In this document: in pieces, positions 1-64,000 of the stretch
Numbering within the stretch: position 1 is the stretch's first letter
Layout of the letters: each line of letters opens with the position of its first letter
Source of the DNA: Paraphysomonas bandaiensis
Lineage: Eukaryota > Protista > Chrysophyceae
Length of the DNA: 64,000 bases
Direction of reading: 5' to 3'
Assembly: GCA_965644295.1 (NCBI GenBank)
Contig: CBFFRP010000209.1
Location: forward strand, 82,036 to 146,035
Translations under genes and position numbers: made by a program
The notes under the pieces: generated by a model
Seen by the model: only the letters and a program-made list of their open reading frames with translations
Databases searched by the model: none
Told to the model about the DNA's origin: nothing

Positions 1-390
1 ATGAACATCATATTTATTATTTTATCTCGTTCTACTATTGCCAGAGGTACTTCAATTATAATTTTGATGTATAGAAAGAAATGCTGGATCAGACAGGAAG
101 TGAGAGTGAACAATAGTGGGTGTAGTAATTTGTTTGGCAGATCAGAGCCCAGGATAACTAGCGGCCGGGAACTGTGGGTTATCTGTTGAGTTTGTTGTCA
201 AAAAGCGCATGATAAAATCGATAGAGAGTTGTTCCCATGAGATATACGAATACGATAGATACCCGTGTTGTTCATGTAGAGTATATGTTATTAATGAAGT
301 TTACGTGAGAGAAATCCATAACTATCACCTATAATTGATAAAAGTAAATCCTATTGTGTCCTTCTATGTCCTATTTTGCTATCTATACAG

Positions 391-561
391 CATGTAGAGG
401 CATGTGGAGATGTACGAAGTAGTTATCATGATACTCGTGGTTATCAACCAAAATGGGGATTTTCTTTTAAAACTATAGGTTTATATGCAAAAATCCCTGT
501 ACCAAGCCTAAATTCATCCACTATATCGAGCATATCTACCACATATCGTCGCGAAGTGTGA
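391..561 (+). CDS. Possible terminal exon of an unidentified gene
   Basis: Acceptor-like ctatacag ends at 390 and is followed by an open frame (HVEACGDVRSSYHDTRGYQPKWGF...) ending in TGA; no family recognised. Confidence 0.25.
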   Translation, partial: HVEACGDVRSSYHDTRGYQPKWGFSFKTIGLYAKIPVPSLNSSTISSISTTYRREV

Positions 562-870
562 CTGTACATCTATTCCATATACTGTAATGTATTCTGGTGT
601 ACAATGAGAATACATGGTATGGGCTGGAGGGTTGAGTAGTGTATGTATTCTCGTATAGGTGCGATATAAGAGAGCTGCACATACTCCATGCATACTGCTG
701 TATATGTATATGTATATGTATATATATTCTAGACTAGTCCATCATCACTCATCAACATGTCAGGCAGATAGGAGCCTATTAAAGCAAGTGTTATCAGTAC
801 GATGACATCACATACACAGTTATCTGATATATCTTAACATATATATCCCATTAACCTCTCAGTGTACAGT

Positions 871-1843
871 ATGGGAGCATGTACATCATCTGGTGCAGCT
901 TTATCACCGATGAGCCCTCGACGACAGTTCTCACCCATATTCAGACTACCATTAACCCCCAAATACCCAACAACTCTACAAGCATTACACTCAGAGAGCC
1001 CTCAAGTGACTATTAATAATACAAAAAAAATATATTCAGTTAAATTAATTCGAAATGATCAGTCGAATATTTACTGTGCTAATTGGCCTGATCGTGTTAA
1101 AATACGCATATCGTTAGAATCTGTTGATATTCTGACACATTGGACTGAAGAGCCTATTATTTATATACCATATCATGAGTTGCCGGGCTGGAAAGGGTCG
1201 TCCAGTGGCATTACTCTAAAAGTTAAGAAGTGTGTATTTGACAGAGTGTCAAGTCCAAGTGGGGTAGTTCGCTTAGGTTTTCACTCCTCTGAAGGAAAAA
1301 CGATTCAGAAGTGCATGATCGGCGGTGTGGAGAACCTGCAGAAAGCCTTAATGGACTGTGTTATTGACGAGAAGGACTTCAATGTAATTTTGACCGTCAT
1401 ATTTAACGAAAGTAAATGCCTTCAGGTTTGTTTTCACTGTTGAAGTATGATTGCTATTTATAACATTATTTTGTTAGAAAAATTGGACTAATGACTGTGA
1501 CTTTGAACTTGGTGGGAAACGCATTTCGGCGCAGCAGGCGATGACTGTATTTGCTACGGCGCGCCAGGATAACTTTGATGACTTGCTGACCTTGTCGTGC
1601 TATCTTTACTACAGGGTTATGTGCCGGGATTCTTTCGGTCTGATACTAAGTTCTGTGGAGAATCCTTCGTTTAGAAAAAATATTGCGGAGAAACTAGGGG
1701 CTAAGAATGCTAGAAGCAATAGTCAGTGCTCAAGAAGTTCATCAGAAGCATCTATAGCGATAGATGACGGTGACGAAATTAGTTACTCACAAGTACGGGC
1801 ATCATTGAGTGATGTATATGTTGATAAAACGGAGGGCTTCTAG
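871..1843 (+). CDS. Hypothetical N-myristoylated protein with PH/PTB-like domain and DUF4476-like C-terminus; exons 871-1425, 1478-1843
   Basis: MGACTS start; 52-nt GT-AG intron 1426-1477 joins the two ORFs in frame; C-terminal ISAQQAMTVF...LSCYLYYRVMCRDSFGLILSSVENPSFRKNI resembles DUF4476. Confidence 0.7.
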
Positions 1844-2340
1844 TTGTAACAGTAGTGGTCGATTTTATGTTTTATATATATGTTTTTTTATTTTTTCGTG
1901 TACTGTAGCTATGGTGATGACAAACACCTGATGCGAAATTTTTGTTGTTTCTACAACGTTGTGCTGTTCCGTGCTTTTATCAAATTGAATATAAGTCAAA
2001 ATCTTTGGTCTACATATATGACGTAGGTACAACCATTCTCACATTCTCATTCGATGATTATCTGTAAAGTGTACATGATGTTTCATCTTATTCGTTTTTA
2101 TTATCTTAAACTGAGACTTGCATCACCAAGAGAGGTAACATTTAAATTATATGAATAGTACTAGTAATGTAGTCCAGTGGTAGAAAAAGGTATCATAAAT
2201 GATAATATATAGTTAATGTCAATTATTAAGTATAAGTTAAGGTTTTATAATAAGGATTACTGACATCAAACGAACTGGAAGCGTCTTGGCGATATACTTC
2301 AATCAAACATGTTTTACTGATCTAAATTCCTGGTGTGACT

Positions 2341-3240
2341 GTGTTGTACTTAACTAACTAGTGCTTAACTCCGATAGCATACTATTTGACTACGAAAGTT
2401 GGCTTTGTGTGTCACCGCAAGCATCAAGGTACAACCTTTTTCGCTCTATTGCTCAAAGATTTTAGGATCTGCTGATTTCAGGATTTTTGAGTTTTTAATT
2501 TAGTGTGAGAGCTGCCCACGGACGTGTAGTCCATCAGTGGCAATAGAGGTGCGGTGAATCAGTAAGGGGACGCCCTTTGGGGTACGGATCCGTGACGTTT
2601 TAGGGGAGGGTCAGAGTTATATAGATGGGAGGATAATGTTTCGAGAGGGAAAGTGAGATGGTGCGAGGTGGAGACGTGTAGTCTCTCTGCCGCTGACTGC
2701 AGTGTAGGAGTTAGACATAAATAGAGTTGGCAGAGTTGTCTATGTTGGGGTTTGCTTGTGGGGGGGCGTGAAAGTATTAGAAGAGTAGGAGAAATATGGT
2801 CATATGCCCAGCTGGGACTCTCGCGAAGGCACCAACAGGTTTGAAGTAGGGGGACTTAAATTTATGGGTTGTGTGTGGTGATAGATGGAGGTGAAATTTA
2901 GGGAGGGAGCTGTGTGTTGACATTATGCGGGGTTGGGTAGTATAGGACATAGACCGTCTTATTGTCACTCCTAGAAGTCGGAGGATCGCTGGTGTTGTCT
3001 TCGTCGGATTCGCTGCTTACTATACGTGTTCTGGGAAGAAATCGGTGTGGCCCCTCGAGGACGCAGCGTAGCATTAACTACGATCTTGGAGCATCTGCTT
3101 GGCCGCTGCAAATAGTGGTTGAACTATATAATATTCACTACTGCATCGTTTAGAGTGCGTAGTCAGCGCGAGGTCAGGTTGCAGTGGATATGTGAGGCAC
3201 AGACTGCTTCGAATAGAGTTTGAGTTATGGTGCTTGTCCA
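2341..3240 (-). mobile_element. Degenerate 3' fragment of a non-LTR retrotransposon (LINE), type-2 tail
   Basis: Minus-strand translation QPLFAAAKQMLQDRS*CY matches QPLYAAAKLMLQDRGRCY of the LINE at 22.8-25 kb; conserved tail motif at about 2350-2450. Confidence 0.75.
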
Positions 3241-3399
3241 GCAAATAATAGTTTTTTTAATACCATCAATATTATTATTTAGTGTTTATAGTATTAGTAG
3301 TGACTGTACAAAACATACATAATCATAATAATATATATGGAATGTCTTATTAATTAGCATAGATGCATGTAAAAGTGTAAAAGAGTGCGCCTAGGTCAC

Positions 3400-3972
3400 C
3401 ACAATTTTAACGGACAATGAGAAGAGCAGTTAGACATCTGCAACTGGATTCATCCATTGATGTTGGTGCAGCCGACAGAAACAGCTGATTTTGCACAGCG
3501 TGTTCTGGACAGCGCCGAGGTCACCAAGAGAGCACGACTTGGTACCTATGAGTCCAACTACCGCTGCTTGCTTCATATTGAAGCACAATCTAAAATTGTT
3601 GAAGAAAGACTCTTTAGTCGTACAAAGTTGATTATGACACCTAAACGTAGAAACATGAATCCATATCGTCTAGAATCGTTGCTATTCCTACGAGCCAATT
3701 ACATGCTGTGGGATGCTTAATGCTTATACCCTCCATGAAGACCTGCAAGGAGATCCTGATGTGCCAGTGGAGAGCGAGAAATAGTTACAATTTGTAGTCT
3801 GCTATTTAACTAAAACGCAATAATTAAGGGAGCACCACACTATCTATTATGAGCGGTATTATCTACTTTAAGTTAGTAGGTATTAATGGCCATTATAATT
3901 GCCGGGACATTTTTCATTAATGCCATTGCAATTGCCGGGAACTGGACTACCACTAATGGTTACCAGGCCCTG
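3400..3972 (+). mobile_element. 3' remnant of a hAT DNA transposon (dimerisation-domain fragment plus right TIR)
   Basis: ORF 3457-3720 carries VEERLFSRTKLIMTPKRRNMNPYRLESLLFLRANYMLWD (hAT C-terminal pattern); ends in GTTACCAGGCCCTG, matching the termini of the MITE at 24998. Confidence 0.75.
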
Positions 3973-4098
3973 TTAGGTACAATGTAATTTGCTTAACAAT
4001 TACATGCTGCCTATATACGTGAATGATAGTTTCATGTTTCTTCATCAGTTTCACATTTGCTCAATAAAGATATTTACCGTTAACTGTTAATAGTGGGC

Positions 4099-5113
4099 CT
4101 ACTGAAATAAGGAGCCATACAAGCGGTCTACATCAACACTACCCGTTTTTTCTACAGACTCAACATTCATAGGAAACATGAAGTTCTTCAGTTTTTCGTG
4201 CGCAACATATTTTATCTTTCGTCCTTTACTAGCCTTTCGATCAACCTACAACCTATGATTAAAAGATCCAACGAAAACGAAAAGGAAAACAATAACCACC
4301 TTTGACTTCCCACGTTTATAGTTGCGAAGAGCAGCTAAATCCTCTTTTCTCATGCTGCCTTCTGCTGCTACTCCACCAGATGATGAAGTGGATATGAAGC
4401 TCTAACGGAACAGAATAAGAGAAACAAGCATTGCACCGCACGATATACCTTAAGTAGTAAAGAATAGAACTGCCTATCATCATACACCTCACAATCGTAT
4501 CCTCCAACATCTGACGAGGGCAGAGGGCCTGGAATATTAGACAACTTGCGGCGTTTCGAGTCACCAGTCGGCATACATGACTTTTCAATAGCTCTGGTCT
4601 CGTCAGATAATGTGGCATCAATCTACATTTCAATTATACATATTATAAACTACTACAATCACACACCTGATCCCAAATAGTTTGGTTAAAAACTTTTAAA
4701 CTAGATTTCTTTTGCTCAGAACCGTAATGAGTCCTTGCATGCCACTTGTTGACAACTGACTGCCACTTCGGTTCAAGAGCTTTCTGGGATGCAAGAACAT
4801 CTTCCCATGTGATATCTTCAGTCAATGAACTGGATTTCCTCTTAAGGGATGTGCTGTCATCTGATTGGCTATCTAATAGACCCACTAACTGACCCAATAC
4901 ACCCCTTAAATTCTTCTTAAGTTCATTGTTATGAATATCTGATATATCGTCTGTCTTAAATGAGATCTCTTCTAGTACTGGAAGCTGATTAAGTTGATCG
5001 ATGACATGTTGGAGAGAGATCCTCATAGCGAGCGTTTTCTCCCATGCCTGGACATGAGACTGAGCATATCGTGCTGAGTTATGATCTGATTTAACTGGAG
5101 CTGATAGTATCAT
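4099..5113 (-). CDS. AATF: AATF/Bfr2 ribosome biogenesis protein; exons 5113-4667, 4622-4449, 4401-4300, 4245-4099 (about 289 aa; true start may lie further upstream)
   Basis: Spliced product contains YDDRQFYSLLLK and VDRKASKGRKIKYVAHEKLKNFMFP (TRAUB domain); three phase-0 GT-AG introns. Confidence 0.88.
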
Positions 5114-5607
5114 TGTGTATATATGATAAGAGGGGGGTGATAGAGATGGTAATGTGACGGAGAACATGCCCCATATATATATATACACAGACATACAGAC
5201 ATACATATACATGAGCCTGTACTGGACATATATACATACACATCCATGGACAGAGGTGTCTATATATAGAAGTAATACCGAGTAGAATACGGAGTGGAAT
5301 ACAATGAAAGAATGGACCAAAATGCATGTTATGTATGTGCTGTAATACAGAGGTATACGTAGAATACAATGTAGGGAAACATAACGGTTGAAAGGGCTTG
5401 TATAGGTGCAGCCTCATAGCAACAGTGCAGCTGAGCTGAACACAGACAATGTCTGTTAATACATATATGCAGTGAGGTAGATGGGGTGTTTCCTTGTCTC
5501 CGTAGTCTTATATCTTGTTTATTTCGAGAACCCCTCACAGTTAGTTCCTTAGTACGATAATGACTGGTGTTCTGAAGGCTTAGCAGGGTGTGTGTAGATA
5601 GCTGGAA

Positions 5608-6408
5608 ATGATGATCAACATTATGCTCTATAAGCTTCTCACAGAACGAACGCGTAACACAGTATTTCCTGAACACTATTTGAAAGCTGGAAGTGAAACT
5701 TTAGGCTTTTTATTGCTTGGCTCTTGGATTCTAACACTGGTTTTCAACCCCGAGGCATTAAGAAGCAATCTCATTAAAGACCGAATTGGTTATAACAATA
5801 TATGTGTTGGATTTGACACATCCCCAGCACGGTATTTTGCATTACCCTGTTTTGTTTTGAAAGCCTACCTTGACATTCGCTATGTCTTCACGGCCACTCA
5901 ACGCTCTGATCTCGAGAGGGAAGATGGCATGGTGGCAACCTATCAGCACAGATTTTCATTGATAGCCAATGGAACTTACGGATTTTATCTCCTGTTCCTA
6001 CCGTTTTTAGTGTTTGTTGAACCAGTTGATAGTTCCAGCGTTAATTTTCACTATGGTGTGTTCGCTCTGCTTATTCTACTGCGATACCTATTCATCTCCG
6101 CCAATTTTGCGCAAAGTGTTTCCACGCATAAAATTTCGACTTGGAGTTGGGTATGGTTTAGTCTGTTTACATTTGCAACGTTTGCATCATTGACTTTTTC
6201 TGCTGTTGACTTCGCGTTATATGATGCGCAGAAAGGTGGTGAACAAGCCCCTCCCATTCCATGGGTGCTATTAATGATTACGGACTATATGTGGTTCATG
6301 CTGGTATTTTTAACCACAAAATTCTTGCCTGACTTATCCCCTATACATGTTAAGTACTCTCTTCTGCCATTAGCCTCAGACAATACGAAGATTTTACCTC
6401 TGCGCTGA
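5608..6408 (+). CDS. Hypothetical polytopic membrane protein (about 6 TM helices)
   Basis: 266-aa ORF with several hydrophobic segments and a GYNNICVGFD loop; divergent from AATF. Confidence 0.7.
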   Translation: MMINIMLYKLLTERTRNTVFPEHYLKAGSETLGFLLLGSWILTLVFNPEALRSNLIKDRIGYNNICVGFDTSPARYFALPCFVLKAYLDIRYVFTATQRSDLEREDGMVATYQHRFSLIANGTYGFYLLFLPFLVFVEPVDSSSVNFHYGVFALLILLRYLFISANFAQSVSTHKISTWSWVWFSLFTFATFASLTFSAVDFALYDAQKGGEQAPPIPWVLLMITDYMWFMLVFLTTKFLPDLSPIHVKYSLLPLASDNTKILPLR

Positions 6409-8101
6409 TAGCTATAGATGTCCGATCGAATTGAGTTGTCCAAACGATGCTGTGTTCCTATTTATTTCTAAAGAATGAATTTTCAACTTAGATTAGAACT
6501 TTGTCTATAATTTATTCCATAACTTGTAAGTTAATTTATGTCTTAATTAGTCTACCAGTTAGGCCGTTACTATGTCCTTGACAGCTCCTCGCCTGTTCGG
6601 ATCTTGTCGATTCGGGGTAGGGATCTAGTTTTGAACCTAGTCAATTTGGTGTAATTTTTTAGTCACACCAAAAATAGTATTAAACCCTAGACAACGTGTT
6701 GAATATGTAGTCATTTAATAATTCATATAGATGGCCAGGCGTTTATAATCATTAATTAAAGCAGATTTTGAATTATTTATTATGTTGATAGGTTCTTACA
6801 TTAGTGAAGAAGTCAACAAATTGGACTAAGTTGAATTATATTTCCCATTTGTATTAAAAGACATTTACAATGCAAGTAAGCTAATATTAAAAAATGATGA
6901 TATAGCAAATTTAATTCATTAAATCTATGTTACTGTTACTGTATCATTAAACTGAACTATATTGACCACATAGGATTGTGGTATCTAAAATCTGACAATA
7001 TATATTAATTTATTACTTGTAATATAGTGACAATATATTGGTATAGTGAATAAAAGTAAATTTTGAGAGATGTTGAGAACATTTTAAATTAATTGATTAT
7101 GGAGTGAATACATTTTTCAGTTACTTAAGTTTAATCATCTTGATGTTGAAAACGTTGATACATATCAATGCAATGATGAATCAGCTTTGAATTGAGAGGG
7201 AGTGAGGAGTCTTGCTATTTTTGAAAACAACTAAAAGTTGTATATCAATGGTATTCCAATTATGACGTCTAAACGTTAATTAAGTTTTAACAACAATATC
7301 AAAATTCGAAAATAGCGCCTCTTTGCACACACGAAAATATATGTCAATTATATACAGTGTTAGCGTTCCCTAAGTACAAATAGTTATTTTATTTAATATA
7401 AAAATAATCTAGCTGACTTTATCAATATAAAATAAATTGGAAGAAGAGTAAAATAGGCTGGAATATGTGCTCGAGTGTAAATACCCAATATAGTACAAGA
7501 TATGGAATATTTACAACAAATGACAAACAAAAAAAATGATAATATACAAGAAATGTCATGCTTTAGATATTTGAGATATACTCTGGTAAAAGTGTTCATG
7601 CAAAAGAGCTTCTCAGGTCACAGTTTTGTTAATTCAATCGAATAAAATATACATAATTTAATGTCTTAACTTAACGTCGTTAATTCAAGGTAGTCAACTT
7701 TTGTACGCATTTACAGTTTTTGGCAGGACACACACAGAGAGAGGGGGGGGGGTCTTCGACCCTAGCCGTGTTAACCGTGACCATAAAAACTATTAATTTA
7801 TACTGACCCTTACCCCTATGGTATCGCTGTGTATCACGTACAAGTGCTTCCAATATTGTACATTACATTTTTTTATACACTTTTTTGCATAAAAAATGTC
7901 GTGTCACCTTTCACAATAAAAAATGCAAAAAAAATCTTATTTTCACAAATTCTGTAACAGTATACACTACATTTTTTACAACATTTTTCTTAAAAAAAAA
8001 CTTTTTTCTAAAAAATAAATATCAGAAATAAATATTTTCAACAAAAATGTCAAAAAAAATGCAATCAAAATAAAATAATACTATACATATTAACCCCAGC
8101 G

Positions 8102-8189
8102 ATCAACCGACCCTATTAACCAAACAATCAACCGACCCTATTAACCAAACAATCAACCGACCCTATTAACCAAACAATCAACCAACCCT
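8102..8189 (+). repeat. 25-bp tandem repeat x3.5 (ATCAACCGACCCTATTAACCAAACA)
   Basis: Copies start at 8102, 8127, 8152, with a partial copy at 8177. Confidence 0.95.
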
Positions 8190-8289
8190 GACTTAAACAC
8201 CGAACAATTACAACAGATAGACGGAACAACAGACCTGTTTAACACTATATATAGACATGCCGTATTTTACTCCCTGTTATCCTGTAAAA

Positions 8290-8484
8290 AAATATATACA
8301 CTTATTATATATGCCAAAAAATCAAGCACAAGTTAACAAAATGATTAATAAAGCTTTGAGAGCATCAGTAAACAAAGCTAAACAGGACGTAACCAAACAC
8401 GCAGAGAACAAGCGTAAGGAGGTAGCCAAGAAGATAAACAAAAAGGCTACATCAGTGAAAAAAAGAATTAAGAAAAAGCTTTAA
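8290..8484 (+). CDS. Small Lys-rich basic protein (64 aa), possibly viral DNA-binding/core protein
   Basis: MPKNQAQVNKMINKALRASVNKAKQ...KKRIKKKL; ATG preceded by AT-rich ttatat; start coordinate approximate; intronless and 35 bp from the next ORF. Confidence 0.45.
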   Translation, partial: KYIHLLYMPKNQAQVNKMINKALRASVNKAKQDVTKHAENKRKEVAKKINKKATSVKKRIKKKL

Positions 8485-8519
8485 TTTATTTTAAATTATT
8501 ATATAACACATATTATATA

Positions 8520-9086
8520 ATGAATTTATTCCCTAGAAATAAATCTTTTATCTATAATTTTACATCTATGAATGCCATCGGCGAAACGCCCGAAGATTGT
8601 ACATTTATATTACCACCTCTACCATATTACGAGGAATGTGATTATTATGAAGTTGAATGCATCGGTTTTTATATAAACTATGAAAGCTTAGATATATCAG
8701 CAATTCCTTTTTATAGTTGCAATGATTTAAATTTCATTGCGGAAAACTTTGCAACAGAAAGCAATTGTATTGATATTTGCGAAAATCAATTTCTTGTTTG
8801 TGGTACGCATTGTGATAGAAACAGATCATATGCAATATGTTATAATAATAAATGTAAAGTAAAAAATACTAAAAATCCAACTACATACAGCCTCATAACT
8901 GACACAGGCATAGTAAGAGATAAACCCTTTTGTGTATATGGTGATGAAGAGCCAAAAAAGATACGATTTCGTTTATATGATTATAATTTAGAACCCTTGA
9001 AAAAAGAAGTTGTAAATTATAATGGTAAAACACATTGGACAGTGTCTTTTGATTTTATACCAATGTACGAAAGCAGTTTTAAATAA
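8520..9086 (+). CDS. Putative minor capsid/penton-like (single jelly-roll) protein of a Polinton-like virus/virophage remnant
   Basis: 188-aa intronless AT-rich ORF; N-terminal FIYNFTS...CTFILP and C-terminal KIRFRLYDYNLEPL...NYNGKTHWTVSFDF resemble the pattern of PLV/NCLDV minor capsid proteins. Confidence 0.5.
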   Translation: MNLFPRNKSFIYNFTSMNAIGETPEDCTFILPPLPYYEECDYYEVECIGFYINYESLDISAIPFYSCNDLNFIAENFATESNCIDICENQFLVCGTHCDRNRSYAICYNNKCKVKNTKNPTTYSLITDTGIVRDKPFCVYGDEEPKKIRFRLYDYNLEPLKKEVVNYNGKTHWTVSFDFIPMYESSFK

Positions 9087-9371
9087 GTAACGTATATACA
9101 AGTACGTATATATAAGTACGTTTATCTGTATCAAAGGCGAACTGAGTACGACGACCTCAGTACAGTTCACGCGGCTTTTTTTTTCTTGGAAATGTCCGCG
9201 AACGACTTGAGAATTTTATTATAATATAAACCTATTTTTTTATTTATACAGTGTCTATATCACACTGTATAACTTATCTGTACAATGCAGTACAATGTAC
9301 TTATTTTATCAAGCAAAAAAATATGTACCATAATATATAATGAACCAAATAAATACCGTACAGTATTCCAC

Positions 9372-9900
9372 TATAAACGGACTGAAGAGCCTAGATTTAG
9401 ACGATAGGTGAACAGGGTGAGGGGGTAGCCTGCTGGGTGGATGGACCACAGACAAACCATGTTGGGTTGGGCTGGGTTGTCGTCAGGAGACGGCCCTGTT
9501 GTGCAGTGGAGAGGTGTCGAGAGGAGACAGGGGTTGCAGAGAAGGTACATGGGGGCCGTTTGCGTGGATCTGCTCGCACGAGCCATGCTGTAAGTGGTTG
9601 TATCCGTAGAGAACCGTGTAGGAGACGAAGGTGTCTCCTTAGGTGATAGCATATGCATGCGGTCAGCGCTGCATTGGTGCAGGCACGTTGTTTAACTGAA
9701 GTAGTTGAGTAGGGTGAAGGTTGCAAGGCCAGGCAGGGGGACTTGGAGCGTGTACAACATGGTGTGACAGGTAATTTGTCGGAAGCGTGGTGGTCAACAA
9801 AATGCAGCAGTAAGGGAGTGTAAAAGGCCCTGGGCACACTGATGTGACTCAGCCACGGTCTCAATAGAGACATTGGGCTTGGAGCTGGTTAATAGGGTGA
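9372..9900 (-). mobile_element. Degenerate LINE-related 3' fragment
   Basis: GC-rich segment whose translation includes RADPRKRPP, similar to the PYPK(G/R)RP ORF end of the other LINE copies. Confidence 0.45.
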
Positions 9901-9954
9901 AACTTTATGTTGGACTGTATTTGCCATCGTAGGGCAGAGAATTGACACCATATA

Positions 9955-10530
9955 TAAAAGTCTGCTTATTAACAATAAATGTTTGAGATTCAGTACCAGC
10001 TTAGTAGCTAGATGAACAGACTAGTCAAACCTAGATAAGTATCTACCATAAACTAACAGGTACAACTCTAATGCTCTACTATTTAACACTACAAGAGTTA
10101 CTTGTGCATCACCGCAAACACCAAGGAGCGACGACTTCCGCTCTTGAAGGTGTATGGAGAGTCCAACGGGGTTAATGCTCGTTTAGCCAGGGGAACGCCC
10201 TTTGGGGTAGGGCTCCGCAGGGTTGAAAGGGGGTACAGGATCGTGTATTAGGGTGGTGAGCGTAACGAGCGTGAGAGACATGGGTTGAGGCGAACGTCTA
10301 GGTTCTGGATTATCAAGAGGAGATGCAGTTCGTAATTTGAACCTGGGGCTCAGAAATATCTAGCGGAGATGCCAACGCCGCGGTTCGGTTATGTGGGGGA
10401 AGGCATTGTTATGTATGCGGGAATTGAAGTGTTAGTGTGAGAAGTGGGGGCTGGATGAGACGTGAGGGGCATCTGCTGCTGTCACCCGAGGACGTGATCC
10501 TGCGATGACTCCCCAGCGTGTGCAGGGTAA
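9955..10530 (-). mobile_element. Short 5'-truncated LINE 3' end (type-1 tail)
   Basis: Reverse complement of the conserved tail (aaagtc...ttattaacaata; ccttggtgtttgcggtgatgcacaagt) and the EPYPKGR-coding motif at about 10190-10215. Confidence 0.7.
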
Positions 10531-11005
10531 CCGACACCAAACACACGTTGTCAATATGACATATGGCGACTTCATAAATCTTTTAGAATCGTACAGGCTA
10601 CATTTCGTGTAAAATTGTTAATACAACTGGCAAGGAGCTGATTTTTTCCCACATCTAAAACAGGTTTAATGTGAATTCGAGAATACTTCAATGTACCTGT
10701 GGTGCTGTGGTGGATAAGTTGCGCCGTTTTAACTGTCACTGCTACAGTGGGAGGTTGTTACAAAACTAACATACTTAGAATTATATTTTAAAATATGTAG
10801 ATTTAAAACACTTTAGTTTTGTCCAATAGGAAGAAAAACGTCCTATTCAATGAAATCTCAATGTACAAAGAGCAACTGTATTCATTGATGCTATCGAAAT
10901 ATGTACAGAGTGTTAAAACAAAGGCGTAGTAACTGTAGCAGCGTGGTGGTACATGTCTATCTATATAGTTCATAAGATATTTCATGTGATTAAAAAGTTT
11001 TGATA

Positions 11006-12951
11006 TATGAAAGTCTTATTATTAGCAGTAGGCATCAAGAACCATCTCCAGATACGTAGTTAGATGAAGACTAATCAAGCTAGATCGACTTCTAACAGTA
11101 ACTAGCTAGTATAAATTCTCCCTCAACAAAGTCGAACTCGCACCTTTTCGTAGTGTTCTGGGGGATAAGTACCGGAGAGACTCTCTCTGGGAAACTAACG
11201 TAAGCCGCAAACATAGTCAGTGGATATTCTTCTGCCCACTCATAGCCGAATGCTTGTGTGGTACAAGGGACACCAATAAGTGCCACTTGTGTAGACGTCT
11301 TTGGGCCCTGACAAATAACAGGCATCCGGGACAGGGCCCACCTGAAAGGTAACCGGGGTATTGGGCTGCCTGCTGAAGTCAAACATCCGGGGTGTTCACC
11401 TTAAGAACTCACAGCGGAAGTGGTCGCATCTTGGTGCTTGCAGCGATGCACAAGCAGCTTCCGTAGCGTTAAATAGTAGGATAAAAAAAGTGTGTACTGA
11501 TTAGTTACAGGTAGAGGTCTAACTAGTTTGTCTAGCATTATCTAGCTACTAAGTTGGTGCAGGTTTTTAACGCCTACTGCTAATAAAATAAGACTTTCAA
11601 TATATAGTATAAATTCTCATATCCTACTATGTAATGCTACAGAAGCTACTTGTGTGTCGCCAGAAGCACCAAGGTGCGACCACTTCCGTTCATATAATGT
11701 GAGGGAGAAGCTCTCTATGGACGTGAGTTCTTGAAGTACAGAAGGATTAGTCAGGAGGACGCCTCTTGGGATAGGGCTCCACAGACAGGACTTTGTGAAG
11801 GAAGAGTCTGTATCAGTAAGTCAAATTTTTCAAACCTGAGATACATGGGCGAGGGGGTAGATTGGGACTCCGGCGTGTCTTGGAATGGCTCGGGCCGCGA
11901 GTTGGGCCTGGAGCAGAGGAGTAGCTGACGGAGTTGGCATCGTGGTGTATCCGCTGAGGCGGGGGAAGTGGAGGAGGAAGGCGACCTGCTGAGGGGCGCG
12001 TTAGGTCTCCTCTTTACACGTATTAAGCGTAGAACCTGCGGTTTACGCTGTGTGTTGCTGTATTTAAATCGTGTGTTGCCACGTGTTTGACGCTGTCTGG
12101 GGGGGAGTCGATGTGACCCCTTACTTGCGACAGCATGAAGACAACTACAATCCTGGACCATTTGTTTTTCTGCAGCTTAAAGCGGTTGAAGAAGGTTAAC
12201 AACTGCTATGTCGAGGGCACGAAGTCCACGCGAATTTAAGGTGCAGTTATATTGTGCTCCAAAAACGCTTTCCTTTTGAGACTCAGTGATAGTTCCTGTG
12301 AAGAATCGTTCAACCTACGGGAGTGAGGTATTCCATGCTCCGCTGGAGAGTTTCTTGAAAATGGCGGTACTCCAAGGTCTGGTAGGGTCTGGTCTAGTTG
12401 GAGTTCCCGAAGACACTCCTTGTGTCTCTGGAAGGCGGATTTACGTATCTGAGTGATGGAGATGTGTGGGCAATCAAGACACATTATGTGTTTGAGCGAG
12501 TCAAGTCGAAAGCCACAGCCGGAGCATCTGGCTTTGTTCAGGTCAAGTCCAAATTTTGTTTCAGCCATATTCCTACCATATCAGGGCTGTATTTGTTCCA
12601 TATCAGGGCTGTATTAAGTATGCGCTGTCGTAGTTGTGAACTCTTCTTAACCTTGGATCTACCGGCCAGTTTGTGCGGAAGTATAAGGCACCGCTCTCTT
12701 TCCAGTATCCAGGTGCACGATCCAGATTATGACCGTAGAGATGGTCACGGAGCGCAGTATAATTCTCTAAAGTCCATTGATCACAAAGAGATTGAAAATT
12801 AGTGATCATAGAGTGGGTAATATACGACGTCAGTGCCATATTCTGGACGTAAGTATACGTTCCATGGCTCTGGCAACATCAATTTCACAGAAAGTGTACT
12901 TGTTACGGTCAACATACAACCAGTCTCCACCTGCAACCGCGTCTGCTATGT
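11006..12951 (-). mobile_element. 5'-truncated LINE (RNase H end plus CCHC knuckle), interrupted by a SINE
   Basis: YIADAVAGGDW, ARCSGCGFRLDSLKHIMCLDCP; probable 12-bp TSD AAAGTTTTGATA (10994-11005) / AAAGTTTAGATA (12952-12963). Confidence 0.85.
11121..11604 (+). mobile_element. SINE-like non-autonomous retroelement, copy A
   Basis: Perfect 14-bp TSD TAGTATAAATTCTC (11107-11120, 11605-11618); head shared with copies at 22251 and 54237; 3' tail homologous to the LINE tail. Confidence 0.9.
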
Positions 12952-14435
12952 AAAGTTTAGATACAAATAACAAATGTTGCGGAGCCATATGCAATTTTCT
13001 TCAGATTTTGATTGTATAGCATCATGTTTTGTCCCCTATCATTTGAGAAAGCCGCCTGTCGCTATCAAGAGTACACGGCTGCAGTATGTCACGAACAACC
13101 TTTTGATGTTATAACTGAGTATCAAGGTTCTGGTTGTTAGAATTATACATTTCTCATAAGTTTATATGAAATATCTTTTAATTCATATTTTTTGTATTCT
13201 GTATATAAAAGATTCTACGCAAGATCATTACCTTGTGTTGACTGTTCCGTATAGGCGAGCTTTGTACGGATTAAATAAATTGGAGACACAGCATGTTTAC
13301 CGCGGCATTATATCTTTATAAGTTATGTCAAACAGACATACATTGAACTGTCAGGAGAAAACTTATATATTTACTGTAGAAAGTTATATACTTTTGTCGG
13401 CTAATGATAATTTCACTGTACTGTCTGAATATACACCATAATGTCTGAGTGTTATTTCTCCCTGCTTATGATGAGGTCAGCATTCACCAAGTTTCCTTAT
13501 GCGTAGTTGTCTGTTTAAAAATTGAACCTTTTCATAGCATAACTTATAAACAAACGTTATACAATATCGTGCAAAATTTTCTGTGTAACAACTCGTGCAA
13601 CACTGAGCATGTACATGTAATATATACCCTATTGTAAATAGAATCACTGATGATAAACATTAACATATAGAAGGAAGATACAGCTGCAGTCATACTCCGA
13701 AACTGTATCTCACGTACAACACTTGCTGCGGGCACCATACTAACTCATGAGGTGTTACGTCATCTGTGGCGGAAATAGAGATGATAGAGTGGTAACTGTT
13801 ATTGTGTAAACAGTAATTTTATGGGGTAGAACTATTACCCATACAACCGCATATACATATATTCAGGAACTATAGCGATATATAGAAGGAAAGGTACATA
13901 TATATATGTCTAAAGTATCAGTGAAGCGACGTTGGAACGACTTCTCGCTGCTTACGTGAATATAGTCCCAATTTTCTATAACGTTAAAAGATATAAGCTA
14001 TTGTTTATGTTTGAATCCCCTCTTATCTATTAGTTTAACCTACCTATGAATCACCCTCCCTATATGCTTTAACATACAGCAGCCTCCACCAACCTGCTAT
14101 GTGCTTATGTAGCTATAGGTCAAAGTAACGGTAAACAAATTAAGAGAATTTCATTACAAAGTCATTTTTATAAGAAAAAGGGGGGGTTTATAAGTATATT
14201 TCTAAGTTTTCTATTGTTAAAATCCCTATTTTCATAAATTATGATTTCATGAAAAATCATCGTTTTTTCAGTGAAAGTGAAAAAAAGTGACTTTTTAATG
14301 GAAAAACAATAACTTCTCAATGAAATAAACCATAAACAAGTCAATAAAATCGATATATGCATAGAGATCAATCCATCCATACATGTATATCTATTGAGGT
14401 AATCTTTAAACCTTTAGATTCTTAATTATAGAAAG

Positions 14436-15575
14436 ATGAACCGTATTGAAATCTCACCAACTATTACAAATCATCATAGAAATGATAGTAATGAAGAATT
14501 ATTTATACAACAGAATATTATATGGAAACTTATACGAAATAAACAATTTGAAAACTCATTTCTGTTTATTATCATACTTAATATAATTTTAGCTGCTATA
14601 ACAGCTGAAAATCGGACTAAATCTACTGATTTAATTGGTTTGATATTTACAATATACTTTTGTATTATTATGATACTTCGAATAGCTGGTAATGGGGTGA
14701 AAAAAACATTGGCAGATGGATGGGATGTGTTTTCTTGGATAGTTGTTATTATTGCAATAGTTGGAGACTCACAACGTATTGGCAATGGGCAGTATGTATT
14801 AGTTTTTTTTTGCTTTAGATTACTTAGAATGTTCAAATTACTACGAGCTCTACCAACGTTACGCATGGCAGTATATGCGGTCCTGACTAGTGTCAGCGTA
14901 ATAGGCAGTTTTGCCGTTACGTTATTGATATTTATCTTTCCAACTGCAATTCTACTGACAGTTGCCATTGGTAATAACTCCAAGCTGGTATGTCGTCGTG
15001 TATCTCTGTGTGCATTGTATATGTAAACATCAAACTGGTCGTAGTTTATTGAATGAAATAGCGAGTGTATACCACCTGTCTTCCATACCAATCTATTGTT
15101 AACCATGAATTTATATCTGATTTTTCAACAGGCACACGAGATGACTGACGAAGGTACGCTTAACAAGGAGCTATGGGGAACACTACCGAAGTCCATGCTA
15201 TCGCTGTTTCAAGTGGCGACCCTCGATTGGGGTGATATTGTGCGCGCATCAGTGCTACAACAGCCACTCTTGGCTATTGTATTTATATCATATATCGTTG
15301 TAACTGGTTTTGCTGTGAGTAATGTTTTCATTACAATCATTGGCGAGAACTACACCACGATATCCAGTAAGAATGCCGAGGATGAAGCAGAAGTAGATGG
15401 CAAAGACGAAATTTTTAATGAATTTCTAAAAGGTTATCCTGCCACGACTGAGCAAATAGAGTCGGCCAGGTTAATTCAATTTTCAAACGCTGAAATTGTA
15501 TGTATGCTGCTAACACTGAATAATCGTATGCTCCAGCATACCCAAGATAATCGCCGTGAAACAGAGAATTCTTAG
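14436..15575 (+). CDS. Single-domain voltage-gated cation channel (EukCat/BacNav-like); exons 14436-14987, 15132-15575 (331 aa)
   Basis: Six hydrophobic segments, S4 FRLLRMFKLLRALPTLR, pore SLFQVATLDWGDIVR; phase-0 intron 14988-15131. Confidence 0.85.
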
Positions 15576-16590
15576 TTCAATTTATGTTAGAAAGTCTTAC
15601 TTGTTTACGTGTTAGCAGTTAGCAATATTATAGACGATTCTGATGCTCTGCTTATATTTATATTGTCTTGTTTACCGACGTTTAGATGATCAGCCATACG
15701 CCAATTGCCATGAATATAGTATAGGTATGGCAGCACATGGTAACAGTTAGCAGAGTAATACTTTTAATTAAAACAAGTCAATCCTATGAGAGAATTGCAC
15801 TTTATCGCGTTTGCTATCTATTGTTATGAACTACCCAATGAATATTGAGTTTGTTAACACTTTCTAGAGATTACATGCGGCTATTCTAACGACTTCTAGA
15901 GTTAGCAAATAAGTTCAATTGACGACTTGTACTGTTGCTCTGTCAACCAAATCATTCACTCGGCTAGTAGCTTGTAGACCTAGATCCCGTTTTGCTCATC
16001 CTCTATATCAATGAGTCTACACTAAACATGTTTACATCGATATATACTGTCAATGGAGAGTCACAATTGCATACATACATGTATAGATTATCGTCGTATT
16101 ATATTATAAACGTCAAGTACACGGATGTAGTATTCTAGGAAGGGATAGTGCGCAAAATAGTGTGGTAAGATATATAAATATCTGTTTATTTATTAGCCAA
16201 AGTGGTGCTGTCAGAACAGTACTATTCTTGTGGTCTTGCTGATGATAGCTTTATCACATGGACTCCAATCCCAGCTTCCTCCTTACGATAAACAGAAAGT
16301 TTTCTTCTAGAGACAGCCATACCGGACAGTGAAACCATGTGCATATGCACCTTGCTCCGTCGAAGAGGTTCACAGTTTCAACAGAGACATAAGTGTGTTC
16401 TTATGAAGCTTATACATGGCTGTAGCTATAGTGAAGCTGTAGTTGTTGACTGTTACTATCGTGATAAGCTTCATATCCACTCGAGTGATCGTCTCATATG
16501 AGCGCAGAGGACTCTTACTGTGTTACAACTAAACACTATCAGCTGAAAGATGAGTTGATAAGACTGTACAATACGAGCCCAGTCTCCTCA

Positions 16591-16591
<1 letters not shown>

Positions 16592-16640
<49 letters not shown>
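16592..16640. repeat. Compound (CT)n(AT)n microsatellite
   Basis: Directly visible. Confidence 0.95.
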
Positions 16641-16815
16641 TGTGGAGGTGTATCTTGGCATGTATGTATGTTGGCATCATATGGATATGCTGCTGTGGAG
16701 CTGACTGTATGTATCCATATAAATATCCATACGACACACTCCATACATAGAGATAGTATTATGTGATTTATATTATGATATAAATCGAATGCACTCATCA
16801 CCATTCGTGGGTAAT

Positions 16816-16897
16816 GGCAGGATGGCCGAGTGGTTAAGGCGTTGGCCTGCTAAGCCAATGTGCAATGCATGCGTGGGTTCGAATCCCACTTCTGTCG
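16816..16897 (+). tRNA. tRNA-Ser (anticodon GCT)
   Basis: Acceptor GGCAGGA/TTCTGTC, D-arm GCCGAGTGGTTAAGGC, anticodon arm TTGGC-CTGCTAA-GCCAA, long variable arm, T-arm GTGGG-TTCGAAT-CCCAC, discriminator G. Confidence 0.97.
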
Positions 16898-17231
16898 CAA
16901 TAGTCCCCGATATATTTTTTTCACTTTATCAAGCTCCCTAATCAAAAATCAGGGTTTTTTATGTATCTCACACACAATATTCCTAATATACAGGTATAAA
17001 ATAGTAGCAACCTTATATATACAGCTATAAATACTCCGTATATCTTAACCGTTACGTATGCTATGAGTGCTTTGTATGACAGTGCTATGGTACACTGACT
17101 TTTTAAGTAGTGTAAATAACCACACCTTTCGACACATTTCATTCTCTCATATTTTATTTAAGTATCAGTGCAAACATAGCACCGCAGTGAATTTCATTAG
17201 ACTAATTGCTCTTTAAGATACGGTCCCACAA

Positions 17232-18092
17232 ATGGGGTCTGCTGCATCATTGAGCGGTGATACTCAAATCGACATCGACAAAGCAAAAGAGATAGCAGGA
17301 GATGCATGGACACCAGAGCTCGAAGCACGTTTCAAATCAGCTGTTGAAGAAAAAAGTCCATTTACTTTAGACGATGCTAGGAAACTTGCACCTGAATTGT
17401 TTGGAGAAGAAATGGTAGGATTAGAGAAGGTAAAAGAATTGGCTCTTGCAAGCGGAGTAGAGTGGAATGATGAATTAAACAACATATTTGAGGCGAATGT
17501 AGACAAAGAGAAGGGTGAAATACCTTTATCAAAGTGGAAATCTCTTGTGCCAACGCTCTTTGAAACTCCCGAAGAGAGGAAGCAGCGTTTAGACGCGGAA
17601 TTTAGAGCCTTACTGGCGGCTAAGAGCGAGGGCAATGTAGTAGTCAACTACCAAATGTACAACGAAGAATTCCCCATATCGGAAAACACGTTGACAGCAG
17701 CACGCATTGATGAAGACTATGGCTTGACAGATGTCATGCCAGGATGTCGCATCCGCCTTTCAACTATAGACTCGAAGGCGCGTACAACGTATGAGAATGC
17801 TAACAACTGCGAGGCACCTTGGGTAAAAGAAGATCCAGAAGGGACTTTCCGGGAGTTACTCGCGGGGGAGAAATATTTTTGCATAGTTATTGAGAACCCA
17901 GAGCAGTATGCGAAGGATATGGAGGCTCTGCGGGTGCGATTGGAAGCTGAGGGAGGGGCACCGGTAGAGAGCAGCGGTAGAGCAGAAGGATGCTCATGCC
18001 TATATGGCAACCCCTGCATGGACCAATACATATGCAAGGACTGGGACAACAGATATGCTGTAGCAAAAGCAAATGGATGGAAAGGGTTTTAA
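17232..18092 (+). CDS. Hypothetical N-myristoylated protein with C-terminal Cys cluster
   Basis: 286-aa intronless ORF, MGSAAS start, ending EGCSCLYGNPCMDQYICKDWDNRYAVAKANGW. Confidence 0.8.
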   Translation: MGSAASLSGDTQIDIDKAKEIAGDAWTPELEARFKSAVEEKSPFTLDDARKLAPELFGEEMVGLEKVKELALASGVEWNDELNNIFEANVDKEKGEIPLSKWKSLVPTLFETPEERKQRLDAEFRALLAAKSEGNVVVNYQMYNEEFPISENTLTAARIDEDYGLTDVMPGCRIRLSTIDSKARTTYENANNCEAPWVKEDPEGTFRELLAGEKYFCIVIENPEQYAKDMEALRVRLEAEGGAPVESSGRAEGCSCLYGNPCMDQYICKDWDNRYAVAKANGWKGF

Positions 18093-19883
18093 CATTTTAT
18101 AAGAGTGTTGTGTGTGGTGTCTGCATGAACATGTCCATGTACCATGTATAATGTGTTTATGTTTAGTCTGACAGAATATTCTGTGCTTTTGTTTCCGTTG
18201 GCTGGGTTGTATGTACAGGACGTTATGACATTAAGCCTTTGCAATGCGAATTGGCGTTTGTTGCGTTATAGGTTGCTGACAGATGATTCAAATAAACATA
18301 ACAATTGTACTTTATTTTTCGCGTATCCATGGTAGTTACTTGTATTGTTTGTAATGTTATTGTAGCTCTTTCGATTTTTACATTTTTATAAAAGTGTATA
18401 ATATTAACAGCATTTTCTATAGCTGGAATACAAACTGAAAAGTTTGGGCATGCAGAGTCCCCACCTGCTTCCGTCATACAATTATATTGTCTAATATATC
18501 TGGAACATAGACTGTGCTATTAATTATGATCACACCGCGTAACTATGAAGTATGAAGGTCTAGCATTATATATCATATGCTATTGGCTTTGATTTAACTT
18601 CTGCAAATGACGTGAGTGATGAATGGAGGCATCGAGGCATCAGTTCCATAAACTCGATTGCCCTATAACACTGATACACCAGCACAGTCTCGGGGAAATG
18701 CTTTGAATATATTAATTTATATATGTTTTGATAGAGTGATATGATAAAATTGATACTCCAGAGCCCGTCAAAACAACTTTATGTGTGCATGTAACATGCA
18801 AATTTATCCAAGTTATCTAATTTGAAGTTATATACAGCATCATGTACGTGTTACTGTGGATAAATATACCGTCATGTAGAAACAGGCCAATCTTCGTCGA
18901 CGAGTAATCTACCCACGGACATGTCATATGGTTCTCCTGACCTATGCAGGGCAGTAAACTATCCCAGCTTTATGGTATTGGACCTCGAGTACAACTTCGA
19001 TAATCTCCATATTACCATCTATTAAACACTGCTTGAAACTTGACCACCATTTGCTGCTTATGTCTTTGGCTCTTATACTCTAATTGTATCTGTTGAGTAC
19101 GATCTCACATATAGCACACTCTTGAGCTATCTTGTTTACAGCTTGTGGTGCAGCCTCATTATGTATATCATCGTTTATATGAGGAGTTGTATCTTTCTCT
19201 CTACAACAGCTTTAACTTGAATAATATTCATACTTCTATTTGTATTCGCATTTCTTAAGGGATGCCCTGTGCCCTTGCTAACACCCTATACATGTATATA
19301 CAGCTATATGTATGTTATATAAATATAGGGTCAAAGCTGCCAAAAATATCGCTCAAAATGGGCTTTATTTTACTAAAAAGCATGATATTTATCATAAAAA
19401 CTAAAAAAACATAAACTAATTACAAAAAAATGTGTAGAAAACTATTAATTTTCTTATGTAGAATTTTCCAACCGTTTTGTTTTTCAACATACCACCACTA
19501 AAAATTCCATACCATAACTATAAACGTATGTACTCTGTATAGTATACTCCTGTATAATTCTATCCATTGAAACGTAATACGAATACATCACTTCATCTCT
19601 ATACATATACATACATATATGCCTATAATATCATCATATTACTTCTATTAATATTTCAACTTCATTCTTATATGAAGTCGAAGTGAAATTTGTATCTATA
19701 CTCCCCCCTATTGATATTATCATACCAGTCTATCGTATATAATATGATAGTATATGGGGATATATAGGAGGTTATTCTACTATGTAGAAACCTGTAAAAA
19801 AAACTACTACTATTTAATATGATTTTCATTTAATTTATTTATTTATCTGAATATATATATATAAAAGTATAGTTTTGTGAATA

Positions 19884-21254
19884 ATGTTAACACATAATCC
19901 ATCTGGTACATTACCACCATTAGAAATCCCATTAAAAACTCAACGTACAACTATTACATCCCCACAATATACTCATATATCAATACATCGTCAATGGCGT
20001 ATAAAAGATACTGGTAAAAAACAAATTAATATGAATATATGGTCATCTGTATCATACATATCACAACAAATGAGTGTATTATCATATGCATTAAATAGAT
20101 ATACAAAAAAAACAGGAGCATTCAATAAATTAACTACGTCTGGTAATAATGATGAGGATGAGACTCCAATGAATGGAATTATGAGGATTATAACATCATG
20201 TATGGAACGTATACAAATTGTTATGTCAGTGAAACAAGCATTAGTTGATATACGTATGCAAATGTTTTTATTATCACCATGGATTGCACAATTTGATCGT
20301 TTATTATCGAATGTGATTCGTATACTTAATGATCGTGCTGCTATGCTATGGAGACGTAATGCATATGTTCCACTGGAGAGGGCCTGTATGCTTCACCAGG
20401 ATGTAACTTCCATCAGTAACATCCTCAACAAAGTATTGACAATTTTTTCTCCTCGTCAAGTTACTGTAGCAGGCACTCCGTGTCTCAAGTCCTCTGGTTC
20501 GTTTACGAATGAGCCCCAGTCGTATCTTGTGGACAGTCAGTTGTGCCCATTAGTGCACCAGGTGATCACCCGCATGCGTTTTCACCTTTCCCGTACAGTG
20601 CCACTCATGTACACCCATGTCGAAAAGTTAATAGTGAAGAGATTAAGCGATGCGCTTTCGACCACAATCAGCAGTTGCTTACACAAAAACAGCTTTCAAG
20701 GCAAGCGGCGAAGCCGAGAGCTTACGCTTGGGAGTACTGTGCGCGATAATCTCCTCCAACCTGTTCTTACCTCTGTGAAGGCTCATTGTCGGGCTCAGTC
20801 TTCCATAGAGCGTATTATGACTGCTGCAACTAATTGCTGCATTGATCGCATTTTGGCGTTTATAAAAGAGAAGAGACTACGCTTTAACGAGGTTGGTGTG
20901 TTTGCTCTAAGTGCACAGCTAGACTGCCTGCTTCAGTGGGTTCTACGTGCCAAAAGTTTTCTTGGATTACCCCCGTCAGCCCGTCTTGTCATAGATGTTT
21001 CTCCGTGGCTTCGTGCGAATGGAATCATGCACATTCTTCTTGCGGCCACGAGTGGAATGCTTCCCGACTCTACCGACTCATCGGACAAAACACGTATCAT
21101 ATGCCGCCATCTTACCATATTTGAGCAAGAACGATGGGCGGAATTGGGTGCTCCCAAGTCTCTGTTATGTGTGAAAATGCCTGTTATGATAGCATTGAAG
21201 AGGCGCGGCGCAGCTGTATCGATATCTGTTTCCTTGGACATTCGGGACATATGA
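19884..21254 (+). CDS. Helical protein, possibly CCDC142/CATCHR tethering-like
   Basis: 456-aa ORF; DRILAFIKEKRLRFNEVGVFALSAQLDCLLQWV resembles the CATCHR C-terminal motif; family call tentative. Confidence 0.65.
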   Translation: MLTHNPSGTLPPLEIPLKTQRTTITSPQYTHISIHRQWRIKDTGKKQINMNIWSSVSYISQQMSVLSYALNRYTKKTGAFNKLTTSGNNDEDETPMNGIMRIITSCMERIQIVMSVKQALVDIRMQMFLLSPWIAQFDRLLSNVIRILNDRAAMLWRRNAYVPLERACMLHQDVTSISNILNKVLTIFSPRQVTVAGTPCLKSSGSFTNEPQSYLVDSQLCPLVHQVITRMRFHLSRTVPLMYTHVEKLIVKRLSDALSTTISSCLHKNSFQGKRRSRELTLGSTVRDNLLQPVLTSVKAHCRAQSSIERIMTAATNCCIDRILAFIKEKRLRFNEVGVFALSAQLDCLLQWVLRAKSFLGLPPSARLVIDVSPWLRANGIMHILLAATSGMLPDSTDSSDKTRIICRHLTIFEQERWAELGAPKSLLCVKMPVMIALKRRGAAVSISVSLDIRDI

Positions 21255-22250
21255 CGTCCACTGCTTTATATACTGCAGTATTTTTGAATCGGGCCGCAGA
21301 TATTTTGACACTAGGTGGCATAAAAATGTCACAATAATATGATAGCACGTTAAATTGAATTTAACAGGATTAGGGGAACTTTATGGTGATCATTGTGTTG
21401 TTTTTTTATATTGCGTGTTCTTGTTATGATGTTGATACTAGGTCTCAGTAGATGAAGGTTATATAAAACGAATGGCTCCTGTACCCCAAACTGATATTAC
21501 TACACTATTAAAGCAGGAAGCTGTTGATGAAAGGATAATAAATATTTAAAATATTACATAGAATGATGCATAACCATACTTATCTTTTGTAATATCGGTG
21601 CCCGAAGATGATATTGTATATTTCAAGCGTCGTATTGAACACCTCATGTCTGTTCTTTTCAAACTTCACTTGAACACTTATTGTCTCCGTTTCTATATTC
21701 AATCTGGCATTTAGCGGTTATTTTTGGCTCCAATATATACTATATACGATATAATGACCTATAATTGAAAGGGTTTGGTTAACTTTTCTAGTAGCTGTAT
21801 ATAGTATACTATATACCGCTGACAGTGCACAGTAAGTAACTATGAAGATATTAACAGTGCAGAACTTGGTGATCTTTCGATGAGAAAAAAATGATGATCC
21901 TCTACCTGCGGATGATACTCCACCTACTAGTAATGTGCCCCCAACGGCTATTGCCGCATCGTCTCCGAGCATAACCACTAACACTAGTGTAAGTTGTAGC
22001 GGTGTTATTGCATGTAGTAGTGGTGAGATAGCAATATATGTATGTCTTGTATCCAAAATCAGGCTATTTGGTTGCAGCGTTTACAATCTCAAGAGAGGCA
22101 AATGCAGCTACATATGAGAATATGATATTACAAAACAGTATACTTTAAAGAAATGAATTATTATTAATCTAAGCACTTCACAACATATTCATGTAACATC
22201 TGGTGAGCATCTGTTCTCAGTTCTCAGAGACACCTGTATATCATATGTTC

Positions 22251-22686
22251 CCTCAACAAAGTCGGACTCGTACCTTATCGTGGTGTTCTGCTGGGGGATA
22301 AGAACAGGAGATATTTCTCCGGGAAACTAATGTGAGTCGCATATATAGTCAGCAGATATTCTTCTGCCCACTCATAGCCGAATGCTTGTGTGGCACAAGG
22401 GACACTAATAAGTTTTACTTGTGTAGACGTCTTTGGCCCTTGACAAATACACAGACATCCGGTAATGGGCCCACCTCAAGAACATCAAGAGTATATAGTG
22501 CTGCCTACGGGATGTCAAAAAATCAGAGAGCAAAAGTGGTTGTACCTTTTAGCTTGCGGTGACGCACAAGTAGCGTTTGTAGCGCTAAATAGTAGGATAG
22601 CAGAGATAAGCACTAGTAAGTAAATTGTTTTGCTAGACTAGTTCTGACTCTTACAAGCCTTTTGCTAATAATCAGACATTCACTAC
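22251..22686 (+). mobile_element. SINE-like element, copy B (type-2 tail)
   Basis: TSD TATCATATGTTCCC at 22239-22252 and 22687-22700; same head as copy A. Confidence 0.88.
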
Positions 22687-22832
22687 TATCATATGTTCCC
22701 CAGTTACTCCTATATCTTATAATGTCACACAGCAGTAACTGAATTTTACTTCCCTCTTGTTACACAATATTCACCCGTTACCCGTTACACCTATGAGTTG
22801 ATTTTATCAATTACACACTATTAACACTACAA

Positions 22833-24974
22833 GTCCGTCTGCATCCGCACTGATGAAGCACTCTCCGCCAGACGTAGAGCTCTATAGGCCATCGTGCCAA
22901 AGGTGTCCTGCTCGAAAGCATTGCAGCTAATAGAGCATGTAAAAGGAAGGTGAACTGGGTTCGGTCACACCCAGAAAGACGTACCACGGATGAATCGGAA
23001 ATGGACATTCGAGGGCAAGGGCACCTACATAACAGATGCGGTTGCAGGTGCGGACTGGCACGAAGTCGACCGACTACTTGGTCGACAAAATTACACTGTC
23101 TGTACAATCGAGGTCGACATAGCCATCGAACGCTTGCTAACAGCTGGTTTATGGCACTGCTGGCACTTGCCCGGAATACGATGGCCACACCATACGAGTC
23201 CACTTCTTATTGATTTTCAAGCCCTTTGCAACAGACGGACACTTGAGACCTACACTGCGCATCGGGATCAATGCTATGGACACAATCCCGACCGAGCGCC
23301 CGGCTACTGGACTGACAGCGGGGCACTTCTCCCGCGCAAACTGGCTCAAGTGGAATGAGGCCCTTCCAAGGATAAAGACAGCTCACACCTACTACGCCAG
23401 AGAGTACTTAACGCGGCACTGACATGGGACAAATCTTTTTGTATAGGACGAAACCGGGCCAAAACCAAACAAGGCATTGACCAGACTAAAGCACTGTGGT
23501 TTTCGCCTGGACTCTCTCAAACACATGCGCCTAGACTGCACACATGATTCCATCACCCAATCGAGGTCGACATAGCCATCGAACGCTTGCTAACAGCTGG
23601 TTTATGGCACTGCTGGCACTTGCCCGGAATACGATGGCCACACCATACGAGTCCACTTCTTATTGATTTTCAAGCCCTTTGCAACAGACGGACACTTGAG
23701 ACCTACACTGCGCATCGGGATCAATGCTATGGACACAATCCCGACCGAGCGCCCGGCTACTGGACTGACAGCGGGGCACTTCTCCCGCGCAAACTGGCTC
23801 AAGTGGAATGAGGCCCTTCCAAGGATAAAGACAGCTCACACCTACTACGCCAGAGAGTACTTAACGCGGCACTGACATGGGACAAATCTTTTTGTATAGG
23901 ACGAAACCGGGCCAAAACCAAACAAGGCATTGACCAGACTAAAGCACTGTGGTTTTCGCCTGGACTCTCTCAAACACATGCGCCTAGACTGCACACATGA
24001 TTCCATCACCCAGATAAGGGAGACTGCCTTTCAAAGGCACAAAAATACTCTCCAAAAAATACAAAGAGAGCAGACCCAACTCCACTGCGTCACAAATGCG
24101 CTACAGAGACTCTCCAGTAGGGCCTGGAATCCCTCCATCCCGCAGGTGGAGAGATACTGGACCGGAACCATCACAACAGCCCAACTTGAAACGGTCTTTG
24201 GAGACCACGTACACAACTCCCTGACGGCACACAGTCTTCGACACCTAGAAATAGCGGTTATCGATCTACTTCAACCGCTTTATGCTGCAGCGAAGCTAAT
24301 GTTACAGGATCGCGGCCGCTGTTACATCACTCTGCACAAAGGACTTTCTAGGTTACCCCCGCGACCGCGTCAGAAACGGAGTCAGCCATGGAAACGTCCG
24401 AGAGTGCTACGATTACTAGAGGGATTCACAGAAGACCCGCGACTGCACCACCTCCCGCCTCACACACAAATCCCACCGGCCTAATCCAAACGAATTTATC
24501 ACCGTCCAGACCCCCCAAAGACGTCGTCTCCGGCAACTCCATCAACTCCAGAGGTCCAAAAAGAGCACAGCATCAATGCCCACACATTCAACGCCTCATC
24601 CCACCACTCTATCCAACTCACAGCCCACCCACCTAGAACTCGGTATACTCAGGAGCTTAATACGAAACCCTGAGCCCCCTCCTAACCCAGTGGAGTCTCA
24701 TCCTAAGGGGAGACCTCCAGATCACACGCGCCGGTGAGTCCCAGGACACACGATCATGGCGAGCCTTATAACACACACTAAGAACGGAAATGGTTGCACC
24801 TTGGTGCTTGCGGCGACGCACAAGCAGCTTCTGTAGCGTTAAATAGTAGGATAAAAGAGTTTGTATTGATTAGTTACGGATAGAGGTCTCAATAGTATGT
24901 CTAGTATTCTTCTAGCCACTAATTAGTGCAGGTTTTCAACGCCTATTGCTAAATAATAAGACATTCAATATACT
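22833..24974 (+). mobile_element. 5'-truncated LINE encoding RNase H C-terminus and CCHC knuckle, frameshifted, with internal 453-bp tandem duplication
   Basis: VNWVRSHPERR...WTFEGKGTYITDAVAG (RNase H end), CGFRLDSLKHMRLDC; conserved tail at 24780-24970; possible TSD CACTACAA (22825-22832 / 24975-24982). Confidence 0.85.
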
Positions 24975-24997
24975 CACTACAACTGTACTATATACAT

Positions 24998-25149
24998 CAC
25001 GGCCTGGTAACAATCAATGGGTCATTAATGGTTAATGGTATTGCCATTGTAGTAGCATAACTGCCGGAACGCCGGGACATATTTATCGATTGCCATTATA
25101 GTTACCAGGAACTGGGCACTCATTAAAGGTTACCAGTTCCCAGGCCCTC
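24998..25149. mobile_element. hAT-derived MITE (152 bp)
   Basis: Termini CACGGCCTGGTAAC...CCAGGCCCTC match the hAT TIR at 3959-3972; near-TSD ATATACAT/ATATATAT (8 bp). Confidence 0.75.
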
Positions 25150-25620
25150 ATATATATCGCATCATACTGCAGAACTCAACAACTCAACGATACAAGAACA
25201 TAGTTAAATTCTTCTGAATAATATAGTTTATACCAGAGAATACGATTTTCATAGTGTCTGATTAGGCTCTAGATAAACACTGGAATTTATATCCAACAAT
25301 GCATTGAAAACTGTGACCCTCGTGCTTATACTATGAAGACTGTAATATATTGACTGTAAATTTATAGTGTAAATTTATGTTGACTCCAATGGGAAAGTCT
25401 ATTGCTAACAGTATTCTGTTGACCCTTTCTGAAAGGAACAATTACAAAAGCTCAACAAGTAATTATACTACTCGCATAACGTATTCACCCTGCATGAATG
25501 CAACAAAAAGTACCTTCTATACTCCTTGGTCAACGCATTACTTTCACTTAAATATAACGCACCATATTATTATTACTCACACATCGATGACACAAAAATA
25601 ATAAAGTGAGCAGAAAATTA

Positions 25621-27994
25621 TCAACTTACAAAATCTCCAATTCGCGAAGCTGGATTGCCGGCATATATCCCGCTCTCCGTAATGCTCTTAGTAACAACAC
25701 TTCCAGCTCCAACAACAACATAGTCGCATATATTCACTGGCAATATTGTTGCATTAGTACCGATAACAACATGATTTCCGATAGTTGTTCGCAGTAGCTT
25801 ATCCTCTCTATCAGATCGTTTCAAAGATATACCTATATATAAATATGTTAGGAAGAACTAACGAAATTGCACTAAATAACCTTTCATTAGATCATTCACA
25901 AATTTAGCGCCGTGTCCTACAAAACAGTCTGAACCTATTGAAACATATTCACATATAAAAGCATGACTTTGAATTCTAGTGCGGGCACCGATGGTCACAC
26001 TACTCTGAATTTCAACAAAGGGACCCACGAATACATCGTCGTAAAGTGTACATTCATATAAATTAGTGGGTTCGATAATAGTGATACCCTGTCCAACCTG
26101 ACAGTCTCGTATCTGATGCGTCAGTACCCGAACAGAAGACTGCGCCCCACAATTTTCAGGATTATGAGTAAATACAGTCAAATTCGTCGATTCGGCATTC
26201 TCATCATTTAATAATAATTCACTCTGCTGTTGTCGCTTTCCCTTGACATGCGCAGAAACATATTCTCCAGGGTTTATTGAAAAGTAAAATGCTTTCACTA
26301 CACGCACAACCTGTAGTACCTGTTGATCGGTAAGGGTAGGACACATGGGAAGCGAAAGAATTCGGTCACAACAGCTGTCGCTCATGGGAAGATGAGCTGC
26401 ACAACTCGCATAATTCTTGAAACTTTGTTGTCTATGAATAGGTACAGGGTAGTGAATGAGTGCCCCAATCTTGAATTTATTCGTCATCCACTCAAGCAAA
26501 GCATCCCTATGCTCAGTATGTATCACGAACTGGTGATATACTGGCACGCAGGCAGGGGGCACTGCAGGAAATGATATATCTTCCACACCCGTCAGACTAG
26601 TAGTGTATAGGTCTGCAATTTGCCTCCTTCGGATATTCCAGTCATTGAGATAATTGATCTTAACACCCAATACCGCCGCCTGCAACGTGTCGATTCGATA
26701 ATTAAGACCCTTACTGTCATTGTAATATTTCCGATTGGATCCATAGTTCTTTAGAAGTCGTATTGCATCCGCTAGCTTGTTGCTATCAGTGGTGCACGCA
26801 CCAGCATCTCCGTATGCTCCTAGATTCTTTCCAGGGTAGAAGGACCAACACCCAATGTCGCCAAAGGACCCGACGCATCGATCATTCCATCTAGCCCCAT
26901 GAGCATGAGCGCAGTCTTCAATAAGAAAGAGGCCTCTTCGCTGACATATGTCCACAAGTCTGTCCATGTCACAGCATATACCATACATATGAACCGCAAG
27001 AATTGCTTTAGTCCTACTGGTAATCGCCCCCTCGATGAGGTTGAGATCCAACTGATAGGAGTCATCATGATCTATTAGTACCATTCTCGCTCCGCACTTA
27101 TCGACCACCAAAGCGTCAGCTATATACGCGTTTCCTTGTAAAATCACTTCATCCCCCTCACCAACGCCTAGAGCTTCCATCGCAACAAGTAGAGCATCCG
27201 TCCCTGATGTCAACCCTACGCAGTGTTTAGTATTCACATAAGACGCCCATTTAAGTTCAAAATCCTGTACAGCAGGACCGTTGACGTAGCACGCACTATC
27301 CAGTACATCTTTTATCGCTTCATCTACCTCTGTCTTAATTATTTGATAGCTGGCTCGCAGATTCAAAAAAGGCACCGGAACTACTTCTAGTTTGTCCTAC
27401 ATACAGAAGAGGTCATACAGATGATAATGCATATATGTCAAAGTAGTACCATTGTCATGTTATCACAAGCCATAAGTTTCACATGCATCTTTTCTTCCTC
27501 AAGTTTCTCTATAATATTTTTATATTGATTATAGTCACCAATATAATCAAGTGGATCAAATGGTGTACTACATGCAGATAATAATATTGATCCAGCATCA
27601 ATAAAACGTAATTCAGCCCATTCAAGTTTTTTATGATAGAGACTATCTCCTGATTTTAATATAATCGTTTTTCTTGATATCACTGTATCAATAGTCACCT
27701 CGATACGACCCGATACACAATATAAAAGTTGATCTATAAGTAAATTAAATCAATCAAATGAAATTATTATATAAAGAATTAGATAGATATGTATGTATGT
27801 ATGCATGTATGTATGTATGTATGTATATACATACCTGTTTTATAATGTGCATGTTTTCCTCGTATACAATTCATGGGAGTCTCTGTGATGATAAAGATAC
27901 GTTGACATACAAATGGTAAATGATTGAAATTAAATGCTGTTAAATATCCACGATGATCATGATAATGATTAATATAATTAGGAGGTGATGACAT
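25621..27994 (-). CDS. Trifunctional NDP-amino-sugar biosynthesis protein: FdtA/QdtA-like cupin 3,4-ketoisomerase + DegT/FdtB PLP aminotransferase + hexapeptide-repeat N-acyltransferase; exons 27994-27835, 27733-27450, 27396-25881, 25832-25621 (723 aa)
   Basis: DHRGYL...RGKHAHYK...DYIGDY (FdtA pattern); SGTDAL, IEDCAHAHG, SFYPGKNLGAYGDAG (DegT family, PLP Lys); VFVGPFVEIQ...IGTNATILPV...GAGSVVTK...YAGNPA (LbH); three GT-AG introns keep the frame. Confidence 0.9.
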
Positions 27995-28057
27995 GATATC
28001 TTTGATATAATATCAGGATGGTTAAAGTTAAGAGTGAGTGGAGTGATATGAAGGTAC

Positions 28058-28309
28058 ATGTATGTATGTATGTATGTATGTATGTATGTATGTATGTATG
28101 TATGTATGTATGTATGTATGTATGTATGTATGTATGTATGTATGTATGTATGTATGTATGTATGTATGTATGTATGTATGTATGTATGTATGTATGTATG
28201 TATGTATGTATGTATGTATGTATGTATGTATGTATGTATGTATGTATGTATGTATGTATGTATGTATGTATGTATGTATGTATGTATGTATGTATGTATG
28301 TATGTATGT
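28058..28309. repeat. (ATGT)x63 tetranucleotide microsatellite in a divergent intergenic region
   Basis: Uninterrupted run of about 252 bp. Confidence 0.97.
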
Positions 28310-28600
28310 CTGTACATATACTGTACATATAACTTCTTACAGTGTCAAAACCAGGATTTTTATATCTAATAACAAGGAAAGAGCACATTTTGCATTTTGC
28401 AGTACAGAAGTATATAAAAACTTGGGCTTTGCACAACATGATTTTTCAGGATGTTATTTTGAAAGGCATCCACTCAAGATACTGAAAGTGAGTCAAGTGG
28501 ATGTGCAATGAAATTGCATCAAAATCATGTATCCATCCAACCTTATTATGCATGCATCCAACAACACAACAGCTAGTACAACTACAGTAGAAGTGCGACA

Positions 28601-30433
28601 ATGGAGACAACAAACGAAACCTCATTCAGTAAGAAGAAAAGAGGTTCAACAAAAGCGAACAAGAAACCCAAAAAACAATGCAATCCTCAAAGAATTCCCG
28701 TAACACTCTTATCAGGATTTCTTGGTACTGGGAAGACAACATTGCTGAAACATATTCTTGAGAACAAAGAAGGTCTTCGAGTTGCAGTTATTGTCAATGA
28801 TATGGCTGCGCTGAACATCGATGCATCCCTCATTGAAAAGAGTGGACTTGTTCAAACCCAGCAAGTAATTATGTATATAGCCATTTACTAAACATATTGT
28901 CTGATGTTCTGCTTGCAGGAACTTGTTCAGCTACAAAATGGATGCATTTGTTGTACCCTTCGAATGGATTTACTGAAAGAAATTAAGCGACTCTCAGATT
29001 CGAGAAGCTTTGACTACATCGTAATCGAATCGACCGGTATCGCAGAGCCTATGCAAGTTGCTGAAACATTCGAACTTGATCCTCATACGTTGGCTACTGC
29101 TGAAGATGAGATTACTGCGCTCACCTCTTACTCCAGGCTTGATACTTGTGTGACTGTTGTGGATCTCTCGATGATGAAGCGCAACATTTCTTCAATCGAA
29201 ACGATACGAGCGGCATACAATGAAGGCACCCAGGATGCAGAGGGGGACAAGCACATTGGTCATCTGCTCATTGATCAATTGGAATTTGCCAACGTCATCA
29301 TTCTCAACAAGTGTGACATGGTTCAGACGACTGATATTGAATTTGCCAAGACTTTTATTTCCAAAATCAACCCGACAGCGCGAGTTATTTGTTCGACATA
29401 TAGTCAAGTCGATCCCAAGCATATTTTGAACACTGGCTTCTTTTCGATGGAAGAGGCTCGAAGTTCCGCTGGTTGGTTGAAAGATCTCATGAACCCGACG
29501 CAGAAATCGGAGAGTGAAGAGTACGGTGTCTTGTCATTCGTTTACTCTGCGCGCCGACCCTTTCATCCAGATCGATTGAACACCTGTTTGAGAGAAATAT
29601 TCGTACTGTCAGACGAAATCGCCTCCGACCCTCGTGCTACATTTGGAACCATTTGTGACAGCGCGACTCTGCAAAAGTTCGCCGACGAACGGCAGGACAA
29701 AATGGAGCAGAAGTTTGGATGGATCGCTCGATCCAAAGGTTTCATTTGGATCGCCTCCCGAGGGGAGGTCATGGCCGAGTGGAACCATGGGGGGAGAATT
29801 TTGGACATATCTCCTTCGACGGAGTGGTTCGTGGATATTCCTGAGAGTGAGTGGGAATTGCCCGAAGAGGCTGCTGCAGAGATGAAGACAAAGTTTAAAG
29901 GAAAGTATGGCGACAAGAGACAAGAAATCGTGTTTATCGGAATCGAAATCAATCAAGAAGCCATTACGAAAGCTCTCGATGCATGTTTGTTGTCCGATAA
30001 AGAGTTTGGGCTTCATCAGGCCTCATGGTCTTGCCTACATGACCCTTTGCCTGCGTGGCCTCTTCCAGAAGGCATGTGGATGCAAACGACTTTCAGTGGG
30101 AAGGCCACAACACTCAATATTTTGGACAACATGGAACTAAAGATCACCCATCTGTCCCTGGAGACCTCAGATATTGGTGCTCCAGTCGCCTGTCAGGTCT
30201 TTGTGCGGAACAAATATGAAGACAAACTGATTTGCACCCTGCGATCGGTGACATGTGAGCAAGTGCTCACCAAAGTTTATTTGCATGGAGCACCCCACGA
30301 AATCCGTGTGGTCACTTCGCCAACGACGTCGGGCGAAGGATCTGCTGTTGTTCATCTATTTGGCTTTGTATCGATTCTTTCTGAAGATAATAAAGACGAA
30401 GAGCACAATCATGACGACACTCAGCAGGCGTAA
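28601..30433 (+). CDS. COG0523/CobW-family metallochaperone GTPase with CobW_C and a C-terminal nucleoplasmin-like domain; exons 28601-28864, 28919-30433 (592 aa)
   Basis: [22 protein letters not shown] (CxCC), [35 protein letters not shown]; 54-nt phase-0 intron. Confidence 0.92.
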
Positions 30434-30713
30434 GCACAGTTGGCAGCGATCGGCCACAGCAAAATCGAATTCTTTGAGAGAATGGAATAAACTAATTATA
30501 GGATTTTATTTCTGCTGCAATAGCAATAATATGTGATCGTCTGCCGAAAAATCAAAACTTTTGAAAAATGGAATAAACTAATAATAGTTTTTACACCTGC
30601 TGCAATAGCAATCAATTTTTCTTTACCATCTGACAGATATTTCTATATACAGTACACAGTACATTACTTAGTGCATTTAACGGAAACGAGCATTCAAGAA
30701 AACAGCCATTGTC

Positions 30714-32846
30714 TTATAGATGTGTGCTGCCCGAAGCAATACGTTCATACATCTGCAGATCTAAGCTGCATACAGTACCATCTCTATGGGAATAGTAGAA
30801 TAAATTGTCGCGTACTTTACGTGGATCGAATCCATCTTCTACAAGCACAGTTTTCTTGTGCTTAAAAGTACTCGTCAGGGCCATACTGTTTTGAATTCTT
30901 ATGAATACAGGGCGTGCATAAGGAGCTAGGTGTGCACAACACACATCATGGAAGTGTCGCCAGTCCGAAGCAGTGGGTATCATTGTACTATCCTTAAGAG
31001 CTATGGCTGCCATTCCTGCCTTGCCTTCACACCCAGGCACAGGTACCCCATACACTACCACATCACTAACAAATGATACCTCTGACAACACATGTTCAAC
31101 CTATTCCACAAGTTTCAATACGTAAGTCTGATACAAACTGAAGGAAGAGAAGCATACCTCAGTTGATGCGACATTTTCTCCTTTCCACCTGAATGTGTCA
31201 CCGACGCGGTCAACCCAGTAATAAAACCCGAACCAGTCCCGTCTTAAAAGGTCACCGGAGTTAAAGTATGTATCTCCATCAGAGAAAACACCTCGCAAAA
31301 TCTTATTCCCTGTGGCATTGTGGTCGGAATACCCCTCAAACCGCGAGAGGGCACTCTTGTTGTTTATAAGACCCACAACTAGACCAGGTTCATTCACATC
31401 CACTAGAACACATCGACCGGTGACAGGGTCACGAAGTGGGACGTCCTTATGCACAGGATCAACCCGTATGAGTCGGACAGGATAAAAAATATCGGCAGCA
31501 CGAGGAATACATCCGACAGACCCAACTTTACCACTGCTATTCGCCATGCCTATATTGCTCTCAGTAGCCGAGTACAGCTCAATAATGCGACCAATGTTGT
31601 ATCGCTTCCGAAATGGCTCCCACACATCAGCACGTAAGCCTATGTATATACCATTGCCAGGACATCACAAATACACCACACAAGCATGAATATACATTTC
31701 ACTCACCATTTCCCAGAGCGTATTTAATGTGTAGTTTTGAGTCGTCTGGATTAACTGGGGCATTAAGCAAGAATCGGCACAGCTCACCAATGTACTGTAT
31801 AGATGTGCATCGATACTTTAGACAGTCTGACGTAAAGTTTCTCACTGAGAATTTTCTCCTGTATCACAATAACTGAAATAAGAAGAGTATATTAAATGAT
31901 GTATACACACCGCAACACCAACGTAGCCCCAGATAACAGAGTCCCACCAGCCGCAAGAATTCCCCCTGCGGAGTGATAAAGTGGCAAGCAGCAGTACATG
32001 CGTTCACCGGGCTGCATATAGGTCATCACCCGTGCGGGAATAGTCGCCATAAGAAAACGTGTACTGGATATCTTCGCCGCTTTCGGCAATCCTGAACCAC
32101 ATCACCAGCTGTTAATGATATCACATATTCATCTCTCTACTACAAAGACCTGTCGTGCCACTGGTAAAAACATATAAGAGAGGGTCACTGTCCTTCACAG
32201 AATTTCGAGAAGACCGTGGCGGTCTTGATATGGGAAGCGAGGACACAGTATGACACAACTCTTCCCAATTAATGCAAATCACACCATCCTTCTCAAGCTC
32301 CATGATCTCACTTTGTAATGACGGCCATAAGTCACTGTCAATGACCACAATCTTTTTCTCCGAATTATTAGTAGATACACGAACATTGTGAAGTAAAGGT
32401 TTGCCAGTCACACTGGTATTCAGCAAAGAAGTACTAATTCCCACCTTGGCCATCCCAAGCCAAAATGCAACAAAATATGGATGATTATAAAGCATAAGAC
32501 ATACTGTATTTTTTTGATTTATATTCATATGATTTTTAATCCAATAAGCAAATTGATTTGATTTATTTTCTAATGCACCAAGTGTAACAATCTCACCACT
32601 ATCAGCATTAATAATATAATTTATATGATGATTTTTATCAATATAATATTCGATGATATCAGTAATATTCCATATAGTATCATTATGTTTTATTTCATGT
32701 AGTTTTATATATATAAATATAGTGATAAGTTCATATATGTTACGTATCGTTCCTGTAATGAGATGATAAGGATGTTTATCTTGATAGTTAATGTGTAAGT
32801 AATAGAAGATTATAAGAGATAGTAGTATGAATACAAGATATAACAT
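30714..32846 (-). CDS. Long-chain fatty acid transport protein / acyl-CoA synthetase (FATP/SLC27); exons 32846-32150, 32091-31911, 31858-31707, 31639-31158, 31100-30714
   Basis: YVFTSGTTGLPKAA, LPLYHSAG, YIGELCRFL, DRVGDTFRWKGENVASTEVE, GCEGKAGMAA. Confidence 0.93.
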
Positions 32847-33509
32847 TATGATATGTGTGTTATGATGTATGTGGTTATGTGGTTAAGTGTATGTGATCTT
32901 AGTATGTGATCTTTGGGTTCTATAGCACTATGATCTCTTCATAGTAGAACTACGTACTGCCATATCCTACATACTCATATATACAGCAGTACATACTATT
33001 CCTACACACTGAGACCATATCATATCCTACACACTCATATACATACATACACTACATACTGTACATGTTGCTGTTGAATTCGTGTCAACTATGGAAAAAA
33101 ATCCCAGGATTTTTGCTGTACATTGTATTTACAATGAAAAAGGGCGGTTTTTTCGTCAGGTCGACATATCACATACACAATACATCCATATACACTCTGT
33201 ATTATAACGTCCTTCAATACTACCCTACCATATTATATCATAGATATATAATTGGTACACTTTCATCAATTCAACCAATAAAAAACATCTGATTGGTTCT
33301 AATATTACACTTCTGTTCTTAATATAGAATGAAAGTATTCTATTCCTAACTATGATGTTATTAAGAAGCATCCCACACATCTCTCTATATATACATACAT
33401 ATACGCCTATTAACAGTCTCTATATACCACACTTGTACCTATACCTCTATATACATACACAGATCCTCTATACAACAACCAACCTCTCCTATACTTCGAA
33501 TATATCCAT

Positions 33510-34806
33510 ATGTCTAATCCAATAAAGAAGACAACCAAACAAAGTAATTGGCATAAAGAACAAACATCTAATTCAAAAAACAAAACTACATCTTCATTAA
33601 CAGGACTTCGATGTATTGCACATAGTACAAAATTAGATCCCCATGATTATCAATCAATACAAAGTATGGTCCCTATGAATCCACAACAACATCATGATTA
33701 TCATGCATATATACACAAAACACAATCAAAAAAACAATTTCAACAAAAACAAAAAACTGAAAATGAAATAAAACAAAAAAATATGACTAAAAATCGTTCT
33801 ATAACACCAACTTCAACTACACAAGATATGATCGTATCTTGTCAAGATATGAGAACTAAAGATGAATTAACAGAGAAAAAGAAATATTCATATAATATAA
33901 AAGATGAACCAATTACTTATTATACACATGCTGCAATGCATAGAAATGATATTGGTTTTCCTACGACATCTGTGGGTAATTTGGAAAAGCCTTGGGCTAG
34001 GGGCACATCAATATCAGGACGTGAGTCAAAGTGCATATATGCTTCATTATTATATGTATATTGTCCAATATATAATATCCATCTTAAAACATGCATACAA
34101 TATAATGTATCTTCTCATGGTTGTTCCAGATGTCAATAATGGGACACTCCAACACTTCGGCACTTTTGATAATCCAGGCAATCCCCCTACTATTCGTGAA
34201 ATGCGTATTCTGCGTCACTTACGTGAATCAATAGCGAAGTCGCTTGCGTCTGTCTCTCCACCAGGAAAGCAAGGTAGTACTGTGCGGCTAGTCACCCAGC
34301 ATCTACTGGATTTGAACAACGAGAACATTCCCCGTGCACCAGTGGATGACGTGGCCAATGTGCTTTCCGAGACTGGTGGCGTGACTCTCTCTTCCGAACA
34401 GTGTGATGCTCTTAAAGTTGCGTTTTCAAGGTACAACGACGATCGAATTATACTAGTTGAATTCGTAGACTTTCTGCGCGGACCATTGTCACAGTATCAG
34501 ACTAATCTTGTGATCAAAGCCTTTATTGCGTGCAGTCCCGACGAAAATGATTTCGTTTCTGAAGAAGGGATTGCGGGTGCATTTAACACCTCTAATGCAG
34601 CGAACACATCTGGATCTGGTGGCTTAAGCGGAAAGGAGCTGCTTAACCATTTTCTCGATAGTTTGATGGCATACACAACATCATCCAACGGCTTTGAGTT
34701 AAACGATTTCATTGAGTACTATCGCGACGTCAACTGTGAAATGAACGACCCAGAATTGTTTATCAGTACATTAATCGCGATGTGGGGCATTGACCCTGCA
34801 GACTAG
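33510..34806 (+). CDS. Calcyphosin-like EF-hand protein; exons 33510-34020, 34130-34806 (395 aa)
   Basis: EFVDFLRGPLS...VIKAF and DFIEYYRDVNCEMNDPELF...MW; phase-1 intron 34021-34129. Confidence 0.78.
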
Positions 34807-35803
34807 GTACACGGTTCAAAAACCAGGCCTGAATATATCTGCTCTGATTCCATGGAGTCCTGATAAAAATATATATATCGCTTGTTAGAAGATTACACGT
34901 GACGATATGATGAGTGTATGTAATACTATAATATAAATATCAATATCTAGTTCAAGGAATAAATCCATACATAGTGTTACAGCAAAAGCAGTAAGATGTT
35001 TCTAGATTTCTACATATTACATATAGCTCAGATAAATATATTGCGCCTCAGTACGAGTACACCATCTGTCTTTGTTTAAGTTGGCATTCTTTTCGGTGAC
35101 TATCATCTCCACACAGTTTTCAATTCAGTTTAATCTCAAACCGTCATCCACATTACCTATCACTTATTTCTGGTATTTGTTCCTTCTAATGGATGGCTGC
35201 TTCAAACTGCAACTTGCGAATGACCTTTTCACCTTTCATGGAATCCCTTCATGTGCTGGAGAAATGTATACTCTCCCACGAAACGCCTGGTAACTAGTAG
35301 TTTAAAATCTATTCGCGAGATTTACGGCTCCTTGAGAATTGGTAGAATATTGAGAGATGGAATTACCTACAATTGTATATATTTAGAACAATCTTGTAGG
35401 CTAGATATATGATTTATTTCACTTGCTATATCTGTTTTGACATGTATGTTTAGCAATACATTCTTTCGGTTTGAATACCCCAAGTACTAAAATAAATTAG
35501 ACATGAAATTACACCCCCTAATTTGTTTGTGTGTCATGGGACGATATTCCTTATTATAATACAGTTAGGTTATATTGTATAGCTACGTGTAGTTTTCTCG
35601 TAGAGGAAATAGGTGTCTTTGCCTATAAGAGTAAATGTAATAAATAAAAATCCTAATATATTGTCTATACTAGGAAAATGTAACTGCTTTTCTATGAGCA
35701 TGCCCTATTAATAAAGAATTGATTTGCATTGTTTGACCACGTGAGCAATAGCAGACCAATCGCGCAATCTAATAGATCTTGACTGATTATGGTACATATT
35801 ATT

Positions 35804-35957
35804 CGGGCTTGTCTAAAAAGGAATTGGCAATTAATTGGTAAAAGAAGAATTCAACAATAATAATTGTAGTTCTTTACCAAATATTCTACTATTGGCATTG
35901 CAATTAATTGGACATTATTGCTTATTAATTGCGTTCAATTCTATTGCCTTAAGCCTG
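35804..35957. mobile_element. Degenerate hAT-type MITE
   Basis: C(G)GGCTT...AAGCCTG termini and GGCAATTAATTGG subterminal motifs as in the 47403 element; no TSD found. Confidence 0.4.
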
Positions 35958-37373
35958 CAAAATCAGACTTGTCAATTATATTAGCTCCACAGCATAGCAG
36001 CACTTGTTGTACAACGCATCCTTTGTCCAAACAGCAAACGCAGCAAAATAGCGTTTTCCAGCATCGTAGTGGAGGTGATCAGTTTGTTCTTCGCCAACTA
36101 TCTTTGGAACATAAATAGTCATTGAACATAAAATCCCTGATCATCAGATCACTGGAATTTATCGTAGCAAGATGTAGAGTCAACATGGAGAAAGATTCAA
36201 GAGGACTTTCAATAAGGTACTTTGCTATATATTGTTCGTCCTGGAGAGCAGTTCAACAAACCGAAAAGTAGTCCAGTTTATGAGAGTGGATTTCGGCGGC
36301 AGCAGAAAATTTCATACTGGTATGCGATCGGGCTCCAAGCTTCCTCGAACGTCCAACGATATTGCTCGGATTACGTGTATGCGGTGTGGACTTCGACACA
36401 GCGCTACTAATGCTTAATGTCGTCGTATTACAAATGAGAAATTTGATCCTTTAGGATTTGTCGGAAATTCCTCGTCACATTGAAGAATCAAATTTATAAT
36501 TATTGGCTCACCAGACTCAACCAGTATAGTCTTCCATGGTCTCGACTTTCTCCTGAGCATCAGGAAGAGTTATTGTCTCTTTCCGAGATCTAACCAGTCG
36601 ATGGGTGTGATCGAAACCCACGTTATCATCGAGTCCGAGAGGAGGACAGTGATGACGACTCTTCTTTCTCTACAATGGAAGAACTATTTCATATACTTCA
36701 GTTTCAAAGTAATATATCCATAAAGTATTTGATTACAATTTAATAATACTGTAATAATACAGTTCTATCTTTGGGAAACATAGGCTATGTATTCCACCAT
36801 AGGTTTGTAACTTTGATATGTGGCTATATAGTGCTCATGATGCAATATAATTCAGCCAATTACAGTAATTGCAAATATCATTTTAAAACACCCAGCGTTA
36901 AAGGCCGAGAAAAGGTAGTTCAAAACATGTATATTAAGTCAGAACTTTATAGCAGGTTAGTGCGAAGCAAATGATTCTAAAAGCCCAATATCAAAATTGT
37001 AAGCCATCCTCGCGTAGCTGTAGATGCATAGGTTGGCCATCATCTCAAAACGTTTAAGCTTATGTTACGTCACGCTTACCAAGATTATGTCGAAAAGGGC
37101 ACTCAGGTCAGCTGTAGCATTTGACCTCCCCAGGAAAATATCTGAAATATTAAAATCTTGACTTTGAAATCATTCTAGTCTTATGAGCAGCAAAAAACTT
37201 AAGATTTCTAAAACTATACGTACTAGCAGCTTAAATCTGAATATACATCTAGAACAAAAGTAAGAAAGATACTACACAAAAACATATTAAAACAGAACAA
37301 TATAGATATCTCCAAAAGACCAAAAAAGGTCGTGTTTAAAAACACGTGTTTAAATATAACAAACATGCAAGGG

Positions 37374-40300
37374 CACACAAGGCATACGAGGCTACCAAGA
37401 AGCATAACAGCACTACACACCGACATTGCCTGATGAAACGTCATGTAGACACAGCAGTCCAGTCGCGCCAGCAATATATAGCGAAAGGTGTTTGTATATT
37501 GAATCTGATACATATGGGTTTCCAACACACAAGGTATACGAGGCTACCAAGAAGCATAACAGCACTACACACCGACACTACACACCGACATTGCCTGATG
37601 AAACGTCATGTAGACACAGCAGTCCAGTCGCGCCAGCCATACGTGTATGTAATATTGAATCTGATACATATGGGTTTCGAACACACAAGGCATACGAGGC
37701 TACCAAGAAGCATAACAGCACTACACACCGACATTGCCTGATGAAACGTCATGTAGACACAGCAGTCCAGTCGCGCCAGCCATACGTGTATGTAATATTG
37801 AATCTGATACATATGGGTTTCCAACACACAAGGCATACGAGGCTACCAAGAAGCATAACAGCACTACACACCGACATTGCCTGATGAAACGTCATGTAGA
37901 CACAGCAGTCCAGTCGCGCCAGCCATACGTGTATGTAATATTGAATCTGATACATATGGGTTTCGAACACACAAGGCATACGAGGCTACCAAGAAGCATA
38001 ACAGCACTACACACCGACATTGCCTGATGAAACGTCATGTAGACACAGCAGTCCAGTCGCGCCAGCCATACGTGTATGTAATATTGAATCTGATACATAT
38101 GGGTTTCCAACACACAAGGCATACGAGGCTACCAAGAAGCATAACAGCACTACACACCGACATTGCCTGATGAAACGTCATGTAGACACAGCAGTCCAGT
38201 CGCGCCAGCAATATATAGCGAAAGGCGTTTGTATTATGAATCTGCTACATATGGGTTTCCAACACACAAGGCATACGAGGCTACCAAGAAGCATAACAGC
38301 ACTACACACCGACATTGCCTGATGAAACGTCATGTAGACACAGCAGTCCAGTCGCGCCAGCCATACGTGTATGTAATATTGAATCTGATACATATGGGTT
38401 TCCAACACACAAGGCATACGAGGCTACCAAGAAGCATAACAGCACTACACACCGACACTACACACCGACATTGCCTGATGAAACGTCATGTAGACACAGC
38501 AGTCCAGTCGCGCCAGCCATACGTGTATGTAATATTGAATCTGATACATATGGGTTTCTAACACACAAGGCATACGAGGCTACCAAGAAGCATAACAGCA
38601 CTACACACCGACATTGCCTGATGAAACGTCATGTAGACACAGCAGTCCAGTCGCGCCAGCCATACGTGTATGTAATATTGAATCTGATACATATGGGTTT
38701 CCAACACACAAGGCATACGAGGCTACCAAGAAGCATAACAGCACTACACACCGACATTGCCTGATGAAACGTCATGTAGACACAGCAGTCCAGTCGCGCC
38801 AGCTATACGTGTATGTAATATTGAATCTGATACATATGGGTTTCGAACACACAAGGCATACGAGGCTACCAAGAAGCATAACAGCACTACACACCGACAT
38901 TGCCTGATGAAACGTCATGTAGACACAGCAGTCCAGTCGCGCCAGCCATACGTGTATGTAATATTGAATCTGATACATATGGGTTTCCAACACACAAGGC
39001 ATACGAGGCTACCAAGAAGCATAACAGCACTACACACCGACATTGCCTGATGAAACGTCATGTAGACACAGCAGTCCAGTCGCGCCAGCAATATATAGCG
39101 AAAGGCGTTTGTATTATGAATCTGATACATATGGGTTTCCAACACACAAGGCATACGAGGCTACCAAGAAGCATAACAGCACTACACACCGACATTGCCT
39201 GATGAAACGTCATGTAGACACAGCAGTCCAGTCGCGCCAGCCATACGTGTATGTAATATTGAATCTGATACATATGGGTTTCCAACACACAAGGCATACG
39301 AGGCTACCAAGAAGCATAACAGCACTACACACCGACATTGCCTGATGAAACGTCATGTAGACACAGCAGTCCAGTCGCGCCAGCCATACGTGTATGTAAT
39401 ATTGAATCTGATACATATGGGTTTCCAACACACAAGGCATACGAGGCTACCAAGAAGCATAACAGCACTACACACCGAAACTACACACCGACATTGCCTG
39501 ATGAAACGTCATGTAGACACAGCAGTCCAGTCGCGCCAGCAATATATAGCGAAAGGCGTTTGTATTATGAATCTGATACATATGGGTTTCCAACACACAA
39601 GGCATACGAGGCTACCAAGAAGCATAACAGCACTACACACCGACATTGCCTGATGAAACGTCATGTAGACACAGCAGTCCAGTCGCGCCAGCCATAGCAG
39701 GTGTATGTAATATTGAATCTGATATATATGGGTTTCCAACACACAAGGCATACGAGGCTACCAAGAAGCATAACAGCACTACACACCGACACTACACACC
39801 GACATTGCCTGATGAAACGTCATGTAGACACAGCAGTCCAGTCGCGCCAGCACATAGCGAGTGTATGTAATATTGAATCTGATACATATGGGTTTCCAAC
39901 ACACAAGGCATACGAGGCTACCAAGAAGCATAACAGCACTACACACCGACATTGCCTGATGAAACGTCATGTAGACACAGCAGTCCAGTCGCGCCAGCCA
40001 TACGTGTATGTAATATTGAATCTGATACATATGGGTTTCCAACACACAAGGCATACGAGGCTACCAAGAAGCATAACAGCACTACACACCGACACTACAC
40101 ACCGACATTGCCTGATGAAACGTCATGTAGACACAGCAGTCCAGTCGCGCCAGCAATATATAGCGAAAGGCGTTTGTATTATGAATCTGATACATATGGG
40201 TTTCCAACACACAAGGCATACGAGGCTACCAAGAAGCATAACAGCACTACACACCGACATTGCCTGATGAAACGTCATGTAGACACAGCAGTCCAGTCGC

Positions 40301-43300
40301 GCCAGCAATATATAGCGAAAGGCGTTTGTATATTGAATCTGATACATATGGGTTTCCAACACACAAGGCATACGAGGCTACCAAGAAGCATAACAGCACT
40401 ACACACCGACACTACACACCGACATTGCCTGATGAAACGTCATGTAGACACAGCAGTCCAGTCGCGCCAGCAATATATAGCGAAAGGCGTTTGTATTATG
40501 AATCTGATACATATGGGTTTCCAACACACAAGGCATACGAGGCTACCAAGAAGCATAACAGCACTACACACCGACACTACACACCGACATTGCCTGATGA
40601 AACGTCATGTAGACACAGCAGTCCAGTCGCGCCAGCCATACGTGTATGTAATATTGAATCTGATACATATGGGTTTCCAACACACAAGGCATACGAGGCT
40701 ACCAAGAAGCATAACAGCACTACACACCGACATTGCCTGATGAAACGTCATGTAGACACAGCAGTCCAGTCGCGCCAGCAATATATAGCGAAAGGCGTTT
40801 GTATATTGAATCTGATACATATGGGTTTCCAACACACAAGGCATACGAGGCTACCAAGAAGCATAACAGCACTACACACCGACACTACACACCGACATTG
40901 CCTGATGAAACGTCATGTAGACACAGCAGTCCAGTCGCGCCAGCAATATATAGCGAAAGGCGTTTGTATATTGAATCTGATACATATGGGTTTCCAACAC
41001 ACAAGGCATACGAGGCTACCAAGAAGCATAACAGCACTACACACCGACACTACACACCGACATTGCCTGATGAAACGTCATGTAGACACAGCAGTCCAGT
41101 CGCGCCAGCAATATATAGCGAAAGGCGTTTGTATTATGAATCTGATACATATGGGTTTCCAACACACAAGGCATACGAGGCTACCAAGAAGCATAACAGC
41201 ACTACACACCGACATTGCCTGATGAAACGTCATGTAGACACAGCAGTCCAGTCGCGCCAGCAATATATAGCGAAAGGCGTTTGTATTATGAATCTGATAC
41301 ATATGGGTTTCCAACACACAAGGCATACGAGGCTACCAAGAAGCATAACAGCACTACACACCGACACTACACACCGACATTGCCTGATGAAACGTCATGT
41401 AGACACAGCAGTCCAGTCGCGCCAGCAATATATAGCGAAAGGCGTTTGTATTATGAATCTGATACATATGGGTTTCCAACACACAAGGCATACGAGGCTA
41501 CCAAGAAGCATAACAGCACTACACACCGACATTGCCTGATGAAACGTCATGTAGACACAGCAGTCCAGTCGCGCCAGCAATATATAGCGAAAGGCGTTTG
41601 TATTATGAATCTGATACATATGGGTTTCCAACACACAAGGCATACGAGGCTACCAAGAAGCATAACAGCACTACACACCGACATTGCCTGATGAAACGTC
41701 ATGTAGACACAGCAGTCCAGTCGCGCCAGCAATATATAGCGAAAGGCGTTTGTATATTGAATCTGATACATATGGGTTTCCAACACACAAGGCATACGAG
41801 GCTACCAAGAAGCATAACAGCACTACACACCGACACTACACACCGACATTGCCTGATGAAACGTCATGTAGACACAGCAGTCCAGTCGCGCCAGCAATAT
41901 ATAGCGAAAGGCGTTTGTATATTGAATCTGATACATATGGGTTTCCAACACACAAGGCATACGAGGCTACCAAGAAGCATAACAGCACTACACACCGACA
42001 CTACACACCGACATTGCCTGATGAAACGTCATGTAGACACAGCAGTCCAGTCGCGCCAGCAATATATAGCGAAAGGCGTTTGTATTATGAATCTGATACA
42101 TATGGGTTTCCAACACACAAGGCATACGAGGCTACCAAGAAGCATAACAGCACTACACACCGACATTGCCTGATGAAACGTCATGTAGACACAGCAGTCC
42201 AGTCGCGCCAGCAATATATAGCGAAAGGCGTTTGTAATATCTGAATTCGTTCATATGGGTTTCCAACACACAAGGCATACGAGGCTACCAAGAAGCATAA
42301 CAGCACTACACACCGACACTACACACCGACATTGCCTGATGAAACGTCATGTAGACACAGCAGTCCAGTCGCGCCAGCAATATATAGCGAAAGGCGTTTG
42401 TATTATGAATCTGATACATATGGGTTTCCAACACACAAGGCATACGAGGCTACCAAGAAGCATAACAGCACTACACACCGACATTGCCTGATGAAACGTC
42501 ATGTAGACACAGCAGTCCAGTCGCGCCAGCAATATATAGCGAAAGGCGTTTGTATATTGAATCTGATACATATGGGTTTCCAACACACAAGGCATACGAG
42601 GCTACCAAGAAGCATAACAGCACTACACACCGACACTACACACCGACATTGCCTGATGAAACGTCATGTAGACACAGCAGTCCAGTCGCGCCAGCAATAT
42701 ATAGCGAAAGGCGTTTGTATTATGAATCTGATACATATGGGTTTCCAACACACAAGGCATACGAGGCTACCAAGAAGCATAACAGCACTACACACCGACA
42801 CTACACACCGACATTGCCTGATGAAACGTCATGTAGACACAGCAGTCCAGTCGCGCCAGCAATATATAGCGAAAGGCGTTTGTATATTGAATCTGATACA
42901 TATGGGTTTCCAACACACAAGGCATACGAGGCTACCAAGAAGCATAACAGCACTACACACCGACACTACACACCGACATTGCCTGATGAAACGTCATGTA
43001 GACACAGCAGTCCAGTCGCGCCAGCAATATATAGCGAAAGGCGTTTGTATATTGAATCTGATACATATGGGTTTCCAACACACAAGGCATACGAGGCTAC
43101 CAAGAAGCATAACAGCACTACACACCGACATTGCCTGATGAAACGTCATGTAGACACAGCAGTCCAGTCGCGCCAGCAATATATAGCGAAAGGCGTTTGT
43201 ATATTGAATCTGATACATATGGGTTTCCAACACACAAGGCATACGAGGCTACCAAGAAGCATAACAGCACTACACACCGACACTACACACCGACATTGCC

Positions 43301-45449
43301 TGATGAAACGTCATGTAGACACAGCAGTCCAGTCGCGCCAGCAATATATAGCGAAAGGCGTTTGTATTATGAATCTGATACATATGGGTTTCCAACACAC
43401 AAGGCATACGAGGCTACCAAGAAGCATAACAGCACTACACACCGACACTACACACCGACATTGCCTGATGAAACGTCATGTAGACACAGCAGTCCAGTCG
43501 CGCCAGCAATATATAGCGAAAGGCGTTTGTATATTGAATCTGATACATATGGGTTTCCAACACACAAGGCATACGAGGCTACCAAGAAGCATAACAGCAC
43601 TACACACCGACACTACACACCGACATTGCCTGATGAAACGTCATGTAGACACAGCAGTCCAGTCGCGCCAGCAATATATAGCGAAAGGCGTTTGTATTAT
43701 GAATCTGATACATATGGGTTTCCAACACACAAGGCATACGAGGCTACCAAGAAGCATAACAGCACTACACACCGACATTGCCTGATGAAACGTCATGTAG
43801 ACACAGCAGTCCAGTCGCGCCAGCAATATATAGCGAAAGGCGTTTGTATATATGAATCTGATACATATGGGTTTCCAACACACAAGGCATACGAGGCTAC
43901 CAAGAAGCATAACAGCACTACACACCGACACTACACACCGACATTGCCTGATGAAACGTCATGTAGACACAGCAGTCCAGTCGCGCCAGCAATATATAGC
44001 GAAAGGCGTTTGTATTATGAATCTGATACATATGGGTTTCCAACACACAAGGCATACGAGGCTACCAAGAAGCATAACAGCACTACACACCGACACTACA
44101 CACCGACATTGCCTGATGAAACGTCATGTAGACACAGCAGTCCAGTCGCGCCAGCAATATATAGCGAAAGGCGTTTGTATTATGAATCTGATACATATGG
44201 GTTTCCAACACACAAGGCATACGAGGCTACCAAGAAGCATAACAGCACTACACACCGACACTACACACCGACATTGCCTGATGAAACGTCATGTAGACAC
44301 AGCAGTCCAGTCGCGCCAGCAATATATAGCGAAAGGCGTTTGTATTATGAATCTGATACATATGGGTTTCCAACACACAAGGCATACGAGGCTACCAAGA
44401 AGCATAACAGCACTACACACCGACATTGCCTGATGAAACGTCATGTAGACACAGCAGTCCAGTCGCGCCAGCAATATATAGCGAAAGGCGTTTGTAATAT
44501 TGAATCTGATACATATGGGTTTCCAACACACAAGGCATACGAGGCTACCAAGAAGCATAACAGCACTACACACCGACACTACACACCGACATTGCCTGAT
44601 GAAACGTCATGTAGACACAGCAGTCCAGTCGCGCCAGCAATATATAGCGAAAGGCGTTTGTATTATGAATCTGATACATATGGGTTTCCAACACACAAGG
44701 CATACGAGGCTACCAAGAAGCATAACAGCACTACACACCGACACTACACACCGACATTGCCTGATGAAACGTCATGTAGACACAGCAGTCCAGTCGCGCC
44801 AGCAATATATAGCGAAAGGCGTTTGTATTATGAATCTGATACATATGGGTTTCCAACACACAAGGCATACGAGGCTACCAAGAAGCATAACAGCACTACA
44901 CACCGACACTACACACCGACATTGCCTGATGAAACGTCATGTAGACACAGCAGTCCAGTCGCGCCAGCAATATATAGCGAAAGGCGTTTGTATTATGAAT
45001 CTGATACATATGGGTTTCCAACACACAAGGCATACGAGGCTACCAAGAAGCATAACAGCACTACACACCGACATTGCCTGATGAAACGTCATGTAGACAC
45101 AGCAGTCCAGTCGCGCCAGCAATATATAGCGAAAGGCGTTTGTATTATGAATCTGATACATATGGGTTTCCAACACACAAGGCATACGAGGCTACCAAGA
45201 AGCATAACAGCACTACACACCGACACTACACACCGACATTGCCTGATGAAACGTCATGTAGACACAGCAGTCCAGTCGCGCCAGCAATATATAGCGAAAG
45301 GCGTTTGTATTATGAATCTGATACATATGGGTTTCCAACACACAAGGCATACGAGGCTACCAAGAAGCATAACAGCACTACACACCGACACTACACACCG
45401 ACATTGCCTGATGAAACGTCATGTAGACACAGCAGTCCAGTCGCACCAG
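37374..45449 (+). repeat. 8-kb tandem satellite, about 52 units of mainly 143/152/156/165 bp
   Basis: Unit anchored on TTGCCTGATGAAACGTCATGTAGACACAGCAGTCCAGTCGCGCCAGC; two length polymorphisms (+9-bp internal variant, +13-bp duplication CTACACACCGACA). Confidence 0.98.
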
Positions 45450-45916
45450 TCATACATAGATATAATATTCAATTGATTTCTTGATATAGTTGAGTATGTT
45501 CACTTTAGTATGAGTGTTGTATTGACTGGACAGGCGTATGTATATTCGCTGCTGTTTCTGTATATTTCTATTATTTTCTAGCGAATATGACAACCTTCAA
45601 GTGAAGTGTTCCGTTTATTAACTGCAGCTCCTACTGTCGAAATCTTGAATCGATTTTCAGTTTTTTTGGGGTTATGTTTTTGATGTGTTTGGGTCCAAGC
45701 ATGGACGAAACAAACACACACATATCGGCATCCTTTGTATTTTTGTTCCAAGATGCCTCTAATATTGAGACAACAATTATCTGTATTCCAGCCGTAGTTG
45801 TATTGCAGTAATGTAGACGATTGTTGATTCAATTTATTTCCGAAAAATAAGACGCTAAACAACAGCATCCACACTCTCTCTATAAGTAGATCAATGAGCC
45901 GAGATAGACACTATCT

Positions 45917-46513
45917 ATGTTAATGATTCCAAATCAAGAAAAAGTTTTGTTGTACACCTCCCGATGGGTCAAGGATGCGATAGCATCACGTAGATTGTTA
46001 GGACGTCCACTATGTCCTTTTGCCAGTTCCATCCCACGTGATAAGTTAAAAATTAAAGTTAGTCTATGCTCTAATGAGAATAGTTTAATGGATGAAGTAT
46101 CTACGGAACTAAATTGTCTCTTTAATAACTGTACTACAGCCCCGGAGACGACGTTGGTTGTGGTCCCATATATGTTTTCCCTTTCTTACAGGGAAATGGT
46201 AAAGTTTAGCTGGAGAATAATGACTCATATTGATGACACTTCACATCTTCAAGGGCGCGTACAGGTTGTTAATTTCCACCCTTTAGCCCAAGCACAACTC
46301 TACGGCCCCTCAGATGCTGCGGATTACAAAAATAGATCTCCATTCCCAACTTTTCATCTTCTGCGAGAAGAAGATATTATGAAGGCTGTCGAACAGTCCA
46401 GATATCCTAATATCGAGAAGATTCCTTCACGTAACTCTGTTTTTTTGCGTGATATGGGGTTGCATGAGGTCAAACGAAGATTTGATACGCTGGTAGCGGA
46501 TAAATCAGATTGA
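45917..46513 (+). CDS. DUF1415-family protein
   Basis: WV...LCPFA, PETTLVV, QVVNFHP, DYKNRSPFPTFHLLRE, KIPSRN. Confidence 0.85.
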   Translation: MLMIPNQEKVLLYTSRWVKDAIASRRLLGRPLCPFASSIPRDKLKIKVSLCSNENSLMDEVSTELNCLFNNCTTAPETTLVVVPYMFSLSYREMVKFSWRIMTHIDDTSHLQGRVQVVNFHPLAQAQLYGPSDAADYKNRSPFPTFHLLREEDIMKAVEQSRYPNIEKIPSRNSVFLRDMGLHEVKRRFDTLVADKSD

Positions 46514-47402
46514 TAGCAAGTATTGATATATTGTTGCAATTTGTTACAGTAAGTGTGCTCTTGTAACAAACTTGGTAGGCGTTTTTTGTTGTTATTTTTC
46601 TGTATATATATATCTAGGGTCAAGATGGTGGAGATTCAGAGTATTTTCTGTAATTTCGTAGAGTACTGAAAGTCGTATTCAATCTTAAACGAAGAAGTGG
46701 TTGTAATTCCGGCTTTTCAGTTATAATTTAATAATCAAGAATTATATATATTCGTTTGATATATGTCCCTATATACTTATTCCCATTTTGTCTAAGAAAG
46801 GTGGGCTTTTAACCTAAATTAGGTCTAATAGAACGCTCCTATTAACACCAGGAAAATATAGACATTCAATCTCAATTTTTAATTCGAGAAGAAACTACTC
46901 TCTATCTTAATTATGATATTGACAGTCACTTGTATATGACTTCATCACATTATATATGTTTGTAGGGAAATCACAATGATGAGTCAACTCTCAAAGTTAG
47001 ATCAACAGGCACTCCAAGTTATATTCTATCATAATGACGTATGACATCAGTGCAAGTGCGCAAGTGATGTATTACCTTCATAGCAAGGACTTCGCAACAA
47101 TACTTCCAGAATGTTAGGGAAGCGTTAAAATTCCACATCTAATGCTGAAGGTAATTTGGAGCAATGACACTCAGTCCTTTTGGGGTTTGGTACACGTCGT
47201 GCTTATTAGGATTGCGTGCTTCATATCATATATCATGTACACAGTGCACAGTACACAGCATTCGAGTCAGTTGCCCTAGCAGGGATAAGCGTGATGTCTA
47301 TAAATGTGATGATATCAACGACAAAAATAATATTCGTGCGACTACAACTTTCACATTCATCGTCACACTGATTATCAATTTTCAATACCTCGCAGTTGTT
47401 AT

Positions 47403-48201
47403 CAGGTTTGCGTAACATTTAATTGGCAATTATTGCCAATTAAATTAGATGGTTTCAATATTGATAATTTCAATTATTATTATTGGTAATTGTTGCCAAT
47501 TAACTGCAACTAATTGGCTGGCTAAATTATATATATAGCATTTAAGATGTATAGCTACTGATCATAGTTACAAACCCATTATCAGAAGTTTGGATGTATG
47601 TGCACACAGTCATGTATGTTATCATTTTATTAATCATAATTGTGTGTGACAGTCAATGTAAGAGTTTCTATACACTCTAACCACGGCACGTAAGAGAGTA
47701 ATATAGCATGTCAAATATCATTGGCAAAGAACAAAAACTGAGCACCTCAACAACGATCGTCTAGATACATAGCATATAAAAGGTGATTGCAGATATTCAA
47801 CTGCTTCGAAATATTCAAGTATAGAAGTGTTAACGACGTTAAAAGTGTACCAGTATCAGAGGAAGAGAAGAAGTATGTGTGTGTGCAAGAATACACTCAT
47901 ACAGAAGATCAGTAGTGCGTATACAAAAATATACTCATACAGAGAAGCCGTAGTGTGTGTGTACAACAATATAATAATAGACTAGAATACTTATCATTAT
48001 TATTTATTCAACAGGATGGAATCGTATGAACAAATTTCATGAGTATTTTTGAACTAAAAAAACGAGGTTTGTGAATGGCAATGCAGAGAATGTCCAGTCG
48101 GGAAGGCTTATTAATTGCATTGCCAATAATTGGATGCTTGATTAATAATTGGAATTATTATTGTTGGGCATCTGTCACCAATTAATTGTTACGCAAGCCT
48201 G
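47403..48201. mobile_element. Non-autonomous hAT element (799 bp)
   Basis: 24-bp TIR CAGGTTTGCGTAACATTTAATTGG / CCAATTAATTGTTACGCAAGCCTG (2 mismatches); perfect 8-bp TSD GTTGTTAT (47395-47402, 48202-48209). Confidence 0.92.
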
Positions 48202-48777
48202 GTTGTTATTCCCTCAGTATCCTCCTGTGGAAGGGGTACATTTCTTAACTAGTACAATTGCCATCCCCTAAGCTTTTGTAAATGTCATAGAGTTGAAACA
48301 ATACATTGATTATTTTCCTAATAGTAATTAGGGTACACTTATTTCCACTTACATCAAGCAGCTACAAATAGCCAATAACTATAAATTCTACGTATGCTGC
48401 GCTTTCAACATGCATCAGGTAAATTTAACCTAGGGACAAGGAGTATCGCCCCTTGACCAAATTTCTAAAACTTGGGTGAAAAAATATACATTTTTAATGA
48501 AGCACATTTCATGTGACTACACACTACCAAGTTTTTACACTAATAACGATGCCAACTCTAAGAAAGTATGTCTAGGGTTTACGCAGTCCTGAAGGAAAAA
48601 TTACGGTAAAGTACAGTGACATCTCATGCCAACCCTAAATTTAATAATAACGATTATTACGAGTGAGACATACTATGTTGCATGCTACCGAAGAGTAAAA
48701 TCATCACACTGTATATATCCCTTGCACTCTGAAGACAGATGATTAGACACAAACCCCAATTGATACTACAATTCCCC

Positions 48778-50506
48778 TCAGGACACATTCGCAGACGCAT
48801 CACCATAGGTTTCTCTCAGTTTCTTTAGTCGGTCATTCTGTGCAGCACTTGATCTGGTGGAAGTTGTCATAGAGGAGTTGGCTTGCTTTTCCCTCTCTGA
48901 TTTGCTTCGGTCTCTATCTCTGTCACGACGGTCTCTTTCCCTGCTACGATCCCTCCTGTAGTCTCTGTCTCTATCTCTGCTGCGGTCTCTATATCTGCTC
49001 TCTCTCTCCCGATCTCTGTCTCTGCTGCGACTACGCCTGTCTCTCCCACGATCTCTGTCTCTGTCCCCGGCTGTGGACCTACTGGGACTCTTTTGTCTCA
49101 CAGTGTACCTGTCGAGCTGTAATGATAGAGAGCTCTTGTACGAAACCGGGCGACTACCATAATTCTTACCCACAGCAACCGACCCCTGTCGCTCTTGATC
49201 AAGTACTCGTTTAAGAAGATCCCCATCTTCTCCATTACCTCTGCCACGAGACCCTGAACGCGATCTGTCTCTGTCTTTGGACTCGTCATCCTGCAGCTTT
49301 ATGTCACCGAGGTCAACACTCTCAGTGTTGCCATATTCGGTGAATGTCACCCAATACCTGTGTCCCCCTCCACCTTCAGACTCGCCCTCACGATCACGCG
49401 AATCTATAACGGCCTCATACCAGGCCGGTTCGTTCTCTTCGTCGGCATATATAGCCATCACCTTGACACATATATCAGTACACGAAGTGATAACGCACCA
49501 CATCAACATACCTTCGCCCCTTTACAAAATTTCCCCCTATCTTCATCTCGTAAATTCGCCTCCCTCCTCTTCTGCTTCTCCCCTAGCATCAGCAGTAGTA
49601 CTTTGAACTTCCTCTCAGTCGGCACAGGAATCCTTGGTAGTTGGGTGTTATAGTAGTGCATGTCCGTTAGGAGCTTAATCAGATATTTTCCCATGGTCAT
49701 TGACACTGATCTGTCGCTCGACGGGCAAAATTCCTCATCGTCCTCTAGGTAAGGCTCGAACCATCCCCACAGGTCTTTCGGTGGACACGCATAGCGCAGA
49801 TACAGAAACCCTATGGCGCGCACATACGGACTGTCTCCAGTGTTGAGGAGACCCTTCATCTGCTTCTCAGTGAGGCGCATAAGAAAGAACTTAAGAAGTA
49901 GACAAAAAGCTGTCGAGGGCACTCGCGTCGTCCCAGTTTGCCATGGCTCTACGTGAGAGACACTCGTGTATATCTCGTCTAAACAACCATAAATCAGGGC
50001 GACTGGTTACATGCAATGGAAAGTGCAAATACGTCATAATACAGATGCGTACCTATGGTTTCATGGTAGGTGCGCAGTTGATACAGCGCCTTGAAGTAGT
50101 CGGACTCAAGAATGTTGTTGTAGAGAAGTGTGTTGATATTAAACGTTGAACTGTTTCCGTGAATAGGTAGAACGCCTTTCTTACTTGCTGGGTCTTCTTC
50201 CTGTGCAATATTGTCCATCGATTGTGCGGTAGGTGCGGTAGCATAAAATTGCTGGGTAGGGTAAGTTGATTGTTGAGTGTATTGAGGATAAACCATACCC
50301 GCGGCAGCAGGAACCATACCAGGATTCATACCATACATCTCCGGAGGATAGTACCCGTACCCCGCCTGGGCATGCATATGAGGATAGGCTGGCATCGCAG
50401 CTGGCATTGTAGTAGGCATTCCCGCAGGCACTCCCGCAACCGCAGGAACAGGTGGTATATTGACACTATTGTGTCCTTTCTCACGAGATAATGCAGATCG
50501 CGACAT
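48778..50506 (-). CDS. PRPF38B: Pre-mRNA splicing factor 38B-like with Tudor-like domain and RS/RD tail; exons 50506-50053, 49978-49512, 49461-48778
   Basis: NILESDYFKAL, HVEPW, PSTAFCLLLK, DSPYVRAIGFLYLRY, YYNTQLPRIP; WYEAVI...YWVTFTEYGNTESV (Tudor). Confidence 0.9.
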
Positions 50507-51107
50507 GGTTCAAACCCTGTTCAATGTCACCTAAATGCTAAACTCTACACCTGAAAAAAAGTGTCAAGTAACTATGTAATTTCTTTACAAAGTAACTAAA
50601 ATAAGAAAGATGATATGATTTACTCTACGTACAGTGTTAAGATGAAGGGTTCCACAGGAGATTTATTATAGAATGTAATCTGTATGTTATTATATATATA
50701 TATATATATGTATGTACACATATAGACTAAGAGGCGTGTAGGTGTATATGGAGTGGTGTGTGTACATATATGCATATAGGATGCCAACAGTCAATTCACA
50801 TACACAGCAACCAAAAGAATCCCATAAAGAACACAATAAAAAAATAATTCTCATATATATAAATGAAAGTCAAGGTATCTCTTTAAGATACGATATTTTT
50901 CAGTTTCTTATTATGATTTTGATGATGATGGTTAAATCGTTACACAGATATGATGGCCGTTTCATTTTTTTAGTATGATGAGGGTGGAGGGTCTCATCTC
51001 GACAATCAGTGTGGTATGCTTGGAGTTGGAAGTCAAAGCAATTGCCATTAAGAGGAGTAGGAATATATAGTTGAGGATATTGTGCATATATCCATAGAAT
51101 CCTCAAT

Positions 51108-53436
51108 ATGGCTGACCAATTGCCATTTATTAATGCTTCCCCAATTCGAGGGAACCATGGTAAGAAAACGAAAGCCAACAAGGGCAAAACAGTAGCTGAA
51201 CGAATAACATGGATGACACGCACAAGCGATGTGGTGGGTTCTTTCCACAACACTTCTGCTGAAGAAAGCACGACATTGATCAGAAGAAAGATTCAGGAGC
51301 GTTGCGGAAGCACACAGGAACTTATGGCAACGATACGCCGGCTGAAGACAGGTGACACAGGTCATGTGACACCTGGCGAATTCAGACTAACATTGATTAA
51401 ATTCGGAATCTCTATACCGCAAGCGCTAGTAGATACAATATTCAATTTATTTGATTCCGATAGAAGTGGGACAATTGATTTTGATGAGTTTGCGATGTGG
51501 ATTATGAATTCTGAGTTTCGCCCTGTAAAAAAAGAGAAGCCTGCCTTCGTCGAAAGGCCAGAAGAGGTTCTTCGCAAGAAACTCCGCGATTGTATGACCC
51601 AGTATCCTGAAGTGTTTGCTACGATGAAGAAAAAGATAAGCTTTCTGGATTTGTCAGCCGACATTGTCCGCAAAAATATGCCAATGACAGAAAAAGATGG
51701 GCGTGGGCTTTTTAAGATCCTTGATCCAAGCAATGTGGGTGTGATTGATTCCATCAAGCTCAAACGCTTTGCCTTTGACGGTATTACTGAAACTCCTCCT
51801 CCTTCTGCGAAACCATTTGTCAAACCTGACTTGAATGAAAGTGTGTTTAAAATTTGCGGTAGACATACGAATCTCTTGCTTGACTGTTTCTCGAATTACG
51901 ACCCAAACACAGCGATGGAGTTCGACGAATTTAAACGAGCTCTGCTGAGCAATAATCTTGGTTTGAACCAGAAGGACGCTTATAATCTCTTTTTGGCCCT
52001 TGATGGCAAGGATGGAAAATGTAACCTTCGGATATTGATCGATAATATCCAGCCTATGCCAGTAGACCCCGCTTGCCAACCTAGCGTTAAGGTAAGACCT
52101 CTCTCGAACGCATTCATGCTACCATTACAATTTTATCTGTAGCCAAAAAAACCATCGTACATTCCACAGAGCCGTGCTGATCGCCGTCTGCGCGACGCTA
52201 TTCGAAAGTGCTACAAACAGCTCAAACAAACATTTGAGATGGTTGATAAAGAGAATACGGGTTTTGTCAACCCGAATCTTTTTTGCCGTATTCTTAATGG
52301 TTTAGTGCTTCCGCTCAACTACGAAGACTTCCGATTTATGATGAGAAATGTGAGTGTTTGTGCAAGCGTTGTATATATGTTGTTTGATGTGGTATTGGTA
52401 GGTTCCTTCTGATGATGCAGGGAGCTACAATTATCGATATTTCCTTGCCCTCTATGACCCTAACAGTGCTCCTCATGAGCTTAGCGGTGTAGCATCAACT
52501 ACTCTACTTGCAGATCATACTTTTGGGGACTCTAAGCCAATGAATGGAAGTCATTCTCCGATTGTTAGATCTGATTCTCCAATGCAGAAGTCTGCCAGTG
52601 CCTCCGGTATGCTTGAAGGTCACAATAGTAATGGGGCAGAGCGGGCATCGGCCGAGCTGAAAAGAATGTGGCAATCTGCTCTACGGGCCTGTAAGGCTCA
52701 AGATAGCGACAAAAGTGGATTTGTATCGCGGTCCGTTTTCACTTCTGCCCTTGAGACCCATCTCGGCAAAGTTATGAACGCTGAGGCAATCAACTCGCTG
52801 GCTAACTCTTATGCAATGGGAGAGGATATCGACTATCATACATGCTTTCGCACTTGCCTGAACAATGTGATGAACAATGGGAATTTTATTACTTCTAAGA
52901 GTACCTTCCAGATGGCTCCTGTTACCAAGTCTCGTCCGGTTGGTGCGACACACCCCTGGGATTTTAAGTACTCTAAGCCCGTTCTGGATGCTAGCGTATC
53001 CGCTATTCAACCTAGTCAAAATAATTGCGAAAAGCCTCCGTACTGGAAACGGGCTTGTGTACAACCACGATCCAGACCGTCAACCTCAGCACAACCGATG
53101 TCTCTTGACTCCTCAGTTGGGTTTAACAAAACTGCTCCTGCGGCTTTATCTCTTGAGGGTTACGAGCCCAAAATAATTGCAGTTGCTCGAAAAGTTGCGG
53201 CACACCCTCAGTACTTCCAATTTAAAAATGAACTGAAACGTGCTCAACTGGTGAACCACCGAGGATGTGTGTCAGTAAGGAATTTTAATGCTATACTTGC
53301 GATGCACAACATAGAGCTGTCGAAACATGAACTCGGAGCAGTAATGCGAGTGTTTCGGTCGAAGGGAATGGCTGACACAATAACTTTCAAGGACTTCATA
53401 GATGTCTGCGCCGCGGCTCGAGCGCAGGAAGTGTAA
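51108..53436 (+). CDS. Multi-EF-hand protein (EFCAB6-like); exons 51108-52091, 52143-52349, 52402-53436 (741 aa)
   Basis: FDSDRSGTIDFDEF, DKENTGFV, DSDKSGFVS; two phase-0 introns join the ORFs. Confidence 0.85.
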
Positions 53437-54236
53437 TATCAATGTAATACAGAAGTTGGAATTGCGCAGTCTTAGATTGACTTTACTCGCGCTGGCTACC
53501 ACTATCTTGTGCTCTGTATGATTCAGCATTGTTAATACATGCAACTTCGAGTGAGTGTCGTTGATTATGAAATATGGTTTATGTGGATGATTGTATGCTT
53601 TCCAATCGAAGTGTAGATACTTCGCCCGTTATAATAATCATAATATAAGTATTAAACGTTTGCGTGATGTAGGAGTGTAGCTGACAGTTAAATGATTTAA
53701 TAGAATTACTCTGATAGCAAATTTTCTTCCATAGTTATCAATCTTAAATTATCTTTACTTTTACATGTATATAAACGTGATCGACACCCCGATTGACTTA
53801 TAGCAGAGACAAGTTAACTATATCATGCTTATCGCATAAGTTATCACCGTATGTGACCGTATATATTCTCTTGAGTTTAAGGGTTTTGATTTAGAACTAG
53901 TAGTAACAAATACAGTTGTTAAATGCTATAGTATACTACATGATGAGTCAATGGAGTGTATTAAGAACATTAGATAACAGAAATGTGGTGACTATACAGG
54001 GCCATTTCTATTCATTGAATCTTATACAGTCAATATCTTCGGAATCACACTAACAGTTTTACATAATAAAAAGTCAAGGATAGAACACTCAAGGAGAAAG
54101 TATGATGAGTTTTGCTGTTTGAGAGCAATTAAAGCTGTAGTTCTAAAGTACTTGAATTATGCCCGTTACTGGAAGAATACAGTAGTGATTACAAAACGGA
54201 AATATATTTGTCCCTACTAAATTTATCCGACGTTAC

Positions 54237-54725
54237 CCCTCAACAAAGTCGGACTCCCACCTCTTCGTGGGGATAAGTACGGGAAACTAACGTGAGCCGC
54301 ATATATAGTCAGCAGATAATTTTCTGCCCACTCATAGCCAAACACTTGTGCGGTACAAGAGACATTAATAAGTTTCACTTGTGTAAATATGTCTTTGAGC
54401 CCTGACGAAAACACAGGCATCCGGGACTGGGCCTACCAGAATGGTAACCAGGGTATTGGGCTACCTGCTGAAGTCAAGCATCCGGGCTAGTGCACCTTAA
54501 GAACTCAGCAGATGTCAGTTATATATCAACATTCTACTTATTTCTCACCGCGTTTGCTTTGAGTGATAGAGCGAAAGTGGGTGCATCTTGGTGCTTCAAG
54601 CAGCTTTGTAGCATTAACTAGAGTAGGATATCAGAGTTAAGCACTAGTTTGTTAAATGTTAAATTGCAATGCTAAAATAGTTCTGACTCTTAAATGCCTA
54701 TTACTAATAATTTGGCTTTTACTAC
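54237..54725 (+). mobile_element. SINE-like element, copy C (type-2 tail)
   Basis: Same head; near-TSD TATCCGACGTT (54224-54234) / TATTCGACGTT (54726-54736); inserted into a CCTACTAAATT-repeat region. Confidence 0.85.
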
Positions 54726-55050
54726 TATTCGACGTTCCTACTAAATTAAAAAGTATCATATGTTCCTACTAAATTGTGAACCTACGGAACTTTACAGACA
54801 TTCCTACAAAGCTAAAAATTTATCGATTCTACTAAATTTCAGTATGGCTCAACTGCCATTTTTAGTTCAGTACAAACAAATAGATAATTTAGTAGGTTTT
54901 TAAAATGACATCGTATTACATGAACTATTGAGATGATAAAAAAAGTAGTTAAAATGAAATATATAGACTCTATAAATTCGTAGTATGAAAATGATTGGTA
55001 TCTGAGATCTCACAGATTTGGCGAATGACAATAAGTTATAAAGGTCAGCT

Positions 55051-55384
55051 TATTAAGTCTAAACTATCCATTTTGATGGGTAAAAGAACTTGCCTCTCCT
55101 CTCTCCTCGTTCATATATAATAAAGAATTGATCTTTATAATAGTAAAACAATGTTGTGATTATTAGAGTGTAAGTAATGAACACGATAGAGTGAAAAATT
55201 ATGAATAACAATATAGAACGTACTATCATGCACAACGGAATAGTTAGAAGTGTAACTGATAATGACGACGTTATGATGACGATCACGTATCTTCGACAGA
55301 TACTCTCTCTAATTCAGTTCATGGTGTATTTCATTGAACATTATAACTCACAGATACAATCATGTATTAAGCTGAATCCTAATA
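55051..55384 (-). repeat. Probable 3' LTR of the copia element (334 bp, TATTA...TAATA termini)
   Basis: On the minus strand a polypurine tract GAGGGGGCG abuts TATTAGG at 55384; the region ends CTTAATA at 55051. Confidence 0.65.
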
Positions 55385-58236
55385 CGCCCCCTCAATGAAA
55401 TAATCAGTGAACCGTAGATAATAGAGAGAATATGAACTTATGCACACTGAGAATAAAAACCAGAGTAGCAGTCACTAGACAATAATAAGCGAACTGCAGA
55501 GATGCCATATTGTGAGACTATCCTTCTAGTCCAGCATCATGTATTGAATAAAAGTAAAAAAAAATGGTAAAAACTCCGTGTAACTCAAACTAGCCACCTA
55601 GGTCGCTTGTGGCTTGTTAATTGTGATTTAGGTGTCTCTGAGGTTGTTGATCGCTTCCTGTTGCTGCTGGATGGGATGTCGAACCCAGCTCCCCCCATCA
55701 ATGTAGTTCGCAATTGAAGAAAATTAGTTGCTCCTAGTGGTTTCGTGAGAAGATCGGCTAACATTGACGTGGTGGGAATATGGTCAACAGTCAATTGGTT
55801 TTCGGCAATATTTTCTCGAATGAAATGATACCGTATCGCAATATGTTTCGTACGACGATGATGAGTAGGATTGTAACATAATTGGACTGCCCCTTTATTA
55901 TCGCACCAAATAGTTGTTGAGAATGGAAGTTTGAAACCAATTTCGGATAATAAAGAGCGTAGCCATAATGCTTCCTGAGCTGCTGACGATAGAGCCATAT
56001 ACTCAGCTTCAGTAGATGACAATGCCACAGTTGTCTGTAATCGAGATTGCCATGATATAAGACAATTACCTATGAAGAATGTAAAAGCTGTAGTGGACCG
56101 TCGAGTGAGGTGACACCGTGCCCAATCGCTATCGCAGTATCCTGACAATGTTATGTGGGATCCAGAATATATCAATCCTTGCTTAGCAGTGCCTTTGAGA
56201 TACCTAAGAACATGTAGCGCAGCATTACAGGTAGTTAGATTAGGCATATCAGAGAATCTGGCAAGAGTATTGACTGCATAGGCGATATCCGGTCGAGTGC
56301 ATACAGCTAGATACATTAGTGAACCTATGAGTTCCTTGTAGGGGAAATTCTGAACATAACTTTGATTTGACTCTGAAAGATGATTGTATTCATGTAAATC
56401 ATAGTTGAAAGACAGTAACATAGGTGTTGACATGGGTTTACTGTTAGACATGTTGAATTTGTCCAGTAACTTTCTGACGTACTGCTCCTGACTGAGAGTC
56501 GTGATATTTTTGTCAAAATCTTGATGAATGGAGATGCCCAAGTAATAGTCTAGGAGTCCGAGATCCGTAATTTCGAACTTTTTGGATAAATGGTCTTTGA
56601 ATTGTTGGATATCAGTGTCGGATGTAGATGCTATAATAATATCATCCACATACATGGCTATTAGCATAATCCTGCCATTAATCTGCTTTTTGAATATACA
56701 CGGGTCAGATATTAGTCTGGTGAAACCCATATCTAGCATAAAATTTGTACAGCACTTATACCAGTTAAGACCTGCTTGCTTTAGACCGTAGATGCTTTTC
56801 ATCAGTTTGAGGACTTTTCCGTCAGGGACGTCCATGCCAGGAGGGGGATACATGTATATGTCCTCTTCGAGGTCAGCATTGATGTACGCAGTTGTGAAAT
56901 CGATTTGGTGCAATTTGAGTTTCATAATAGTCGAAAGGGCAATAATTGTACGTAGTGATGTAGCCTTTGCGACGGGGCTGTATGTATCATTGTAATCGAT
57001 GCCTTGGATTTGAGTAAAACCCTGTGCGACTAGTCGAGCCTTGAATTTGATATCATTCTGTTTTCTTTTTATTTTGAATATGAGTTTCCCCTTTATGGCT
57101 CTTGCTCCAGGTGGTAACGCAGTGTATCTCCAGCACCCTTTCCTCTGAAGAGTGGATATTTCTCTATTGATAGCATCGATCCACTGCTGTTTATATTTAC
57201 CTGAAATAGCATCTTGAACACTCTTTGGTGTATCGGTTAGCTCGTCAATGTCATCGCAATTACTGATAGCATGCATAACAATATCAATATTGTTTGTATG
57301 TAATTTTGATATACATTGTGTGTCATGTGCCATATGATTTACTACATGTTTAGCATTTACATCACATGTATATACACCATCACCTAGTTTGTGTATATTT
57401 ACAATTACCCGTTTCCTGGCCATTCTCCTGCTTCGGAGAACACTCTTTCTACCAGCTAAAAATTGTTGTTTTGCTGTAGCACGGACCTTACTTGGCCCTT
57501 CAGGTGTACCCTGATTTTCCCAATCTCCCGATGAATCAGCAGACTTGTTACCGCGTTTGGCCATACGCTGGTGCACACGATCCACTTGACCGTGTGGTGC
57601 CGGATTCGGCACTAGATTCCCATTGAATTGTTTCGGAGGGCGAGTCTTCGCTATCTTTGCATCGGAGTGGGTAGGTTCACACCGATGGCTGCTGATTCTC
57701 TCCTGCGCGGCATCATGATGTCTGAGATTCTCGCCACTCCCCCTGGAAGTAGCGGCTGGCGCTGGAGATCCAATAACTGTATCGGGGTCTTGATCTGATT
57801 TGCTGGATTTATGTATTGGGGTTTTCGATCGAGACGTAATACATTTGAGACCAACTGCTTTGAGTTCTATGTATTCTTCAGTGTACTTTTCGACGTCTGC
57901 AGCATGAATAGGGTCGTCGAGCTGGATGAGTCGTGTCTTGTCACCACTGTCGTCGACTAGACCACGATACGCTGCGATTAATCCTTTTCTGAGCTTTATT
58001 TGAGTCGTTACATATGTTAATCCATCGTCTGGATCTACATGAGCTAGACCTATGAGATATTTGAAACTTTCTACTGTCCTGGAGGTCTCATTCTCTCTGA
58101 AGATCTCATTTATCTCTTTAAAATATCTCTTATCCGCTGGTGGGACACATTCGTTGAAAAATACATGTCCTGATATAACAAAATCTCTTAATGCGGGAAC
58201 AAAGACTATATATCCAGGACCATCTATGCACAAACC
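55051..58236 (-). mobile_element. 5'-truncated Ty1/copia LTR retrotransposon (integrase C-terminus, RT, RNase H; ORF 58233-55585)
   Basis: FKARLVAQGFTQ, SIYGLKQAG, YVDD, TRPDIAYAV, YCDSDWA, SSTEAEY, KHIAIRYHF. Confidence 0.95.
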
Positions 58237-61200
58237 AGACTTGCGGGTTTGCTCCCAACAAAATGTACAATAAGGTGTGAGTAAACACTTATTATTACTG
58301 TTAAATCACCCAACACGGTCAACGATATCCGCTAGATAACGCCGCGCAGTATTCCCTCTAAGAATAAAGATCGCTGTTAAGACAGTGTCAAGTAACTTAA
58401 AACAATGACATGCAAGGAATAACATATAGAATGGTACGCATCTACAGAATGAACCAAGTTCATTTTATATCACACACACCACACCGCATGCATTCTTGCA
58501 TACACCGTGTATACCACACGTATTATGACAATAAAACAAAACTGAATAACAGCGTATGAAACTGAATAACTGCGCATAAAACTGAAACTACGCATAAAAC
58601 TGAAATAAAACCATAGTGATAAAACTGAAAAACAGCTAACTAAAATGAGTAACGTGATACCGTATTCGCTGATAGTCTACTGCTCTTATCATACTCCCTA
58701 AACTCATATAAAACTTATTGCATCTTTACTCTCTCCATATATTCCTCTTTAAGCCACACGCTTGCCATAATAGCCACCCACTATGCCTGCTTAGCAGCAT
58801 CACCATGCATAGCGTCTATAGTATGCTCTTGAATGGTCCTAACTCCTGCTCATCTCCACATCCAGAGCACCATCATGAAAATGCAGCTCACAGAGGTATT
58901 GGGCTGTGTACATCCATAGTTCTGCACTTAACTTGAGACATTTATGTTCAGGATGTACTAGCAACATCTGAAGATCCCTTCTTATGCTGTTCTGAGGATG
59001 ATGCAGAGAGAATTGTGTGTACATCACGTTGATGCTACCTAAGTCTCTCTCCATTGCCCTTATTGCTTCTACGTCGTAAAACAACAGGTGCAGTCGGCTG
59101 GCTTCACGTGTATTGCAAGTAGTAGAGATACTGGGTAACGTGTTTTGAGTGTCGTGATATTAATAACTGCCTAGAGTAGCCGCAAGTATGCACTTCAGTG
59201 TGAATGGCTTGTTGTAATTCCGTGACTCGTGGCTAGATGTTTGCACTTCCTTCGTAAATAATTATCTTGTACTGTTTGCTGTCCTTCTTCTGTTGTTGAC
59301 TCTCTTCTTGTTGTTGAATTCCCTATTTCACTACTACACTTGCTACTATATAAACCCCCAGGGTTACACTACCTTTTTCCCTCTCTTTTTTTTTTTTTTT
59401 CGATAATAATATATAACTCAGTATAAAACTAAGTCAAAATTAATGTTGATGGACTTGGGGAAAACGTAGCGCAAAGTCGGAATCTATCAGTACCATAGTT
59501 GTCGGATCGAAGTCGCGATGTACAAAACATTTCACATGGTAGTTATCAAATCTGTATGTGGCTTTGGTCATGGGATTCTTGACAGAAATTAGCTTCTTGC
59601 TGGTTTTATGATACCAGTGAGTGAGCATAAATTGCATCACATATGTAACAGTGGGCGAATCTGGTAGTTGTAGGGCATCATACCAGTCATCTCCGAATAC
59701 TCTGATATCTACATACACCTCGTCACCCGGTTGAACCGTAGTTATTGACTGCTTCCTCTTCTCACTGATATATTTGGCGGCCCCATCCGTGGTATAAATA
59801 AGATGATGTAGATAAGGCTTGCTGCTACAGAATTCCTCATAGGCTATGGAATCAAATAAATCCTGGCTGTAAGGTAGCTCTCTGATATCTCCATCCTTGA
59901 AACGTACTGTAAACAACATTGTTGAACGCCGTTCTCTGTCTCCAGTGTAATATAAAATAGTGTCGATCTCATGCTGATCATGATCTCGCATAGCCATTTT
60001 ATAGGCTTGTTCCCTGTCTCCGGGATATAATTTTACATCCCGTACATCTACTTTTGTTACAACTCCGGTCACCAAATGTTTGCAGTCAATATCATTCTTA
60101 TATTGCGATATAACCTGAAATGGTCCTAGGTATCTATGAGACATTTTAGGGTAAACCTTGGCCCCTTTGTCAAATAAAACAAAGTCGCCCGGCTGATACT
60201 GATTCTGTCGCTGAGGAGATATGCCTTTACTGAAACGTTTGGCCTTCAACTTATCTTGATATTCTCTCGAACTGCGTTGCAACAGAGCTAGATTATCATT
60301 GAGTTTATGTAGTCTAGCATGGGCTTTCTCTGGTACTTCATCCCTTCCCATATTGTTATACCTCTCACTCTCAGAACCAAATGTTAACTCAAAAGGCGAA
60401 TACCCCGTTTCAGATGATACTTCAGAATTCAATACATGTGCCACTGTAGGAATCCAGCTGGGGTCTTCAAATACATCTCGCTTCTCTTCTTTCTCGCTGT
60501 AATCGAATACTAATGCTCTTAAATGCCGCACTACCTCTCCTATGATCCTCTCGCATCCGTTGGCATGTCTATCCGCTATGCTGAATGTGTGTTTGACACC
60601 AATATATGAGCAAAGTTGGTCAAATAACTGGGATTTTAGATCAGGTCCTTGATCCGATATGATCACATCAGTATGACCAAATTGACTCCAATACTTCCAT
60701 ACAGTATTAGCAAGATTTATGGCAGTGACTCCCTTCACTGGTTCAAGGAAGACATGTTTTGTAAACAGGTTTACCACCACGTTAATATGCGTGTAGCCTT
60801 CTTTACCGTGGGGTGTAATTTCCACTGCATCGATACCGATGGCACTACGAGCTGAAGGTGGTTTTAAACTGCGAGGTATAGCTATCAAAGCTTCTTGCAT
60901 TCCGAGTCGTGTCTTAGCACAGTTGGGACATTTATTGATCATCTCGGTGACTTCTTCAAAAGATATCCTGTGTCCCGGGCATTTCTTATTCAATTTTACC
61001 CACGTGGCATAAGCTCCTTTGTGACCTTGTCTGGCATTATGAACTGCTTGAAAACATTCCTCTTTGGATAAATACAACGGTTCCAACTCTTCTTCCTTGT
61101 CATCCGGATCCATAAAATTGTTAAGATAGATGTCTAAGTTGCCAAACATAGTTTCATCAATGTATTCCTTAATGTCCATATCAGGAAATATACCAGCCAA

Positions 61201-62035
61201 ATGTTGCAACTTATGTGCTCTGGAGAGCCAATCTGCTAACCAATTTTGAGAACCTGGAATGTGCCGAATCATAAAGTTAAACGATTGCAGGTATATACGC
61301 CATCTCACAATTTTCGGTACTTCAGATGCCTCCATCCACACTAAATTGTTATGATCGGTCTCAATAATAAACTCCTTGCCCACTAAATAATATGCGAGGT
61401 TTCTGACAGCATAATAGGTACCGTAGCCTTCCTGCTCTATCGTAGCCCATCGTTTTGCTTGCGTTGAGAATTTTTTCGATATAAATGCTATTGGTTGTAA
61501 CTGAACAGTACCATCCTCTAAAATTTTCTTCTGTAATAATACTGCTCCTACTCCTAGCTCGCTAGCATCAGTTCTTAGGATCCATTCTAACGAATAGTCG
61601 GGATAAAATAACTCACAGGCCTCTTGTAGACCCTTTATGAATCTTCGATACTCCTCTTCGTAATCATGCTTCCATGTAGATTTATCCCAGTTGAAAGTTT
61701 TCTTGGTCATGTCCGGAAGATGACCTACCAAGTCAGAATATCTAGGTGTGAACCCTGAGAAGAAAACTCCTTTTCCTAGTAAGCTTCTGGCCGTCTTAGT
61801 ACTCGTAGGCATTGGAATGTTAGCCAAAGCTTCCTTCTTATCAGGACTGACCTCATACGATTTGTGTCTGCACACGTAGCCAAAGAAATTCACTTCCCGG
61901 AATCCCAGCCAACTCTTAGGCATCTTGAGTTTTTCATTACGTTCAATACACCGGTCAATTATCATTTCAAACTTTTTGTATGCATCAGCGGGGTCTTCAG
62001 CTAAGATCAACATGTTGTCAAACATGACTATATAT
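58237..62035 (-). mobile_element. 5'-truncated Ty3/gypsy element (partial RT, RNase H, integrase, chromodomain-like; ORF 62025-59440) with PPT and 3' LTR starting TGTAACCC at 59368
   Basis: LRTDASELGVGAVL, TDHNNL, HH-CC integrase zinc finger, SDQG...CERIIGE, YLGPF; PPT AAGAGAGGGAAAAAGGTAG; left LTR end not resolved. Confidence 0.92.
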
Positions 62036-62039
62036 ATGT

Positions 62040-64000
62040 CTCAATCACTGAATTCATTGGAATCCGTAACAACTCCGTATTGAGAAACATCACACTCCAC
62101 TTGCTTAAATCGAATATATGTTGAAAGATATTCGAATACAACGCTCGACAAAATAGATTATAGGCATATAGGAGGTATACTCACAAGCTCCTTCCTTTAG
62201 CGTACAAGGTTTTATTACTCGTATCACTTTCTGAATTCCAACCGTATATCCCACCCATCAATGACGAGCAACGTAATTGTTGATAATTCCTGATGAAAAT
62301 GATGAATGTTCAAATCACTCTCTCTCACACAGAAAACCGACTACTCTCAGTTTATCCCAGTTTGCAACTCACAACAATAGATAATCCAACTCAGTCAATA
62401 CAAACTGCACAACAGAAGATCCATATGTACGTAACTGACCGTAGATTGAATTATATAAATCGAACAAGTGATGGCAACTCAGAATGATTCATTTTAATGA
62501 TGTCACCAGAACATTCGTACGAGACTGACAAGACTCGCATTTTGATCCGTAACACGTTTGAAACATTTTCAACAAACTCCAGAATCAAATTCCTCTTGTA
62601 GCAATCATTGAAAGAAACTAAACAGTATGGCAGTACATCATTGAGCCCATTGACCACTCTGATATCAATATTTAAACAGAATTCTCAAAATAACTCTGGA
62701 AGACTTTCTCAAAATCAAATAACAACAACTGATCCTCAATTTGCAATAATCACTGGCATTGACGATGCATTCTCAATGATCAAAATATTAGATATAAGTA
62801 TGATAAATAATAGCTTCTGGAATATATATACACATTCAAACTTCTCAAAACTCAATCCAATCTTATATATATTTCGGATGAATCACCAAGCCATTTAGCA
62901 GTCTTCACACCATAATATATACAAAGATTGTATACAACAGTTGTCCTTGAGTCCATATAGCCTTTGATAATATTGTTCTGAGACATGAACTGCACACATT
63001 CACTACCGACTCCCGTATCTACATTGATCAACGAATCATGAATTACACAATGGACATCCAGCGAAGAAACATCTTTCCTCAATGCTACATTGAAAATGTA
63101 ACCGCGTGTAGACACTCCTCTCCTCAAGCATATAATATAATAATGACTGAATTTTAACTGACATTATATTGAATAAAATATTTACGATATACGATACAAC
63201 ATTTCCCTCACAAGCATTGAATAACGAATCCTTTGATTTAGAAACTGATGAACCCGTTCGTCACAAACAATACTATCACCTTCTCATCAAAAGAAATGAA
63301 TTGGCACCCTGATGGTAACGTGTCTCCAATAACAACAATAATACAACATCAACATCGGGTACGGCCAATCTTCATCCCAATAGGTTCTCTTTAAAATTGA
63401 AATAGATTCACCGAAGTGACAAAAGGCGGTCCAGGGCCATGCTCATCGCGCTGTACAAGTTCTTTAAAACACAAGCATGGTTCCTCAAACATCATTTTGG
63501 TGTAAAGAAGATTAACCACTTCAAGATGACTCAACAATGTCAAATGCTTTCCCATAACTCGTCCAGGCATAACCAGAAGATAGCTTAAGGGAGTAACAAC
63601 AGCCTTCGATGGCAGGGCTGATTGATGTGTTGACATGACAATTGTGTCACCGTCAATATCGTCGTTGACAGTATGGTTTTCAACTGAAAGCTGATTCACT
63701 GAAATGACCTTTACAGTCTTAACAACAGAACACCCTGCATCTTTTGAGTCATTTTGTTGAGTAGACTTGGACTTCTCAGAAAGAAATTCTGGATGTCTAA
63801 GTTCTTCAATCAAAGTTTCACCCAGTGGAGTAACCTGAGAATCAATAACCGCAATCAAAGCTTCCTTTTCGGCATATTCCGAATCCTCATTATGAATTTC
63901 AGAAGACTTTTCGGTCATCTCTTTATCCTCAGTACAAACGACAGTTTCTTGTTCCAACATGCACTCCACACTGGTAGAATTTAAATTTTCAATATTAATG
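62040..64000 (-). pseudogene. Highly degenerate LTR-retrotransposon-like coding remnants
   Basis: Broken ORFs 63969-63391 and 63127-62852 with only weak protease- and integrase-like traces. Confidence 0.3.

Follow-up and report, generated by a model that had tools for sequence, protein, structure and literature searches.

We show that the 64,000-nucleotide stretch of Paraphysomonas bandaiensis DNA analysed here (the window) carries a genuine, expressed nuclear gene of this marine protist, in which four minus-strand exons join through three GT-AG introns into one 723-aa frame containing an FdtA-type cupin, a DegT-family aminotransferase and a left-handed beta-helix (LbH) acyltransferase. We consider it likely that this host gene encodes a three-step Qui3NAc/Fuc3NAc enzyme, with an FdtA-aminotransferase core derived from a giant virus and an LbH domain that was added later. 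The 3-acetamido-3,6-dideoxyhexoses are viewed as sugars of bacteria, where they occur in O-antigens and S-layers. A eukaryotic gene that covers the whole route, is expressed and has long been resident predicts such a sugar in the glycans of a protist.

A spliced and expressed host gene

A preliminary description of this DNA had assembled four open reading frame fragments into the 723-aa frame, a model borne out by contigs derived from RNA, both of cultures and of a marine polyA metatranscriptome. The joined fragments form a 2172-nt coding sequence (723 aa plus a TGA stop). According to the Pfam matches and RNA contigs, exon 1 (27835..27994, minus strand, as for all features below) encodes aa 1-53 plus one base and holds the N-terminal half of the FdtA cupin, while exon 2 (27450..27733) extends to aa 148 with the C-terminal FdtA half and a short linker. 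Exon 3 (25881..27396, aa 149-653) encodes the aminotransferase, a second linker and the first LbH half by Pfam, and exon 4 (25621..25832, aa 654-723 and the TGA) the second LbH half by Pfam and NCBIfam. The introns are AT-rich and measure 101 nt (intron 1, 27734..27834, phase 1), 53 nt (intron 2, 27397..27449, phase 0, separating the FdtA and aminotransferase domains) and 48 nt (intron 3, 25833..25880, phase 1, within the LbH domain after FVNDLMKG). The JGI transcript contig L001 (2273 nt, 99-100% identical) aligns in four blocks whose junctions are exactly those predicted, and it contains an in-frame TGA upstream of the ATG. A single 2241-nt contig from run X1 also spans all three junctions, contigs from run X4 bridge each intron, and introns 2 and 3 are bridged in the marine polyA metatranscriptome X5. 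These contigs set minimum extents for a 5' UTR (27995..28027, where L001 begins at 28027 and the contig from X1 at 28017) and a 3' UTR (25553..25620; L001 and an X4 contig end at 25553). A (CATA)n repeat adjoins the locus. Because the cupin begins at residue 8, the product lacks a signal or transit extension and is predicted from its sequence to be cytosolic.

Since the relatives of the gene are viral, as described below, we considered whether the locus might stem from contamination, bacterial or viral, or from a giant-virus element that integrated recently. We reject this explanation, which we judge to have almost no probability: the three spliceosomal introns are removed in polyA RNA, two of them are common to other eukaryotes, the flanks consist of ordinary eukaryotic genes and repeats, and a DNA run (X14) is unspliced and colinear with the genome over the locus. 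Among the neighbouring genes we found CobW/COG0523 and AMP-binding matches only, with no glycosyltransferase or glycan cluster. The position and phase of intron 1 recur in the eukaryotic loci L175 and L011, and the position of intron 3 recurs in L175 and is where the ORFs called for P0002 and P0004 end; intron 2 is absent in L175. These intron-sharing relatives are about 55% identical in protein sequence, and the relatives have eukaryotic flanks. Because two intron positions are shared, we conclude that the fused gene has a long history of vertical descent.

Three domains and their predicted chemistry

A Pfam search recovers all three families named in the preliminary description (FdtA, DegT and Hexapep), and the motifs it listed are present at aa 45-50 (RGKHAH), 116-121 (DYIGDY) and 333-341 (SFYPGKNLG). 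Intron 1 splits the FdtA match (PF05523, gathering cut-off 23 bits) cleanly into two exon pieces, at profile positions 8-52 (31.7 bits) and 56-130 (46.8 bits), which cover 8-130 of 131. RGKHAH aligns with RGFHAH of FdtA 2pa7, and the same motif is found in QdtA, WlaRB and FdtD chains. His48 and His50, encoded within the His48-Ala49-His50 codons (27845..27853), match the H-A-H of FdtA 2pa7, 7n67, 5tpu and FdtD; these two residues correspond to the catalytic pair of FdtA-type isomerases. The domain thus combines a profile score above gathering over its whole length with the R-G-x-H-A-H His pair of the FdtA/QdtA family, and its PDB matches are FdtD, QdtA, FdtA and WlaRA. We predict that it is an FdtA-type cupin 3,4-ketoisomerase, a family in which the FdtA product has the galacto configuration and the QdtA product the gluco configuration. 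FdtA is single-copy in the genome.

The second domain (aa 168-515, 26296..27339) matches positions 3-359 of the 360 in the DegT/DnrJ/EryC1 profile PF01041 with 355 bits (E 5e-106). Its PLP Schiff-base lysine, Lys338 of SFYPGKNLG (codon 26827..26829), is invariant across the alignment of relatives and lines up with the WlaRG 5u1z lysine whose place is taken by Ala in the variant chain 5u21. In the PDB, the C-3 aminotransferases DesV, 7n63, QdtB, WlaRG and WbpE match best, at 230-330 bits (E 3.9e-98 for DesV, 5.7e-82 for QdtB and 7.6e-82 for WlaRG). The C-4 enzymes score lower in the same search, with perosamine synthase, ArnB and WecE-type proteins at 120-163 bits, and none of the NCBIfam equivalog cut-offs for C-4 aminotransferases is reached. 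A DegT fold with its PLP lysine, closer to C-3 than to C-4 enzymes, suggests a C-3-type aminotransferase. The genome holds one full DegT copy and a short fragment at C119.

A low-complexity linker (about aa 520-575, 26116..26283), unconserved in relatives and with AlphaFold pLDDT below 50, connects the aminotransferase to the LbH domain (aa 576-723, 25624..26115, including intron 3). Hexapep matches lie on both sides of this intron (Hexapep, 33 bits, in exon 3; Hexapep_2, 34.7 bits, in exon 4), and exon 4 matches the C-terminal part of the NCBIfam NeuD/PglB/VioB family. A PDB search with the single LbH sequence did not separate subgroups (GlmU 2e-11, FdtD 7e-11). When a profile of the window domain and its close relatives was run against the PDB, the matches to 7s43/7s3u, FdtD 4mzu, QdtC 3fs8 and WlbB 3mqg reached E 1e-24 to 1e-19, and generic acetyltransferases and GlmU about 1e-16, placing four solved families of 3-amino-sugar N-acetyltransferases on top by 3 to 8 orders of magnitude. 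A hexapeptide beta-helix with profile-level similarity to this subgroup points to a 3-amino-sugar-type hexapeptide N-acetyltransferase. AlphaFold pLDDT exceeds 90 for the FdtA and DegT domains and is about 50-60 for the LbH domain, where confidence is low because the alignment is shallow.

Taken together, these assignments make it most likely that the protein converts NDP-4-keto-6-deoxyglucose into NDP-Qui3NAc or NDP-Fuc3NAc. The FdtA-type cupin would isomerise NDP-4-keto-6-deoxy-D-glucose to the 3-keto sugar, the DegT domain would aminate C-3 with PLP and glutamate, and the C-terminal LbH domain would N-acetylate the 3-amino group with acetyl-CoA to give an NDP-3-acetamido-3,6-dideoxyhexose. 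FdtA/FdtB/FdtC and QdtA/QdtB/QdtC form the bacterial pathways to dTDP-Fuc3NAc and dTDP-Qui3NAc. Joining the steps probably serves to protect the labile 3-keto intermediate or to channel it. Separate FdtA and DegT modules are dimeric and LbH proteins trimeric, and a polypeptide joining the two kinds of module in reaction order offers a natural system for studying the channelling of this intermediate; we predict a hexamer, in which the two kinds of symmetry would be reconciled.

The substrate would come from the genome's own NDP-glucose 4,6-dehydratase. The preliminary description had pointed to RmlA- and RmlB-like genes as a check, and its RmlB half stands: an RmlB-type 4,6-dehydratase gene lies at G000:C281, with dTDP-glucose 4,6-dehydratases, including 6vlo, as its best PDB matches. 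For an RmlA-type thymidylyltransferase, searches of this intron-rich genome with TIGR01207 and NTP_transferase PF00483 returned nothing, or 22.9 bits only. A PF00483-type GDP-mannose pyrophosphorylase is expected in any eukaryote, and because this enzyme was also missed, we judge the search insensitive and draw from it no conclusion on dTDP versus UDP as the carrier.

It is also conceivable, if improbable, that the same folds perform other chemistry, transferring a different acyl group, acting on a hydroxyl acceptor or using another keto-sugar such as a 2-acetamido sugar, with a product other than Qui3NAc or Fuc3NAc. The protein reaches no equivalog threshold in an NCBIfam search, some relatives of these acyltransferases are known to use other acyl-CoAs, and the closest viral LbH (L015) belongs to a WbpB/WbpE/WbpD-like cluster in which a Gfo/Idh/MocA oxidoreductase replaces FdtA, indicating that LbH domains of this type are used for more than one 3-amino sugar. 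However, to our knowledge the sole substrate of FdtA proteins with an intact His pair is NDP-4-keto-6-deoxyglucose, the aminotransferase is nearest to QdtB, DesV and WlaRG, and the LbH profile is nearest to N-acetyltransferases of dTDP-3-amino-3,6-dideoxyhexoses.

Giant-virus relatives of the FdtA-aminotransferase core

Many giant-virus MAGs encode FdtA, DegT and LbH genes, although an alignment-based scan was needed to detect such matches, as a single-protein scan of viral contigs gave none. In the careful IQ-TREE analysis of DegT sequences, the eukaryotic clade (support 99/96) is joined by the giant-virus-like contig L013 (100/99) and then by L015, from a giant-virus MAG (95/86). The eukaryotes thus lie within viral sequences at a depth of two supported nodes, inside a 38-row clade of viruses and eukaryotes with zero bacteria (100/98). 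An AU test rejected the arrangement in which the viruses group together to the exclusion of eukaryotes (p 0.022, in a test framed after the tree was known). The FdtA tree also joins the eukaryotes to L013 (SH-aLRT 93), a contig on which an FdtA-DegT fusion gene is accompanied by genes for an RmlB-like dehydratase, glycosyltransferases, TFIIB and a protein kinase. On these trees, the FdtA and DegT domains are most closely related to giant-virus sequences and not directly to bacterial ones. Resolution is poor in the LbH tree, where sequences from Bacteroidota and Cloacimonadota are as near to the window domain as those of giant viruses. We rejected the hexapeptide gene of L013 as donor of the third domain, since its product resembles LpxA and shows no relationship to the LbH domain of the window.

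The preliminary description had proposed horizontal acquisition of bacterial-type genes, and per-domain phylogeny as the check. Bacteria stand as the ultimate origin only; a direct bacterial source does not agree with the DegT and FdtA trees, which place both domains in a giant-virus clade. Direct transfer from a bacterial gene cluster for O-antigen or S-layer glycans, with fusion occurring afterwards and giant viruses acquiring the genes separately or from the host, nonetheless deserves consideration as a less probable scenario, given that the enzymes are of bacterial type, that the widest diversity of arrangements is found in bacteria, that the LbH domain falls in a starred set with Bacteroidota and Cloacimonadota, and that giant viruses commonly capture genes from their hosts. 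What makes this scenario unlikely is the lack of any bacterium inside the DegT clade together with the AU result, the agreement of the FdtA tree with viral nesting, and the presence of the FdtA-DegT fusion already in the sister contig. Most likely, the FdtA-aminotransferase core entered the ancestor of the eukaryotic clade from a giant virus, already fused, with a direction of transfer that is tentative given the thin sampling of eukaryotes in the collections searched, and the acetyltransferase domain would have joined its C-terminus afterwards.

These trees document a well-supported exchange of a sugar pathway between giant viruses and protist hosts, and show that an FdtA/FdtB-type module is widespread in giant-virus MAGs. 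A tentative extension, which we hold to be possible but doubtful, is that a lineage of protists related to chrysophytes domesticated a glycan pathway of giant viruses as a reaction-ordered single polypeptide that makes Qui3NAc or Fuc3NAc, probably UDP-linked, for their own surface or scale glycans. If this were true, it would be the first 3-acetamido-3,6-dideoxyhexose of a eukaryote, the sugar might bear on virus-host recognition, and many uncultured giant viruses would decorate their particles with such sugars.

Domain order and comparison with known systems

The preliminary description had presented three domains fused in reaction order as a novelty. Such an order is indeed present in one spliced, expressed gene and, among the sequences searched, is confined to a small eukaryotic clade made up of this genome, Mallomonas annulata and one other contig; three-domain fusion as such is not new, since about 10 clusters (at 90% identity) of metagenomic proteins of 613-715 aa carry the permuted order LbH-FdtA-DegT. 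In the ESM Atlas, the large clusters examined were two-domain bacterial clusters only, with at most three Pfam families shown per cluster; a 665-aa FdtA+DegT cluster there could hide a third domain. Among the papers searched, none connects FdtA, Qui3NAc or Fuc3NAc with eukaryotes or with giant viruses, and the strings FdtA, 3-amino, Qui3N and Fuc3N are absent from a review of the glycans of giant viruses published in Chem Rev in 2022 (PMC9614988).

The metagenomic fusions (P0129, P0269-P0277) resemble the window protein in holding all three families in one polypeptide and differ in their order, with the aminotransferase placed after an FdtD-like unit. Both the LbH tree and the FdtA tree put P0129 among bacterial sequences, apart from the eukaryotic clade, and P0274 adjoins PIF1 helicase and protein kinase genes. 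In the FdtD/WxcM-like protein of Shewanella denitrificans (4mzu), an LbH N-acetyltransferase is fused to FdtA, and both domains match the window protein. However, FdtD/WxcM-like proteins lack an aminotransferase and consist of two domains, LbH followed by FdtA; because the order here is FdtA-DegT-LbH, the architecture is not theirs.

A similar logic of 4,6-dehydratase, DegT aminotransferase and acetyltransferase operates in viruses of protists, in the viosamine route of Mimivirus (R141/L136/L142), and Mimivirus chains 6vlo and 7mfo are among our PDB matches. This route differs from that predicted for the window protein, as it aminates C-4 and proceeds without FdtA. Close parallels in chemistry are FdtA/B/C of Aneurinibacillus thermoaerophilus and QdtA/B/C of Thermoanaerobacterium thermosaccharolyticum, which use the same three families in the same reaction sequence. 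The His pair and the PLP lysine of these systems are kept here, and FdtA 2pa7, QdtA 4o9e, QdtB 3frk and QdtC 3fs8 are among the PDB matches. The LbH domain of the window protein is of the short FdtD/WlbB type (about 150 aa), whereas QdtC is longer and LpxA-like. Finally, while the Fdt and Qdt systems each consist of three separate bacterial proteins, the corresponding families are united here in one intron-bearing eukaryotic polypeptide.

Gene structure and transcription

We find that four minus-strand pieces, exons 1 to 4 at 27994-27835, 27733-27450, 27396-25881 and 25832-25621, join into a 2172-nt frame of 723 amino acids that ends in a TGA stop codon, as the preliminary description had proposed. 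Introns 1, 2 and 3 (101, 53 and 48 nt) all run GT..AG and, with a GC content of 0.20-0.34, are AT-richer than exons 3 and 4 (0.41-0.44); exons 1 and 2 are themselves AT-rich (0.31). The splice sites are backed by homology, because exon 1 matches positions 8-52 of the Pfam FdtA profile and exon 2 positions 56-130, and the Pfam hexapeptide repeats run on across intron 3. The motifs noted earlier, RGKHAH, DYIGDY and SFYPGKNLG, fall at residues 45-50, 116-121 and 333-341 of the joined frame. Third-position GC changes sharply along the gene (0.18 in the FdtA part, 0.43 in DegT, 0.29 in the linker and acyltransferase domain; 0.50 in a neighboring ORF), differences that could stem from local composition or from parts of the gene differing in age.

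RNA contigs agree with this model. Against the window, a 2273-nt JGI transcript contig (L001) falls into four colinear blocks of 99-100% identity, whose junctions coincide exactly with the three predicted introns; its 5' UTR spans 33 nt and has an in-frame TGA ahead of the ATG, and its 3' UTR is 68 nt long. The protein recorded from this contig (P0001) is 100% identical to residues 41-723, and its database start at Met41 is best read as a gene-caller artefact, because the cupin profile matches already from residue 8. Public sequencing runs across the introns, a kind of check suggested earlier, independently gave the same picture: a single 2241-nt contig from RNA run X1 (organism A) covers 25576-28017 with all three introns removed, three contigs from run X4 (organism B) together bridge each intron, and a marine polyA metatranscriptome (X5) bridges introns 2 and 3, while a DNA run from organism A (X14) is unspliced at the locus. 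No transcripts ending between domains were seen among these RNA contigs, which could miss minor shorter isoforms. The gene and its three-domain product are almost certainly real. About 30 nt upstream of the transcript 5' end lies a long (CATA)n microsatellite (28058-28330), within a divergent intergenic region of about 570 nt shared with a COG0523 gene.

Predicted chemistry and pathway genes

Pfam and solved-structure matches bear out the earlier reading of the frame as a cupin, a DegT aminotransferase and a hexapeptide acyltransferase. The FdtA-type cupin (residues 8-128) has FdtD (4mzu), QdtA, FdtA and WlaRA as solved relatives, and its His48 and His50 align with the H-A-H of FdtA and relatives, in which the two histidines are the catalytic pair. 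The best solved matches of the DegT/DnrJ/EryC1 domain (residues 168-515; E 5e-106) include the C-3 aminotransferases DesV 2oga, 7n63, QdtB 3frk, WlaRG 5u1z and WbpE, and C-4 aminotransferases score about half the bits of these. Lys338, within SFYPGKNLG, is invariant among relatives and aligns to the WlaRG lysine that is replaced by Ala in the deposited variant 5u21. Between the DegT domain and the left-handed beta-helix (LbH) acyltransferase domain (residues 576-723) runs a linker of some 55 poorly conserved residues. A single-sequence search of solved structures with this domain did not separate the subgroups; a profile of the domain and its closest relatives ranked 7s43/7s3u, FdtD, QdtC and WlbB, all N-acetyltransferases of 3-amino sugars, at the top (E 1e-24 to 1e-19), against about 1e-16 for maltose/galactoside O-acetyltransferases and GlmU.

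Together, these assignments suggest a pathway in which an NDP-glucose 4,6-dehydratase would supply NDP-4-keto-6-deoxyglucose, the FdtA domain would shift the keto group to C-3, the DegT domain would aminate C-3 and the LbH domain would acetylate the amine, yielding NDP-Qui3NAc or NDP-Fuc3NAc for use by some glycosyltransferase. We consider it probable that the chemistry follows this scheme of isomerization, C-3 amination and N-acetylation. The protein is presumably cytosolic, since it has no N-terminal extension. Solved structures show dimers for FdtA and DegT enzymes and trimers for LbH transferases; speculatively, a hexameric assembly would satisfy all three modules.

In the organism's own assembly (62.6 Mb, 669 contigs), FdtA is present solely in this gene, and DegT in this gene and one short fragment elsewhere (G000:C119:14361-14570; 32 bits, profile positions 172-232, 75-aa open frame), possibly a piece of a pseudogene or else an exon belonging to another gene. 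The preliminary description had pointed to RmlA- and RmlB-like genes as ones to look for. An intron-containing RmlB-type NDP-glucose 4,6-dehydratase gene is present at G000:C281; its product, whose best solved matches are dTDP-glucose 4,6-dehydratases and 6vlo (the Mimivirus enzyme), would provide the 4-keto-6-deoxyglucose substrate. RmlA and NTP_transferase profile searches of the assembly were blank or marginal, but such searches are insensitive here, because they also missed GDP-mannose pyrophosphorylase, a member of the NTP_transferase Pfam family expected in any eukaryote. Since eukaryotes and giant viruses make 4-keto-6-deoxyglucose on UDP, this nucleotide is a reasonable guess for the carrier. 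No glycan-related genes were found among the gene's neighbors within the window. Elsewhere in the window, positions 37411-45449 are taken up by an 8-kb tandem satellite; its periods are about 165, 317 and 482 nt (92-94% matches), and its AT skew is strong and constant. The genome contains another unusual sugar-enzyme fusion, a 658-aa intronless ORF (L003:1429-3405; G000:C239:172857-173813 region) joining an SDR epimerase/dehydratase to a TOD1/MUCI70 glycosyltransferase-like domain.

Distribution and ancestry of the fusion

An exhaustive HMMER search of 1.84 billion representatives, with domain mapping of every protein fetched, found the order FdtA-DegT-LbH in three places only: the window protein, P0002 from Mallomonas annulata (EukProt EP01041) and P0004, whose genomic contig (L175) encodes a complete triple fusion once introns are accounted for. 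P0003 is DegT-LbH, and about 10 further relatives (55-63% identity) are FdtA-DegT only, on contigs bearing eukaryotic genes (C2, PH, GRIP, CFAP58, SPRY, cullin). None of the best 80 bacterial/archaeal loci has the three domains in this order in a single frame; there, the enzymes are encoded singly by neighboring genes or as two-domain fusions. A chain that combines all three is nevertheless not unique, because permuted LbH-FdtA-DegT fusions exist (P0129 and about 9 more 90%-identity clusters, 613-715 aa). As far as our searches reach, the reaction-order arrangement is confined to the eukaryotic clade. One permuted fusion (P0274; L177:8001-10073, a JGI 3300063180 contig) has a PIF1 helicase, a metallophosphatase, a protein kinase and a faint hAT-dimerisation match as neighbors. 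This context does not look bacterial, and P0274 could be another triple fusion of independent origin, in a eukaryote or a large virus.

Intron positions speak to age. Intron 1 (after H-A-H-x-x-T, phase 1) is shared with L175 and with a further eukaryotic locus (L011), and intron 3 (after FVNDLMKG, phase 1) with L175; L175 lacks intron 2. In both P0002 and P0004, the called ORF ends exactly at the intron-3 position. These shared positions and ORF ends argue that the fused gene is old and vertically inherited in the eukaryotic clade. A recent insertion or a contaminant is ruled out by the introns held in common with L175, whose protein is about 55% identical, and with L011.

The preliminary description had proposed horizontal acquisition of a bacterial-type module. 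Acquisition from outside the lineage is favored, but the DegT and FdtA trees place the nearest relatives in giant viruses rather than bacteria. Our careful DegT tree (IQ-TREE, LG+C20+F+G4 PMSF; ultrafast bootstrap/SH-aLRT) has 66 rows: 38 from a virus-plus-eukaryote clade (omitting near-duplicates, P0007, P0011, P0015 and the long-branched L068), 20 bacterial (every fourth locus) and 8 viral from outside the clade. The eukaryotes group together (99/96), then with the giant-virus-like contig L013 (100/99), then with the giant-virus MAG contig L015 and P0123 (95/86), and the 38-row clade contains no bacterium (100/98). FastTree (192 DegT domains) and a quick IQ-TREE run (84) agree. L013 is densely coded; besides an FdtA-DegT fusion (P0121), it encodes TFIIB, a protein kinase, glycosyltransferases and an RmlB-like dehydratase. 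In the FdtA tree, the eukaryotes join L013 (SH-aLRT 93) inside a weakly supported viral group. The LbH tree is poorly resolved, with the eukaryotic domains (96) in a starred set with Bacteroidota and Cloacimonadota, and the giant-virus MAGs L015 and L094 next. On L015, aminotransferase and LbH genes are adjacent in the order of the fusion, followed by a Gfo/Idh/MocA oxidoreductase, which completes a WbpB/E/D-like set.

Forcing the clade's viruses together without the eukaryotes cost 31.8 log-likelihood units (AU p 0.022), in a test framed after the tree was seen. Because eukaryotes are thinly sampled, the reverse direction, from host to virus, is possible, as is a direct bacterial source for the eukaryotic gene. 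On the most economical account, an ancestor of the eukaryotic clade acquired a giant-virus-type FdtA-aminotransferase fusion, and a 3-amino-sugar acetyltransferase domain was added at its C-terminus. In IMG/VR, an alignment-based scan retrieved 440 viral relatives, arranged as separate genes, FdtA-DegT, DegT-FdtA or DegT-LbH; many lie on contigs that exceed 100 kb or bear a giant-virus MAG name. Genes for FdtA, a C-3 aminotransferase and an acetyltransferase are common on giant-virus contigs (L013, ENA ERZ25070185; some 30 other IMG/VR loci), next to glycosyltransferase and 4,6-dehydratase genes; L015 has its WbpB/E/D-like set instead.

Comparison with known systems

Our literature search turned up no paper describing these sugars or enzymes in a eukaryote or a giant virus, and the terms FdtA, 3-amino, Qui3N and Fuc3N are absent from the text of a 2022 giant-virus glycan review (PMC9614988). 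The enzymology is conventional and permuted triple fusions already exist; the interest rests on the eukaryotic setting, the giant-virus link and direct testability. In predicted function, the protein resembles FdtA, FdtB and FdtC, or QdtA, QdtB and QdtC, combined. It falls outside the FdtD/WxcM architecture, from which it differs in domain order and by one added domain.
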